Assembly (NCBI GenBank): GCA_037443035.1
Contig: JBBIPC010000020.1
Coordinates: 1 to 64,000 of the forward strand
DNA from: Chthonomonadales bacterium
GTDB lineage: Bacteria; Armatimonadota; Chthonomonadetes; Chthonomonadales; CAJBBX01
Length of the DNA stretch: 64,000 nucleotides
Direction of reading: 5' to 3'
Positions 1-64,000 of the stretch are shown one piece after another. A model generated the notes under the pieces. That model was not told the DNA's origin and searched no databases. It saw nothing but the letters and a program-made list of their open reading frames with translations. The translations under genes and the position numbers were made by a program. Each line of letters starts with the position of its first letter. Position 1 is the first letter of the stretch.

Positions 1-90
1 AGGGTGGGGGGTGGGTGGGGGGGACGACCCAGGGTTGGCCTGCGGTATAACTTGCTCTGGCAGTGGGCATGTGGGCATATGGAGGATGTG

Positions 91-510
91 ATGGGTCAAC
101 TGGTGCGTTTCGGGGTGTCCGTGCCGGAGGAGTTGGTGGAACGTTTCGACGCGCGCATTGAAGCGCAGGGATACGCCAACCGCTCGGAGGCCATCCGCGA
201 CCTCATGCGTGCCTACCTCGTGGAGGGAGAGTGGGAGAACGCTTCAGGTGAAGTCGTCGGAACCGTGACGATCATGTACGACCATACCCGACCCGAGCTC
301 TCCCAAACGCTGACCGAGATGCAGCATGCATACCTCGGTGCCATCGTGTGCTCGACCCATGTCCACCTCGACCAGCACCACTGCATGGAAGTCGTGGTGC
401 TGCGGGGATCCGTGCAGGAGGTTCAGGAGATCGCTGGCGGGCTCATTGCTGCCAAGGGCGTCAAGCACGGCAAACTGGTCTGCAGCACGGCAGGCAAGGG
501 CCTGGCCTGA
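91..510 (+). CDS. nikR: Nickel-responsive transcriptional regulator NikR
   Basis: N-terminal ribbon-helix-helix (VRFGVSVPEELVERFD...YANRSEAIRDL) and Ni-binding motifs QH and STHVHLDQHHCMEV. ATG at 91 follows a GGAGGA SD at 81-86. Confidence 0.93.
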   Translation: MGQLVRFGVSVPEELVERFDARIEAQGYANRSEAIRDLMRAYLVEGEWENASGEVVGTVTIMYDHTRPELSQTLTEMQHAYLGAIVCSTHVHLDQHHCMEVVVLRGSVQEVQEIAGGLIAAKGVKHGKLVCSTAGKGLA

Positions 511-523
511 GCCCGGTCCGATC

Positions 524-3500
524 CTAGCGCCAGCGTTCCCACTCGCGAATCGCACGCTCGATGATCTCGGCGGCCTGGCGTCTGCGGGTGCCGATCCAGT
601 AGACAGCAACGAGCAGCAGCATTCCCGTGGTAAGAGCGATCAAGCCTATCCACACCTGCGTGATGGCGCTGACGCCTAGGACGGCGGCGAACGCCAGAGC
701 GAAGAGGGTGCCACTGACAACGAACGCACGTATTCGGTGAACAATGCCCCATAGGACCCCTGCAACGCACTCTACGACAAGCAGCAGGGCGTGCAGGGCA
801 GTGCCGCCCTCCTGGAAGTGCTGGTAGAACGCAAGGTAGGTCGGAGACAGAATCATCACGCTGCCGATCCACCACATTATGCTTGCGCTGTCGGCGTTCC
901 CCCGTTTGGCGGCTATGTGGCCGAGAACGAGGAGGTAGATGCCCACCGGCACGAGGTAGAGGTCCAGGACTCCGGCGTTCAGTTCGACATGGTCGTAGAG
1001 GAAAATCGCGTAGGCGATGAAGTAGCCGCCGAAGGCGCAATGGGAGTAGATGGCGCCGGCGCCGAACGCGAACAACGCCGCCCATACCGACGCGGCGCAT
1101 GCGATCGCCAGAATAGCGACTTCCCCGGAACCTGGTCTGTCGACAACGGTGAGAGCGGCAAGCAGCCCTAGGAAGGCGCCACATGCGGCAGTTCCGTAGA
1201 TGGGTGCGGTACAGCACCGGCACCGCTCGATTCGTCTAGTAAGCCGGCCGGCTACTGCCAGCGCACCCGACGCAAGCGCCATGCATGCCGCCCAGCTTTC
1301 CGCCGGCAGTCGAGCCCCTGCGAGATGATATCCAAGCGTGACGAGCGCATGGGCCGAAGTGATCCCGGCCCAAAGAGCGCTCGGCCGATAAACCGTACGG
1401 ATTGCCACGAGCAGGCTTACGGCGAGGAGAGCCGCGGTCGTGGGCCATCCCGCAAGCTTCTGCAGGAGCACCTGCTCGCCAAGACTTCGGAGCTCCCAGA
1501 CCACCGCAAGACCTGCGGCCATCACACGTGCTGGCTGCGCTAGCTCCTCTTCCCGATTGGCTCGCCATCGGTCGCCTGCGACGTATACTGCCGCCAGAAA
1601 CGGGACTTGTGCCAAGAGCCACCAGTCGCCTGGAACATGCAGGATCCGCCCCGTTAGAGCTGACCAGGCCGCAGACCCCGCCAGCACGGAGGCCCATCCC
1701 AAGTACGGGGTTCCGTGCCACGCCGCGGCGCTGTAGAAAGCCGCGCACACCGCTGATCCCAGAGCGAAGGCCCAGGCTCCGATGGGCGGCCGGCTAGGCG
1801 ATGTGGCCAACACGAGCCACGCTGCCCCAGCCAGCACTACCGACCCCGACCACGGCATGACCGCTGGCCGCACTACGGAAGCGGCGGACACGGCAAAGGC
1901 GACCGCGCTGGCACTCAGGACCACGACAGCGTGCTGTGCCGTACTGGACTGCTGTTCGGCGAAAGCTGCACCGATCGCGAAACCCATGCCAAAGACCCCA
2001 CTCGAGGACCCGGTGATGAGAAGCGGGTCGCTCCAGACCTCGGTCCAGGATCGCCGTTCGGCGACGTTCGTTCCTTCCGGTTCCGCCACAGGAGCCGTGC
2101 CCGACTTGGCGAGCGAGCCTGCCGTGACCGTTAGCCAGGCGAATGCGAGCAGGGCTGTGCCGGTGTACAAGTCCGGAAGGCCATGCACGTCCGGAGCAAG
2201 GCTGCGCAGGGCAAGCGACGCCAGGATGGCCAGCCCGGCAAGGCCCGTCGCTGCAAGTACTTGACCAGCGAGCACCTCCTGGCGACGGACAGTCATGCAG
2301 GCACCAGTGGAGCAGATCGCTACGATAGCGCACATCGTCGTCCAGAAGGAGCGCGTGATACCAGCACGCTCGTGCTGCCCCAGGACCACGACGAGGATGA
2401 TCCAACCTGCCAGTGCGACTCCGTGGAGCAGTGGCGCCTCCCAACGATCTGCCGCCCGCTGATACTGGCCAACTGCCCATCTCCGAACGGCTGCAGCTTT
2501 CGCTAGCAGGACGGCGGCGACGGGAACAAGATCCGCTGCCAGGCGGTAGGTGTGGGCGACGGACATCGCCGATGCCATCCGCTCCACAAGGATAACGCCG
2601 GACAGTCCTACCGCTCCCACGGATGTATACAGCACCTCGGGTATGTTGGTCAGAACAGCGGCAGCAGCGTAACCGGCCGCACACAGGACGGCTGGGAGGA
2701 CGACTTCGAACCACCGATCTTCACTCAGCGGCCGACCCGCGAAAATGTTATCCAGCACGCGCAAGACGATGGCCAGACCCGCGCAAGCCAAAGCGACATG
2801 GCTCCAGACCAGGGCTGGGTCCAACCGCTGGGCCGGCATGGACTGCCGGCGGTCAGGCCGAAGCCCTAGGGCCATGTAACACATACCGAGGATTGCCGAG
2901 GCAGTAGCGTAGCGCCACAGCTCGGCGAGCATGAGGACATGGGGCGGCGTGGCGGCGAAGATGGTGGCGAACGTCGTCACTCCAACGCCTGGCAGCACGA
3001 GGTGTTCGTAGAAGACATCCTTCGTGAACCGGCGTAAGCCTGCGGCCACAGACGTTGCCGTGGCGCAACCTAGCGATAGTGACCAGGGCGCTGTCAGAGC
3101 ATCGCCAAGCCAGTACCGGTCTGCTGCGATCACAATGAAACCTGAGATCGCCGCGCCGACACCGCAAAGCGAGTGGGAAGCGACAGTGCTGCGGTCTCGT
3201 GCAGCGAGGCCGTAACGCACGAGGAGAAAGGAGAGGACGAGAGGTAGCAGCGGCACGCCGTACCGGGTGATGAGGCTGATCCACTCCCAGCCAAGAAACT
3301 GGCGCATTCCAGCGACGACGAATGCCCCCGCCACCACTGCGAGGATCTGGAGCCAGTGCTCTTCGACGAACCTTCGAAGCCACGCTGGTCGTGCTTCATC
3401 TGGCGAGGGCTCCCTTGGGGACCCGATAGGTGGCAGCTGTGAACCCACGGACGGCTCTGGAGCGTAGGGTTGCCCGCGTGCAGCGCCCGCCTGCAACCTG

Positions 3501-3727
3501 CTTAGCTCCGCGCGCCTCTGTTCCAGCTCACGGACGAGCATCCCGGCTGTGCCAGGGGATATCAGCCCCCTCTGGCGCCAGGCTGGGATCTGGTGCATGG
3601 CCCATTCCACATGCGCCAGCTCCGTCACCATCTCTACGTCCGTTGGCGCACCGAAACGCGTCCCGCACGCCACGCAGAAGCGGACCCTATCCTCGTTCGA
3701 GTGTCCGCACACGCTGCAGCTCTTCAT
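524..3727 (-). CDS. Large polytopic membrane protein with N-terminal zinc ribbon, function unknown
   Basis: 1067 aa ORF with CSVCGH...FCVACG at the N-terminus followed by a long run of hydrophobic segments. AGGAGG SD upstream. Confidence 0.75.
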   Translation of the reverse strand: MKSCSVCGHSNEDRVRFCVACGTRFGAPTDVEMVTELAHVEWAMHQIPAWRQRGLISPGTAGMLVRELEQRRAELSRLQAGAARGQPYAPEPSVGSQLPPIGSPREPSPDEARPAWLRRFVEEHWLQILAVVAGAFVVAGMRQFLGWEWISLITRYGVPLLPLVLSFLLVRYGLAARDRSTVASHSLCGVGAAISGFIVIAADRYWLGDALTAPWSLSLGCATATSVAAGLRRFTKDVFYEHLVLPGVGVTTFATIFAATPPHVLMLAELWRYATASAILGMCYMALGLRPDRRQSMPAQRLDPALVWSHVALACAGLAIVLRVLDNIFAGRPLSEDRWFEVVLPAVLCAAGYAAAAVLTNIPEVLYTSVGAVGLSGVILVERMASAMSVAHTYRLAADLVPVAAVLLAKAAAVRRWAVGQYQRAADRWEAPLLHGVALAGWIILVVVLGQHERAGITRSFWTTMCAIVAICSTGACMTVRRQEVLAGQVLAATGLAGLAILASLALRSLAPDVHGLPDLYTGTALLAFAWLTVTAGSLAKSGTAPVAEPEGTNVAERRSWTEVWSDPLLITGSSSGVFGMGFAIGAAFAEQQSSTAQHAVVVLSASAVAFAVSAASVVRPAVMPWSGSVVLAGAAWLVLATSPSRPPIGAWAFALGSAVCAAFYSAAAWHGTPYLGWASVLAGSAAWSALTGRILHVPGDWWLLAQVPFLAAVYVAGDRWRANREEELAQPARVMAAGLAVVWELRSLGEQVLLQKLAGWPTTAALLAVSLLVAIRTVYRPSALWAGITSAHALVTLGYHLAGARLPAESWAACMALASGALAVAGRLTRRIERCRCCTAPIYGTAACGAFLGLLAALTVVDRPGSGEVAILAIACAASVWAALFAFGAGAIYSHCAFGGYFIAYAIFLYDHVELNAGVLDLYLVPVGIYLLVLGHIAAKRGNADSASIMWWIGSVMILSPTYLAFYQHFQEGGTALHALLLVVECVAGVLWGIVHRIRAFVVSGTLFALAFAAVLGVSAITQVWIGLIALTTGMLLLVAVYWIGTRRRQAAEIIERAIREWERWR

Positions 3728-3791
3728 CTCATGCGCCTCCTGGAGACATGAGCCGGAGTGCTACTGAGACACTGACCCTATGCAACAGCTT

Positions 3792-3820
3792 ATAGTACCG
3801 CCGGTGCGACACGGCAGCAA
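3792..3820 (-). promoter_or_regulatory. Putative sigma70-type promoter for the zinc-ribbon membrane protein gene
   Basis: Minus strand TTGCTG-N17-TACTAT about 65 nt upstream of the start codon. Confidence 0.45.
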
Positions 3821-3908
3821 GTGCGGATGCGTTCGGTAGGCAGAGTGAGTGCGGAAACCGCCTGTCTTGCCGGACAGGGACGTCCACCCGAAAGCCCTAC
3901 CACTTGCT
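3816..3908. repeat. Nested inverted-repeat element (REP-like element or structured RNA)
   Basis: AGCAAGTG(3816-3823)/CACTTGCT(3901-3908), GTAGG/CCTAC, and inner CCTGTC/GACAGG stems. Confidence 0.45.
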
Positions 3909-4015
3909 CGGGATCCCGTACAAGTCTTCCGCCTGGCAGGACGTACATGGGAGGAACAATGCATGGCCCCGTCGAAGAGCTGCCATGAACATGTCCTTAC
4001 AAGGGGGTGACGATC

Positions 4016-6523
4016 ATGTTCCCAGCATGGACTACCGTTCGGTTTCCCAACGATACTGTCATGGCGCCGCCTGCATATGTTCGGCAGGTACGCAACTGGG
4101 CGTTGGAAGCGTTCACAGGGAAGCCAGGAGAAGACGGTAGCGCGCGTGTTCGGCTTCGGGTACTGCGGCAGGATCATAGCACGCTCCACTTCGGCCGCTC
4201 GGCCATCGAGACCCCGCTCCGAATCGGGAGCAGGTCATTTCAGCGGGGGCTTGGCACGCACGCATTCAGCGACATCGCCGTCTCGGTACCCGAAGGAGCT
4301 GTCCGCTTCGAGGCTGCTGTAGGTGTGGACAACAACGCCGACACTGGGGGCAGGCGTGGATCCGTTGAGTTCGTTGTGCTCGTGGATGGAGAGGAAGTCG
4401 CTAGAACCCCAGTCTTGAAGGCTGGCGACCCGCCTGTGCCGATCGTGTTGCGCGTTCCGGTGGGTGCACGCGAGCTCCGTCTGCAGGTAACGGACGGAGG
4501 CGATGGCGTCGCATTCGATCAGGCGGATTGGGCGGACGCTGCATTCGTCATGGCGGACCGCTCCACTCGATATCTGGATGAGGGGCAACTCGACCTGCCG
4601 ATGGCTGGTACAGAAGTGACGTTCTCGTTCGTACTCGGCGGACAGTCTTCGCGGGACCTGCTCGATAGCTGGGCGAGGGAAACCCAGGTAGCGGATACAT
4701 CCGACTCATCGAGGATCCGTACTGTGTGGCGGGAGCCTCGTCCTGGACTCGTGGTGACCCTGGAAGCACGGGCCTTCAAGCGGTACCCGGCGGTGGAGTG
4801 GGTACTGTACTTCGAGAACCAGGGCGCGGTAGACACTCCCATACTCGAGAAGGTTCGCGCTCTCGATCTTCGTTTCGCATCGGGATTCGCGCGGCTGCCC
4901 GTCACGCTGCATCACCTGAATGGGGATACCTGCAGCGAAACGTCCTTCGAGCCACGCAGCACGACACTCGAGGCAGGGAAGCCTATCCATTGGGCTCCGA
5001 CGGGAGGACGCCCGTCCTCCATGACAGCGTTCCCGTTCTGGAATATGCAGTACACGGACCGTGGCATCATCGTCGGGCTTGGATGGACCGGCCAGTGGTG
5101 CGCGGATTTCGCACGTCTGCCGGAGGGGCCATCCAAGATCGAGGCAGGCATGGAGGTACTGCGTACGGTTCTGCATCCTGGCGAACGGATCCGTACGCCA
5201 CGCGTCCTCATGATGCCCTGGCAAGGGGATCGGACCATGGCGCATGTCCGATTTCGCAGGCTCATGATGGAGTACTTCACACCACACATGAGTGGCAAGG
5301 TGGCGGTGCCGCCTTTGGCAATCCAGTCCTTCGATCGGTACCATTCGCGGGACGGCTGGGCAACGGAAGCGGGCCAACTCGTGTACGTACGGACCGCAGC
5401 CGACTTGGGCTTCGACAGTGTTTGGCTCGATGCGGCCTGGTTTCCTGGAGGTTTTCCGAACGGGGTTGGTAGTTGGTACGCTGAGCCGAACAAGTTCCCG
5501 CGCGGGTTAAGGCCGATCGCCGATGCAGCTCACGAGCGGAAACTGCGTTTCATTCTCTGGTTCGAGCCTGAACGCGTGGCGCCAGGGTCCCAGATCGCTG
5601 CCGAGCACCCGGAGTGGGTGTTTGGCGGACCGAACGGAGGCTTGTTCAAGCTGAACGATCCGCAGGCACGGAAATGGCTCACCGATCTCTTGATTCAGCG
5701 TATTCGGGAATACGGCGTTGACGTGTACAGGAATGACTTCAACATAGACCCTCTACCATTCTGGCAGGCAGCCGACACGGAAAACCGGCAGGGCATGACG
5801 GAGATACGCTATGTAGAAGGTCTTTATGAAATGTGGGACGCGATTTTGCGCGAATGCGCGGGCGTGCAAATAGATAACTGCGCCAGTGGAGGTCGGCGCC
5901 TCGACTTGGAGATGATGATGCGTTCCGTGCCGCTCTGGAGAAGCGACACTGGCTGCTGGGCCGGGCATCCGGAGTGGAATCAAATGCAGACGATGGCTCT
6001 TGCGGAATACCTGCCGCTTTTCACGGTGGGGCTATGGTCCCCGGATCCGTACGAGCGCCGTAGCGCCGCCACGGCAGGAGTACCGTGTGAGGTGCCGTAC
6101 CTGGACGAAGGATACGATGCTACATCGTGGAAGCTGGCAGTATCCGAGATCTCTGCCTTGCGCGAATACTGGTTTGGCGACTTCTATCCAATAGCCCGGG
6201 CTGACGTGGCCGCCGACGGGGTTGCTGGATGGCAGCTTCACCGGCCCGATCTCGACGCCGGCGTTATATACTGCTTCCGCCGAAGCGAGTCGGCTCTGGC
6301 CGGAGTTGTGGTCGTTCCGAGGGGTGTGAAGGCTCGAAACCGGTATGTTGTGATGCAGCTCGGCGAAGATGGCCGCTCTGTAACGAGAAGCCTTACGGGC
6401 AAGGAACTGCTCGATGGGGTCGTTATCCGATGGCCGAAAGGCAGGTCTTCCATCGTGGTACACTACAAAGCGGCTTCCGCGGGTGCTCCGCCGTCCAGAC
6501 CCGGTGCCGTCAAGAAGCTGTAG
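4016..6523 (+). CDS. Alpha-galactosidase-like glycoside hydrolase (GH36) with N-terminal NPCBM/NEW2 module
   Basis: NPCBM signature (RGLGTHAFS...FEAAVGVD...DQADWADA). GH36 motifs WLDAAWF, LWFEPE, YRNDFN and IDNCASGGRR. Confidence 0.85.
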   Translation: MFPAWTTVRFPNDTVMAPPAYVRQVRNWALEAFTGKPGEDGSARVRLRVLRQDHSTLHFGRSAIETPLRIGSRSFQRGLGTHAFSDIAVSVPEGAVRFEAAVGVDNNADTGGRRGSVEFVVLVDGEEVARTPVLKAGDPPVPIVLRVPVGARELRLQVTDGGDGVAFDQADWADAAFVMADRSTRYLDEGQLDLPMAGTEVTFSFVLGGQSSRDLLDSWARETQVADTSDSSRIRTVWREPRPGLVVTLEARAFKRYPAVEWVLYFENQGAVDTPILEKVRALDLRFASGFARLPVTLHHLNGDTCSETSFEPRSTTLEAGKPIHWAPTGGRPSSMTAFPFWNMQYTDRGIIVGLGWTGQWCADFARLPEGPSKIEAGMEVLRTVLHPGERIRTPRVLMMPWQGDRTMAHVRFRRLMMEYFTPHMSGKVAVPPLAIQSFDRYHSRDGWATEAGQLVYVRTAADLGFDSVWLDAAWFPGGFPNGVGSWYAEPNKFPRGLRPIADAAHERKLRFILWFEPERVAPGSQIAAEHPEWVFGGPNGGLFKLNDPQARKWLTDLLIQRIREYGVDVYRNDFNIDPLPFWQAADTENRQGMTEIRYVEGLYEMWDAILRECAGVQIDNCASGGRRLDLEMMMRSVPLWRSDTGCWAGHPEWNQMQTMALAEYLPLFTVGLWSPDPYERRSAATAGVPCEVPYLDEGYDATSWKLAVSEISALREYWFGDFYPIARADVAADGVAGWQLHRPDLDAGVIYCFRRSESALAGVVVVPRGVKARNRYVVMQLGEDGRSVTRSLTGKELLDGVVIRWPKGRSSIVVHYKAASAGAPPSRPGAVKKL

Positions 6524-6601
6524 AGGGCGGAGACGGTGGCGCAGAGTGGCCGTCGGTAGCCATGTGTGAATGGCGCTTGGCCGAGCCAGAGGAGGACGTC
6601 C

Positions 6602-9460
6602 ATGAGGAGTCTAGTGTTGCAGACAGGGGCAACAGTGGTGGCGGTTCTGCTGAGCCTATGCTGTTTGGGTGAACCTAAGACACTGACCTACAGAGACTTC
6701 ATTCGGCAACTCACGGATTTCGACCGCCTCACCGCACTGCAGGCGGGCGTGCAGGCGGGGCTGTTCTCGAGCTGGGATCGTGGAAGCCTCCAGGTTTGGG
6801 GTGCGAATGGAGATGCGGGCCATTACCTCAGGATCGAGGAAAACGGCGAAGCGGTGATGATGGACGTAGACGGACCGGGGTGTATCTACCGGATCTGGTC
6901 GGCCAACCCACAGGGCACCATCCGTGTTTACCTGGACGGCGCCGAGAAGCCGACATACGAATGGGATTTCAACGAACTCTTCAAAGGCACCATCCCGCCG
7001 TTCCAGAAGCCGTTCGTGTGGCAGCGGGAAGACCGGCGCGCATCGGACTGCTACTTGCCTATACCGTTTTCTAAGCATATTAAGATAACGGCAGACAAGA
7101 AGCACGTCCAATACTACCATTTCAACTACCTGCTATTTCCGAAGGACTGGACCATCGAGAGCTTCCGACTTCCCCTGACGGGCGAGGAAATCGGGCTGCT
7201 GACGGACGCAGCGGTCATTTGGGCGAAGCCGGGCAACGATCCGAAACCGCGGCTGAGCGGGCAGAGAACCGAGCGGAAAACTGTGGAGATCGCGCCGGGG
7301 GAGACGGCGACGCTGGTGGACTTGCCGGGGCCGGCCATGATACGGGCCGTCCGTATGTTCGTGGCGTCGGAACAGCGATACGCGTGGCGCAAGCTCGTGC
7401 TGAAGGGGACCTGGGATGGGGCTGCTTGGCCTCAGGTGCTGAGCCCCCTCGGACCGTTTTTCGGGTTCGACTGGGACACCGCTGAGTACGCATCCGTGCC
7501 AGTAGGTTGCCGAGGTGGTACCGCCTATGCCTACTGGCCCATGCCTTTCCAGCGCCGCGGTAGGTTGGAGCTGACGAACTACCTGGAGCGGATGGCGCGC
7601 GTGACTTATGAGATCGAGTGGGCGCCTGTGCCGAATCTACCTGCAGACTCCCTCTACTTCTATGCTCGGTGGCGGTCCGAGCCAGACACGAAGACCTTCG
7701 ACTATCCGTTTCTGGAGACGGCCGGTCGGGGACATTTCGTGGGGGTGGCGATGCCCATTGATCATCCACTACCTGGTTGGTGGGGAGAAGGCGACGAGAA
7801 GGTGTGGGTGGACGACGACGACTGGCCTCGGTTCATTGGCACTGGCTCGGAAGACTATTTCGGGGACGCCTGGGGAATTCGCTACCTCAACGGGCCAAGT
7901 TGGGGCTGCAGCTACCAGACAGCCAATCGCACCTGCAACTACCGCTGGCACTTCATGGATCTTATCCCCTTCGAGAAGCGCATGCGGCTGACCATCGAGA
8001 ACTACGGCCCGAACGGTGTGGGGCCGCGCGGGTTCTATGAGTACACCTCGACGGCCTTCTGGTACCAGGCGGAAGTCACGCCGCCCTTCGAGCAGCTTAG
8101 AGGCGTGTCGTTCACCGGTGGGAACGATCCCCTGGGCAAGCCGGAGAAGCTGACCTACACCGGAGCACAGCTCTTCAGAAACCCGGACGCCGTCGCCCTG
8201 CGGACCTACGGAAAGAGTACCCGTCACGTGTTCGAGGCAGAAGACTTGCTCAGGGATGCGGTGCGCATGGGAGTGGGCCACATTATCTCCGACGCCGGTG
8301 AGCCGTACGAGCTGAGCCGAGAACGTGGAGTCGATTTCGGCACGGTGCAGCCAGGTGCGGTTCTTGCCGGGTTCACCCTGAAGCCGGCCGAGACCGGCGT
8401 GTACCAGCCTGAGATTCTCCTAGCGCCGCTGAAGGACGGTGCCGACGTGTCCCTGGAACTCGGCGGGCAGTGGGTCGAGGTGGCGGGGAAACCGGATACG
8501 AGTACCGTCCGACTGAAACCAGTGCTGCTTGACAAAGGAGGAGTACAAGCCAAGTTCGTGGCTGCCACGGCGGGTCGAGCAATCGTGGACGGATTGCGTC
8601 TGTCTCCGGTACCGAAGGCACCGCGAGCTCTCGAGGCTGAGGACTTGCGGACGTCCGTGGCTGCGGGCACTCCCGCGCCCCAGCCGAGCCCTCCCATTGA
8701 AGGTGTCAGCGGCGGACGGATCCTCGAATGGCATCCCACCGCTCAGGGCCAGGCGATGACCATTACGCTGCCATCCCCGTCGCAAGGCAGGGTACTCGGT
8801 GTCCGTGCCATGTCGGGTCCGGTGGGTGGCATTATCCAGGCGTTTGTGGCAGGCAATGCAGTAGGCCCGAGCTTTGACCTTTATGCACCGGAGAAGGCTG
8901 CCAATGAAGCTGTCTGGCCTCTCGGTGTAATACCAGCCGGTGCCAAGGAAGTGGAGATTCGCGTGGTGGGAAAGAACCCGGCGTCGCAGGGGGTTCACGT
9001 CGGGCTGGACTATTTCCGATGGGAGCCGCAGATCATCTCGGCAGACAGTGACCCGGGCGTGTGGGCAGGCGTGGCCTCGGTGCGTGGGTGCAGCTACGAG
9101 ATTCAGCCTCTGGGAGCCGGGTTCTCGGCAGGACATCAACTGTGGATTCAGCCGAGCTCGCGCGGGGCGTTCGTGGATATCGCGTTCTTCGTTCCCAGGG
9201 GCGGGGACTACAACGTGGCCCTCCGGCTGACGAAGTCTTGGGACTACGCTGTTGTGCAGGCAGAACTCGACGGCAGAGAGGTCGGACCGAGGGTGGACTG
9301 CTATTCGCCTACAGTAACATTGAGCGACACCATCTCTCTTGGCACATTCAACGTAGCACCCGGCAGGCACGTTCTGAAGCTCAAGGCCGTAGATAAGAAC
9401 GGCGAGTCGCGCGGCTATCTCATGGGCGTGGATGACGTGATCGTCAAGCAGGGGCGCTGA
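6602..9460 (+). CDS. Secreted DUF2961 (GH172-like) glycoside hydrolase with C-terminal beta-sandwich modules
   Basis: Signal peptide; [21 protein letters not shown] and GTGSEDYF motifs typical of DUF2961; repeated (F/L)EAEDL module starts in the C-terminal half. Confidence 0.8.
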
Positions 9461-9512
9461 CCATCACCGATCCTCGATGCAGGAGCCCACAACGCTAAGA
9501 ATGGAGGAACAG

Positions 9513-9995
9513 ATGCTTAGCAAGACCATGCAGGAGGCCCTCAACGGCCAGATCCAGAAAGAGTTTGCCTCATCCTATCTCTACCTAGCTATGGCTGCCT
9601 ACTGCGAGACTCAGAATCTGCCTGGGTTCGCGACATGGCTGAAAGTGCAAGCGCAGGAGGAGTGGGGGCATGGCATGAAGATCTACGAGTTCATCCTCGA
9701 TCGAGGAGGCACGGTATCTCTTCAGGCCATCGAGCAGCCGCCGGTGGAGTTCGGCACGCCTGTGGACGTTTTCAAGGCGGTGCTGAAACACGAGCAGAAG
9801 ATAACGGCAGCGATCAACGATCTCTACTCCCTGGCCGCCAAAGAGAACGACTACGCGACGCAGATCATGCTACAGTGGTTCATTACCGAACAGGTCGAGG
9901 AGGAGAAGACGGCGAGTGACATCCTGGCGCTCCTGAAGATGGCAGGCGAACACGTGGTCGTGCTGGACCACCGCCTCGGGAAGCGGGGAGAGTAG
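9513..9995 (+). CDS. ftnA: Non-heme ferritin
   Basis: [26 protein letters not shown] and [12 protein letters not shown] ferroxidase-centre motifs. GGAGGA SD before ATG 9513. Confidence 0.93.
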
Positions 9996-10024
9996 TCGGA
10001 GCACCGAGGCAACGGTCGAAAGCT

Positions 10025-10052
10025 GGGGCGGCGCAAGCCGCCCCTTGTTGTT
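10025..10052 (+). terminator. Rho-independent terminator after ferritin
   Basis: GGGGCGGC-GCAA-GCCGCCCC perfect 8 bp hairpin followed by TTGTTGTT. Confidence 0.75.
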
Positions 10053-10092
10053 CGCTGTTGACCTAGCGCTCTGTGTCTAGTGATGCGGAAAC

Positions 10093-10962
10093 TCATCCTT
10101 TCAGTGCACCCACGACCATCGTGTCATGGATGCGGTCGCGGAAAACCCAGTAGATAGCCAGTACCGGTGCCATGACGATAACAAGACCCGCAAAGAGCGC
10201 GCCCCAGTCGCTCTGATAATGTTCCACCATCATCAGGTTCGCAATCCCCAGTGGCAGCGTGCGTATTTCGTCGCTCGCCACGATCACCAGGGCTAGCGGG
10301 TACTCGTTCCATAGTCCGATGGCATTGAAGATGCCCACAACCAACAGGCCCGGTCGAGTGAGTGGCAACATCACTCTCCAGAACGCTGCGGTGTGGCTGC
10401 AGCCGTCTATCATGGCCGCTTCGAGGAGCTCGTGGGGGAGGGTTTGAAAGAAGCCGGTCATGACGAATACTGTGAATGGCAGGGAATAGGCCACATAGAC
10501 GAGCGTAAGCCCGCTGAGAGTGTCGAGAAGCCCCAGGTCGCGTAGTAGGAGAAACAGCGGCACAATCGCAAGGAAAATGGGGAACATCATGCCGCCAAGG
10601 AAGGCCGCGAACAGCAGCCTCGAACCGCGGAATGGGTAGCGTGCCAGCACGTAAGCGGTCATGGCCCCGGTGGGCAACAAGATGGCCAGCGTAGCCACGG
10701 TGACGATGACGCTGTTGGCAAAGCACCGCGCAATACCAGCCTCGGTCCATGCACGCCGATAGTTCTCCCATCGGATGGCGGCAGGCAGGCTCCACGGCGA
10801 AGCGAAGATCTCCGGACTGCTCTTGAGGGATGTTACCAGCACCCACACCAAAGGCAACACGACGGAGGCCGCGAAAAGGGCCAGTCCGAACAGCACAAGC
10901 AGCCGCCAGATGCACACTACGAAGGACTTGTGCCCAACAGGCTGCGGAGGGTCGGGGCTCAT
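10093..10962 (-). CDS. Carbohydrate ABC transporter permease (CUT1, MalG-like)
   Basis: EAA motif ELLEAAMIDGC; WNEY; about six TM segments. Confidence 0.92.
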   Translation of the reverse strand: MSPDPPQPVGHKSFVVCIWRLLVLFGLALFAASVVLPLVWVLVTSLKSSPEIFASPWSLPAAIRWENYRRAWTEAGIARCFANSVIVTVATLAILLPTGAMTAYVLARYPFRGSRLLFAAFLGGMMFPIFLAIVPLFLLLRDLGLLDTLSGLTLVYVAYSLPFTVFVMTGFFQTLPHELLEAAMIDGCSHTAAFWRVMLPLTRPGLLVVGIFNAIGLWNEYPLALVIVASDEIRTLPLGIANLMMVEHYQSDWGALFAGLVIVMAPVLAIYWVFRDRIHDTMVVGALKG

Positions 10963-11846
10963 GCGGCCTCCTGAGGATCGCGACGAAGCACGCCTAGGAC
11001 AAGACCGCTGAGCGCCATGACGAGAACGAAGTTCGCAACAGCCAGGGCTGTCGCGTACCCGAACTCGCTATTCTTGAACGCTTGCTCGTAGAGGTACGTA
11101 AGCATCGTTTCGGTGCGCCTGTCGGGACCTCCGGTCGTCATCAAGAAAACCAGCGCGAAGACATTCATCGCGCCAATGGTCACATACACAGTAGCCACCC
11201 TGAGCACCGCCCAGAGCATGGGCAGGGTCACCGTGCGGAATCGATAGAGTCCTTCTGCGCCGTCCAGCACTGCTGCCTCATAGACTTCCAGGGGTATGGT
11301 CCGGAGACCGGCCGAGAAGAGCATGATGTAGAAACCAACACCGTGCCAGACGAATGTCACAACAACCGCCCAGAGCGCAGTATCCGGCGTTCCCAGCCAG
11401 TCTATCGCAAGCCGTTCGAGTCGGAGCGACTTCAGCAGACCGTTCAATACGCCGAACGAAGGATTGTAGATGAACATCCAGAGGACGGCGACCACCACGC
11501 CGGAGATGATCTGGGGAAAGAGATAGACACCGCGCATGGCGCGTGCCCACCCGCCAGTGCCGTGCACGGCATGGGCGATGGCCAAGCCGAGCGCTAGGAT
11601 GACTGAACCACCCACGAGCAGAAAGACCAGGTTGTGCATCAATGCCTGATCGAAAACTGGGTCCTCGAGCAGACGATGGAAGTTCTCCAGTCCTACGAAG
11701 TCCTTGTGTGCAGATATCCCGCGCCAGCGGAAGAGGGAGTAGGCGAAGGCCTCCATTACGGGCACAATGACGAATAGGCCGTACAACGCGACAGCAGGAG
11801 CCACGAAGGAAGCAATGAAAACCCCACGAGCGCGGGTGGCTCTCAC
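10959..11846 (-). CDS. Carbohydrate ABC transporter permease (CUT1, MalF-like)
   Basis: FVGLENF, EVYEAAVLDGA and TTGGP motifs. GTG start at 11846 overlaps the binding-protein stop. Confidence 0.9.
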   Translation of the reverse strand: MRATRARGVFIASFVAPAVALYGLFVIVPVMEAFAYSLFRWRGISAHKDFVGLENFHRLLEDPVFDQALMHNLVFLLVGGSVILALGLAIAHAVHGTGGWARAMRGVYLFPQIISGVVVAVLWMFIYNPSFGVLNGLLKSLRLERLAIDWLGTPDTALWAVVVTFVWHGVGFYIMLFSAGLRTIPLEVYEAAVLDGAEGLYRFRTVTLPMLWAVLRVATVYVTIGAMNVFALVFLMTTGGPDRRTETMLTYLYEQAFKNSEFGYATALAVANFVLVMALSGLVLGVLRRDPQEAA

Positions 11847-13168
11847 CTTTCGACTCTGTGCTTGGGTATGTTGGGGTCCTGGCGCACCTGCTCCGCGGCT
11901 CGCTCTAGCCTGTCCACGAACTGCTCCGGCGTGGCTTCTCCTGTCATCAGAGCGGCCATGGCATCTTGCGCAGCCTTGCCCAGTGCGGGATACCACTGGA
12001 TGTAGTCGGCGGAGTACACCGTCTTCGCATTCTTGAATGCGTTCGCAGGTGACTCAAGGTAAGGCGGCTTCCTGGCCGTCTCACTACCTCGCACGGACAT
12101 CAGAGTGCCCTTCTCTTCGACAAACTGGCGGGCTTTCTTGACGGAGGTCAGATACTTGTAGAAGTCTACGGCGATACGCCGGTTCTTGCCGTTTGCCGGT
12201 ATGACCCATGGCTCGATGCCTATGGAGATGGCAGTAGGATCTCCCTTGCCGTCGTCGAGTATTGGAGGTAGGAAGAAGGCCATTTCGAACTTGCCGGGCG
12301 GAGGAAGCTGCTCGCGCATCTCCGAGTGAAGCCATGTTCCGCAGGGAATCATGGCCGCGCGGCCCGTGATGAACTCCATCTGTGCTTCCGTGTGGCTCAT
12401 ACCGTTGGCGCCATTCTGGAAGTATCCCAAGTCCATGAGGCGCTTCACCATGCGCGCAGCTTGCAGCATCGAGGGAGACTTCCACGCACCGGGCACGAGG
12501 TTCTGGCAGTCGTCGAACACCTCGATGCCGCCGTGGCTGATAGCCCACGGGTATACGAACCCAGCGAGGGCGTAATAGGGGTACTTGCCCTGGTAGGTGA
12601 TTGGCGCAATGCCAGCGGCTTTGATCTTCGCACAGAGGCTGAGCAGTTCGCTCCATGTTCGCGGCGGCTTCCAACCGTGTCTCGCGAACAGCACTTTGTC
12701 GTACCACCAGCCGTTCATGCTAAAGAAGTAGGGAAGCATCCAGTGCTTTCCCTTGTACTCTCCCAGCTTCAGCAAGGACGGTTCGAATGTGTCGCCCCAC
12801 TTGCCTTGGCCCTCGTATGGCGGCTCGGCCAGATACTCATCCCATGGAACGATCTGATTCTCGTAGACCAGAGGCCAATGATCCATTCCCCAACCTGGGT
12901 AGGTCAGGTCAGGCGGGTTGCCCGCGACAAAGAGCGGTCGGAGCTGCTCCCAGACACGCGGATTTCCCCAGACCTTGATCTTGACGCCGGGGTGCTGCGC
13001 CTCGTACTCGCGGGCGGCTTTCTCGAAGAAGTCAATACCGTAGCCGCCCTTGAATAGCGCCACGTCTAACACCCCTTCGCGAGACGTCTCGCGCCGTCCA
13101 CATGAGCTGGCGCCAAGCACCAAGACGGAGGCGACCACCGCCATCGTCATGTATCTCATACCACCCAT
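11843..13168 (-). CDS. Sugar ABC transporter substrate-binding lipoprotein (family 1; resembles NgcE-type N-acetylglucosamine/oligosaccharide binders)
   Basis: Lipobox-like ASSC, FKGGYG, PRTWSEL and AAMIPCGTWL. The substrate is inferred. Confidence 0.85.
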   Translation of the reverse strand: MGGMRYMTMAVVASVLVLGASSCGRRETSREGVLDVALFKGGYGIDFFEKAAREYEAQHPGVKIKVWGNPRVWEQLRPLFVAGNPPDLTYPGWGMDHWPLVYENQIVPWDEYLAEPPYEGQGKWGDTFEPSLLKLGEYKGKHWMLPYFFSMNGWWYDKVLFARHGWKPPRTWSELLSLCAKIKAAGIAPITYQGKYPYYALAGFVYPWAISHGGIEVFDDCQNLVPGAWKSPSMLQAARMVKRLMDLGYFQNGANGMSHTEAQMEFITGRAAMIPCGTWLHSEMREQLPPPGKFEMAFFLPPILDDGKGDPTAISIGIEPWVIPANGKNRRIAVDFYKYLTSVKKARQFVEEKGTLMSVRGSETARKPPYLESPANAFKNAKTVYSADYIQWYPALGKAAQDAMAALMTGEATPEQFVDRLERAAEQVRQDPNIPKHRVER

Positions 13169-13279
13169 GCCCTGCTCCCTAAGCCACGCAAGCTTGACGC
13201 ATTATTCGTCAACCAGCGGACAAACTCCTACGTACGAGGGAACTGCAGCCGGTATGCAGCGTATGCAGCGCCCCGCGGG

Positions 13280-14608
13280 CTATCTGACAGTCTGGCGGTA
13301 CCTTGTTACCATAGCCGCAAGCAAACCGGTGGCTCGCTCTGCACGTTCCGCCGTCCAGCCATGCTGCTCGCTGGCAGGCATCGCAGGTGAGTAGGCGACG
13401 TGCGTGTCCACCATCTCGTTCCAGCTGTAGAAGCCGAAGCCGTCACCCTGTCGAGCCGCCTGGCCGGCGTAGGTCTCGACCGAACGAGCGAACGCATCTG
13501 AAGCCGGCGACAGGTCCCAGTCCGAGTATGTTCGATACGTCAGGATGAACCGTTGTCCGGTGCGCTTGCGATGCCGTTCCAGGGCGGCGATCTCGGCCGC
13601 GCTGAGCGGTCCCGTGGCCCGGAGCAACACGATGTCCGCCCAGTCGCAGGAAATGGGATCGGCGCCGTACTGGATGCGATACGCCCTTGCGTGAGGGTGC
13701 TCCGCCTCGTACTGATAGGGGTACTCGGCCATGAGCAGCACGTCGGGATGCGAGCGGCGGACCTCCTTGCCGATGGACCGCAAGACATCGCGTATGGTCT
13801 CGGAGCGGAACAGGACATGGTCTTCGACGGCTTGCCGATATGATGCCTTGCCCGCGATGTGGGCTTTGTAGTCGAAGGTAGAGGTGTCGCACGGGTCGAT
13901 TTCCGCCCATCGGCGAAGGCGGGTGCCCCACGCGCGATTCAGTGCAACAAGCGAGCGGTACTTACGGCGGCACCAGGCTCGGAACTTCTCGTTACTCTCG
14001 TCGTCGAACCCGCCATCCCAAGCGGACTCGACGCTGAGGCTGATCACCGGACGCTCCTTGCCTCTCCACTGCAGTCTTAGCAGGGCCTGATCGGCATACC
14101 GGTCGAGGTACATCAGGGCGTACTTGACGCCTGCGACATGCACTGCCGGGTCCCAGATGATCGGAGCCGCGGGCGTTCCATCCTGATGCTTGCTGTAGCG
14201 GACATCCACGCCTAACCACTGCCTCGCGAGCTCATGTCGGCGGCCGGGCGCGATGTCGGACCAGGTCTTGGGGCTGAGCCACGGCACGATGGCCATGCCC
14301 GCTTCCTTTGCGAGCCGATGGGACCGGTCGAGCCACTTCCAGTTACCGTCTATGGCCTGGCTCCACTCGTGGTCCAGCAGAAGCGTGTTGAAGCCCATGG
14401 CGCGGAGTCGCTTCAGGTCCGCTCGAACGGCCTCATCATCGCTCTTCCAGGGTTCCCACCAATGCGGGAAGTAGTAGATGCACGTAAGAGGTTCGCCGTT
14501 CGGTAAGCGCAAGGGATCGCGCGGACCATCAGAGGCCGACAGGCTCATGGCCCCCATGAGACCGCCTACCACAGCAAATGCGACAACCGCCGAATAAGGG
14601 TTAGCCAC
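13280..14608 (-). CDS. Secreted GH42-like (beta-galactosidase-type) TIM-barrel glycoside hydrolase
   Basis: Signal peptide; DLKRLRAMGFNT and FRAWCRRKYRSLVALNRAWGT, typical of GH42-like domains. Confidence 0.65.
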   Translation of the reverse strand: MANPYSAVVAFAVVGGLMGAMSLSASDGPRDPLRLPNGEPLTCIYYFPHWWEPWKSDDEAVRADLKRLRAMGFNTLLLDHEWSQAIDGNWKWLDRSHRLAKEAGMAIVPWLSPKTWSDIAPGRRHELARQWLGVDVRYSKHQDGTPAAPIIWDPAVHVAGVKYALMYLDRYADQALLRLQWRGKERPVISLSVESAWDGGFDDESNEKFRAWCRRKYRSLVALNRAWGTRLRRWAEIDPCDTSTFDYKAHIAGKASYRQAVEDHVLFRSETIRDVLRSIGKEVRRSHPDVLLMAEYPYQYEAEHPHARAYRIQYGADPISCDWADIVLLRATGPLSAAEIAALERHRKRTGQRFILTYRTYSDWDLSPASDAFARSVETYAGQAARQGDGFGFYSWNEMVDTHVAYSPAMPASEQHGWTAERAERATGLLAAMVTRYRQTVR

Positions 14609-14663
14609 GCCGTCACCTCCGCGGAGTCGCAGCCATGGTACCCGTCCAGCCGAGAAATGAAAT

Positions 14664-14716
14664 GTAGCGCAGGCCTCCGGCCTGCAAGCGTGGTGCAGCC
14701 GGGCCGGCTGCGCTAC
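14664..14716. repeat. REPIN/BIME-like element: two inverted GTAG-family REP palindromes
   Basis: GTAGCGCAGGCCTCCGGCCTGC-N9-GCAGCCGGGCCGGCTGCGCTAC. Each half is a hairpin and the ends GTAGCGCAG/CTGCGCTAC are reverse complements. Confidence 0.7.
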
Positions 14717-14816
14717 GTCATTCGCTGCGGCGTCTGCGACATGTTACGGCCGGCGAACGCATCGTCCATCGAAATACAGCGATTGCCGTCACGAACGTAC
14801 TTGCTCGGCTACGCGA

Positions 14817-15803
14817 CTATTCCCGACGGCGCACGGGGCCAGTCCGCCCATCCACGCCGCCGACCCGCGCCTTGGTGGCGCCCTCCGTCTCAAGGCCGCC
14901 CAAAACCGAGCCGTTGTACGGGTCAATGAACACCGCATCGGTTCCGAAGTACACCACCCACGCCAGACGGACCCGTTCTGGGCGGACCGTGCTCCATGAA
15001 TAGCCGCTGCCGTAAGACGGGTTCGGAACAACCTATCCGAGCTTAGCGTTGGTCGGCGCGTCCGCACTGCGGAAGAGCGGTCTGCGATGCTTCAGGTAGA
15101 GTGGTGTGGCAAGCTTCTCGGCTTCACTCTTCGAGAGTTTCGGCGGAGCCGGCGCGTCGGGCATCACTACATGATCATACGACGCCCAGTACCGCACGAG
15201 CACACCGTCCTGTGGGTCTACCTCGATGATTGCTCCGGGACCGCCGGGTGTTACAAAGGGGTACCCGTGGGCATCGAGGCGAAACGAGGCACAAGCCGTA
15301 CCGGCTTTGTTCGCGTCGCCACGACCGGGCGTGTCGTCGCCGTAGAACCAGAAGCCATCGAGCCGTGCCTTCTCGGGCACATCAAGGGCTTTGGCGAGCC
15401 TGAGTACGAACGCCTTCGCCTCGTCCTCATTGCGGAAAATCGAGCGTCCGGTGCGGTCCAGTCGCTTGACCTGCTGCATGATGCGCCAGTTGTTGGTGAA
15501 CATGACAACATAGCCACCGGTCTCGTGCACCTCGACTGTCGCTTGGTTGCCCAAGCCCCAGGTCACTACCCACGGCCGCTCGCCGAGCACCTCGTAGGAC
15601 CGACGCTGGACCCGAACTTCGGCGGTCGGCTGGACGGGCACGGCCGCCTTCTCGATGAACGCTTTGGCGGTGGCAAGAGCTTTCTCCTCGGGCGTCTGCG
15701 GAGGAGGGCTCTGCGAGAAACCACGAGCCCAGAGCGTCACTCCGAAAGTGCCGATTGCGATAGACGCTCCCAGAATGGCAAACATCGTTGTGATTCTCAT
15801 CAT
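14817..15803 (-). pseudogene. Secreted protein with PepSY-like C-terminus, interrupted by an in-frame TAG at 15033-15035
   Basis: Reading through the TAG gives KLG*VVPNPSYGSGYSWSTVRPERVRLAWVVYFGTDAVFIDPYNGSVLGG... (71 more aa) to the next TAG at 14817. Confidence 0.7.
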
Positions 15804-16109
15804 GGCCTCCAGGGTCAATCGTGCCAGAAACCGCTGGCGATGCTGTCGCCAGATACGCCGGAACGGACGTATTTCGTCGCATCGCCGCGGCTGAAGCGGC
15901 CCGCGATGCGCATGCCGGATCTGCGCCTACCCAGTACAGATAGACGATTCCGCGGCACGGATTCCCTCACCCAGCGAAGAGGATTTCTCGTTGGCGTTCG
16001 CTCGCCACCGATAGCCATCGAGGGCGTGCCAACCGGAACGCAATGAGAACCTCCGCGAACCTACGGACGCCGTCCGGCTGACACGCCCATACACCAATGT
16101 GCGCGATGA

Positions 16110-16158
16110 CGTTGGATGTAGGGGCCATTCCCGGAATGCCCCCACTGCATCTCCAACG
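16110..16158. repeat. Long imperfect hairpin containing a GTAG-REP-like unit, downstream of the 16190 gene
   Basis: CGTTGGA/TCCAACG outer stem; inner GTAGGGGC-CATTCC-C-GGAATG-CCCC. Confidence 0.5.
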
Positions 16159-16189
16159 AAGCCATGGTCGGGACACATGCCAAACCGGC

Positions 16190-19100
16190 CTACCGTAGGC
16201 GAACCTCCACAACGGCCCGCCCGATATCGCCCGGCAAGATCACCCATCCGGCGGTGTCCATTTGTACAGGCTTGTCGTTCACCCTCACCATTACGGCCGT
16301 GGCACCCTCGGGCAATCGAAACCGGACGCGAATGCGCTTCGGCGGGTTACGCCTGGGTCCCTCGATGGTCGCTGTCACGCTGTTGGCGGCCGCCGCGTAA
16401 CGGACGCTCACGGGTCCGAAGTGCGTGGCGGCACGCTCGACGCCGCATTCCTTACCCGGAGCCAGCCACTCGCGCGGGATCGCCTGACCGACCAGCAGTT
16501 CCTCGCCTTCCTCACGCACGAACAGGTAGCGGAGCCATCCCGCCGCATTGGCCTCGTCGGAGCTCTTGTAGTGGTCGCCGCGCCAGCTCCCATAGTCGGG
16601 CAGCACATGCTCAGTAATCATCCGAACGTCGGGGAAATACCCCACAGCCATGGCATTGAAGATGGCCCGAAGCGCTTGGTTCACATCGTCGCGGTACAGG
16701 TACGGTTCGGCATCGAGCAACAGGCATGACTGCATGGACATGCCGCCCAGCCCGAACCACTGCCTCTCGAAATCGGGCACGGTGTAGCCGTACTGATTGG
16801 AGAGGAACAGGTTGTCCTCGTAGTCCTCCATGATCTCGCGAGCCGCGTCGCACTTGGGATCGAGCACGCGCGTAATGAGCAGGTGGATGGCGCCCTCCAG
16901 CGTCTCGCAGATCCAGCCGAACGCACGGCCGCGTAGGTAGGGGTGACTGGGGAACTTCCGCACCGAACGGCCGTCCCGAAGCCGCACGACGGGCGTGAGT
17001 TCAGCCGCACGGGTAAAAGCGCGGACTATAGCCTTGCGGTAATCGTCGGCTTCCTTCCTTACTCGAGTGGCCTGGGCATGTCTAGCCTGCTCCAACGCCC
17101 ACGCCGCGGCGTCGAGCCCGCGCCATGTGTAGCAGTTGGTGGACAGCCACGGCCACCAGTCGCCAATGTCCTCGAGACTACCGGCGGGGAGAAGCCCCTT
17201 CGCGATGTCGTTCCGCTTCAGCGTCCGCTTGCGCTGACCGATGATCCAGTCGGCCCCCTTCAGGATGCCGGGCAAGGCATGTCGGAGCCATCGCTCGTCG
17301 CGCGTGAAGCGGTAGTGTTCTACGAGGCACCAGAGAATCCACCCGTGATGCTGATTGTAGCCACCGTGCTCGTAGCCGCCTGCGCCGTAAAGCACGCCTT
17401 CGTTGGTGGAGAAGTCGCCGGGCAGTCCGACCGTTCCCTGATAGTGAAGCCATGCCTCCAAGCATTCCTCGGCTTCCCTGTGATGGCCGCGGCGGTCCAG
17501 GTCGGTCACCATCATGCACGATTCGTTGCCGAACGCGGCGTAGTGGAACGAGCCCACGCGCGCGAACCGTCGGTTAGCGTTGGGCTCCTTCTCGCAGTTT
17601 ATCAGCAAGTGGCCGAGGTGCGCCCGATGGAAGTCGTTGAGCATGGGCTCGGGGGTAATGAGCTTCATGCCGGCATCCATGCGTGTTCGCCAATAGGCGG
17701 CGACGGCACTGCGCTCCTTCTCGAAGTCCAGCCGGTCCAGCCGAGCGCGATCGCTATCGTTCAGAGCGGTGACGAACGGCAGCTTCACCGTGATCTCGCG
17801 CGTCTGGCCGGGCTCCAGCTCCCACGACCAAACGGGACCATGCTCATCGAGATTGGGCAGCGTGTCTGTGATCAGCTGGCCTCGGAACCGTCCCGCTTGT
17901 GTGAGAGTCCCGAGCAGGTCTATGTCGAGCTTGCCTTGCTCGCATCGAACCGGCAGCGACGCACGCTCCGGAGAAGGCCCCGTGTTGGTGGCCGACAGGC
18001 GCACCATACAGACCGCCGTTGCATCGCCGTCCGGCGTCCTGGCCGGATCGGTCCCATCTATGGTGGTGACAAAGGCGACCTGCTCGTAGCGAATGGCGCC
18101 CTGCTGCCATTGCGTGATGCAAATGGGCAGGCAGCCTTCCTCGATGGTGCGATGGGTGGGCCTGTCGGGCATGCCAAACCCGATGGTGACGCGATCCCCG
18201 TCCGCAGCGAGCGGCTCGGTGTCCTTTCCGGGCCGCACGCCGATGAAGTGGTTCTGGATGCGGTACTCGATGGAGCTGTTCGGATGGAGCAGGAAGCGCT
18301 GGCGGCCGCCGTCCAGCCCCATAGGAAAGACGATATCCGACTTCTTAGGCGGCATTCCCTGCCACGCCGCTTGCCACGTCTGCTCACGCATGGCTGCAAC
18401 GCGGTCGTAGAGCGTCGTGCCGGGGCGCACCACCGACCTCAGAAGGGCCGCATACGTCCGCCGGTCGCCGCCTTCCGTGACCGCAACGCCCAATGACGGC
18501 ACGACTACCGGCCTGTCAGCGAGGTCTGACACCTTCACCGTGAACCGCCTGCGCGCCCAGCCGATGGTCAACAGGGTTCGATCGAAGGAGTTGGGGTCGG
18601 GATTGGTGGCCACGAGGAGGTTGGCCTCGCAGCCGGAATCGGTCATGCAGGCCGCCGTGACGTAGCCGTTGAACGCCTCGAGCTTCGGCATGCTCGCCGG
18701 TCGTCGGGACCAGACGATGCGGATAGATCTCGCAGCCCAGACAGACCCGGTGTAGGCGGAGATGCGTTCGACCTGCGGAGAGCCATACGGAAGAACAACG
18801 CGAACCTGGTGCGTGAACCGCCACGTCGCCGGGAAGCCGCGCAGGCGCGGAAACTCCTTGCGGTTCACCGGCCGGAAGGTGATCGTCGCCTCGTTGTCGT
18901 TGGCGTACACATCCGCATCGGCGTCGCGCCATTCGCCCGTGTACCAGTTGCCCAGTTCCCACCACCCCACGTCGCCTCCGCCGGGCTCGCGGTCGCGCGG
19001 CAGGCGCTGCTCGGGCCACCGGCTGCTCCAGTACTGGAGCCGTATGCCTCGCGGCGCATTGCCCCGGAACAGGACTACGACACGATGTATCTCGCGCGGA

Positions 19101-19198
19101 TCGGTCCATCGCAGTCCCAATCCTTGCGGCAACGGAATGGCCCAGGGAGCGACGTCGACTGCAGAGCCGACCGGCGGCAACACGACAGGTATGAACAT
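16190..19198 (-). CDS. Uncharacterised large protein, probable (alpha/alpha)6 six-hairpin glycosidase-like
   Basis: About 1000 aa. Helical-barrel-type motifs EHYRFTRDERWL, GLLPAGSLEDIG and WLRYLFVREE, then a C-terminal ATHFGPVS beta domain. GGAGG SD before ATG 19198. Confidence 0.6.
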   Translation of the reverse strand: MFIPVVLPPVGSAVDVAPWAIPLPQGLGLRWTDPREIHRVVVLFRGNAPRGIRLQYWSSRWPEQRLPRDREPGGGDVGWWELGNWYTGEWRDADADVYANDNEATITFRPVNRKEFPRLRGFPATWRFTHQVRVVLPYGSPQVERISAYTGSVWAARSIRIVWSRRPASMPKLEAFNGYVTAACMTDSGCEANLLVATNPDPNSFDRTLLTIGWARRRFTVKVSDLADRPVVVPSLGVAVTEGGDRRTYAALLRSVVRPGTTLYDRVAAMREQTWQAAWQGMPPKKSDIVFPMGLDGGRQRFLLHPNSSIEYRIQNHFIGVRPGKDTEPLAADGDRVTIGFGMPDRPTHRTIEEGCLPICITQWQQGAIRYEQVAFVTTIDGTDPARTPDGDATAVCMVRLSATNTGPSPERASLPVRCEQGKLDIDLLGTLTQAGRFRGQLITDTLPNLDEHGPVWSWELEPGQTREITVKLPFVTALNDSDRARLDRLDFEKERSAVAAYWRTRMDAGMKLITPEPMLNDFHRAHLGHLLINCEKEPNANRRFARVGSFHYAAFGNESCMMVTDLDRRGHHREAEECLEAWLHYQGTVGLPGDFSTNEGVLYGAGGYEHGGYNQHHGWILWCLVEHYRFTRDERWLRHALPGILKGADWIIGQRKRTLKRNDIAKGLLPAGSLEDIGDWWPWLSTNCYTWRGLDAAAWALEQARHAQATRVRKEADDYRKAIVRAFTRAAELTPVVRLRDGRSVRKFPSHPYLRGRAFGWICETLEGAIHLLITRVLDPKCDAAREIMEDYEDNLFLSNQYGYTVPDFERQWFGLGGMSMQSCLLLDAEPYLYRDDVNQALRAIFNAMAVGYFPDVRMITEHVLPDYGSWRGDHYKSSDEANAAGWLRYLFVREEGEELLVGQAIPREWLAPGKECGVERAATHFGPVSVRYAAAANSVTATIEGPRRNPPKRIRVRFRLPEGATAVMVRVNDKPVQMDTAGWVILPGDIGRAVVEVRLR

Positions 19199-19399
19199 GG
19201 CAAGACCTCCGTAGCGCGTTACTGACAAGCTTTTCGGCGTCGGCTGGGCAGGCACCTGCGATCCGCGGAGTTGGCGTAGGCCACGTGGCTACGTCGCCAA
19301 CTTGCTTGACGGAGAGGGAGTTTCGCCGTGTAATGCGCATCAGTAGACCGGCCGCAGACGGAGTGTCGGCGGCTGCCCTGACACAAGGACTGAGTGAGT

Positions 19400-19847
19400 A
19401 TGAGCACCCATGCAAGGCTGAGTACACACCGGCTCGCGCGCGCTACGCTCGCGGCTGGCGTTCTCGGAGCATGCCTCGCGTGCGGAGGCTGTGGAGCGCG
19501 AGTTGGTCCCTGGCCGCATCGTCTCCGAGACCTATCGCGACGGCAACGACGAGATATATGTCATGAACGCCGACGGGACGGGCGTTGCGCCTGACGAACA
19601 ACAACTACCGGGACGGCGAACCCCAATGGACGCCGACGGCACGAATGTGATGCGCATCACGAACGCAGCCGGACCTAACTGGGAGCCCACCGTATCCGTG
19701 GACGGCCGGCGCGTCGCGTTCAGCACCGAGCGCCAAGATACCGGCAGGACCAGCGAGATATTCGTGATCAACCTGGACGGCACGGGCGAGACGCAGATAA
19801 CCTACAACTCAACATGGGACCTGGAGCCGAGCTGGCCGGGGAGGTAG
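19400..19847 (+). pseudogene. Degraded TolB-like PD40/beta-propeller lipoprotein gene
   Basis: Lipoprotein-like leader in one frame, PD40 repeats (RDGNDEIYVMNADGTG, EIFVINLDGTGETQIT, DLEPSW) in a second, and RLTNNNYRDGEPQWTP in a third. Too few repeats for a full propeller. Confidence 0.7.
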
Positions 19848-20049
19848 GAAGGGCGATCCGCATCTCCAAGACCTCATCGGGATGGGTGGTTAGCGGCTGC
19901 GCACAGTAGCAGTGCACCAGGTCTCTTGAAGCGTTGTCGATTACGCTGATCGACGCGACACTGGGCTGAACAGGGGCCAGACTCTCCGCACTGCTGGGAA
20001 GGCTGGCTGCTTGTCCCCAATAAGGAACCCTCTCGCAATCCGTCCCGTA

Positions 20050-20083
20050 TGGTATCCTGTATCCGACCGGATTAGTCGGAGAT
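20050..20083 (+). promoter_or_regulatory. Extended -10 promoter and IscR/Rrf2-type operator of the suf operon
   Basis: TGgTATCCT at 20050-20058 is directly followed by GTATCCGACCGGATTAGTCGGAGAT (TCCGAC-N7-GTCGGA palindrome), resembling the IscR type-1 site. Confidence 0.65.
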
Positions 20084-20116
20084 TTAAACGGTCGGAGACG
20101 GGAGTACGGGGCATCC

Positions 20117-20575
20117 ATGCTCGGGTTGACCAAGAAGACGGATTACGCATTGCTGGCGCTTGCCTACCTTGCAGCGAGGCAGCATGGGGGAGCGGTACGG
20201 GCTCGCGAGATTGCAGAGCACCACGGTATTCCCACCGAGCTGCTCGCGAAGATACTGCAACGTCTCGCTAAGTCCGGCCTGCTGGTATCGACCCCAGGAC
20301 CCACTGGCGGCTATGCCCTGGCCCGGCCTGCCGACGACATTACGGTGGGCGCGGTCCTCGAGGCCGTGGAGGGGGCTCCCGCACTGGCCCAGTGTCTGCG
20401 TAACACGGACAACTGCTGCGAACAAGAGGTGCATTGCACCATCCGAAGACCTCTCGAGCGCATCAGCGCCCGAGTATACGACATGCTGGACGCCATACCG
20501 CTAAGCGAGCTGGCACATGGAGCCGACACCCCGGTTGTTAGGATTGGCGAGATTGGCGTCGGGGGCAAACAATGA
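20117..20575 (+). CDS. Rrf2-family Fe-S cluster regulator (SufR/IscR-like)
   Basis: [19 protein letters not shown] and Cys cluster [16 protein letters not shown]. First gene of the suf operon. Confidence 0.9.
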
Positions 20576-22020
20576 GCGCTACAACAGATACTATCGAAGC
20601 CCTGGCTACGCAGGAGTACAAGCACGGCTGGAGCACGGACATAGAGGCGGACACCCTGCCGAAGGGACTGAACGAGGACATCGTCCGCGAGATCTCTCGG
20701 CGCAAAGGCGAACCAGAATGGCTCCTGGAATGGCGGCTCAAGGCTTTTCGCAAGTGGCAGACCATGGTGGAGCCAACTTGGCACAATGTCCATTATCCCC
20801 CGATCGATTACCAGGACATCATTTACTTCGCCGCTCCGAAGTCTCTGAAGAACGCGCCCAAGAGCCTGGATGAGGTGGATCCTGAGCTTCGCCGAACTTT
20901 CGACCGCCTGGGGATACCGCTGGAAGAGCAGAAGCTGCTGGCAGGAGTGGCCGTGGACGCCGTTTTCGACAGCGTTTCTGTGGCGACAACGTTCAAAGAA
21001 AAGCTGGCGGAACTCGGCATCATCTTCTGCTCGTTCTCCGAGGCCGTGCGAGAGCATCCGGAGCTTGTCCGGCAGTATCTCGGCAGCGTCGTTCCATACT
21101 CAGACAACTTCTTCGCAGCGCTGAACTCCGCGGTATTCAGCGATGGATCGTTCTGTTACGTCCCCAAGGGAGTGCGCTGCCCCATGGAGTTGTCTACGTA
21201 TTTCAGGATTAACGCCAAGAACACGGGTCAGTTCGAACGGACGCTGATCATCGCCGACGCTGGGTCGTATGTGAGCTATCTGGAGGGCTGCACCGCACCC
21301 ATGCGGGACGAGAACCAACTGCACGCAGCCGTTGTGGAGTTAGTTGCGCTCGAGAACGCCACCATCAAGTACTCGACCGTCCAGAACTGGTACCCAGGCG
21401 ACAAGGAAGGGCGCGGCGGCATCTACAACTTCGTCACGAAGCGGGGGAAGTGCCTCGGCGACAACTCCAAGATCACGTGGACTCAGGTGGAGACGGGCTC
21501 CGCTATCACATGGAAGTATCCGGGCTGCCTGCTCATCGGCGAGAATTCCGTCGGCGAGTTCTACTCCGTTGCGGTGACCAACAACTACCAGCAGGCAGAT
21601 ACCGGCACCAAGATGGTCCACATTGGCCGCAACACGCGCAGCACCATCGTCTCGAAGGGTATCTCTGCCGGTCGCGGCCAGAACACGTATCGCGGCCTCG
21701 TCAAGGTGAATCCGGGCGCCGAGAATGCTCGGAACTATTCGCAGTGCGATTCGCTGCTCATCGGTGACAAGTGCGGCGCGCACACCATGCCGTACATCGA
21801 TGTGCGCAACCCCACGGGTCAGGTAGAGCACGAAGCGAGCACATCGAAGATTGGCGAGGACCAGATCTTCTACTGTCGGCAGCGGGGAATCCCGACGGAG
21901 GACGCGGTGAACATGATCGTCAACGGCTTCTGCAAGGAGGTCTTCCGCGAGCTGCCCATGGAGTTCGCAGTAGAGGCGCAGAAACTGCTGAGCATCAGCC
22001 TAGAGGGTAGCGTGGGATAG
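20572..22020 (+). CDS. sufB: Fe-S cluster assembly protein SufB
   Basis: [32 protein letters not shown] and [14 protein letters not shown]. Confidence 0.98.
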
Positions 22021-22095
22021 CGACCTCGCAGGATGTGCGCGGTCGAGAGCCTGCCGCAGCGAATCATACGTGACAAACAGGATGGATGACAAAGA

Positions 22096-22872
22096 ATGCT
22101 TGAGATAAGAGATCTGCGGGCCACAGCAGGGGGCACCGAAATCCTGCATGGTATTACGTTGAAGGTCAACGCGGGCGAAGTCCACGCCATCATGGGGCCG
22201 AACGGCTCGGGAAAGAGCACCCTTGCGCGAGTTCTGGCCGGGCATCCGGAGTACGAGGTCACGGGTGGCGAGGTTCTCTACGAGGGAAAGAACCTCCTGG
22301 AGCTCGAACCGGAGGAGCGCGCGTGGGAAGGCATCTTCTTGGCGTTCCAGTATCCCATCGAGATCCCCGGAGTCAACAACACTTACTTTCTGAAAGCGGC
22401 ATTGAATGCCCAGCGGAAAGCTCGCGGCGAGCCGGAACTAGATGCCATGGAGTTCATGGCGATGGTGCGAGCGCGCATGAAGGCTCTGGACATGGACCCC
22501 GCGTTGCTGAATCGGCCTGTCAACGAGGGATTCTCGGGAGGCGAGAAGAAGCGAAACGAGATCCTGCAGATGGCCGTCCTCCAACCGCGACTAGCCATCC
22601 TCGACGAGACCGACTCCGGTCTGGATATCGATGCGCTGCGGATCGTCGCAAACGGTGTCAACGCTCTGCGGACGCCCGAGCGCGCCATCATCGTAGTCAC
22701 GCATTACCAGCGCCTTCTGAACTACATCGTTCCGGACTTCGTGCATGTGCTTTCGGATGGCCGCATTGTCCGGTCCGGAGGAAAAGAGCTTGCGCTGGAG
22801 CTAGAAGAGAAGGGCTACGGCTGGCTGGAGGAACCGGCGCTGGCTGGCTTTGCGGGAGCTAACCATGGCTAA
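22096..22872 (+). CDS. sufC: Fe-S cluster assembly ATPase SufC
   Basis: GPNGSGKST, FSGGEKKRNE, LDETDSGLDIDAL and VTHYQRLL. Confidence 0.98.
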   Translation: MLEIRDLRATAGGTEILHGITLKVNAGEVHAIMGPNGSGKSTLARVLAGHPEYEVTGGEVLYEGKNLLELEPEERAWEGIFLAFQYPIEIPGVNNTYFLKAALNAQRKARGEPELDAMEFMAMVRARMKALDMDPALLNRPVNEGFSGGEKKRNEILQMAVLQPRLAILDETDSGLDIDALRIVANGVNALRTPERAIIVVTHYQRLLNYIVPDFVHVLSDGRIVRSGGKELALELEEKGYGWLEEPALAGFAGANHG

Positions 22873-24229
22873 CAGAACGCACCAACCAGCCCTGCACCCG
22901 CCGCACTATCAGCAACTCTTCATGGAGGTCCGACGACGAGTGTCGCAGGAGCCACCGTGGATGGTGGAGCTGCGCGAAGCAGCCATGGATCGATTCGGCG
23001 ATCTCGGATTCCCGCTTCCTTCGGATGAAGAGTGGCGGTTCACGCCAGTGGGGCCGATAGCCGAGACGCCCTTTGCGTTAGCCGATGGGGGAGGGTCCAT
23101 CGAGACTGTCCCTGCGCAACTGCTGACGGACCTCTCGCCTATGCGAATCGTCCTCGCAAACGGACGGTACGCAGGGGATCACAGGAGTCTGGACCGATTA
23201 CCAACCGGAGTCGTCTTGTGTTGCCTCAGGACTGCCGTCGAGTCACGCCCGGATCTGGTGGCAGCGTATCTTGGCGCACTCGCTTCCGATGGTCCAAGTC
23301 TCACTTCCCTGAACACCGCGCTGCACGAAGACGGGGTGTTCGTTTACGTGTCATCCGGCGTAGTGGTAGAAGCGCCGTTAGTCATTCATCATGTGGGAAG
23401 TGCGTCGTCTGAAAAGCCCGCTGTGCTGTCTCCACGCGTTCTCGTAGTGACAGAATCGAACAGCTCTCTGACCATCGTCGAGGTCTACTCAGGGGCGACC
23501 GAGAGCGCACACTGGACGAACGCCGTCACAGAGGTTGCCATCGGGGCGAACGCGATCGTGGAGCATTACCGGTTGCAGCATGAGCCGCTGACGGCTTACC
23601 ACACGGCGAGAACTGCCGTGGCGCTGGATCGCGATTCCCGCTACACGTCCTTTGTGGTTCAGACGGGTGGCAGTATCGCACGCCACGACCTCGGTGTAGT
23701 CCTGCACGGGGAGGGAGGGTGCTGCACCCTGAACGGTCTGTACATCGGGCGTGGGCGCCAGTTGATGGACAACCACACCGTCATTGACCATGCAGTGGCC
23801 CATTGCGAGAGCCACGAGCTCTATAAGGGCATTCTCGATGGGCGGGCTCACGGGGTTTTCAATGGCAAGGTGTACGTGAGGCCGGATGCCCAGAAGACCG
23901 ATGCCAAGCAGAGTAATCAGACGTTGCTCCTCTCGGAAGGAGCGCGCGTGGATACGAAACCCCAGCTCGAGATCTTCGCAGACGACGTCCGCTGCACCCA
24001 TGGGGCTACTGTGGGTCAGTTGGATGCGGACGCCATGTTCTACCTACGAAGTCGCGGCTTCACCACGGACGATGCGCGGAGCGTTCTCGTTCACGCTTTC
24101 GCCAGCGAGATCGTGGACCGTATGACTCTGAGCCGGGTCCGGGGCGACGTCGAGGGCATTCTGTTGGAGCGGCTTCCTCGGCCATCATCCTTGGCGATGG
24201 TTTCCGGGGCTGAGGAGTGGTTGGCATGA
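22865..24229 (+). CDS. sufD: Fe-S cluster assembly protein SufD
   Basis: EEWRFT, VFNGKVYV, KPQLEIFADDVRCTHGATVG. Confidence 0.95.
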   Translation: MANRTHQPALHPPHYQQLFMEVRRRVSQEPPWMVELREAAMDRFGDLGFPLPSDEEWRFTPVGPIAETPFALADGGGSIETVPAQLLTDLSPMRIVLANGRYAGDHRSLDRLPTGVVLCCLRTAVESRPDLVAAYLGALASDGPSLTSLNTALHEDGVFVYVSSGVVVEAPLVIHHVGSASSEKPAVLSPRVLVVTESNSSLTIVEVYSGATESAHWTNAVTEVAIGANAIVEHYRLQHEPLTAYHTARTAVALDRDSRYTSFVVQTGGSIARHDLGVVLHGEGGCCTLNGLYIGRGRQLMDNHTVIDHAVAHCESHELYKGILDGRAHGVFNGKVYVRPDAQKTDAKQSNQTLLLSEGARVDTKPQLEIFADDVRCTHGATVGQLDADAMFYLRSRGFTTDDARSVLVHAFASEIVDRMTLSRVRGDVEGILLERLPRPSSLAMVSGAEEWLA

Positions 24230-25479
24230 GTGTGGAAGCGCTGGATCGGACGCAAGGGACAGCGTTTGACGTTGCGGCGATACGTCAGGACTTCCCGATA
24301 CTGTCGCAACGGGTCCATGGTAGACCGCTTGTGTACCTCGATAACGCGGCCACGACCCAAAAGCCTACAGCAGTACTGGAGGCCATTCAGCGCTATTACA
24401 CCACTGACAATGCGAATATCCATCGAGGGGTCCACGTCCTGAGCCAGCGTGCGACCGATGGCTATGAGCAGGCACGCCATACCGTGCGCCGGTTCCTGCA
24501 TGCTGCTGACGATAGGGAAATCGTCTTCGTGCGGGGCGCCACCGAAGCCATCAACCTCGTTGCTCACTCGTACGGTTCCTTGGTGCTCGGACCAGATCGC
24601 GAGGTCCTGATTACGGAGATGGAACACCATGCCAACATCGTGCCGTGGCAAATGGCATGCGAACGGACTTGCGCCCGGCTGCGCGTGGTTCCGATCACCG
24701 ATGATGGACAACTGGACATGGGGGCTTTCGGGGCCTTGTTGTCGGAGCGGACGGCCATCGTAGCTGTGGCGCACATCTCCAACGCCCTGGGTACTGTGAA
24801 TCCCGTCTCCGAGATCGTTCGGAAGGCTCACGAAGTGGGTGCTGCGGTTCTCGTGGATGGCGCTCAGGCCGCTGGCCACATGCATGTCAATGTGCAAGAG
24901 ATCGGCTGTGAGTTCTATGTGTTCTCGGGCCACAAGGCGCTCGGACCGACGGGGATAGGCGCGCTGTACGGGCGACTAGACGTTCTGGACCGAATGCCGC
25001 CCTACCAGGGTGGCGGCGACATGATCCGTACCGTGAGTTTCGAGAAGACGACCTACAACGATGTCCCGGCTCGTTTCGAGGCTGGCACGCCCCACATAGC
25101 GGGCGCGGTCGGTCTGGCAGTTGCTTTGGACTACCTCTCGTCGGTTGGCTTGGACGCTATCGAGGCTCATGAACACGGACTGCTGGCATATGCCACAGAG
25201 CGGCTGAGGGAATACTCGGATCTCAGAATACTCGGTAGCGCGCCCGCTAAGTCTGGCATTATCTCCTTCGTCATGGACACCGCACATCCACACGATATCG
25301 GTACGATTCTGGATCTCCAGGGCATTGCAATACGCACCGGTCATCACTGTGCCATGCCTCTGATGGCCAGGTTAGGAGTTCCAGCCACCGCCCGCGCGTC
25401 CTTCGCGGTCTACAATACTTGCGAAGATGTGGACGCCCTCGTCACAGGCCTAAAGCGCGTGTACGATGTGTTCGGCTAG
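24226..25479 (+). CDS. sufS: Cysteine desulfurase SufS
   Basis: YLDNAATTQKP, SGHK (PLP lysine) and RTGHHCA catalytic Cys. Confidence 0.97.
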   Translation: MSVEALDRTQGTAFDVAAIRQDFPILSQRVHGRPLVYLDNAATTQKPTAVLEAIQRYYTTDNANIHRGVHVLSQRATDGYEQARHTVRRFLHAADDREIVFVRGATEAINLVAHSYGSLVLGPDREVLITEMEHHANIVPWQMACERTCARLRVVPITDDGQLDMGAFGALLSERTAIVAVAHISNALGTVNPVSEIVRKAHEVGAAVLVDGAQAAGHMHVNVQEIGCEFYVFSGHKALGPTGIGALYGRLDVLDRMPPYQGGGDMIRTVSFEKTTYNDVPARFEAGTPHIAGAVGLAVALDYLSSVGLDAIEAHEHGLLAYATERLREYSDLRILGSAPAKSGIISFVMDTAHPHDIGTILDLQGIAIRTGHHCAMPLMARLGVPATARASFAVYNTCEDVDALVTGLKRVYDVFG

Positions 25480-25512
25480 GACGCAGGCGTCTGCGGAGGC
25501 AAGTACTCGGAT

Positions 25513-25965
25513 ATGTCGGAACTGAGCGAGCTTTACCAGGAGATCATCCTCGACCACAACAGGTCACCACGGAACTTTCGCATCCTCGAGGACGCGGACA
25601 GCCAGGCAATCGGTCACAATCCGCTGTGCGGCGACCAGATCACGGTGTACATTCGCATGGATGGCGACCGCATTCGTGATGTTGCCTTCCAGGGCGCTGG
25701 CTGCGCTATTTCGAAGGCATCGGCCTCTCTCATGACGGAGGCGGTAAAGGGGAAGACCCTTGCCGAGGCAGAAGATCTGTTCCGCGACTTCCATCACATG
25801 GTAACGGACAGTCCGGAATCGCTGCCGGACATCGAGAGAATGGGCAAGCTCGCGGCATTCGCTGGAGTGTGCGAATTTCCCGCTCGCGTAAAGTGTGCCA
25901 GTCTTGCATGGCATACACTTATCGCTGCAATCAAGCGCGAGCGTCAGCCGGTATCCACCGAATAG
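25513..25965 (+). CDS. sufU: SufU sulfur-transfer/scaffold protein
   Basis: LYQEIILDH, NPLCGD, GCAISKAS and RVKCASLAW. Confidence 0.95.
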   Translation: MSELSELYQEIILDHNRSPRNFRILEDADSQAIGHNPLCGDQITVYIRMDGDRIRDVAFQGAGCAISKASASLMTEAVKGKTLAEAEDLFRDFHHMVTDSPESLPDIERMGKLAAFAGVCEFPARVKCASLAWHTLIAAIKRERQPVSTE

Positions 25966-25986
25966 GCCGGACGGAAGGACCGTTGC

Positions 25987-26307
25987 ATGAATACCGTTAG
26001 CAGGCTCATGATCGAGTCCGATATCATCGAGACGCTGAAGACCATCTACGATCCGGAAATCCCTGTCAGCATCTATGATATGGGCCTGGTATACGGAATC
26101 GAGGTGAGGGACGACGGCTCTGTGCACATCGAGATGACCCTCACGGCCCCAGGATGCCCAGTGGCCGTCACACTGCCCCTGGAAGTGGAGCAGAAAGTGC
26201 GGGGCGTGCGAGGCGTGAAGGACGTGAAGGTCGAGATCGTTTGGGACCCGCCCTGGACACCCGACAGGATGAGCGAGGAAGCGAAGCTGGAGCTGGGATG
26301 GCTCTAG
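25987..26307 (+). CDS. DUF59/SufT (MIP18-family) Fe-S maturation protein
   Basis: DPEIPVSIYDMGLVY, MTLTAPGCP and WDPPWTPDRMS. Confidence 0.93.
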   Translation: MNTVSRLMIESDIIETLKTIYDPEIPVSIYDMGLVYGIEVRDDGSVHIEMTLTAPGCPVAVTLPLEVEQKVRGVRGVKDVKVEIVWDPPWTPDRMSEEAKLELGWL

Positions 26308-26338
26308 GGGCGCGTCCAGCTCCAGTCAGCTCCATGGT

Positions 26339-27331
26339 CTAGAAATCGAACTGGTCCACGTTCTCCTTGGTGATCGTAACGCCCGGGATGAGCACTGTGC
26401 CATTCTTGTAGCTTATCTTGCCGATACCCTCGACCTCTGCTCCGTCCTCAGGCTGCTTACCATCCAAGTAGTCGTTGACGGCTTTGGCGGCATAGTAGGT
26501 CAGTTTGGCGGGATCCCACAGCATGAGACCTGAGACGGCCCCGGACTTGAGGTACTGACGCGTCTCGGAGGGAAGAGCCAAGCCCCAGACCTTGACCTTA
26601 CCGATCTTTCCAAGGCTCGTAATGGCCTCTCCTACGGCGGGCGCGCTAGGCGAGTTTGCGCAGGCGAAACCGACGATATCAGGGTCCTTCTGCAGTGCGG
26701 CCACGGCCATGGTCCGAGCCTTCTGATTGTCGTCGTCGTTGTAGATATAGGGCTTCACCAGCAGAATGCCTGGATACTTGGCGAAGCCCTGCTCCATGCC
26801 CTGAACATGCAGGTTCAGATTCGCCGCCCCTCTGCCCCCACTGACGATCTGCACCTTGCCCTTGCCCCCAATGTCCTTGGCGAGGGCTTCGGCGATGTCC
26901 ACGCCAATCTTGACGTCATCGGCCGCAGCCACGTAGAAGATGCGTTGGGACTTTGGAGCATCCGAATCCCATGTAAAGACCTTCACGCCCGCATCCATTG
27001 CTTTCTTGATCACAGGAACGATGGCCTCGGCATCATTGGGAGATACGACGATGGCATCTGCTTTCTCCGCGATGAGCTGTTCCATGATCGCGATCTGCTT
27101 GCCGACCTCGGCCTTGTCCGGAGCCAGGTAATCCACGCGAATACCGAGCTCCCTGGCTGCCTGCTGTGCACCACGCTTGCAGACCTCGCTGTAGAGGAGG
27201 CCATCCACCTTGAAGACGAATGCAATACGCCGAGCCTCCGTCTTGGCTGCCTCCTTCGAACAGGAAGCCGTCCAGGGAAGGAGTGCTGCGGCCAGGCCGA
27301 GCAATGCTGCCACGCGCGCGAGTCGATTCAT
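26339..27331 (-). CDS. Monosaccharide ABC transporter substrate-binding lipoprotein (RhaS/LsrB-like)
   Basis: Lipobox TASC; ADAIVVSPND, VFTWDSD and LWDP. Confidence 0.88.
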   Translation of the reverse strand: MNRLARVAALLGLAAALLPWTASCSKEAAKTEARRIAFVFKVDGLLYSEVCKRGAQQAARELGIRVDYLAPDKAEVGKQIAIMEQLIAEKADAIVVSPNDAEAIVPVIKKAMDAGVKVFTWDSDAPKSQRIFYVAAADDVKIGVDIAEALAKDIGGKGKVQIVSGGRGAANLNLHVQGMEQGFAKYPGILLVKPYIYNDDDNQKARTMAVAALQKDPDIVGFACANSPSAPAVGEAITSLGKIGKVKVWGLALPSETRQYLKSGAVSGLMLWDPAKLTYYAAKAVNDYLDGKQPEDGAEVEGIGKISYKNGTVLIPGVTITKENVDQFDF

Positions 27332-28272
27332 GTAGTCCTTCTCCTTTCCTGAGAACGCCATCGGTCCACTTCGACCGATAGCAGCAATCCCAGACCAAGC
27401 ACCAGCAAGACCCAGATGTCTCCCTTGCCGTAGGCCCTGACCCCGTTCGTGATCAAGCCGATAGCAAGAACCCCTAGAGCAGTGCCTATCATTGTAGCCT
27501 TTCCACCCTGCACGGGTGTGCCGCCCATGACCACAGCCGTGATCGCGGTCATCTCGGAAAATCGACCAGCATCAGGGATTGCCGTAGCGCCACGTGCCAC
27601 GATAATGATCGCGGCCAGAGCAGCAAGCAGTCCGTTGACGACGTACGCAAGAGCCTCGATATGAGCCACCGGTTGGCCGCTAAGAAACGCTGCCTCACGT
27701 CCCCCTCCGATAGCCAGAAGACCGCGTCCGAAGGCGGTGTACCGCAGCACCGTACCACATGCGCAGAGTGCCAGGAGTGCTACCCAGGCCGGATGGGGAA
27801 TGCCTAGGAAGCTGCCGTACCCGAACGAGATGAGCACGCTGGGCAGCCCAGAGATACTTTCGCCAGCGCTGAGTACGTACGCACCAGCACGTCCCGCCGC
27901 GAACATAGCCAGCGTGGCTACAATCGGCGGCAACTTGAACCTGGCAACGAGTAGGCCGTTGATCGTGCCGCAGATCACTCCCACCGTCAGGCACGCAGCT
28001 ACCGCAGTGGATATGCCGAGACCACCTATTACCATGAGTTTTGCGAATACGATGGCGCAAACGCCCGCGATGGAGCCCACCGACACATCTATGCCGCCTG
28101 TGGCGATGACCAGGGTCATCCCAGCAGCCAGAATGCCAATCTCAGCCGTATTCGTCAGTACCACGGCAATGCCTGAGCCAGATCTGAGCGAGGGAAACAC
28201 GGCGGCAAGCCAGGCGTACGCAGCCGCTACGACAAATGCCACTCCAGTCTCGGTGGGCAGAGAGTGCCTCAT
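27328..28272 (-). CDS. Monosaccharide ABC transporter permease (CUT2)
   Basis: GGIDVSVGS, LPPIVATL and AVVMGGT..GG. Confidence 0.9.
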   Translation of the reverse strand: MRHSLPTETGVAFVVAAAYAWLAAVFPSLRSGSGIAVVLTNTAEIGILAAGMTLVIATGGIDVSVGSIAGVCAIVFAKLMVIGGLGISTAVAACLTVGVICGTINGLLVARFKLPPIVATLAMFAAGRAGAYVLSAGESISGLPSVLISFGYGSFLGIPHPAWVALLALCACGTVLRYTAFGRGLLAIGGGREAAFLSGQPVAHIEALAYVVNGLLAALAAIIIVARGATAIPDAGRFSEMTAITAVVMGGTPVQGGKATMIGTALGVLAIGLITNGVRAYGKGDIWVLLVLGLGLLLSVEVDRWRSQERRRTT

Positions 28273-29237
28273 GATTGTCGCTCCACGCGCCTGCGCCACT
28301 GCTCCGTCAAGGCGGCAACGACGATCACAGCGCCCGTGATAAGACCGTATTGTTCGACAGGCACTCCTGATAGGAAAAGGGCGTTGCGGAGAATGACGAT
28401 GATCATCGCTCCGAGGGCGGCGCCCAGCATGCTGCCTTCGCCGCCAGTGAGCCTGACGCCGCCGATGACTACCGCTGCGATGACATCCAGCTCCCATCCG
28501 TCCGCAAGCGTCCACTGGGCATTGCCGTTCGCTGCAGCCAGTAGTAACCCTGCGCATGCTGTCAGCAGTCCCGCGAGCGCATACACCCGTCGCGAGATCG
28601 AAGGAACGGCAACTCCCGAGAGTCGTGCAGCCGAGGCGCTGCCGCCTACGGCCATGACGTGTCGGCCGAACCGCGTGTATCCAAGCGTCACCCAGAGTGC
28701 GACGGAGATGAGAAGGAGAGCACCAAGGGGCACGAAGCCACGCCCGATCTGTTTGAAACTTTCCGGTAGAAGATTGTACGGCGCGGCGCCGGTGGCGACG
28801 TTGGTCAGTCCGCGGTAGAGCAGGAGAGTGGCAAGGGTCACAATAATGGGTGGCAGTCGGCGGTAGGTGACCAGCGCTCCGTTGAGCGTTCCGCCGAGGT
28901 AGCCGACCAGAAGACCCAGCACGCCAGCCACAGGCCAGGTAAGTCCGCGCATCATGGCGCTGCCGGCTACGCAAGCCGACATTGCCAGAGTCGAGCCGAT
29001 GGACAAGTCAATACCTGCCGTCAGGATAACGAGGGCTTCACCGCATGCCATGATGCCAAGAATGCCGGCGTCCTGAGCCACGACAGCCAGATTGTCGGGA
29101 GTGCGGAACGCGGGGGTCGTAGTCAACAGACACGTCAGAGTGGCGAGCAGCAACGCAGCCGCCGGAAGCTCGCGTACTCGAAGAAACGACCAGCGAGACT
29201 CGGCCCTATGACCTTGCTCCAGTGATGGCCTCCACAA
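28269..29237 (-). CDS. Monosaccharide ABC transporter permease (CUT2); start uncertain
   Basis: AGIDLSIGS and ELDVIAAVVIGGVRLTGG. Confidence 0.88.
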   Translation of the reverse strand: MWRPSLEQGHRAESRWSFLRVRELPAAALLLATLTCLLTTTPAFRTPDNLAVVAQDAGILGIMACGEALVILTAGIDLSIGSTLAMSACVAGSAMMRGLTWPVAGVLGLLVGYLGGTLNGALVTYRRLPPIIVTLATLLLYRGLTNVATGAAPYNLLPESFKQIGRGFVPLGALLLISVALWVTLGYTRFGRHVMAVGGSASAARLSGVAVPSISRRVYALAGLLTACAGLLLAAANGNAQWTLADGWELDVIAAVVIGGVRLTGGEGSMLGAALGAMIIVILRNALFLSGVPVEQYGLITGAVIVVAALTEQWRRRVERQS

Positions 29238-29847
29238 AGCGCTTGGTCATTTCCGTGACTGCCTCGAAGTCACCGGTTCGAGCACCGGCTGTGAGACTCC
29301 CGCCCACACCGACGGCCACACTGCCGGCCCTGATCCACTCGCCAACATTGTTGAGTGAGACGCCGCCCGTGGGAACTAGCCGGGCATGAGGTAGTGGGCC
29401 ACGCACAGCCTTCACGAACGCGGGTCCGAGCACTTCACCAGGAAAGACTTTCACCAACTCGGCGCCTAGCTCGATGGCCTCCAGGATCTCGCGCACCGTC
29501 ATGGCGCCAGGCATACACAGAACGCCGTATCGGTGGCACAGACGGACCGTCTTCGCGCTCATGCAAGGCGATACGATGAAATGGGCCCCTGCCAGGATGG
29601 CCGCGCGAGCAGTCTCTGGGTCCAGGACTGTGCCGGCGCCGATGAGTATCTCGTCAGGTGGGAACCTACGTGCCAGCACCTCGATAGCACGAACTGCTCC
29701 TGGCACGGTGAACGTGATCTCGATGGCAGCCGCACCTCCTGCCTGGCACGCTTCGGCGATACGCAGGGCCTGCTCGTCGGACTCAGCGCGCACGACCGCG
29801 ATAAGGCCCGTTTTCTCTATCCTGGCAGCGACCTCGGAGCGTAACAT
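29206..29847 (-). CDS. eda: KDPG/KHG aldolase
   Basis: IEITFT, GAGTVLD, VKVFPG and PTGGVS. Confidence 0.93.
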   Translation of the reverse strand: MLRSEVAARIEKTGLIAVVRAESDEQALRIAEACQAGGAAAIEITFTVPGAVRAIEVLARRFPPDEILIGAGTVLDPETARAAILAGAHFIVSPCMSAKTVRLCHRYGVLCMPGAMTVREILEAIELGAELVKVFPGEVLGPAFVKAVRGPLPHARLVPTGGVSLNNVGEWIRAGSVAVGVGGSLTAGARTGDFEAVTEMTKRFVEAITGARS

Positions 29848-29858
29848 GCAGGGTTCCC

Positions 29859-30956
29859 CTAACGCTGTACCCTGCCGGATGCCTGGCCCTTCATGAGGGC
29901 TTCGATCTCGCTTCTACTGGCCAGGTTCATATCTCCTTGAACGGAGTGCTTCCAGCAGCCCGCAGCCGCAGCGAACGAGGCAATCCGTGGAGGGTCGGAT
30001 AACTCTGCGGTCAGGGATGCGTAGATCAAACCAGCACAGAAAGCGTCGCCAGCACCGACTCGGTCCACGATGCTCCGGATCTCGTACGGCGCATAATTGC
30101 CGTCGCCATCGGTAGGTGCGAAGAATGCCGTGTCCGTCTTGGCATCGTAGAGCATGCCACCCCAGTTGTTGTGCGTGGCGGAGATGCTTTCCCGCAAGGT
30201 GATCGCGACGCGTGAAACGTTTGGGAACTGCCGGACGATCTCACGGGCGACGACCGCGTAGGCTTCCGGGTTCAAGCGGCCTACGGCGACGTCGGTTCCG
30301 CTTGCCTTGATACCGAGCACCATCTCCGCGTCTTCCTCGTTGGCAATGACAACATCCACGTAGGGGAGGATATTTCGCATCGTTCGCTCTGCAAGCTCTC
30401 GCGCTGGAACGCCCGCATGCCAGGTCCACAGCTTCCTGCGGAAGTTGAGATCGCAACTGACGATTAGTCCCTTCGCCTTGGCCGTCTTGACAGCGGCCAG
30501 TGTCGCATCGGCAGCGTTGCGGCTGAGCGCTGGAGTGATTCCGGTCACATGAAACCATGCCCGATCCTGGAGTATGGAGCTCCAACTGTATGCTTCAGGG
30601 GGTGCTAGCGCGAGACTCGAATGACCCCTGTCGTAGGTGACGACGCTGGGCCTTTGGTTCGCTCCGGCCTCGAGAAAGTACAGACCGAGCCGTCCCTCTT
30701 CCGTCCGCACAATGCGCGATGTGTCTACACCAAGGCTCTGGAGGAAGCGGACGCAGGCGTCTGCGATGGGATTACGTGGCAAGGCCGTGACGAAGACGGG
30801 ATCGGCCCCAAGGACAGCGAGCGAGACTGCCACATTCGCCTCTCCACCCCCGAAGGTGAGGTCTACAGATCCCGGCAGGGCCTGGGTCCACCGCAGAAGC
30901 CCGTGAGGGGCAATTCGGCCCATGATCTCGCCGAAAGTCACAACAGATGCGGCCAT
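29859..30956 (-). CDS. kdgK: 2-keto-3-deoxygluconate kinase (PfkB family)
   Basis: TFGEIM, GGGEANVA, DLNFRRKLW and DRVGAGDAF; adjacent to eda. Confidence 0.88.
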   Translation of the reverse strand: MAASVVTFGEIMGRIAPHGLLRWTQALPGSVDLTFGGGEANVAVSLAVLGADPVFVTALPRNPIADACVRFLQSLGVDTSRIVRTEEGRLGLYFLEAGANQRPSVVTYDRGHSSLALAPPEAYSWSSILQDRAWFHVTGITPALSRNAADATLAAVKTAKAKGLIVSCDLNFRRKLWTWHAGVPARELAERTMRNILPYVDVVIANEEDAEMVLGIKASGTDVAVGRLNPEAYAVVAREIVRQFPNVSRVAITLRESISATHNNWGGMLYDAKTDTAFFAPTDGDGNYAPYEIRSIVDRVGAGDAFCAGLIYASLTAELSDPPRIASFAAAAGCWKHSVQGDMNLASRSEIEALMKGQASGRVQR

Positions 30957-31085
30957 GTGGCATACCTCTTTATTGGGTGGCGCTGGCTGAAGTACGAGGG
31001 GCGACGCAGGCTCCACGCGCCAGCGCCCGACGCACCATTGCCTGTGCTGCAGCCTGCGATGTGCGGCAGCACTGCGGCCGCCAGG

Positions 31086-31823
31086 CTACTGGAAGAGGGC
31101 ATCTGCAAGGCCCGTGTTGACTTTGATATTCTCATATCGGGTCACGCCCGCCAGCTTCCGGTCGGCGTTCTGCACTTCGATACGTGTGGGGAACCAGATA
31201 CCCGGAGCAACCTGCAAGACGTCTCTGTAGTAGTACACCGCTTGGAATGTCCCGTCCTGCCTGTAGGAGTCTCGCTTGCGTATGACTTTGGTTACGGGAT
31301 CGATGTAGAAGATATGTCGCGAACTGTCCTCGTCCCGATCCTTGTAGGTCATCTCGAAGACTCCTACGGGTGTGCCATCCACCACTCCCTCGCGTAGGAA
31401 TCGGAAGTTCGTATAGGTCAGGTAGTAGTCGGAGATGAGCCCGACGTCCACCAGCGACTTGCGTTTGCCAGGAGACTTGCCGAAGTCCCTCCGCGTGTTC
31501 AGCCGGATCTTGGGTACGGACACAATCTGCACGGACCCGTTCACGATGTAGACGCCCTTTGTACCTTCCACCGACCCCTCGATGCGCACCTTGTTAGGTT
31601 CTTTGTAACGCATGAGGACTTTGCTGAACCGGTAGAGAAAGCCGAAGTCCTTGTTGATCTTCTCGAGCTCACGTTGGTTGGAGCTGACGACGACGCCGGT
31701 AGCGGTGAAGTCGTCGAGTTTCTGGCAGACGTAGGCTCTTATGTCCGTTGGTACGGCAGCGTTAGCCGGCTCCAGGCTGATAAGGCATACGAGCACGGCG
31801 ACGACCGCCATTGTTGTTCGCAT
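31086..31823 (-). CDS. LolA-like / outer-membrane lipoprotein-sorting family secreted protein
   Basis: Signal peptide; YKEPNKVRIE, YIDPVTK and terminal YENIKVNTGLADALF. Confidence 0.7.
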   Translation of the reverse strand: MRTTMAVVAVLVCLISLEPANAAVPTDIRAYVCQKLDDFTATGVVVSSNQRELEKINKDFGFLYRFSKVLMRYKEPNKVRIEGSVEGTKGVYIVNGSVQIVSVPKIRLNTRRDFGKSPGKRKSLVDVGLISDYYLTYTNFRFLREGVVDGTPVGVFEMTYKDRDEDSSRHIFYIDPVTKVIRKRDSYRQDGTFQAVYYYRDVLQVAPGIWFPTRIEVQNADRKLAGVTRYENIKVNTGLADALFQ

Positions 31824-31987
31824 ATATTCCTCCTTGTGAACAGGTCAACGTCGCACGGCAACGGGGCGATGACGTTGCGTTCGGTTCCCCAGTACCTTAG
31901 ACGATGGCAGGCGCCATTTGTGGCAGATCGGGCTCCACGATCTGGACGCGCCCGCTATTCGTAGGACGGGAACGGAACCGCTAGAGT

Positions 31988-33472
31988 CTACCCGCCGAGG
32001 CGCTTCCGCAAGGCATCTTTGGCCTGCCGCAGCTTCTCCGCCATAGGACCTGTTCTGTAGTAGGGGTCGAGGGGATAGCAGCCAGAAGCGAGGCCGGCTC
32101 GCGGGGCGTTCGTGCAGTCGCTGAATGTGCGGCATATCTGCTTGCGGTTCAACGGCCGACCCCCGAGCACGTCGCGCGGAAGCTCCGGATAGGACAGCAC
32201 GATCCGTCCCAGGCCAACGAAATCTACCCACCCTTCGCGAATCGTGGCCTGAGCCACGTTAGGCAGAAACTCCTGCAGGTACGTATAGCCAGTCCCGACG
32301 ACGACGAAGTCAGGGTTTCGTTCCTTGACCAGGTGCGTTACATACAGGAGACGTGCTACCCCGATCAATGGATCCTCGGGCGGCTGGTACCCATCGGAAG
32401 GAGGGTAGAGGGCAGGACGCTGGATGTGATGGCTGTAGTACGGGCTTCCCGCGGTGACATTGAGCATGGTGACTCCCATAGTACGCAGCAGAGACACGTA
32501 CTCGAGCGGCTCCTGCAAGGCCATTTCGGTCGGCTGCTCGGGATCTACACCAAACGCATAGAGATACGGCACCCAATCGCAGTAGGACTCGGGTATGCCC
32601 GGTCCCAGCTTGCCAGGTGCGGCCCTGTCGGGATCGGGCCGGTACGGCACAGTGTCGAACACACTCACGCGCGTAGCGATTCCGAGACCTGGTACCTCCG
32701 ATCGAATGCCCTCCACCACCTCACGGAAGAATCGCGCCCGATTCTCCAGGGGACCGCCGTAGCTGCCCTTGCGAGTGTGGGCGCTCAGGAACTCATGGCC
32801 GAGATACCCATGGCACTGTTTGATGTCCACGAAATCGAACCCGCACTCGTATGCCAGGCGTGCGGCCTGGACAAAGTCCTCGACTAGCTGGTGCACTGCG
32901 CCGTCGGACAGCAGTGGGTAGTCTTCGTTGACACCGACCCGCTTGTCGAGCAGCGGGTGATGATACACGAGTACCGGTTCAGGCTGGTCCCACCGATTAG
33001 GGCGGGCGAAACGACCGGAATGGGTAAGCTGCAAGCCCACCAGCAGATCATCGGCTGTACCGAACGTACGATGATGGGCGTTGACAAGCGTCTCGCGCAG
33101 ACGCGCGATGTCTCCCTTTGTCTCGTGCGTGAGCAACAATTGGCACGGGTTCGCCCGGCCGTCGTGGCGAACCGCGACAGCCTCGCCGCCCCAGATAAGC
33201 TTCGCTCCACTCGTACCGAATCGCGTCCATCGCCGAAAGGTCTTCTCCGTAGGTCGGCCATCCGGCGTGCCGTCCCAGCCTTCCATCGGCTGCACGCAGA
33301 AGCGGTTGCCGACCTGGCGGCCCAGTACCGTTGCTGGACGTGCCAGCGGGGAGATGGGAGCCGCGTGGATGGCATCATCGCAGGGCAGTGCAATGGAGAG
33401 CGCTGCCAGAGCCTCTCGAAACTCTTCGGTGCTGCCGAGCGCCGCGATCTTTACAAAGTCTACAGAGCTCAT
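31988..33472 (-). CDS. NADH:flavin oxidoreductase (Old Yellow Enzyme family)
   Basis: NRFCVQPMEG, QLTHSGR, DIKQCHGYLGHEFLS and YGGPLENRARF. Confidence 0.9.
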   Translation of the reverse strand: MSSVDFVKIAALGSTEEFREALAALSIALPCDDAIHAAPISPLARPATVLGRQVGNRFCVQPMEGWDGTPDGRPTEKTFRRWTRFGTSGAKLIWGGEAVAVRHDGRANPCQLLLTHETKGDIARLRETLVNAHHRTFGTADDLLVGLQLTHSGRFARPNRWDQPEPVLVYHHPLLDKRVGVNEDYPLLSDGAVHQLVEDFVQAARLAYECGFDFVDIKQCHGYLGHEFLSAHTRKGSYGGPLENRARFFREVVEGIRSEVPGLGIATRVSVFDTVPYRPDPDRAAPGKLGPGIPESYCDWVPYLYAFGVDPEQPTEMALQEPLEYVSLLRTMGVTMLNVTAGSPYYSHHIQRPALYPPSDGYQPPEDPLIGVARLLYVTHLVKERNPDFVVVGTGYTYLQEFLPNVAQATIREGWVDFVGLGRIVLSYPELPRDVLGGRPLNRKQICRTFSDCTNAPRAGLASGCYPLDPYYRTGPMAEKLRQAKDALRKRLGG

Positions 33473-33647
33473 TCCTCGTACCGTACCGTAAGGGTATTCT
33501 GCAGCGCCTGTGGTACATCCTGCAACGCCGGGGCGCGACCTGTGGAGTCGCAGACTCTGTGGCAGGAATGCGCATGTGACGGCGGGAAGTTGGAGAAGAT
33601 GAGGAACGTACCACGCGCGTTCTGTGCGTGGGTTCAGGAGGCGTGCT

Positions 33648-34667
33648 ATGAGTCGAAAGTACCGTGTCGGTGTCGCCATGATGGTTCATGACCATGTGTG
33701 GGGCGAACTGAACCACTGGACGTCGTTGTCGAACGTGGAGATTGTCGCGGCAGGAGATCCGAACCTCGAGCTGCGAGAGCGCATTGCGGCGGAGTACGGG
33801 GTAAGCCGCCTCTACGCCTCGTGGCAGGAAATGGTCGAGCAAGAGGACCTGGACATCGTCCAGGCCGCCTCAGAGAACAGCACAGCTGCAGACATCGTGG
33901 AAACATGCGCCGCGCGGGGCATCCATGTCATCAGCGAGAAACCCATGAGCGCATCTCTGGAACAGGCCGAAAGGATGGTGCGCGCGGTCAAGGCCGCAGG
34001 CACGCTTCTGATGATCAACTGGCCTACGGCATGGTCGCCTGCCATACAAGAGATGGAGCGGCGCATACTTGCTGGTGACATTGGTCGTCTGTTCTACTTC
34101 AAACAGAGGAGCGCTCACAACGGACCAAAGGAAATCGGTTGCACAGAGTACTTCTGGTCGTGGCTATACGATGAGAGCAAGAACGGGGCAGGAGCACTCA
34201 TGGACTACTGCTGCTACTCGGCCAACATGTGCGCTCGGTTCCTGGGACTGCCGGAGGAGGTCACGGGCTTCCGGGGGGTGTTTGTCAAAGACTACCCGGT
34301 GCCCGACGACAACGCCATCATTCTCATGAAGTACACACATGCTTTCGGTGTGGCGGAAGCGAGCTGGACGCAGAGGGTGGGTTATGCGACCAGCAACCCG
34401 GTCGCTTACGGTACACTGGGCAGCATTGCCGTATCGGGCCACAAGGTCATCGTGCAGAATGACGGTAAGGAGGTGGTTCTAGAACCACCGCCGACACAGG
34501 CGCCACGTAGGAGCGGACCGGAGTATCTCCTCCATTGCCTCGAGACGGGGGAGAAGCCCGAAGGTTTCTGCTCCATGGAGGTCAGTAGAGATGCGCAGGA
34601 GATCTTGGAGGCCGGAAAGCGTGCCGCCGACACTGGGATGACCCAGCAGCTTCCTCTGACTCTGTGA
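33648..34667 (+). CDS. Gfo/Idh/MocA family oxidoreductase
   Basis: HVISEKPM, GDIG and GAGALMDYCCY. Confidence 0.9.
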   Translation: MSRKYRVGVAMMVHDHVWGELNHWTSLSNVEIVAAGDPNLELRERIAAEYGVSRLYASWQEMVEQEDLDIVQAASENSTAADIVETCAARGIHVISEKPMSASLEQAERMVRAVKAAGTLLMINWPTAWSPAIQEMERRILAGDIGRLFYFKQRSAHNGPKEIGCTEYFWSWLYDESKNGAGALMDYCCYSANMCARFLGLPEEVTGFRGVFVKDYPVPDDNAIILMKYTHAFGVAEASWTQRVGYATSNPVAYGTLGSIAVSGHKVIVQNDGKEVVLEPPPTQAPRRSGPEYLLHCLETGEKPEGFCSMEVSRDAQEILEAGKRAADTGMTQQLPLTL

Positions 34668-34682
34668 CTTACAGCCGGTTAT

Positions 34683-35123
34683 CTACTTGACAATCAGCAC
34701 GGGGCAATGGGCGTGATGCGACACCTTGTCCGATACGCTTCCGAGTAGGAACGACTTGATCTCGCTCATACCCCGGCTGCCCATGACAATGAGATCGTAG
34801 CCGTCGTCCTCGGCGATTCGGATGATGACCTCCGCAGGGTGACCAGCCTCCAAGAGGGTCGTGTAGGGAACGCCAGCCTCGTCCAGGACCCGTCCCGTGC
34901 GCTTCGCTACAGCATCCTGAACCTGCTCGATGTACGTGTTGAGGGCACCCGGTTCCATCTCGACACCTGGCGAGCCAGGGATTGCCATCTGCGTCGTCGG
35001 CATCGTAAAGACGTGGAGGACCGTGACGCTGGCACCCAACGACTTGGCCAATTCCGCTGCTGCTCGAGCTGCCCTCAGAGCGTAGTCCGACCCATCGGAA
35101 GCAAGGAGTATCTTCGTGAACAT
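34683..35123 (-). CDS. Universal stress protein (UspA family)
   Basis: KILLASDGS, DLIVMGSRG...LLGSVS and CPVLIV. Confidence 0.95.
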   Translation of the reverse strand: MFTKILLASDGSDYALRAARAAAELAKSLGASVTVLHVFTMPTTQMAIPGSPGVEMEPGALNTYIEQVQDAVAKRTGRVLDEAGVPYTTLLEAGHPAEVIIRIAEDDGYDLIVMGSRGMSEIKSFLLGSVSDKVSHHAHCPVLIVK

Positions 35124-35219
35124 GGTCCCCTTCCTTTCTCACGGCGAAGCCGTGTCTAGCCCACATGGGCCACCGATTATCCTACTGTATGGGGGAGCTG
35201 TGAGTTCCAGGCCTGCGCA

Positions 35220-35846
35220 TCACAAGGGCATGAGACGGCGAACCCGAGCCACAAGAGCTGCGTCGTAGTCTCCTAACAATCCGGCCCGACGGTAATGCTC
35301 CAGCGCCAGCCGATCCGCTCCCAACCTCACGCATACATCGGCCAGAAGACAATGATAGGACGGGTTGTTCGGTGCCAGGGCAATCGCCGTGCGAAAAGCT
35401 TCTGCCGCGTCCTGCACTCTGCCTACCTGAAGATATAGGCTTCCTAGCCGAACACGATAGAACGCGTCATCCGGCGCCAGGTCCGTCGCACGTAGGAGAC
35501 ACCGGATAGCAGAGGCAGACCGTCCGCAGGCCGCATGGAGATCAGCCAGCCGGAAACAGTAGTACGGATTATCAGGTTCGATATCGCACGCGATGGTCAT
35601 CTGCGCTGCGGCACGCTCCACGTGCCCCAGCTCCTGGAGCGTCTCGGCGAATCTGCAACGGTAGTATGCGTCATCCGGAGCAAGCTCGACGGCGCGCTGA
35701 TAGGCTTCGAGCGCCTCCTGCGCGGAGCCGCTTCTGCGAAGCACCTCTGCTCGCTGGAACCACGAAGCGCCAGGATGTCGCGTGCGTTTAGCTCCGGCGC
35801 GTCGTCCGGAGCCGTTGCAGCGGTCGTATGTCGTCTCGTTTGCCAC
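35220..35846 (-). CDS. Tetratricopeptide-repeat protein
   Basis: 34 aa periodic repeats ending LAPDDAYY, IEPDNPYY, LAPDDAFY and LAPNNPSY. Confidence 0.85.
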   Translation of the reverse strand: MANETTYDRCNGSGRRAGAKRTRHPGASWFQRAEVLRRSGSAQEALEAYQRAVELAPDDAYYRCRFAETLQELGHVERAAAQMTIACDIEPDNPYYCFRLADLHAACGRSASAIRCLLRATDLAPDDAFYRVRLGSLYLQVGRVQDAAEAFRTAIALAPNNPSYHCLLADVCVRLGADRLALEHYRRAGLLGDYDAALVARVRRLMPL

Positions 35847-35888
35847 TAGCTACGCCTGTTCGAACGTATCATGGCGCCCCATTCGGTC

Positions 35889-36338
35889 TCAATAGAGCTT
35901 CCGGCTATCGAGCTGGATCGTCACAGGCCCGTCGTTCACGAGAGAGACCTTCATCATGGCGCCAAACACGCCTCGTTGCACCGGCACGCCGGCATTCTCC
36001 ACGAGTTCGCATACGGACTCATACAGCGGTATCGCTACTTCTGGTGGTGCTGCCTCGATGAAACTTGGTCTCCTTCCGCGGCGGACGTCGCCGTACAGCG
36101 TGAACTGGGAGATGATCAGCGCGCTGCCGCCCACATCCATGACGGACCGATTCATCTTACCCTCGGCGTCGGCGAAGATGCGCAAGCCGACGATCTTGTC
36201 GGCAATGTACGATGCGTCTGAGTGGGCATCGTCACGGTGTATGCCGAGCAGGACTGCTAGACCGAGGCCAATCTCGCCCACCAAGACACTGTCAACCGTG
36301 ACGGATGCCGTTGTGACCCTCTGTATCACAGCTCGCAT
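35889..36338 (-). CDS. dtd: D-aminoacyl-tRNA deacylase
   Basis: MRAVIQRV, SQFTL and NDGPVT. Confidence 0.97.
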   Translation of the reverse strand: MRAVIQRVTTASVTVDSVLVGEIGLGLAVLLGIHRDDAHSDASYIADKIVGLRIFADAEGKMNRSVMDVGGSALIISQFTLYGDVRRGRRPSFIEAAPPEVAIPLYESVCELVENAGVPVQRGVFGAMMKVSLVNDGPVTIQLDSRKLY

Positions 36339-36342
36339 GGGC

Positions 36343-38574
36343 TCACCACAGCGACCAGAGCCGCTCGACGGAGATGACATCGGGGACGCGCTGGATCGCC
36401 GCTGTGACGTCAGCCAGATGCTGCACGTCCCTCAATGCGACCTTGAAGTCCAGCGTCGCTGTCTTGTCGCGATGGCTCTGCGATCGTACGCCATCAATGA
36501 AGGTGCGTGTGCCACTGATCTGCATGGCCACCTCCTGGAGAATGGCGTATCGGTCTGCAACGAGTACCCGTATGGGTGTCGTCAGTGTCTGGTTCGGCTT
36601 CATAGGATACTCTTGGGTCACGACACGCTCAGGATCTTGCTCCTCCAGCCGCTTGAGGTTCGGGCAATCGGCCCTGTGCAGGGAGTATCCTTGGCCACGT
36701 GAGACGTAAGCGCGCACAGCGTCTCCAGGAAGAGGCAGGCAGCATCGAGCTCGTCGGTACGGCACTCCCGTAAGATCGCGAACGGAGGGCACGGGTCGCG
36801 TGGCCTCCGCGACGGCTTGCTCCTGGTGCAATGCCTTCACTGCCGGGAGTCGATTCAGCACCGTCACCGGATCCACCAGTCCGTGGCCGATGGACGCATA
36901 GACTTCGCTCTCGGAATTGCGATTGAAGGTGGGCGCGATTTCTCGTACAGCCTCGTCGCGGACAAGCTTCAGGGGGATCTTGCGTCTCTTGGCTTCTTCG
37001 AGGAGCGCACTCCGGCCTCTGTCGGCACATTCCGCCTCGGCCTGTTTGCGGAAGTAGGATCGGATCTTGGCGCGCGCATCCGATGTCTTGACAACCGCAA
37101 GCCAATCCCGACTGGGCGCACCGGACTTGCGGGTGATGATCTCCACGATATCGCCGCTCTGGAGCTCGTGCGTCAACGGCACCATCCTGCCGTTGACTAT
37201 CGCTCCCACAGCATGGTTGCCCACGTCCGAGTGGACACGGTAGGCGAAGTCAATGGGTGTGGATCCCTTCGGCAGGTCCATCACGTCCCGCTTCGGTGTG
37301 AATACGAAGATTTGCTCAGTGGAGAAGTCGTTGAGGACTTCGGTGAGGAAGGAAACGGCAGTGCGCTCAGTGCTAGGCTCTAGAATGCGGCGCAGACTCT
37401 CGGCAAGCGACTTGGGTATCGTGCGGTCGGGAATCGCTCCGTCACCCTGCTCCTTGTAGGCCCAATGGGCGGCAATGCCGAACTCCGCCGTGCGATGCAT
37501 GGCCCATGTGCGGATCTGGATTTCGAGGGGTTTGCCTCGGGGGCCAATGACTTTCGTATGAAGAGACTGATAGCCGTTAGGCTTGGGCTGGGCGATGTAG
37601 TCGGCGAACATGCCAGGCATGGGTTGCCACAGGTTCGACACAACGCCCAGCGCTACGTAGCACTGCTGTTTTGTGTAAACAATGATCCGTAGAGCGATCA
37701 GGTCGTAGATCTCATCGAAGGGGAGTTGCTGGGTCTCCATTTTCCTGTAGATGCTGTACAGGTGCTTTGGCCGGCCAAGGACCGTCGCATTGTGCACACC
37801 CTCTTCCTCCAGGCGCGCAGTGAGCACGGCGATGGCCTCCTCGACCTCGCTCTGACGCTCTGCTCGCGTTTGGTCCACGAGCCGTGCAAGTCTGCGGTAC
37901 TCGTCTGGGCACAGTGTCGCAAATGCTAGATCCTCCAGCTCTGCCTTGACGCGAGCCATGCCGACACGGTGGGCTAACGGCGCGAAGAGCGCCAGCGTCT
38001 CCTCGGCGATACGAAGCCGATCTGGGCGTTCCAGCGCTCCAAGCGTGCGCATGTTGTGGAGGCGGTCAGCCAGCTTGACGATAACGATGCGCGGTTCTCC
38101 CGACATCGCAAGGAGCAATCGGTGGAGGTTTTCTGCACGCTTGACGAGTTCCCGGCGCGTTTCCTGTCCCCGGAGTACGGCTCGAGTGTCGTCCGGCATG
38201 GCCTTGCGGTCAGCGAATACCTGTTCCGTGGGATCCTCGAGCTTCGAGACACCGTCCACAATGGTGGCAATCTCATCTCCGAAGGTGGTGCGTATCTCAT
38301 CGAGCGTGACAGGCGTGTCTTCCACAACGTCATGGAGCAGACCTGCAGCGATGGCCACATCATCCACACCCAGTTCCACCAGGATGCGGGCCACGGCAAT
38401 GGAATGAGTGACATACGGCTTGCCATCATCGCGGGTCTGGCCCGTATGAGCGGCACAAGCGGTCTCGTAAGCGGATGTGAGCAGGGCTACGTTGGTGTCG
38501 CGAGAGTCCTGTTGCCGCAGTGCAAGCAGTTCCTCGAAGGAGCGCCTGATCTCATCTACGTTCGATTCGCTCAT
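36343..38574 (-). CDS. relA: Bifunctional (p)ppGpp synthetase/hydrolase Rel
   Basis: HD hydrolase motif LHDVVEDT, KLADRLHN, YQSLHT and EIQIRT, followed by TGS, ZFD (RCCLP) and ACT regions. Confidence 0.95.
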   Translation of the reverse strand: MSESNVDEIRRSFEELLALRQQDSRDTNVALLTSAYETACAAHTGQTRDDGKPYVTHSIAVARILVELGVDDVAIAAGLLHDVVEDTPVTLDEIRTTFGDEIATIVDGVSKLEDPTEQVFADRKAMPDDTRAVLRGQETRRELVKRAENLHRLLLAMSGEPRIVIVKLADRLHNMRTLGALERPDRLRIAEETLALFAPLAHRVGMARVKAELEDLAFATLCPDEYRRLARLVDQTRAERQSEVEEAIAVLTARLEEEGVHNATVLGRPKHLYSIYRKMETQQLPFDEIYDLIALRIIVYTKQQCYVALGVVSNLWQPMPGMFADYIAQPKPNGYQSLHTKVIGPRGKPLEIQIRTWAMHRTAEFGIAAHWAYKEQGDGAIPDRTIPKSLAESLRRILEPSTERTAVSFLTEVLNDFSTEQIFVFTPKRDVMDLPKGSTPIDFAYRVHSDVGNHAVGAIVNGRMVPLTHELQSGDIVEIITRKSGAPSRDWLAVVKTSDARAKIRSYFRKQAEAECADRGRSALLEEAKRRKIPLKLVRDEAVREIAPTFNRNSESEVYASIGHGLVDPVTVLNRLPAVKALHQEQAVAEATRPVPSVRDLTGVPYRRARCCLPLPGDAVRAYVSRGQGYSLHRADCPNLKRLEEQDPERVVTQEYPMKPNQTLTTPIRVLVADRYAILQEVAMQISGTRTFIDGVRSQSHRDKTATLDFKVALRDVQHLADVTAAIQRVPDVISVERLWSLW

Positions 38575-38583
38575 TGTCTACTC

Positions 38584-40308
38584 TCACTGTGCCGGCCGCA
38601 TCTCCACAACGAGGAGCTGCGGCATCTCCTGGCCATTGAAGCGGTTGAGTCTTGCCTTGTAGCATACATCCACGGTAGCTCCGATAGGGAGGACGTCCGC
38701 CCAGTCGCCACCGCACCACATGACGCCCTCGGCAGGTCTGCCGCTCCCGTCGGCGAGCCGCAATCTCAGATGGGACCTGTTGCGCCCAATGCGACGCGCT
38801 TCGATGACGCGTACGCCGAAAGCCGAGAAGAGGGGCTCCTCATTGTCGTGTCCCCAGGGTTCGAGAAGCGACAACTCCGACAGGAGGGTCAAATTCACGG
38901 CGCTCGGCGGCAACTCGGCATCGACCTCGACGGTCGGACGAAGATCTTCGGGACGCAGACGATCACGCGCGTAGGCGATCAGCTCTCTACGGAAGGAGGG
39001 GACCTTATCGCAGGCGATGGTGAACCCCGCTGCGTGAGAGTGGCCGCCGAACTCCACGAGATGCTCTGAACAGGCGAGAAGGGCATCATGCATGTTGAAG
39101 GAGGGGATGCTACGGGCAGAACCTCGCGCAACACCAGTCTCCTCATCCCGCGCGATGAGAACTGCCGGACGGCCGTAGCGCTCCACGAGACGGTTCGCAA
39201 CCACGCCGATGACTCCGGCATGCCACTCGGCCGCGTCCAGTACTAGACACGGGTAGTCATCCAAGACAAGCTTCGCAATGTCCTCGATTGCCATGGCAAG
39301 GATGCGTTGTTCCTCATCGCGCCGACTCTGGTTCGCCTGCTCGAGCTGCGTGGCAAGGTCGGTGGCCTCGTCTTCTGCCTGACTGAGGAGGAGATCGAGG
39401 GCTTTCCGCGGATCGTCCACGCGACCGACAGCATTCAAGCGGGGGCCGATGACGAAGCCAATATCCTGGCTCGTGACCGGTCGCCCTGTAATGCCCGTCT
39501 GTTGCAGAAGCGCACGTATACCTTTGCGACGGGACTCGCTCATCTCCCGCAACCCGGCCTTGACGAACACCCGGTTGTCCCCGACGAGAGGCATAATGTC
39601 CGTCACGGTACCTATGGCAGCGAGCTCGACGAAGGCGTTCCGATACTTCGTGACGGGCAGGCCGATGGCCTGGACCAATGCCTCTGCAAGGCGATATGAG
39701 ACTCCGACACCGGCAAGATCGCGGAATGGGTAGGCACAGTCCGAACGGTGTGGGTTCACGACAGCGATGGCGTCGGGCAGGGTGTTGCCAACCTCGTGGT
39801 GATCCGTGATGATGACGTCTATGCCGCACCGGCGTGCCGCCATCACCTCTTGGTGCCTCTGGATGCCGCAGTCTGCGGTGATGATCAGTCGGGCGCCGGC
39901 TTCATGGGCAGCTTCGACAACACGGTCGCGCAGGTCATAGCCATCGCGACGCCGGTGTGGCACATGGCTCTGCACATCTCCGCCCAAACGCTCCAGCAAT
40001 CGTGTCCACAGCGCCGCAGCCGTTATGCCATCAGCATCGTAGTCACCGTACACATATATCCGCTCGCGCCGGTCCAGAGCCACCATGATTCGACGGACAG
40101 CCCGTAAGGCATCGGGCAAGAGAAGGGGGTTGGCAAGACGGTCGAAACTGGGATCTAGAAAGGCGCGGGCATCAGATTCCGTCTGGATGCCTCGCTGGAC
40201 GAGCAGACGTGCCACAATCCGGGAGCATCCAAGGGCTTTCTGCAGGTCCGACACCCCCGGAGGCTCGGGAGTGACGTTCCATCGGCTTGTGCACGCGGGC
40301 ATCGTCAT
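38584..40308 (-). CDS. recJ: ssDNA-specific exonuclease RecJ
   Basis: GDYDADG, ITDHH, GTVTD, PRLNAVGR and GGHSHAAG. Confidence 0.96.
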   Translation of the reverse strand: MTMPACTSRWNVTPEPPGVSDLQKALGCSRIVARLLVQRGIQTESDARAFLDPSFDRLANPLLLPDALRAVRRIMVALDRRERIYVYGDYDADGITAAALWTRLLERLGGDVQSHVPHRRRDGYDLRDRVVEAAHEAGARLIITADCGIQRHQEVMAARRCGIDVIITDHHEVGNTLPDAIAVVNPHRSDCAYPFRDLAGVGVSYRLAEALVQAIGLPVTKYRNAFVELAAIGTVTDIMPLVGDNRVFVKAGLREMSESRRKGIRALLQQTGITGRPVTSQDIGFVIGPRLNAVGRVDDPRKALDLLLSQAEDEATDLATQLEQANQSRRDEEQRILAMAIEDIAKLVLDDYPCLVLDAAEWHAGVIGVVANRLVERYGRPAVLIARDEETGVARGSARSIPSFNMHDALLACSEHLVEFGGHSHAAGFTIACDKVPSFRRELIAYARDRLRPEDLRPTVEVDAELPPSAVNLTLLSELSLLEPWGHDNEEPLFSAFGVRVIEARRIGRNRSHLRLRLADGSGRPAEGVMWCGGDWADVLPIGATVDVCYKARLNRFNGQEMPQLLVVEMRPAQ

Positions 40309-40414
40309 GCTAGTCCTTGCGAGACGCAATGCCCCGCTGCACACCATGCAGGAAGCCTATCTCCCACACGTGGGTGTGACAGCCGGACACATAGACGTAC
40401 GTACATCATACCCA

Positions 40415-40693
40415 TCATACGTCGGACTGACCCCGTTGTTGCTTGCTCCTGATTCTGACGATTAGGATACGGGACCTGAGCCACCAACCCACGATAATGC
40501 CGCAGAGGAAAGGTATTACCAGTACGACGTAAAGTGCCGCTCTGCCGAAAGGCCAGACGTACGTCTGTGTGGTATTCAGCGCGCCGAATGCGATCATGGC
40601 CGCACCAAACAGAAGTGGCAGCAGCCAGCGCAAGGGAGATCGTCGTCTCGGTCGTTCCGATTCACCGCTCTCTACGGTCAAGGTTTCCTCCAT
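40415..40693 (-). CDS. LapA/DUF1049-like small membrane protein
   Basis: Two TM helices with AFGALN; position between secDF and recJ as seen in Bacillus. Confidence 0.6.
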   Translation of the reverse strand: MEETLTVESGESERPRRRSPLRWLLPLLFGAAMIAFGALNTTQTYVWPFGRAALYVVLVIPFLCGIIVGWWLRSRILIVRIRSKQQRGQSDV

Positions 40694-40809
40694 TTGCGAG
40701 GTGAATGCGAAGGCAGCCTGCCAGCGTTGCGTCCTCACACTGGTCAGGCTGCCGGTTGCACCGGTCTGCACGGTTCAGGCGGTCCTGCGCGGTACCCGTG
40801 CCAGCAATG

Positions 40810-43275
40810 TCACATGCGCCGTTTGCGCCGCTTCGATCGGGCCTTCTCTCCGGCGCTTGGCGACCGACGCCGGTCCGCAGCGTTCTCCATGCCAGCGGGT
40901 GTGGCAGCGTTCGCTCCCGTTCCTTGCCCGCCGGTGGTGGTCTGGACCGCGGGAACAGACGGTTTCGGACGTGGAGGGTTTGCTGGTTGCCGGACCGCTG
41001 GTCGCTGGGCAGGGGAAGCTACGGCTGCGGCGGCAGTGGCCGCATGACGCCAGAGAACCAGCAGGGGGCTGGCGTTGAAGATGGACGAATACGTGCCGCT
41101 GACCACACCGATGAGCAGTGCCGACACGAATACGCGAATGACCGGACCGCCCCAGATGAGCAGGGCGACAAGCGTAAGGATGACTGTCAAGGACGTGTTC
41201 ACAGAACGGGAGAAGGTCTGTTCGATACTCCGATCCGTTACCTCGGCGAACGTCTCGCCACGGGCTTTGTGGCGAAGGTTCTCTCGGATTCGGTCGAAGA
41301 TGACAATCGTATCGTGCGTGGAGAAGCCGATGACGGTCAACAGTGCCGTAACGAACAAGCTGTCTACCTGCCAGTGCAATAGCAGACCGAGAATCGCCAT
41401 CGTGCCCCAAAGTACCATGGCGTCGTGGAGCGTAGCGGCGATGGCACATACGCCGAACTTCAGCCCCTCTAGGAATCCGCCTATGGCGAAGCGGAACGCA
41501 AGGTAGAGCACGATCAAGACGGATGCCCAGGCGAGTGCCTTCAGGGCGTTGGTGCGGAGTTCGCGACTGATGGCACCGCTGACTGACGACACCGACTCGA
41601 CCTTGCCACCCGCCTGCTCTATAGCCGCTCTCACTTGCTCCTGCTGACTAGGGTTGAGGCGCTTGGTCGTAATGAACGCGCGATTGCCTTCCGCCAACAC
41701 CACGCGGGCTTCGGAGAACCCGGCCTGCCGTACCGTCCGAACCACGCCCTCAACCGACGGCTTGCGCTGGAACTGGGCCAGAACCTCGGTTCCTCCGGTG
41801 AACTCGATGCTGTATTTGATGCCACCCATTCCGAGCCATGCGATGAGGCCCGGAACGATGAGCAGGCCCGATAGCCCGAACCAGAACTTCATGTTCTTGG
41901 TGACGTTGAGCTTCGGATGGAGACCGTGCTGAAGAGGATACAGCCGATCATTCTGACCCATTGGCGTGGACGCAAGGATCAGTAAGAAGGTACGGGAGCA
42001 CGTGATAGCGGTGAACATGGAGATCAGCACACCGATGCCCAGCGTGATGGCGAATCCACGCACTGGCCCTGTACCGAAGGAGTACAGGATGATACACGTG
42101 ATGATCGTGCACATGTTCGAGTCGAAGATTGCAGTGAAAGCCCTCTTGAAGCCGGCCTCGATGGCTGCACGAATGGACTTCCCCGCAAGGCGTTCTTCCT
42201 TGAGCCGCTCGAAGATGAGCACGTTTGCGTCCACGGCCATGCCGATGGACAAGATGAACCCAGCGATGCCCGGAACGGTAAGCGTAACGCCGGGAAAGCC
42301 GAGCCACGATAGCGAACCGACAAAGACCGAGTAGGTGAAAAGTGTATAGAGGATAAGGGCCAAGTCGGCGAGCAGGCCAGGCAGCTTGTAGTAGAGGGCC
42401 ATGAAGAGGAGCACCAGAACGAGCCCGATGATGCCGGCGACGAACGTCTGGTGCATGGCCTGCCGTCCTAAGGTGGCCTCCAGGTTCTCCTGTTGCTCCA
42501 GCTCCAGTGGGACGGGAAGTGCACCAGCATTGAGCTGGCTCGCCAATGTCCGCGCCTGTTCCGGTGTGAAGTGACCACGGATGATGCCCACTCCCGGGAT
42601 CGGCTCTTCGATGACTGGTGCCGAGATGAGCTTCTTATCCAGGAATATGGCCAGCTTCTTTCCGACGTGCGATCGGGTGAAATTCTCGAAGATCCGTTTA
42701 GAGGGTCCTTTGAACTCGAAGTGAATGACCGTACCATCGGGCCCTAGTTCTGCGCGCGAGTTCGGCTCCAGCTCATCGCCGGCGAGAACGGGGGGCTTGC
42801 TGAAGACTTTGGCCTCCAGCTCTTCCTTCGAGATGGGGCCGTTGGGACCCGTGATGACCTCGTAACCCGTCTCGCGCCCGTTGATCTCCTCCGCCTCGTG
42901 TCGCCAGTCACGCTCGAGTTCCTCGACGTAGCGGAACTCGAGGCGTGCAGTGGTCTGAATAGCTTCCAGCGCCTGCTGCTTATTGCGGATTCCCGGCAGC
43001 TCCACGACGACCTGGTCCTGCTCAGGCTTCGTGTAGATGACAGGCTCGGCCACCCCCAGTGCATCCACGCGACTCCGGATAATGCCGGCAATCGTCTCCA
43101 GATTGTCTGCGGACCACTTCCCGCTCCGAAGCTCTTCCTTCTTCGCTCGAAGGACGACCCGCATTCCGCCCTGGATGTCGAGACCGAGACGGGGCCGCTT
43201 GGTTACGGCAACATAGGTGGAACCAGCGACGAGAAGCAGAATGAGAATGAACAGACGCCAGTGGATGTTCTTCAA
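40810..43275 (-). CDS. secDF: Fused protein translocase subunit SecDF
   Basis: LGLDIQGG, GMAVDANVLIFER, SIEFTGG and DTIVIFDRIRE. Probable TTG start at 43275 with AGAGG SD. Confidence 0.95.
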   Translation of the reverse strand: MKNIHWRLFILILLLVAGSTYVAVTKRPRLGLDIQGGMRVVLRAKKEELRSGKWSADNLETIAGIIRSRVDALGVAEPVIYTKPEQDQVVVELPGIRNKQQALEAIQTTARLEFRYVEELERDWRHEAEEINGRETGYEVITGPNGPISKEELEAKVFSKPPVLAGDELEPNSRAELGPDGTVIHFEFKGPSKRIFENFTRSHVGKKLAIFLDKKLISAPVIEEPIPGVGIIRGHFTPEQARTLASQLNAGALPVPLELEQQENLEATLGRQAMHQTFVAGIIGLVLVLLFMALYYKLPGLLADLALILYTLFTYSVFVGSLSWLGFPGVTLTVPGIAGFILSIGMAVDANVLIFERLKEERLAGKSIRAAIEAGFKRAFTAIFDSNMCTIITCIILYSFGTGPVRGFAITLGIGVLISMFTAITCSRTFLLILASTPMGQNDRLYPLQHGLHPKLNVTKNMKFWFGLSGLLIVPGLIAWLGMGGIKYSIEFTGGTEVLAQFQRKPSVEGVVRTVRQAGFSEARVVLAEGNRAFITTKRLNPSQQEQVRAAIEQAGGKVESVSSVSGAISRELRTNALKALAWASVLIVLYLAFRFAIGGFLEGLKFGVCAIAATLHDAMVLWGTMAILGLLLHWQVDSLFVTALLTVIGFSTHDTIVIFDRIRENLRHKARGETFAEVTDRSIEQTFSRSVNTSLTVILTLVALLIWGGPVIRVFVSALLIGVVSGTYSSIFNASPLLVLWRHAATAAAAVASPAQRPAVRQPANPPRPKPSVPAVQTTTGGQGTGANAATPAGMENAADRRRSPSAGEKARSKRRKRRM

Positions 43276-43445
43276 TATCGCAATCCTCTTGAGGGCCGTG
43301 CAGACCGTCCCCGTAATGTGGGTTGCCTCGGGATCTATCCCTGAACGGGCCAGCCACCTACAGCGACATCGCCACGATGCCTGCCGGGCCGAACTCAAAT
43401 GTACTCACACGCCTGGCCGATTGGGACCAAGCGCCAGAACACGTC

Positions 43446-43475
43446 ATTATAGCCGCGGCACCGTCCGAACGTCAA
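43446..43475 (-). promoter_or_regulatory. Near-consensus sigma70 promoter upstream of secDF
   Basis: Minus strand TTGACG-N18-TATAAT. Confidence 0.65.
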
Positions 43476-43564
43476 CGCCGGTGGAAGCATAGCAGTGCGC
43501 CTCGAGCGTAAATAAACTGTAGGCATTCGATGACGCCTGTGGATGATACCGGAGGGTGCTGTCA

Positions 43565-43837
43565 ATGGAAGACAAACCAGCGTCGTATGACAAGAAGGGC
43601 GGACGAGGATGGCACGGCGACCCAGAGGGGCATGCGCGAGCGGGTCGCATGGGTGGGGCGCGCATCGCTACGAACCGGGAACACATGCGGGAGATAGGTC
43701 GCAAGGGTGGAAAAGCCATTGCTAGAAACCGTGAGCACATGGCGGAGATAGGGCGTCGAGGCGGCCTCAAGGTCTCCCGGAACCGGGGTCACATGGCCGA
43801 CATCGGACGGAAGGGCGGCTCTCATCCGGCGTCATAG
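43565..43837 (+). CDS. KGG-repeat (GsiB/Em-like) general stress protein
   Basis: Three 18 aa repeats NRxHMx(E/D)IGR(K/R)GG plus a degenerate GDPEGHARAGRMGG. Confidence 0.85.
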   Translation: MEDKPASYDKKGGRGWHGDPEGHARAGRMGGARIATNREHMREIGRKGGKAIARNREHMAEIGRRGGLKVSRNRGHMADIGRKGGSHPAS

Positions 43838-43866
43838 CCGTACGATGCAGCGCCGTATGGCTATGA
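43832..43866. terminator. Hairpin at the end of the KGG gene (possible terminator or stabiliser)
   Basis: TCATAGCCGTACG-N9-CGTATGGCTATGA, 13 bp stem with one G-U pair; no U tract. Confidence 0.4.
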
Positions 43867-43941
43867 GGACCCAGGGAGAGGTATTATCGTCTCCGGGAGC
43901 CGTCGAACGGCGTTGCACAGCTCAGCGACCATCGGGATGCC

Positions 43942-44229
43942 ATGAAGATGTCAGTGACCAGCAAGCCTGCAACGGAGACAGCCGAACCGACGACAGAGAC
44001 CGGTGAACACATCGTCATTGTCTACAACAACGACTACAACACCTTCGACGAGGTGATCGCCATACTGATGAAAGCCACCGGCTGCTCGTTGCAGGAAGCC
44101 AGCACGGAAACGTGGGAAATTCACAACCTCGGTAAGTCGGTGGTTCACCATGGGAGCGCAGAGGAGTGCCAACGCGCGGCGGCCATCATCCGGACGATCG
44201 GCATCCGAGTTGAAGTCCGACCCCTCTAG
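43942..44229 (+). CDS. clpS: ClpS-like Clp protease adaptor
   Basis: VIVYNNDYNTFDEVI and EIHNLGKSVV. Confidence 0.85.
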   Translation: MKMSVTSKPATETAEPTTETGEHIVIVYNNDYNTFDEVIAILMKATGCSLQEASTETWEIHNLGKSVVHHGSAEECQRAAAIIRTIGIRVEVRPL

Positions 44230-46464
44230 TCACTCTCGTTCCAGCGTGCGAATGACGTCCAGGCAATTGAGCACCTTCTCGGCAAGATCCAGGGGCACAT
44301 AGTAGTAGTGACTCGTTGCTTCGAACCCGATGCGCGTGTCAGCCATCTGCAGGTCGTACAGTGTCTTGGCGCGCTCTAGCTCTGTCCGTGCGAGGGATGC
44401 CATGCGCTGGCGAAGCCTCGCTCTCTCATCGCCAACTGCGCCAACCGCCGCGTTGCGAAGGGCGATGAATTCTGCTTGGTCTGCTGTGCTGCCGAAGTGA
44501 AGAGCGCATGTTCTCAAGACGCCTAGCTCGAGTTCCAGTGCACTCCGGCGCGAACCGGCATCGTCGAGAAGGCTCTGTAGGCGCGTCGCTGCCGTCTGGA
44601 AGCCCTCTGCTACTGTGCGCATCTGCTGGATTAATACTTCCGCAGGATAGACAGATCGCCAGCTGTCGAGGTCATCGTACGGTATGCCCACCATTGTGGC
44701 GTGATATCCCGTTGGAGCGAGCCACAACAGGTTGGAGGGACCCGCGTGCTGGGGACCGGTGTAGACTGTCTGGATATGGAATGGGAACTCCCTGAACGAA
44801 TCACTGGCCAAGTTCCAGGCTTCGACGACGGCCGGAGCGACGGAAGAGCCATATCTGGACGCGGCTACGGCGCTCATGGCCTCGTCCACTGTCATCCCAC
44901 TCAGGACATTCCGCACAACCTCCAGGTTCGGACTCGGATAGCCGCCCACTGTCCAACCGAGCATCACCCCGTCAACGCCTGACTCACGCAGGTTCCTGGC
45001 ATGTTCTGCAACCAAGCGGACCGCCGGGATGTACGGCGCTGCGGACATCTCCCACGTCGCGCCTGCCTGGATCTTCGCGAGGACACGAAGACCATGGTCC
45101 TTGGCGATGGCCCAGTGACGCTGGGCGCGTGGTCCTGGACCGACGGCGCTGATGGAGTACTCACCGACGACGGCAGGGACACCCCCGCGCTGGATGGGCA
45201 GGCTCCATTCCGAGACGCTCATGAAAGACACTCCTCGCGGAAGCGCACGGATGGCACACTCGGCCCAGTCGTCCGGCCAGGCCCAGTCCCAGACGATGAG
45301 CTGCTGCTTGCCGCCTGCCGCCTGGATGCCGTCGTAGAACAGGCGGTTCACCTCCGCGATGACCTCTGCACCAGGTCTCTGTGCACATCGCGGGCACGAA
45401 CTGGCCCCATGGTGGGACCAGCAGTTCGTCAGGTTTTCGGACATGGTAATCGTGAAGAAGCCGCCGAGATCCGGCACGGCGCTAGCGATGGCAGCAATGG
45501 CGTCCCTGAGATATGCCTGGACCTCTGGAACGCTTGTGCACAGCGATGCGTGGTCTCCTTCTACTGCTCCTCTGAGTTCCGGGTGCTGTTCGTAGAAGCG
45601 AAGTGGCATGGCTCGCGGCTCGTTCAGGTAAAGATAGACCCGAATGCCATGCCGTTTGGCCCTGGCCACGAGCCGCCGGAGGTTGGCGAGGCGGTTCTGG
45701 TAGCCTTCGCTCAATCTACTGTCCCACGGGAACGGATGCAGTTTGTACAGAACTGCCTGCAGCCAGACGCCGTCCACTCCCGCTTCGGCAAGGCGCGCAA
45801 GGTAGCCGTTCGGGTAGGGATCGTTGTGCGGATCGGCGAGTGGATCACCGTAGAGGCCGAAGTAGGAGTAACAGAAACGCGGCGTCACGGGGATCTGCCT
45901 CTGGGGTGGTGCCTTGTAAGGTGCCGAGAGATCTCGCACGAACTGGAAGAGGGGACGCCGTAGCGAACCAACGCCCTGCCGAAACTCGCGCGCAACCACG
46001 GTAGCGATAGCCTTCTCTGCAGCCACTACTGATGCGTCAGGCTTGGTATAGCGCAAGGGCTCGCATCGAGGCTTCAAGTTGCCGAGCTTCACGAACAGGA
46101 AGTCGTCCTCGCGCAACGTGAAGGCCATCTGCTCAGGCGTCCAGCCGAGTAGGTCGAGGAGCTGTTCGTAGGGAAGGATGTGCCAGTTACGCCTGATGAT
46201 GGTGACGTACGAACGCCGCCACTGGTCCGAAGTGATGCGCGGCGGTCCCTGGAGTCCCATGGCGTGTCCCATGCGCAGGATGTCCTCCCTGCGCGCGCCA
46301 ACGACGCTAGCCATGCGCTCGGGTGGGACAAGCTGCCAGTTCCGCCAGACGAAGGCGTGCAGTCGGTCCGGAAAGTGCGGCGTGGCCAGAGCTGCCGGTG
46401 CGGAACCCATGGGAAGGTCAGCTACGCCGGTCGGTAGTGCAGCGAACAATGCCGGAACGAACAT
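44230..46464 (-). CDS. Uncharacterised TIM-barrel (glycoside hydrolase-like) protein
   Basis: AGVDGVWLQ, GIRVYLYLNEPR and LIVWDW beta/alpha pattern; family not assignable by eye. Confidence 0.55.
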   Translation of the reverse strand: MFVPALFAALPTGVADLPMGSAPAALATPHFPDRLHAFVWRNWQLVPPERMASVVGARREDILRMGHAMGLQGPPRITSDQWRRSYVTIIRRNWHILPYEQLLDLLGWTPEQMAFTLREDDFLFVKLGNLKPRCEPLRYTKPDASVVAAEKAIATVVAREFRQGVGSLRRPLFQFVRDLSAPYKAPPQRQIPVTPRFCYSYFGLYGDPLADPHNDPYPNGYLARLAEAGVDGVWLQAVLYKLHPFPWDSRLSEGYQNRLANLRRLVARAKRHGIRVYLYLNEPRAMPLRFYEQHPELRGAVEGDHASLCTSVPEVQAYLRDAIAAIASAVPDLGGFFTITMSENLTNCWSHHGASSCPRCAQRPGAEVIAEVNRLFYDGIQAAGGKQQLIVWDWAWPDDWAECAIRALPRGVSFMSVSEWSLPIQRGGVPAVVGEYSISAVGPGPRAQRHWAIAKDHGLRVLAKIQAGATWEMSAAPYIPAVRLVAEHARNLRESGVDGVMLGWTVGGYPSPNLEVVRNVLSGMTVDEAMSAVAASRYGSSVAPAVVEAWNLASDSFREFPFHIQTVYTGPQHAGPSNLLWLAPTGYHATMVGIPYDDLDSWRSVYPAEVLIQQMRTVAEGFQTAATRLQSLLDDAGSRRSALELELGVLRTCALHFGSTADQAEFIALRNAAVGAVGDERARLRQRMASLARTELERAKTLYDLQMADTRIGFEATSHYYYVPLDLAEKVLNCLDVIRTLERE

Positions 46465-46522
46465 GTCGGTGGTCCTCCGTGCGGATGCGAGCAAGTGGTA
46501 ACGATACGAAGAGATTACTTAG

Positions 46523-48340
46523 TCACCTGCGCCCGTGAACCCTCCACAACGCGTAGTCTGGCCTGACGTCCACGGGCGATGTTGCATAGCGGGCTAGAGC
46601 AGGGGGTCTAGCGCTGCGAGTAAGGATCAGCACGGGCCCCTGCACCAGCAAGCGGTTGTAGTCGAGGTCCGCGACCCGCTTGGGTTCGAGCACCCGCTGA
46701 TGGCGAATGGCGTCGTCAGGCACGTAGTAAAGAACGCTGGGCCGGCGAGGGGCGCTGATGTCAACGATGAGGATGCCTCTGTCCGCGATCATCCGTCCAC
46801 CACGGCGCGTGAGTGCGTGGAGCGAGCCAATGGCATGGCGGTTGAGCAGTGGAACACCCAGGTGGACGACGAGGGCAACGAACACCGCCATTCCAGCCAA
46901 AGCCATCGCTGCCGCGTGTACAGGTCTCCGCACCCAGGAAGCCACCACAGCCGCTAGCAAGCCAAGAAGCGCAGGGGCGAGCGAGGTGCCGCTCCGGCGA
47001 AGCAGCGTGCGCACCGTGTCGCTGAGGACTACGTGTCGGTCGGCATAGCGGTTCACGAGCGCGACAATGGGATCCGGCCGCATGAGAACAAGCCAGAGAA
47101 TGGCCAGGATACTGAGACCGGCACTCGCCACTATGACTAGCCATTTCGGCGAGCATGATGATCGACCGAGACGGACAACGTAGTCACCAGAAAGGAGTGC
47201 AGCGGCAGGGTACAGAGGAAGGATGTAGCTGATGAGTTTGGATCCGCTCGCCGAGAACACCAAGAACGTCACCCAGAACCACGTCTTGAGAAGGCTTCTT
47301 GCTTCAGCGTCGGCCAGGCACTCAGAGCCGTGGCCAAAGCTTGGGTCGGTGCCGCTCTTGGATGGCGCTTCCTCTGGTGCTCGCGTTTGTCGTGCGCCGG
47401 AGCTTCCGGATGTGGGCGACGAGCGCTCGACGAGGGCTGCTGCCGTCAAGACGCTCCAAGGGAAGAAACCGAGAAGGAAGCCCGGAATGAAGAACCACAC
47501 TGGCGCTCGATGGCTCTGATCACCTCCCTGAAAGCGTCGTAGGTGCTGCCGGATGATGTACTCCTGTACGAACACTCTACCGTTAGCATGCCATGCTGCT
47601 AGGTGCCAGGGGAGAGTGACGAGCAGCACTAACGATAGGCATAAAGTGATCAAGATGACATGGCTGGCAAAGGACTCGGCGGAACGTGTCTGGACCGTCG
47701 CTGAATGTTGCCTTGTCGGATCGGTAGCAGCCCGTATCCTCACGAACACCCACCACAGGGCGAGCACGAGGACAGGCAAGACGATGCCCGGTGCTCCCTT
47801 GGCAAGCGCTCCGCAGCCTGCTGCAATAGCGGAGGATACGGCCCAGCTCACACGTGGCGCACCTGATGCGAGTTGGGCCTCGAATAGGCAAACAATGGTC
47901 GCGGCAACGCATAGCGCTAGCAGGGCATCCGTGGTGGCAAGACGGCCTGCGCCTACCATGACAGGTCCAAGAGCGAGAAACGCTCCTGCAAGCAATCCTG
48001 GCAGACGCCCAAGCCTGCGCCTGCCGAACCACGACGTGAGGAGCACAAGCAAGGACGCGGCCAGTGCGGACGGAAACCGAGCGGCGAACTCCGTTCGGCC
48101 GAAGGTTCGGATCGAGAGTGCACCGAGCCAGTAGAGGAGAGGCGGCTTCTCGAAGAACGGCCGGTGGTTCACGCGCGGCGTCACGATGTCGCCGGTCAGA
48201 GCCATCTCCCTTGCCGCCTCGGTGTAGAGGCCCTCGTCGAGATCCGTGATGTCGAGCGCTCCCAAGCGTACCCAGAAAGCGAGTGCACACAGTCCGGCGA
48301 GAAGAGCGCTCGGCCACGCGCGGGCGCACCAAGTGCTCAC
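46523..48340 (-). CDS. ArnT/PMT-like GT-C glycosyltransferase (copy 2)
   Basis: DLDEGLYTEAAREM, FEKPPLLYW, LAKG and KLISYILPLYP. Confidence 0.9.
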   Translation of the reverse strand: MSTWCARAWPSALLAGLCALAFWVRLGALDITDLDEGLYTEAAREMALTGDIVTPRVNHRPFFEKPPLLYWLGALSIRTFGRTEFAARFPSALAASLLVLLTSWFGRRRLGRLPGLLAGAFLALGPVMVGAGRLATTDALLALCVAATIVCLFEAQLASGAPRVSWAVSSAIAAGCGALAKGAPGIVLPVLVLALWWVFVRIRAATDPTRQHSATVQTRSAESFASHVILITLCLSLVLLVTLPWHLAAWHANGRVFVQEYIIRQHLRRFQGGDQSHRAPVWFFIPGFLLGFFPWSVLTAAALVERSSPTSGSSGARQTRAPEEAPSKSGTDPSFGHGSECLADAEARSLLKTWFWVTFLVFSASGSKLISYILPLYPAAALLSGDYVVRLGRSSCSPKWLVIVASAGLSILAILWLVLMRPDPIVALVNRYADRHVVLSDTVRTLLRRSGTSLAPALLGLLAAVVASWVRRPVHAAAMALAGMAVFVALVVHLGVPLLNRHAIGSLHALTRRGGRMIADRGILIVDISAPRRPSVLYYVPDDAIRHQRVLEPKRVADLDYNRLLVQGPVLILTRSARPPALARYATSPVDVRPDYALWRVHGRR

Positions 48341-50031
48341 GGTGCAGTCCTAGTGACCGCGAAGAGGGACCATCGGCCAGCGCGCTGTACCACCTCCACC
48401 ATGCCCAGACCGTCGAGCGTCTCTCTGCCCCGGTCTGAGTCCGCAATCACGTGGGCACGAGCCGATGCTGCGATCGCGTCCCGCACCGGCTCCTGGTCCC
48501 AGGACTCCAGAAGGAAACCCCTCCGAGGATCCGCTGGTAAAGGACCCATGAAGAGGTGACGCGGCAGATAGAAAAACAAGCTCGGTCGTCGCGGGCGTCC
48601 GATGTGGACGATAAGCGGAGCGCCGTTCTGACCAAGCGTACTGGCCGCAGCGGCAATTCGGCGCAGCGGCAGGTTCACTGCCCGATCATAGGCTGGAAGA
48701 CCTGTTTCCCAGGTCAACACTGTGAATAGCACCATCGTCGTGACAACACCAGCAACACCCGTTGGGGGCCGGATCCATGCCATGCCTGCAGAAACGGCCA
48801 AGCCAACGGCGAGCAGCGCCAGTACCACGTACGCGTACGTGATCATAGCGGGTGTCGTGAGCTGGAGCGCCTCGGGATCTGTCAAGCGATGGACGTGTGT
48901 GTAGAGGTAGTACCATCCGAAACCTGTAACGGCGAGCTGAATGACGGCGGCGGTCGTGATTCCGGCTAGCAAGAGGGGGGAACGCCTGTGTGTTGCCTCC
49001 CAGACTTGCAGCGAACGGTCAATGGCAATGGCCGTCAGCAGTGCAAGGGCCGGGAAGATAGGCAGGAGGTAGCTTACCAGCTTGGATTTCATCAGGCTGA
49101 ACAAGATGAAACCGGTCGCGGCCCAACAGACGACGAAGCCGTGTAGATCGGCGAATTCCGATCGCTTGGACCTGCTCAGCGCCAAGGGTAACATGAGGCT
49201 CCACGGAAAGAACGCACCGAGGAGCACCGGCAGGTAGTACCAGACTGGTCGGGCATGCCCGAACTCGGTGCCGTGCAGGATGCCCAAGTGGTGGAGTGTC
49301 CAGTACTCGTAAACGAAGAAAGAGCCATCCTTGCGGTAGGCGAGCACGTGCCACGGTGCGATAATCGCAACCAAGACCACCAGCCCGAGAACAGGGCGCA
49401 TCTCGAGGGCGCAGCGAATGGCATTTCCGAGCTTCCACTTGCTTCGCAAGAGGACGTAGACTAACACGACCGGCACCGGCAGCAGACCGGGGAAGCTCTT
49501 GGATAGGAAACCCAAGCCACAGCATGCCCAGAACGCGATCCACCAAGCAGTCGCACGCCTTCCAACTGACTGCATGGCCAGCCAAGCTGATACGAGGGCG
49601 CCAGCCACCCACCAGGTCTGGTGAATGTCCATCGTCATCTGCCGCGCCGTTCCGAGCACGATCGGATTGAGGCTGAACGCGGCAGCGGCGAGGAGGCCAA
49701 CGCGCCTCCCAAGCCTACTGCCGAGCCAGAACGTTAGTAAAGTTGTCAGCGTGGCAGCGATCGCCACCGGTAGGCGGGCGCACCATTCGCTGAACCCGAA
49801 GACACGGAAAAGCAGGGCCGTCTGCCAGAGGGCCAAAGGTGGCTTGTCGTAGAATGGGACTCCGTTGACGCGACCCGTCACGTAGTCATCGCGTAGAACC
49901 ATTTCCCGGGCCGCTTCGACATATAGCCCTTCGTTGAAGTCAAAGAGACCTGGTGTTCCGAGGCGCCAGAAGTAGCAGATGGCGCAAAGCGCCGCCACGA
50001 CGACCAGACCCTGACGGTGCTGCGCTCCCAT
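48337..50031 (-). CDS. ArnT/PMT-like GT-C glycosyltransferase (copy 1)
   Basis: DFNEGLYVEAAREM, YDKPPL and KLVSYLLPIFP. Confidence 0.9.
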   Translation of the reverse strand: MGAQHRQGLVVVAALCAICYFWRLGTPGLFDFNEGLYVEAAREMVLRDDYVTGRVNGVPFYDKPPLALWQTALLFRVFGFSEWCARLPVAIAATLTTLLTFWLGSRLGRRVGLLAAAAFSLNPIVLGTARQMTMDIHQTWWVAGALVSAWLAMQSVGRRATAWWIAFWACCGLGFLSKSFPGLLPVPVVLVYVLLRSKWKLGNAIRCALEMRPVLGLVVLVAIIAPWHVLAYRKDGSFFVYEYWTLHHLGILHGTEFGHARPVWYYLPVLLGAFFPWSLMLPLALSRSKRSEFADLHGFVVCWAATGFILFSLMKSKLVSYLLPIFPALALLTAIAIDRSLQVWEATHRRSPLLLAGITTAAVIQLAVTGFGWYYLYTHVHRLTDPEALQLTTPAMITYAYVVLALLAVGLAVSAGMAWIRPPTGVAGVVTTMVLFTVLTWETGLPAYDRAVNLPLRRIAAAASTLGQNGAPLIVHIGRPRRPSLFFYLPRHLFMGPLPADPRRGFLLESWDQEPVRDAIAASARAHVIADSDRGRETLDGLGMVEVVQRAGRWSLFAVTRTAP

Positions 50032-50067
50032 AGATTTCAGTAGCTCTGTGATCAGCGATCCTTCCGC

Positions 50068-50589
50068 TTAGTCGGACAGCTCACGTACGGCCGCGAGAAT
50101 ACGGTCGTAGTCCGGTTGTTCCGTCACCTCAGGCACGTACTCCACATACCGGATCTGTCGGTTCGTGTCCACCAAGAAGACTGCACGAGCCAGCAACCGG
50201 AGTGGTTCGATAAGAACGCCGTAGGATTCTCCGAACTCTGCAGTCCGATGGTCCGATGCCGTCTGTATCTGGTGCGTGCCTTTCTCAGTGCAGAAGCGCG
50301 CTTGGGCGAAAGGCAGGTCCATGCTAACTGTAAGAACCTCTACGTTGGCGGGCAGACTGATCACCTCGTCGTTGAACCGCACTGTCTGGCGTTCGCAAAC
50401 AGGGGTGTCCAGCGACGGAACAACGCTCAAGATGACATTCTTGCCTTCGAAGTCCTCCCACGTTATCTCCCGCAGACCCTCGGGTCCCCGCTGGATGAGG
50501 CAGAAGTCCGGGGCGCGGTCACCGACGTGAAGTTCAGGACCACGCAAGGGCAGGGGAGTGCCTCGCATCTTGACAGTACGCTCGCTCAT
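50068..50589 (-). CDS. tpx: Thiol peroxidase Tpx
   Basis: VPSLDTPVC, SMDLPFAQARFC and LLARAVF. Confidence 0.96.
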   Translation of the reverse strand: MSERTVKMRGTPLPLRGPELHVGDRAPDFCLIQRGPEGLREITWEDFEGKNVILSVVPSLDTPVCERQTVRFNDEVISLPANVEVLTVSMDLPFAQARFCTEKGTHQIQTASDHRTAEFGESYGVLIEPLRLLARAVFLVDTNRQIRYVEYVPEVTEQPDYDRILAAVRELSD

Positions 50590-50726
50590 GTGTCCTTCCT
50601 TGCTGCGCCGATCGGGGAGGAAGTCTCCCCTTTCAGGTGGCGATCAGCGAGATGCACTATTGTACCTGTGGGGAACCACGCGGGGGTGCCGCAGGCGTCA
50701 GGAACATGAACGACACCACGTTGCCG

Positions 50727-52262
50727 TCAAGCGTCGGCGTGCTTGCCTCGGACGTTCCGCTTGGGACGGCGATAGCGGAACCAGGGGCTGTTCAGGGCTG
50801 CCACGAACCGCTCGGCTTCCTTCGCGTACGGGTGAAATGGATTCCGCAAGGCGAGATGATGGCCGGGTTCGACGAAGACGCCGTCCCAGTCCACGGCATA
50901 GTTCAGATCGGCCTGGTCTAGCAGCTCGGCGACCACGACGCCACGGCCGTAGGCCCGTGTGTTCGGTGGAGGCTCCAGAATGGCTTTGCTTACGTCGAGT
51001 TCATCCGTAACGCGATACATGCGCTGGTCCTGCTCCAGGGCTGCATGCAAGCTCACAGCAGGGTTGATGTTGTGATACTCGAGGTCCAAGCTGTGGAGCA
51101 CGTCGTCTCGCCAGGAGACACCCTCCGACTCGATGAATAGCTCGTACATGACCCTCTTGGCCGACCAATCCAGCCGATCGGCTGTGGATAGAGGATCCCG
51201 CTCGAGGTCGTCCAAAACTCGTTCCCATTCGCGGAGCGTCCAGTCGGTGTCCTCGTCACGTCCGGCGAAGTACCGCTGAGCAGAGCGTAAGTAGCGCCGT
51301 TGCAGGTCCACAGCTCCTATCGTACGCCCATCGTGGAGGGTCACCGTCCAGCGGTACGAAGGATCGCGCGAGACATGCCGGAGTGCCATCAGGGGGTCGC
51401 GAACTTGGAGTCCGTCGGGCGCAAGGTGATGCTCCAGGAGGTCGAGCACAACCGCGGTCGTGCCGACCTTCAGCATGGCTGCATATTCGCTCTGGTTCGA
51501 TTCCCCGAACAGCAGATGCAAACGATACATACCGTTGTAGGCATAGAGGTCGTCCCACTTGGGGTTGATGATCGCACGGTTGAACCGAACCCTGGAAGAC
51601 ACCGTGCGGACGATGTGATCGGCCCGTTGCGACAACTGAAACTCCACCGTCGGGTCTATCTCGACGCCGTAGAAGTTACTGACCCAGACGTAATCCACTT
51701 CGTGTTCACCGATAGAGAGTACGTTGGAGCGACTGTCTGGTCGAGTGAGACGGTGCCCACCGACCCGTCCCACACCCGCGAAGATCTGGCGCGTCACCAA
51801 GAAGGGCAAGAGACCTTCCACCATCTTCACGAGGCTGTCTTCCTCGACGCGCACGAGGTAATTCTCATGACATCCGAAGGTGTGACCGCCGAAGTGGTCT
51901 ACGGAGTTGTTGTGGAAGCTCGCGCCGTCCTGAATCTCGAGGTCCTCCAGCAAGGACTGAAGAAGCGCCCGTCCCGCTCGGTCATAGGTGATGAGCTGAC
52001 GCAGTGAAGTGCATTCCGGCGTTGCATACTCCTCGTGGCTGCCCACGGCGTCAATGTAGAGCCGTCCGCCGTTCACGAGGAATCCTCCGGCCCCGGCTGG
52101 CTCGAAGGCGAAGTCCCGGTTGTGCAGGTCGAGGAGCCCCAGGCGCCTCTGTTGGAATGCGGCGTTCTTGACGCGCTCCACCACGTCCTCGGGGTCGCCC
52201 AGCGCAGGGTCTCGGACGAAGCACCCGAACTCAGTCTCCAAGCCGAAGATGTGCGTCTCCAT
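50727..52262 (-). CDS. pafA: PafA-family ligase (probable UBact-protein ligase)
   Basis: FGLETEFG, NGGRLYIDAVGSHEEYATPEC, GCHENYL, SQRADH, LDLEYH and VDWD; no Dop loop. Confidence 0.88.
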   Translation of the reverse strand: METHIFGLETEFGCFVRDPALGDPEDVVERVKNAAFQQRRLGLLDLHNRDFAFEPAGAGGFLVNGGRLYIDAVGSHEEYATPECTSLRQLITYDRAGRALLQSLLEDLEIQDGASFHNNSVDHFGGHTFGCHENYLVRVEEDSLVKMVEGLLPFLVTRQIFAGVGRVGGHRLTRPDSRSNVLSIGEHEVDYVWVSNFYGVEIDPTVEFQLSQRADHIVRTVSSRVRFNRAIINPKWDDLYAYNGMYRLHLLFGESNQSEYAAMLKVGTTAVVLDLLEHHLAPDGLQVRDPLMALRHVSRDPSYRWTVTLHDGRTIGAVDLQRRYLRSAQRYFAGRDEDTDWTLREWERVLDDLERDPLSTADRLDWSAKRVMYELFIESEGVSWRDDVLHSLDLEYHNINPAVSLHAALEQDQRMYRVTDELDVSKAILEPPPNTRAYGRGVVVAELLDQADLNYAVDWDGVFVEPGHHLALRNPFHPYAKEAERFVAALNSPWFRYRRPKRNVRGKHADA

Positions 52263-52271
52263 CGTAGGAAA

Positions 52272-53069
52272 TCAGCGCGTCGCAGGAGGAGGCGATGTGT
52301 AAGGGGCCACGAGTGGTTCGGTCTCCGAAGCCGCGTACAGCCTGAAGCGTGCTTCTCGCGTGGAGAGACGGTCGAGGATGCCAACCTCTACGCGCGCATG
52401 CGCCAGTTCTTCGCGAAGCGTTTGCGCCAGACGGGCGGAGCTTGTATCCACCGCCGACGTCTCCTCCTCGTCACGATCGCGCTCCGCTTGAACGATGTAT
52501 CCCAGTGCCCAGGCCTCTAGGACCTTGGGAAGGGCATCGGCGATTGTTGGAGCTGCTCCCAGCTCTTCGAGGGAATTGCGAACCGCTTCTTCGGCGCGTC
52601 TCGTACCTGCCACCGCAGCCGCCCCGCTGTGAGCGGAAAACTCGCCGTCGTAGTTGAGCACGTAGAACACATCTTGATCCGGGGTGTCTCCGAGTTCCCC
52701 AAAGAGCGCGCGAATGACAGACGGCGCGCGAAATTGATCCCGGAAGACCTCCTTCAGAGCGGGGCTAAGGGCGAAGCCGACAAGCCTCTGTACCGTTACG
52801 TCGTCTGGACTGCGTTCGTAACCCTCACGGGCGGCAAGGTCCACAGCTGCCAGACGCACGGCCTCGATGTCCGACTGGTTCCCAATGGCCGAGTAGATCA
52901 AGCGGTCATAGATCTCGAAGACCTTGCGCTGGGTTCTGCGAACTGTCAGAACCGCCAGCGCCTCCTGGCAGCTAACGGCGATGACCGGACTGCCATAGCG
53001 AAGGCCTTCTTCGGCGTGTTCCCGCCTCTGATGGATGGCCTCGTTGAAATCGAAAGGTGTGAATGCCAT
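52272..53069 (-). CDS. prcA: 20S proteasome alpha subunit
   Basis: RKVFEIYDRLIYSAIG and SPDDVT; lies between prcB and pafA. Confidence 0.9.
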   Translation of the reverse strand: MAFTPFDFNEAIHQRREHAEEGLRYGSPVIAVSCQEALAVLTVRRTQRKVFEIYDRLIYSAIGNQSDIEAVRLAAVDLAAREGYERSPDDVTVQRLVGFALSPALKEVFRDQFRAPSVIRALFGELGDTPDQDVFYVLNYDGEFSAHSGAAAVAGTRRAEEAVRNSLEELGAAPTIADALPKVLEAWALGYIVQAERDRDEEETSAVDTSSARLAQTLREELAHARVEVGILDRLSTREARFRLYAASETEPLVAPYTSPPPATR

Positions 53070-53072
53070 GGC

Positions 53073-53861
53073 TTAGCGCTCCCGTCCGGCGATCTCCCGC
53101 GTCAGGGAGGAAAGCTCTTCCTCGGGGACATCCTCTATACCGGACGCACTGATACACCGCGCCAGCGGCAGCACTTTGGACCAGCCGCCCGTGGCGGCGT
53201 CAAGATCCGCGGCGATGTCCAGCAGCAATAACGCCTCGCGCAGTGCCTCCTGCCGCGGCATCTTGTGGAAGGGACCACGGGTCTTCACGATGTAGTCGAA
53301 CACACCGCGAATCTGCAGCGAGCCGGAGCCTGCGGCAGCGAACTCCGTGCTCTCAAAGCGCGCCCCCATGGCATCGTAGAAGAAGATGCGTCCTTCACCG
53401 GCCTTGAGGTCGAAGGTGCTGAGGACTGGCAGAAAGCCTCCGATCCCCTGCAAGGCGGCAGGAAGACTCGCCGCCACGACCTTCGCGACCTCGGCGACCT
53501 TGCCAGATAGACTCATGGGTTGGAGCTGCGAGCGTTCGAAGTACCGGAAGGTATGGCGCAGATACCGGACGACCTCCATGGCACGCGCGTAGGATCCGGA
53601 GATAGCCAGCAGTGTGTAGTCGTCGATGGGCAGGACCTTCTCGGCGCGGTCGTACATCACCGCGAAGTTCGCTGTAGCACGGCGATCTCCGACGTTGATG
53701 ACGCCGCCGTCATACTTCACGGCGATGACCGTCGTGCCGCGTGTCTCCACCACACTCTGCCGACGATCGTCTATTCGAGCAAGGTCCGCGGGCAGTCGGG
53801 GTAGGGGGATTGCCTCACGCTCGCCGACGATGGCAGTTCGCAAGTCCAAATGTTTCACCAC
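53073..53861 (-). CDS. prcB: 20S proteasome beta subunit with 42 aa propeptide
   Basis: TRG|TTVIAV...GDRRAT...EK gives Thr1, Asp17 and Lys33 in mature numbering; GSGS motif present. Confidence 0.93.
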   Translation of the reverse strand: MVKHLDLRTAIVGEREAIPLPRLPADLARIDDRRQSVVETRGTTVIAVKYDGGVINVGDRRATANFAVMYDRAEKVLPIDDYTLLAISGSYARAMEVVRYLRHTFRYFERSQLQPMSLSGKVAEVAKVVAASLPAALQGIGGFLPVLSTFDLKAGEGRIFFYDAMGARFESTEFAAAGSGSLQIRGVFDYIVKTRGPFHKMPRQEALREALLLLDIAADLDAATGGWSKVLPLARCISASGIEDVPEEELSSLTREIAGRER

Positions 53862-54041
53862 TCACTGACCGCTGCGCTGCCGATAGCGGCGCGCAGCATC
53901 GGGATCCACTTGCTTCATGCGCCGCAGCAGCTCGTTGGTCTCAGGACGTCGTATATTCGGCTTCGTTGGACCTGCGCCCTCCTTCTGTGGAGGTGTCCCG
54001 GGCACAGGTCGAGTGATGCGTTCTTCTGCACGCACAGTCAT
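53862..54041 (-). CDS. ubact: Prokaryotic ubiquitin-like protein UBact (59 aa, not in the ORF track)
   Basis: Translates to MTVRAEERITRPVPGTPPQKEGAGPTKPNIRRPETNELLRRMKQVDPDAARRYRQRSGQ. GAGGAGG SD; ATGA overlap with the dop stop; its stop abuts the prcB start. Confidence 0.92.
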   Translation of the reverse strand: MTVRAEERITRPVPGTPPQKEGAGPTKPNIRRPETNELLRRMKQVDPDAARRYRQRSGQ

Positions 54042-55603
54042 TTTCGTTCCTCCTCATGCTGCGGCTGGGTGCAAGCCAACAGCGGAGCTGGCGCGTACTG
54101 CCGCAGCACCGCAACGGTTTCATCCATTGTCTTGGCCGATGCGAGTCGGGCGTTCCATGGCGCCAAGTGCCCATCAACGAGGGCGTTCATGTCGAAGAGC
54201 CATTCATCGCCGCCGTAGCGGAAAGCGATCGTATTCCAGCCAATGGCAGTAACCGCTTCAGCATGGTGGCGCACGCAGTGACCCCGAATGAACGCGCGGG
54301 TGTCAGCCGGCGGCTCCGACGCGGCCCGGCGCACCTGCGCATCGGACACGAGGCATCGCATGGATCCCTCGACGTCACGCAGAGCTGCGAACAGGCTGGT
54401 CTCAGGATTGACATCATGGTAGGCCAACTCGACGCTTCGCAGTTCATCCAACGCTGGCGTGTGCCGACAGGAGGCTGCGTACTCGCGAAGGACGCGTCGC
54501 TTGGCGACCCAGTCTACGCGATCGGATGTTCGCTCGGGATCGTCGGCAAGGTCCGCGAGAACCTGGCTCCATTCCGCAAGCACCCACTCACGATCGGGTA
54601 GAGCGGAGCCATAGTCCGCAGCCGCCTCGAGAAAGACGTGCTGGATAGCAAGGGGGCTCCAATCGGAGACAGATCCTGTGCGGCGATCCCGGACGGGCAC
54701 GGCCGTGCGGAGATCTGGGTCGGACGCAACGGCATGTACGGCAGCCACGGCGTCCACTAGCTCGATGTGCGGTACCCATCCCCCCTCCAACAGATCGAGC
54801 ACGAGGGCGAGGGTGCCAACCTTCATGGCCGTGGCCCATTCACTCATGTTCGCATCGCCGGTGATGACATGCAGGCGGCGATAGTCACGCGCGCATGCAT
54901 GCGGCTCATCCCTAGTGTTCACGAGCGGGCGCCGGTACTGCGTATCCACGCTGGCCACGACATCCACGTATTCTGCGCGTTGGGAAACCTGGTAGCAGGT
55001 CGCTTCGCACGGCTGGAGATCACGTCCCACCTTGCCGGCTCCGGCGAAAACCTGGCGGGTGGCAAGGAACGAGGAGAGGGCACCGATCAGCACTTCAGGG
55101 GCCACGCTCCGGCGCAGGAGGTAAGATTCGTGGGTTCCGTAACAAGCACCGTGATAGTCGGTGTTGTTCTTGTACACACGTACCGATCTGCCGGTAGTCG
55201 CGGCATACAGCCGTGCACAATCGGAGACTATCTGCTCCCCAGCCCGATCATGTGCAACCAGACTACGCAAGTCGGTGCACTCAGGAGTGCTGTACTCCGG
55301 GTGACCGTGGTCGTTGTATAGCCGCGCACCGTTGCCGAGTACCCGATCGCTGTGTTCCTCAGCGAGCGATCCGAAACGCGGCGCGCATATGTCGAACGCG
55401 GCGTCGCCCGGGTCCCGCTGCAGGTGCTCTACCCGGAAACCACGCCAGTCCCTGCGCGGATCTTCGCCGGTGTAGTTCCATGCGGTGACGCTCGGGCCGT
55501 CGTACGCCTGCACGACTGCTCTGGCCTCTGCCACAAGCTGGCCGGGAGCGACCCCTTCCATGTGGAGGCCGTATTCCGTTTCGATGCCAAGCAGTCGCGT
55601 CAT
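54038..55603 (-). CDS. dop: Dop-family deamidase/deconjugase
   Basis: LGIETEYG, Dop loop WNYTGEDPRRDWRGF, YNDHGHPEYSTPEC, KNNTD, NTRDEPHA and RRLHVI. Confidence 0.9.
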   Translation of the reverse strand: MTRLLGIETEYGLHMEGVAPGQLVAEARAVVQAYDGPSVTAWNYTGEDPRRDWRGFRVEHLQRDPGDAAFDICAPRFGSLAEEHSDRVLGNGARLYNDHGHPEYSTPECTDLRSLVAHDRAGEQIVSDCARLYAATTGRSVRVYKNNTDYHGACYGTHESYLLRRSVAPEVLIGALSSFLATRQVFAGAGKVGRDLQPCEATCYQVSQRAEYVDVVASVDTQYRRPLVNTRDEPHACARDYRRLHVITGDANMSEWATAMKVGTLALVLDLLEGGWVPHIELVDAVAAVHAVASDPDLRTAVPVRDRRTGSVSDWSPLAIQHVFLEAAADYGSALPDREWVLAEWSQVLADLADDPERTSDRVDWVAKRRVLREYAASCRHTPALDELRSVELAYHDVNPETSLFAALRDVEGSMRCLVSDAQVRRAASEPPADTRAFIRGHCVRHHAEAVTAIGWNTIAFRYGGDEWLFDMNALVDGHLAPWNARLASAKTMDETVAVLRQYAPAPLLACTQPQHEEERK

Positions 55604-55645
55604 GAGCGGTAATGGTCCGTGACGAACGACGTTACCGTCGCGCAG

Positions 55646-57361
55646 TCAGATAATGTCCCGAGCTATGCTGGGACGCGAGCGTTCCGCCTTGATGGGTCGA
55701 ACTGTCGCCACGTTCTCCGGCTCGTAGTCTAGTAGCTTCAGCCAGTCCTCCTGCGCATCGCTCTTAGGGAAGATTTCGTTCTCCTTATACTCCACTCGCA
55801 CGGCCTCTCGCAGGTCTTCGATGGTTACGCCGCCGTCGTCGTTGCCACGAGCGATGCAGCGGTGTATAGCCAGGTCCTTGGCTCGCTCCACCACGGACCG
55901 GATGAGGGCACCGCTGACCAGATCGCGCCAATAGAGTGTTTCGACTCCGCCGTTGCGGAGAAAGACTTCGAGGAAGCTAGTCTCGGAATCGCGACGCCAG
56001 AGAAACTCGACGGCGAGGTCCAAGAGCTCTTCGCGAGCGGAAGCCGCATCGCCCTTGTGCTGACGCACGAGATCGGGGTCTATGGGAATGCCTGCATGGA
56101 GATAGATACCGAAGATGTCTCGGCTAGCCTTGCGATCGGGCCTGTCCACTTTGACCTTCCGGTCTATACGCTCGGGACGCAGTATCGCCGGGTCAATGTA
56201 ATCAGGTCTGTTGGAGGTGATCATGACGACCACATTGTCCAGGCTAACCAAGCCATCCATTTCCGCGCAGAACTGCGGGACGACTGTGTTGGAGATGTTC
56301 AGCCAGCGGCCGGATGTTCGGGTGCGGAGAAGCGATTCCGCTTCGTCGACAAAGAGAAACACAAGATGGCCGTCGCGAGCCTTGGCCCGAGCCGTTGCGA
56401 AGATCTCGCGTATCATCCGCTCCGTCTCTCCGAGCCACATGTTCAGGATCTTTGGCCCGCTGATGTACATGAAGTACTCGCGGACGTCCGTCTGAGTGAA
56501 CTCGCGATACGCCCGTGTGAGATTGTAGGCGGTGGCCTTACCGATGAGCGTCTTGCCACAGCCGGGCGGGCCATACAGCAGTATCCCCTTGAGAGGACGC
56601 TTCTCGAATCTTGCGTACAGCTCGGGGTGGAGCATGGGGAGCTGAATAGCATCGGTGATCACCTGAATGACGTGATCCTGACCACCGATCTGACTCCACT
56701 CGATCGGCGGGACTTCTTCCAGGAAGTAGTCCTGGATGTCCTTGGTCGGGAAGTGCTCGATGGCTACCTTCATGTTCGGCTCGAGACGCACGTCATCGCC
56801 TGCCTTCAGCGGCACGCTACGAAGGTCCGTGGAGCGTAGAACGACGCGCGACTGGAGTCCCTGAGCATCTTGAGCAACCCGCAAGAGGTCGTCCCCGACA
56901 ACCTCACTCACCTTCGCCAGAGAACCTCCCGGGTGATAGCCAAGGTCGCCGACTATGGCAAACGCGTCGTTGACCTTCACGCGGGTGCCGACTTTGGGAT
57001 TCGTGCTGGCGACTTCCGGAGCGACGCCAGCCACATACTCCTGGTCGCCAATGGCGATAAGCGCTGTCTCTTGGTCGATGGCGCCTAGGTATACGGCGAG
57101 GCGGTTGGCCGGCGACGTCAGCCGCTTCACCGTCTCGTCGTACTCGGCTTTCAGCCGTGCGGATTGCTCCAGCTCCTTGCCCTGAATCTCCATTGCCTGA
57201 CGCAGCGTCATGAGCCGATGCAATCGAGGATCGGTGCGGGGCGTATCGCGTATGAGCTCGTTCAGAATCTTCGTGGCGTAGCGATGGAGACGAAGACCCT
57301 TGTTGGCATCCTGGGTGCTATCGCTGTCATCCGTGAAGGACTGGGTATCGGTTTCGTCCAT
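55646..57361 (-). CDS. arc: Proteasomal AAA+ ATPase (ARC/Mpa family)
   Basis: N-terminal coiled coil and OB-like region, GPPGCGKT, FVDEAES, SNRPDYIDPAILRP and ENEIFP. Confidence 0.92.
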   Translation of the reverse strand: MDETDTQSFTDDSDSTQDANKGLRLHRYATKILNELIRDTPRTDPRLHRLMTLRQAMEIQGKELEQSARLKAEYDETVKRLTSPANRLAVYLGAIDQETALIAIGDQEYVAGVAPEVASTNPKVGTRVKVNDAFAIVGDLGYHPGGSLAKVSEVVGDDLLRVAQDAQGLQSRVVLRSTDLRSVPLKAGDDVRLEPNMKVAIEHFPTKDIQDYFLEEVPPIEWSQIGGQDHVIQVITDAIQLPMLHPELYARFEKRPLKGILLYGPPGCGKTLIGKATAYNLTRAYREFTQTDVREYFMYISGPKILNMWLGETERMIREIFATARAKARDGHLVFLFVDEAESLLRTRTSGRWLNISNTVVPQFCAEMDGLVSLDNVVVMITSNRPDYIDPAILRPERIDRKVKVDRPDRKASRDIFGIYLHAGIPIDPDLVRQHKGDAASAREELLDLAVEFLWRRDSETSFLEVFLRNGGVETLYWRDLVSGALIRSVVERAKDLAIHRCIARGNDDGGVTIEDLREAVRVEYKENEIFPKSDAQEDWLKLLDYEPENVATVRPIKAERSRPSIARDII

Positions 57362-57536
57362 GATTGGGGATCCTCTAAGGTCCCATGCGGGCACGCGCCA
57401 CCTTCCGTCGGTCACGCGTCTCACACCGGCGACCAGCAAGTGCCCAGCACGGTACAACCGTATCTACGCAGGCGGATGGGGCGCTGGTTTCCTACGCCTG
57501 AGTGGGTAGCCGACGACCAGCGGAAACGGAGTGTCG

Positions 57537-58433
57537 CTACCAGCCTCGCACGGCCATGCGTTCGGTTTCCTCCAGCTTCCGAACGTCAATCGAGAACATG
57601 GCCTCTCCGAGACCTTCGGACACTTCGGCCACTACCTCCGGTCGGTCGAAGTAGGTACAGGCAGTGACAATAGCCTTGGCCCGCGCGGCCGGGTCGGAGG
57701 ACTTGAAGATGCCGGAGCCAACGAAAATGGCCTCTGCACCGAGCTGTCGCATGAGTGCCGCGTCCGCCGGCGTAGCGATTCCGCCGGCGCTGAAGTTGGG
57801 CACAGGCAGGCGACCTGTCTCATGCACCTGCACGACCAGATCGTATGGCGCTCCGAGCTGCTTCGCAGCAGCCATCAGTTCTTCTTCGGGCATGGACTGG
57901 AGACGCCGGATGCCGCCCATGACCGCGCGCATATGCCGCACCGCCTCCACAACGTTGCCAGTGCCAGCTTCGCCCTTAGTACGTATCATGGCTGCTCCCT
58001 CCCCGATGCGCCGGAGCGCTTCTCCGAGATCGCGGCAGCCACAGACGAAAGGCACCTTGAAAGCGTGCTTGTTGATGTGGTGTTCTTCATCGGCTGGTGT
58101 GAGCACCTCGCTCTCGTCAATGAAGTCCACCCCGATGGCTTCGAGGACCTGGGCTTCGGCGAAGTGCCCAATGCGGCACTTAGCCATGACTGGGATCGTC
58201 ACGGCGCTCATGATCTCTTTGATGAGCTTGGGATCGGACATGCGCGCCACGCCGCCGGTTGCTCTGATATCCGCCGGAACGCGCTCGAGCGCCATGACAG
58301 CAACCGCGCCCGCCTGCTCAGCGATGATGGCATGCTCGGGCGTGACAACGTCCATGATGACGCCACCCTTGAGCATCTCTGCCAGGCCGACCTTATTGAG
58401 CCAGGTGGATTTCTCGGCCGTATTCTCGCTCAT
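57537..58433 (-). CDS. pdxS: Pyridoxal 5'-phosphate synthase lyase subunit
   Basis: [30 protein letters not shown] and [11 protein letters not shown]. Confidence 0.98.
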
Positions 58434-58590
58434 GGAATGCTCCCTCCTGCGTGGGGCGGATGTAACGAGGATATTCTACCCGACAACCGGGCACCCAGCC
58501 TCCAGCCGGGTGTGCAGGAAGACTGCGTGCTCATGGGTGTGCGAACCGTGCTCGCGGCAATCGGGTAGTGGCCTGAGCTGAGGAGCTACG

Positions 58591-59343
58591 TCAGAAGCGC
58601 AGCCCCTTCAGATCGGTGCGGAAGGTGAACGGCTTTCCGCACATGGAATCCCATCGGGCATGCTCCTCTCGGCTCAGCACGGCCAGGATCTGCCGTTCCG
58701 CTTCCTTCTTTGCTTTCTCCAGCTTCTTTCGCGCTGGCGAGAAGGGCTTATCCAGTTCGCTTGTATCCAGTCGAACAGCGACCATGCGGCGAGTGCCGTC
58801 CGGCGATGCATCCTCACGAGTCTGCGACAGGGAGGCGAGAACCTCGCTCTTCACTGCGGCGTACCCTGCAGCAATCCGCGCGATCTCTGCTCGGTGCTCT
58901 GCGCTCAGTTCTGCCTGCTGGGCTACTTCAGGCTCTGCGAGGGCAAGAGGCCCCTGCCATTGCAAGCGGATCTGCTGAAGGCGCTCCCATTGCTCGGGTC
59001 TAAGGATCGCCTTGATCCTGGCCTCGCCTCCGTCCAGTTGCTGACGAATCTGTTCTTCGGCCTGCTGCTGGGCATTCCGTCCTGAATCGCTGGCATCTCC
59101 CCGAACGGCTACAGACACACGAAGCTGCGAAGGCTCCGCCAATAACGCCTGCAACTCGTTCCGCTGGCGAAGGTCCAGTTGGATGCCATTCTGCACGTCG
59201 GGACGCTTCAACAGTGCCGTCAGACTCATCTTGCCGATCCCGACAGACGGCGCTACGAACCGAAACGCTTGACCCTCGACCTGCGCGAACGCGCTCCAGC
59301 TCGCCATGAGCGACGCGGCCATGAGTACGCATAGTCGGTACAT
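58591..59343 (-). CDS. Secreted helical hypothetical protein (Spy/CpxP-like repeats)
   Basis: Signal peptide; repeated ILRPEQWERL / VLSREEHARW and LLKRPDVQ / LAEPEVAQ segments. Confidence 0.6.
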   Translation of the reverse strand: MYRLCVLMAASLMASWSAFAQVEGQAFRFVAPSVGIGKMSLTALLKRPDVQNGIQLDLRQRNELQALLAEPSQLRVSVAVRGDASDSGRNAQQQAEEQIRQQLDGGEARIKAILRPEQWERLQQIRLQWQGPLALAEPEVAQQAELSAEHRAEIARIAAGYAAVKSEVLASLSQTREDASPDGTRRMVAVRLDTSELDKPFSPARKKLEKAKKEAERQILAVLSREEHARWDSMCGKPFTFRTDLKGLRF

Positions 59344-59411
59344 TGCTGCACACCTCTTGGGGCTGTCTGTTCACGCCCTGCAGTGATTGGACGAATGCCA
59401 CGAGCGATGGG

Positions 59412-60482
59412 TTACCTATGCATGGCCTCGATGATCGCGTCAGCCATTTCCTTCGTTCCGACGGCCGTGCAATCGTTTCGGTCTTCCTTCATGTCGTAGG
59501 TCACATGACGCCCCTCGGCTATCACAGTGGCTACCGCCCGCTCCACGAGATCTGCGGCCTCACGCTCACCAAGATGCCGTAGCATGAGCACGCCAGATAG
59601 GATGAGGGCGGTGGGGTTCGCCTTGTTCATGCCAGTGTATTTCGGTGCTGAGCCGTGGGTGGGTTCGAACAGGGCAGCTTCAGCGCCAATGTTGGCGCCA
59701 GGTGCTACGCCCAAGCCGCCAACGAGGCCTGCGCAGAGATCCGACAGGATGTCGCCGTACAGATTCGGCAGCACCATGACGTCGAAGCGTTGCGGATTCT
59801 GAACGAGTTGCATGCACGCAGCGTCCACCAATACTTCGTTGTACTGGATGTCCGGGTACTCTCGCGCGACGTCAGAACAAACACGGTAGAAAAGGCCATC
59901 GGTGAACTTCATGATGTTTGCTTTCGCAACGGCGGTCACGCGTTTACGGTTGTTAGCACGCGCGTACTCGAAGGCGAAACGGGCGATGCGTTCGGTACGG
60001 GAAGGGGAGATGGGCTTGATGCTGATTGCTGCATCAGGGGCGATCCGACCGGCACCCATGGCGATGATCTCCTGCGCTTCCGGTGTGCCGGCATCGAATT
60101 CGACTCCTGCGTAGAGGTCCTCTGTGTTCTCGCGAACGATGACGATGTCCACCGCGTCATAGTGCGATCGGACTCCTGGATAGAGCTTGCACGGCCGCAG
60201 ACATGCATAGAGGTCTAGTTCCTTGCGCAACGCCACATTCACGGACCGAAAGCCCGTACCTATCGGGGTCGTAATCGGGCCCTTGACGGCCACGCGGTTG
60301 CGTCGAATGCTGTCGAGCACACGCTGCGGCAGTGGCGTGCCCTCCCTTTCCATGGGGCCGGCACCGGCCTCCTGGACATCCCAGTCGAACTCGACACCCG
60401 ACGCCTCCCAGACGCGCCTAGCTGCCTCCATCAGCTCGGGACCGATACCGTCACCAGGAATCATAGTTACGCGGTGTGCCAT
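59412..60482 (-). CDS. icd: Isocitrate/isopropylmalate dehydrogenase family, probably isocitrate dehydrogenase
   Basis: [44 protein letters not shown] and EPTHGSAP. Confidence 0.8.
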
Positions 60483-60575
60483 ACGCTTCTCTCCTTCTCG
60501 AGGGTACGCAGACGCGGTGGTGACCTCGTCACGCAAGTTGCATGGCGAGGAACATCGCAGCGTCGGCGGCTGATC

Positions 60576-62054
60576 CTACAAATCTACGAGTGAGGCGCGG
60601 CTCTCGTTGCCGCACCTGTCAATGGCTCGCACAGCAACGCGTGTCGCCGGCGGCGCATCGGGTACGACGTACCGATGCTGTGTAGCGGGCAGGACCGTGG
60701 TGCGCCACCCCTCGGCCGTACGAGCCTGCACTACCCACAGCCATGGAGTCGTACCTGAACCCGGTTGAATGAGCAGCGTCGAGCCGCGGCGAGTCAGTTG
60801 CGGAGGTCTGGGTGACCCGCTCGACAGCCACGGTGAGGCGGGTGGTACGGCATGGTAACGATACGGACCGGTGCGTAGCTTGTCAGCGATACCGTCGAGG
60901 TTGCGCATGAGAACACGCATGCTGAAGTGGACATTGCCTGTGGCGCCCCTCTGACTCCTCGTCAGCTCTATCTGCTGGAGGATCTCCTCGGCCTTCCACG
61001 AGTTGGAACTGCCATCGCCTATTCGGCTCGTGAAGTTGCCCGGCCAGATGTGCCGTCGCCTGGTATTCTGGTCCACCCACCACTGCAGCAGGACAGGGTA
61101 GCTCTGGGCAGGGGGAGCGATAGCCCAGTAGAGCTGTGGCGTGAAGTAGTCCACCCAACCGTTCTGAAGCCATAGCTTGGAATCGGCGTAGAGCTCCGCG
61201 TAAGCGTCGAAGCCGCGGATCTGGGATGGGTTGCCGGGTCGCCAAATACCGAAGGGGCTGATGCCGAACTTCACAAGAGGCTTCTCCTTCTGCTTCGCCT
61301 GGTAGATCTGCCGTATGAACTGGTTGACCGCGTCGCGACGCCAATCGTCTCGTGCCAGACGCCCGCCGCCAGCTCGGTACCTCTGCCAAGTCGGTTCGTC
61401 GGGGAACTCAAGGACGTTTCCCTGGGAATCACGTTCTTTGTATGGGTAGAAGTAGTCGTCCAGATGAATACCGTCCACGTCGTACCTTCGCAGGACATCC
61501 ACGATTACCTTGAGGCTGTAATCGCGAGTACGTGGATCGGCCGGGTCCAACCACAGATGTCTGCCATATGTGCGGACGATCTCCGGGTGCCGCTTGCTCA
61601 CGTGTCCGTCGGGGATGGGCGACTTCGCCGAAGGATGTCGGGCGCGGTAAGGGTTGAACCACGCGTGTAGTTCGATGCCTCGCTTGTGCGCTTCACGGAC
61701 GGCGAGTTCCAGCGGATCGTAAAGCGGATCCGGCGCTTTGCCAGCCGTTCCGGTGAGATACTCGGACCACGGCTCGATGCGCGACGCGTAGAGTGCATCG
61801 CAGGCAGGTCGAACCTGGAAGATAAGAGCGTTGAGCTTCAGCGCTGCGGCAAGGTCCACGATTCGAATGAGCTCAGCTTTCTGCTGCTGCACAGGTAGGC
61901 CGGGCCTGCTCGGCCAGTCTATGTTCGCTACGGTAGCGACCCAGGCAGCTCGAAACTCTCGTGGTACCGGCGGTGGCTCCTCCTGCCGAGCGAATGCCAA
62001 GCAGGCGAGGGGGACGATAAGTGCGAGAATGCGAGTACGCTTGACCGCGCGCAT
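60576..62054 (-). CDS. GHL10/DUF187 (YddW/DigH-like) secreted glycoside hydrolase
   Basis: EFRAAWVATVANIDWP, HAWFNPYR, DGIHLDDYFY and GISPFGIW. Confidence 0.9.
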   Translation of the reverse strand: MRAVKRTRILALIVPLACLAFARQEEPPPVPREFRAAWVATVANIDWPSRPGLPVQQQKAELIRIVDLAAALKLNALIFQVRPACDALYASRIEPWSEYLTGTAGKAPDPLYDPLELAVREAHKRGIELHAWFNPYRARHPSAKSPIPDGHVSKRHPEIVRTYGRHLWLDPADPRTRDYSLKVIVDVLRRYDVDGIHLDDYFYPYKERDSQGNVLEFPDEPTWQRYRAGGGRLARDDWRRDAVNQFIRQIYQAKQKEKPLVKFGISPFGIWRPGNPSQIRGFDAYAELYADSKLWLQNGWVDYFTPQLYWAIAPPAQSYPVLLQWWVDQNTRRRHIWPGNFTSRIGDGSSNSWKAEEILQQIELTRSQRGATGNVHFSMRVLMRNLDGIADKLRTGPYRYHAVPPASPWLSSGSPRPPQLTRRGSTLLIQPGSGTTPWLWVVQARTAEGWRTTVLPATQHRYVVPDAPPATRVAVRAIDRCGNESRASLVDL

Positions 62055-62055
62055 A

Positions 62056-62547
62056 TCAGCTCTCCCGGGGGTCAGGATGCGCCAGGATCTCTTGGGCTCT
62101 CTCGAGGCGGTAGCGCTTCAGGACGTCGCGAATGCGTGTATCGCTGAGGGCAAGGATGGATGCGGCCAATAGCGCGGCATTGACGGCCCCGGCACGTCCT
62201 ACAGCCAGCGTCGCCACAGGCACACCAGCCGGCATCTGAACCATCGAGAGAAGAGAATCGAGCCCGTTCATGAGCTTGCTCTCCATGGGCACGCCGAGTA
62301 CCGGCAGCGTCGTATAGGCCGCTACAACTCCCGCAAGATGCGCAGCACCACCCGCCGCTGCAACGAGCACCTTGACGCCACGTTGCTCCGCACCGGACGC
62401 GTAGTCGGCCACAGCTGCCGGCGTGCGATGTGCGGACATGACACGAACTTCGTGTGGAATACCGAGTGCCTCGAGAGTATCTGTGGTGTGTTGCATGGTG
62501 GGCCAGTCGGATCTCGAACCCATGAGAACCCCTACAAGCGGTGACAT
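62056..62547 (-). CDS. purE: N5-CAIR mutase PurE
   Basis: MGSRSD, SAHRTP, AAHLAG and QMPAGVPVAT. Confidence 0.96.
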   Translation of the reverse strand: MSPLVGVLMGSRSDWPTMQHTTDTLEALGIPHEVRVMSAHRTPAAVADYASGAEQRGVKVLVAAAGGAAHLAGVVAAYTTLPVLGVPMESKLMNGLDSLLSMVQMPAGVPVATLAVGRAGAVNAALLAASILALSDTRIRDVLKRYRLERAQEILAHPDPRES

Positions 62548-62617
62548 AAGCCTCCTCGCGTGAGTGAGAATAGGCAGGTCGCGCCGTCTGCGCCGACCTA
62601 CGACATAATACACTGAT

Positions 62618-63703
62618 ATGACAGTCTCGAAGGATACCGTAGTCGTTGGCATGAGCGGCGGCGTGGATAGCGCCGTTGCTGCAGCCTTGCTGCTGCACGA
62701 GGGCTGGCGTGTGGTGGGCGTCACGTTGCGTCAGTGGAACGATCCTTCTGGCGATCCGGCGGCCGGCGGTTGCTGCTCCCTAGCCGGTGTGGAAGATGCT
62801 CGAAGGACGTGTGCAGAACTCGGTATCGAGCATTACACTGTGAACGCGCTGAGCGACTTCGGCAGGGAAGTGGTGGATCCGTTTGTCGATGCGTACGCTG
62901 CTGGACGCACGCCGAATCCATGCGTCATGTGCAATGTTCGGGTCCGTTTTCGGCATCTCCTGAGTTTCGCGAGGAAGATTGGCGCGAGTCGCATAGGCAC
63001 TGGCCACTACGTACGTGTGCGGCACGACCCATCGTCGGGTCGCTACCAATTGGTCCGTGGACGTTGTGCGGTCAAGGATCAGTCTTACATGCTCTACAGG
63101 TTATCTCAGGAGCAACTGGCGGCCAGCATCTTTCCCTTGGGTGAACTGGAAACGAAAGACCAGACACGTGCGCTGGCACATCGCCTAGGACTCTCGGTGG
63201 CGTCGAGGAGAGAGAGTCAGGACATCTGTTTCGTCTCCAGGACTGGGTTCCGGCAGTTCATCGTCAGCCGTGCTCCGTCCTCCGCGCAGCCGGGGCCAAT
63301 CATAGACGAGGAGGGTAGGAGGATAGGCACGCACCAAGGCGTGGCAGGTTACACCATCGGCCAAAGACGCGGGCTTCCGGCCACTGGTCGTGGGCCCCTC
63401 TATGTGACGCAAATCGATGCGGAGAAGGGCGTCATCCATGCCGGGCCGAAGGAACGGCTGTTCACCAAGGTACTCGTGGCTCGCGACGTCTGTTGGGTTT
63501 CCATCGATCCCCCGCGTTCTAAGCTTGCCGTCAGCGCTTGCATTCGCTATAATGCTCCTGTTGCTAGAGCCACGGTGGAACAGATAGGGGACGCTGTTCG
63601 GTGCGTGTTCGATGAGCCTCAGCGAGCGGTTACGCCGGGGCAGTCGGTGGTGTTCTACGATGGCGAACGTGTCTTAGGCGGCGGGATTATCGCAGAAGCT
63701 TGA
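62618..63703 (+). CDS. mnmA: tRNA 2-thiouridylase MnmA
   Basis: MSGGVDS, TPNPCVMCN, TGHY, KDQSY, ESQDICF and TPGQ. Confidence 0.97.
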   Translation: MTVSKDTVVVGMSGGVDSAVAAALLLHEGWRVVGVTLRQWNDPSGDPAAGGCCSLAGVEDARRTCAELGIEHYTVNALSDFGREVVDPFVDAYAAGRTPNPCVMCNVRVRFRHLLSFARKIGASRIGTGHYVRVRHDPSSGRYQLVRGRCAVKDQSYMLYRLSQEQLAASIFPLGELETKDQTRALAHRLGLSVASRRESQDICFVSRTGFRQFIVSRAPSSAQPGPIIDEEGRRIGTHQGVAGYTIGQRRGLPATGRGPLYVTQIDAEKGVIHAGPKERLFTKVLVARDVCWVSIDPPRSKLAVSACIRYNAPVARATVEQIGDAVRCVFDEPQRAVTPGQSVVFYDGERVLGGGIIAEA

Positions 63704-63720
63704 GAGGCGGAGATCGGTAG

Positions 63721-64000
63721 ATGACTGCACGTGATTGGATCGAAGTCGTGCTCGCAGCGCTCTTGGTGCTCACGCTAATGGTGCTGAGCCTGAGCGTAAG
63801 CTACGCGTTGCGGCGTATTGCGTCGCTGTCGTCCCGCATGGACGATGCTGTAGCCCAGATGCAGAGAGATGTGGGTACGGCGCTTCAGGACACGCGCGCT
63901 GCGCTCCACCATGTCTCGGAGCTATCGGAGATCCTGACCGTGCTCCTCAGAGCCGAAGTGACGCCCACTGTCGAGGTTGCGAGGGCTGCGCTGACCCACG
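63721..64000 (+). CDS. Partial membrane-anchored coiled-coil protein (DUF948-like), truncated by the window end
   Basis: Frame open from ATG 63721 (MTARDWIEVVLAALLVLTLMVLSLSVSYALRRIASLSSRMDDAV...) with GAGG SD; one TM helix then an amphipathic helix. Confidence 0.55.
   Translation, partial: MTARDWIEVVLAALLVLTLMVLSLSVSYALRRIASLSSRMDDAVAQMQRDVGTALQDTRAALHHVSELSEILTVLLRAEVTPTVEVARAALTH

What the first reader, a model, noticed from the sequence alone, without database searches (positions are those of the whole stretch)
50727..57361. Complete non-actinobacterial ubiquitin-like tagging and 20S proteasome operon (arc-dop-ubact-prcB-prcA-pafA)
Seen: six tightly packed minus-strand genes (gaps of 42 nt or less, one ATGA overlap) encode an ARC-type ATPase, a Dop-type deamidase, a small tag, both 20S subunits and a PafA-type ligase. 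Established: this architecture mirrors the actinobacterial Pup-proteasome system. A Pup analogue named UBact has been described bioinformatically in some Gram-negative phyla, but to my knowledge its conjugation chemistry and substrates are little characterised. Inference: this is a self-contained tag-and-degrade pathway in a diderm organism. No pafBC or tat genes flank it here, unlike many actinobacterial loci.
Basis: partly seen in the sequence, partly recalled or inferred. Interest (0 to 1): 0.88.

Follow-up and report, generated by a model that had tools for sequence, protein, structure and literature searches.

The report
UBact proteasome operon, tyrosine-free docking tail
This is an intact six-gene cluster of an already described but untested kind, predicted to tag proteins with the small protein UBact and destroy them in a bacterial proteasome; its unfoldase lacks the tyrosine tail that known proteasome activators dock with, and the proteasome pocket it likely docks into has changed to match.

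Summary
Six intact minus-strand genes, arc-dop-ubact-prcB-prcA-pafA-like, have gaps of 42, -4, 0, 3 and 9 nt. The tag passes both UBact models, and no Pup was found in the genome. The host is a diderm Armatimonadota bacterium, probably Chthonomonadales. UBact occurs in 40 of 41 genomes of the order. The system was described in 2017, and this scan found it before on other DNA, including the odd ARC tail. I found no bench test of it.

Added here: the ARC tail lacks the GQYL/HbYX tyrosine in 120 of 120 close homologues and in 15 of 15 UBact-type metagenome loci. All 10 Pup-type loci keep GQYL. PrcA loses both tyrosine contacts (R26, E119) but keeps K52 and D144. This suggests a tyrosine-free docking code; it is untested and rests on one phylogenetic contrast. 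The 'PafA' looks like a ligase by diagnostic residues, but its orthology to PafA is unresolved (AU p=0.50). Verdict: an ordinary member of a known, uncharacterised family; 0.88 is too high.

The parts
55646..57361 (-). arc: proteasomal AAA+ unfoldase (N-terminal helix, two OB domains, AAA with Walker A GPPGCGKT and pore loop W-L-G); C-terminus ends R-D-I-I, with no GQYL/HbYX
   Evidence: Pfam PF17758, PF16450, PF00004; TIGR03689 441.7 bits, below 504.75; best PDB hits are the mycobacterial ATPase, E 7e-96; tails
54038..55603 (-). dop: predicted deamidase/de-UBact-ylase with Dop-loop motif (residues 42-56) and catalytic Asp98
   Evidence: TIGR03688 402.9 vs TIGR03686 303 bits; single-stretch alignment to A. 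cellulolyticus Dop, E 1e-94; Dop-loop motif in 54 of 57 full-length relatives
53862..54041 (-). ubact: 59-aa tag, Pro-rich N-half, basic conserved C-half ending R-S-G-Q (Gln form)
   Evidence: PF20513 75 bits > 27.8; NF033388 75.1 > 35; no PDB relative at E<=10; invariant C-terminal residues in 57 sequences
53073..53861 (-). prcB: 20S beta subunit, 42-residue propeptide then Thr1; Asp17, Lys33 and GSG intact; Arg rather than His at position -2
   Evidence: PF00227 88.5 bits; PDB alignment to actinobacterial beta subunits, E 2e-28; T1, D17, K33 invariant in 120 of 120 homologues
52272..53069 (-). prcA: 20S alpha subunit; activator pocket keeps K49 (=K52) and D141 (=D144) but has Y25 (=R26), V118 (=E119) and E143 (=S146)
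   Evidence: TIGR03691 69.7 bits; PDB alignments, E 3e-9; column counts
50727..52262 (-). pafA-like: predicted UBact ligase; no Dop-loop motif; catalytic Asp71; two lineage-specific inserts (about residues 40-57 and 170-205)
   Evidence: PF03136 407 bits; 10 of 20 readable PafA/Dop diagnostic positions PafA-type, 2 Dop-type (one search read against Table 1 of PMC7947786); model pLDDT 86.7 with Dop/PafA fold

Best explanation
The six genes are an intact UBact-proteasome operon of an Armatimonadota bacterium that likely works like pupylation: Dop would convert the tag's C-terminal Gln to Glu, the PafA-like enzyme would use ATP to join that Glu to lysines of target proteins, and ARC would unfold tagged proteins into the PrcA/PrcB 20S core. 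Shown: gene content and order, family membership, intact catalytic motifs, and single copies of each gene in the genome. Inferred by homology: deamidation, isopeptide ligation, tag removal by Dop, and capture of the tag by the ARC coiled coil. Inferred from co-variation: ARC likely docks with a tyrosine-free tail (consensus R-R-[NTD]-[IV]-I in Armatimonadota). Its terminal carboxylate would still meet the invariant alpha-subunit Lys, and its aliphatic penultimate residue would sit in a pocket that has lost both tyrosine-binding residues.
For: Tag above both UBact cut-offs. No Pup and no second Pup-ligase pair in the genome. Six genes collinear in 55 of 55 complete loci. Upstream enzyme has the Dop loop (54 of 57 relatives); the downstream one never does (0 of 77) and has the PafA-type G-[SDA]-H and SQRxDH motifs in 77 of 77. 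Tags end only in Gln or Glu (26 Q, 35 E in loci L021-L100), the two residues this chemistry accepts (PMC7947786). PrcB Thr1, Asp17 and Lys33 invariant in 120 of 120. ARC is the only candidate activator found: no Bpa, and no Cdc48-like double AAA protein among the ARC hits. Docking code: penultimate Tyr in 0 of 120 ARC homologues (I 80, V 40) and 0 of 15 UBact-type metagenome loci; GQYL in 10 of 10 Pup-type loci and both named actinobacterial controls. PrcA E119 equivalent is Glu in 0 of 65 Armatimonadota, 0 of 26 other UBact-type and 10 of 10 Pup-type sequences. R26 equivalent is Arg in 0 of 65, 2 of 26 and 10 of 10. K52 and D144 equivalents are invariant in all three sets. R26 and E119 are the residues that H-bond the GQYL tyrosine; K52 binds the carboxylate and D144 the main chain (PMC9599533).
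Against: No biochemical or expression evidence was obtained, and none was found in print. GQYL is described as required for gate opening, and R26 as essential for PafE-mediated degradation, in mycobacteria, so its loss could mean weak or absent coupling. The beta-hairpin residues D504/K505 that help Mpa dock are also not kept in this ARC. A basic residue one position before the R26 column is kept in 63 of 65 Armatimonadota PrcA and might partly replace it. The tail/pocket pattern is a single contrast between two clades, not independent repeats. The downstream enzyme scores higher against Dop than PafA (290 vs 281 bits; 221 vs 177 bits; Z 47.2, rmsd 2.6, 443 aligned vs Z 42.0, rmsd 2.5, 438 aligned). 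It also differs from PafA in its substrate-binding hinge and extended loop (R199->F, R207->K).
Confidence: 0.8

Rival explanations
1. Tagging and unfolding work, but ARC does not gate the 20S core through its tail. Coupling would use other surfaces or an unknown adaptor, or tagged proteins would be unfolded without being handed to the proteasome.
For: GQYL, both tyrosine contacts and the D504/K505 hairpin residues are all absent. Outside Armatimonadota the tail is only loosely conserved (last residue V or I). Cpa competes for the actinobacterial 20S without a GQYL motif (PMC8223512).
Against: The last two residues are aliphatic in 120 of 120 homologues. The end lies 32 residues from an upstream anchor motif in 70 of the 81 that show the motif (39 had no match). 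The pocket Lys and Asp are invariant. No other activator was found in the genome.
Confidence: 0.15
2. The downstream enzyme is not a ligase but a second hydrolase or an enzyme of mixed activity, so the operon's chemistry differs from pupylation.
For: Higher profile, sequence and fold scores to Dop than to PafA. The ligase|Dop split has only 65/50 support, and grouping the two UBact enzymes together is not rejected (p-AU 0.50). Eight of 20 diagnostic positions match neither enzyme.
Against: No Dop-loop motif in 77 of 77; 10 diagnostic positions are PafA-type and only 2 Dop-type. Loss of the loop plus a PafA-type alpha-loop converts Dop to a ligase (PMC7947786). A true Dop is already in the operon.
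Confidence: 0.05
3. An ordinary actinobacterial Pup locus, or a misassembled or recently transferred island.
For: Gene order equals that of the Nonomuraea control locus.
Against: No Pup in the genome. UBact vs Pup profile probability 2.3%. All components fall below actinobacterial cut-offs that the Nonomuraea Dop and PafA exceed. The locus is present across the order, and its pdxS/tpx flanks are shared with four close relatives. GC is flat.
Confidence: 0.01

Closest known systems
UBact conjugation-proteasome loci of Gram-negative bacteria (Lehmann, Udasin, Livneh, Ciechanover 2017, BBRC 483:946, PMID 28087277; Pfam PF20513, NCBIfam NF033388). The paper is not held; I saw only its citation in the reference lists of PMC5751360 and PMC12751074.
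   Same: Tag family, C-terminal R-[ST]-G-[QE], neighbouring arc/dop/prcB/prcA/pafA homologues, Gram-negative host. Proteasome subunits (PMC5666114) and Dop/PafA homologues (PMC7947786) in Armatimonadetes are already in print.
   Different: Nothing sets this copy apart from its family except Arg at PrcB position -2 (2 of 120 homologues share it). The tyrosine-free tail and altered pocket are family-wide traits; I cannot tell whether the 2017 paper mentions them.
Actinobacterial Pup-proteasome system (Mpa/ARC, Dop, Pup, PrcB, PrcA, PafA)
   Same: Gene order, enzyme folds, catalytic residues, Gln/Glu-ended tag, and a shared Y-x-Q-R-x-G-[QE] end between tags.
   Different: Tag not detectably homologous overall (2.3%) and of opposite charge (last 30 residues +4 to +6 in 57 UBact, -5 to -9 in 6 Pup). 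ARC has no GQYL. PrcA lacks R26 and E119. The ligase is a separate clade with two inserts. No Bpa and no PafBC were found in the genome.

Membership tests
UBact system | Small tag above the UBact family cut-offs | tested here: met
   PF20513 75 > 27.8; NF033388 75.1 > 35
UBact system | C-terminal R-[ST]-G-[QE] (pattern recalled from the 2017 description, not read) | tested here: met
   Window ends RSGQ; 81 of 81 tags with a complete end in loci L001-L100 end RQRSG[QE]
UBact system | Tag clustered with arc, dop, prcB, prcA and pafA homologues | tested here: met
UBact system | Gram-negative, non-actinobacterial host | tested here: met
   LpxC and Omp85 over cut-off; nearest named relatives Armatimonadota
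UBact system | Covalent conjugation of the tag to proteins | not testable with these tools
   Needs a bench assay
Actinobacterial Pup-proteasome system | Pup tag (PF05639) | tested here: not met
   No match at E<=1 in the genome; the C. glutamicum control matches; profile comparison 2.3%
Actinobacterial Pup-proteasome system | Equivalog cut-offs TIGR03686/03688/03689/03690/03691 | tested here: not met
   281<551, 403<492, 442<505, 149<192, 70<139; Nonomuraea PafA 761 and Dop 786 pass
Actinobacterial Pup-proteasome system | ATPase ends in GQYL/HbYX | tested here: not met
   Ends RDII; penultimate Tyr in 0 of 120 homologues; both named actinobacterial controls end GQYL
Dop (deamidase/depupylase) | Dop loop plus D-H-x-H-P-E-Y-S-T-P active-site segment | tested here: met
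   one alpha-loop position (Gly214 equivalent) is the PafA-type Ser
PafA (Pup ligase) | No Dop loop; V-G-S after the catalytic Asp; His and Ser-Ser in the alpha-loop | tested here: met
   against Table 1 of PMC7947786
PafA (Pup ligase) | One clade with actinobacterial PafA to the exclusion of Dop | tested here: inconclusive
   30-sequence IQ-TREE: four starred clades, split between ligases and Dops 65/50; alternative not rejected, p-AU 0.50; FastTree on 143 sequences groups all Dops at 98 but leaves the ligases' position open
20S proteasome core | Beta subunit with propeptide, Gly-1/Thr1, Asp17, Lys33; separate alpha subunit | tested here: met

The most novel reading that the evidence does not exclude
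UBact proteasomes use a docking code unlike the HbYX/GQYL motif of characterised proteasome ATPases: a tyrosine-free tail ending in two aliphatic residues (R-R-x-[IV]-I in Armatimonadota) that binds an alpha-ring pocket rebuilt to match (R26 and E119 lost, S146 to Glu, K52 and D144 kept). Together with a basic tag and a ligase that may have arisen from its own duplication, this would make the system orthogonal to pupylation.
Probability: 0.55. Interest if true: 0.55.

Novelty: new member of a known kind. Interest (0 to 1): 0.32.

Why it matters
The locus itself is routine for its order. It matters because a second bacterial tag-and-degrade system, present in 72 of 121 sampled genomes of one phylum, appears never to have been tested, and this compact operon is a convenient unit for reconstitution. 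If the tail/pocket co-variation reflects real docking, it would show that a penultimate tyrosine is not needed for an ATPase to engage a 20S core. It would also offer a tag-ligase-proteasome set orthogonal to Pup for proximity labelling or targeted degradation.

Tried and rejected
Complex prediction (UBact with the ligase) was not available, so tag-enzyme and tail-pocket binding were not modelled. A second fold, of the tag, was not accepted. Sequencing runs: no RNA holder listed; no reads were laid. The promoter/terminator scan gave counts at chance level (1 vs 1.9 and 3 vs 4.4), so operon limits and co-transcription with pdxS or tpx stay open. Charge reversal in the ARC coiled coil to match the basic tag: net charges overlap between UBact-type (-5 to +2) and Pup-type (-3 to +1) ARCs, so no support. 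A second activator with the same tail: among 34,792 ORFs of at least 60 aa, 8 end in [RK][NTDS][IV][IL]; one is ARC, the other seven are 63-104-aa frames that were not examined further; none ends GQYL. The third PF00227 hit in the genome reads as HslV by its sequence (my reading, no family scan). A conserved accessory gene: none; the commonest neighbour occurs in 17 of 80 loci, on the opposite strand, and has no Pfam hit. PrcB Arg(-2) as an assembly error: rejected, since two independent homologues share it. The genome titled 'Actinomycetes' (L098) was tried as a route to actinobacterial references; its phylum sample held UBact-type loci, so a Nonomuraea record and a Tsukamurella record were used instead. 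Literature searches for UBact experiments or a non-HbYX bacterial docking motif found none; the library lacks most subscription papers, including the 2017 UBact paper.
Full report
Observation. The six ORFs lie on the minus strand between 57361 and 50727, with gaps of 42, -4, 0, 3 and 9 nt. Pfam and NCBIfam identify them as a proteasomal ATPase with both OB domains, two Pup_ligase-family enzymes, UBact (75 bits against cut-offs of 27.8 and 35), and 20S beta and alpha subunits. The flanks are pdxS (175 nt upstream) and a thiol peroxidase (137 nt downstream). The genome is 100% complete by markers. It holds exactly two Pup_ligase genes, both in this operon; searches for Pup, Bpa and WYL found nothing.

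Host and distribution. LpxC and Omp85 are present. The best named relatives of the ligase and of ARC are Chthonomonadales and other Armatimonadota (ligase 58-70% identity; ARC names). UBact was found in 40 of 41 genomes of the order (the miss is 64% complete) and in 72 of 121 genomes drawn from the phylum, mostly present or absent by family. The scan behind one search confirmed 406 relatives and returned the best 80. Of these, 55 hold all six genes and all 55 are collinear; the other 25 hold a subset, through contig ends, the 9-kb flank limit or a split operon. Four close relatives share the pdxS and tpx flanks.

Tag. The 59-aa protein has a Pro-rich N-half and a conserved basic C-half ending Y-R-Q-R-S-G-Q. 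Relatives end in Glu (35) or Gln (26) in loci L021-L100. It has no PDB relative and is not significantly similar to Pup by profile comparison (2.3%; only the last 28 columns align). Net charge of the last 30 residues is +4 to +6 in 57 UBact sequences and -5 to -9 in 6 Pup sequences.

The two enzymes. The upstream one has the Dop-loop motif and aligns over its whole length with A. cellulolyticus Dop; 54 of 57 full-length relatives keep the motif. The downstream one lacks it in 77 of 77. I read its alignment to C. glutamicum PafA against the diagnostic table of PMC7947786 (I read parts 1-3 of 8 of that paper). Of the 22 listed positions, 20 are covered: 10 are PafA-type, 2 Dop-type and 8 neither. 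Against this, it scores slightly higher with Dop than with PafA in profiles (290 vs 281 bits), sequences (221 vs 177 bits) and folds (model pLDDT 86.7; Z 47.2, rmsd 2.6, 443 aligned to Dop vs Z 42.0, rmsd 2.5, 438 aligned to PafA). Residues that PafA uses to touch substrates are partly changed: R201 is kept, R207 is Lys, R199 is Phe and the SS hinge is GA (passages of bioRxiv 10.64898/2026.04.10.717840). Target preference may therefore differ.

Trees. A FastTree run used 143 sequences, including the 112 of 150 library hits that were 410-620 aa. It gives separate clades for UBact-type ligases (99), UBact-type Dops (100), cut-off-passing PafA and cut-off-passing Dop, with all Dops together at 98. 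A careful IQ-TREE on a hand-picked 30 of these confirms the four clades but supports the ligase|Dop split at only 65/50. The alternative, in which the UBact ligase and UBact Dop come from their own duplication, is not rejected (p-AU 0.50); the third arrangement was not tested. So it likely works as a ligase, but it cannot be filed as an orthologue of actinobacterial PafA.

Proteasome core and ATPase. PrcB has Gly-1/Thr1, Asp17, Lys33 and the GSG motif, each invariant in 120 of 120 homologues. Position -2 is Arg here, His in 117, Arg in 2 and Gln in 1. ARC keeps the Walker motifs and an aromatic-hydrophobic-Gly pore loop (motif as described in PMC8755798, passages).

The docking tail. Mycobacterial activators open the 20S core with a C-terminal GQYL. 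Its tyrosine H-bonds alpha-subunit R26 or E119, its carboxylate can pair with K52, and its main chain contacts D144 and S146 (passages of PMC12288473, PMC9599533 and PMC8223512). This ARC ends R-D-I-I. In the 120 best homologues (of 7999 hits) the penultimate residue is Ile (80) or Val (40) and the last is Ile (118) or Leu (2); Nonomuraea and Tsukamurella controls end GQYL. To see whether this goes beyond Armatimonadota I fetched 79 metagenome loci with a profile of more distant ligases; 25 had an ARC with a complete end. I grouped them by whether ARC was closer to the window's or to Nonomuraea's, not by tail. All 15 window-like ARCs lack Tyr and end in Val or Ile (14 have UBact in view). All 10 Nonomuraea-like ARCs end GQYL (a Pup tag was seen in 4 of them). 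The alpha-subunit pocket follows the same split. The E119 column is Glu in 10 of 10 Pup-type sequences (9 metagenome plus Nonomuraea), 0 of 26 UBact-type metagenome sequences (all aliphatic; one of the 26, L185, is Armatimonadota-like) and 0 of 65 Armatimonadota (Val 60, Ile 5). The R26 column is Arg in 10 of 10, 2 of 26 and 0 of 65 (Asp or Glu in 45). K52 and D144 are invariant in all three sets, and the S146 column is Glu or Asp in 65 of 65 Armatimonadota, where the tail is basic. The register at E119 follows MAFFT and the Rhodococcus PDB alignment; the HMMER alignment to the M. tuberculosis chain is shifted by one, and gives Ser rather than Val, still not Glu. The simplest reading is a co-evolved, tyrosine-free docking code. 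The caveats: it is one contrast between two clades, a basic residue sits one position before the R26 column in 63 of 65, the D504/K505 hairpin contacts are also changed, and no binding could be modelled.

Mechanism. Likely sequence, all inferred: Dop deamidates UBact-Gln59; the ligase phosphorylates the Glu and joins it to target lysines; the ARC coiled coil captures the tag's helical C-half while the loose N-half is threaded; the ARC tail seats in the alpha-ring pocket; PrcB Thr1 cleaves; Dop recycles or removes the tag. Confidence 0.8 for the pathway and about 0.55 for the tail as the docking element.

Prior knowledge. UBact and its neighbours were named in 2017 (PMID 28087277; not held, citation seen only). 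Armatimonadetes proteasome subunits and Dop/PafA homologues are mentioned in PMC5666114 (passages) and PMC7947786. PMC11354881 names UBact in one sentence. The UBact passage of PMC7203096 lies beyond the held text. PMC4254994 was read in passages only. No supplements were opened. Nine searches found no experimental study of UBact and no description of the tail or pocket. This scan holds 146 earlier notes with the words UBact and proteasome. Three describe the same operon in other Armatimonadota, and one already noted the tyrosine-free tail; I had recorded the tail and pocket before opening them. A word search for the pocket returned nothing.

Verdict. Real, intact and correctly described, but a new member of a known, database-annotated, widespread family. 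Interest 0.32, carried by the family's lack of characterisation and by the testable tail/pocket co-variation.

Noticed in passing
window 53739-53741 (prcB codon 41, minus strand): PrcB has Arg at propeptide position -2, where 117 of 120 homologues have His; two other homologues share Arg, so it is a natural variant. Effect on autoprocessing unknown.
   Followed up: partly
L113:5103-5457 (G071): Two tandem ubact-like genes, both ending RSGQ, with different N-halves. Two genomes also show a second, weaker UBact match.
   Followed up: no
L121:850-6489 (G051) and L122:2068-7417 (G065): A different arc-dop-tag-pafA-like locus in two Armatimonadota genomes, with tags ending GGQ/GGE, ARC tails ending RYMSLA and RYLHIA, and no 20S genes detected in the stretch; G051 also has the UBact operon.
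   Followed up: no
window 50727-52262, residues about 40-57 and 170-205: The ligase has a conserved insert where Dop has its loop and a second insert of about 35 residues, conserved in Armatimonadota; residues 176-196 have pLDDT below 50. Candidates for tag or substrate specificity.
   Followed up: partly
L026:7610-8812 (-) and relatives: A protein of about 400 aa with no Pfam hit lies just upstream of pafA on the opposite strand in 17 of 80 related loci; absent from the window.
   Followed up: partly
L041, L046, L092, L095, L100; L135, L137, L145, L166: pafA-like genes with several kb of flank and no other operon gene detected nearby, so the operon is split in some lineages.
   Followed up: no
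window 43942-46494: A clpS gene (43942-44229, +) abuts a 754-aa minus-strand ORF with no Pfam hit; two ArnT-like glycosyltransferase genes follow at 46523-50031.
   Followed up: no
L103:6393-11269: A record filed as a bacteriophage carries arc, dop, pup and pafA homologues of the Pup type; probably host DNA (inference).
   Followed up: no
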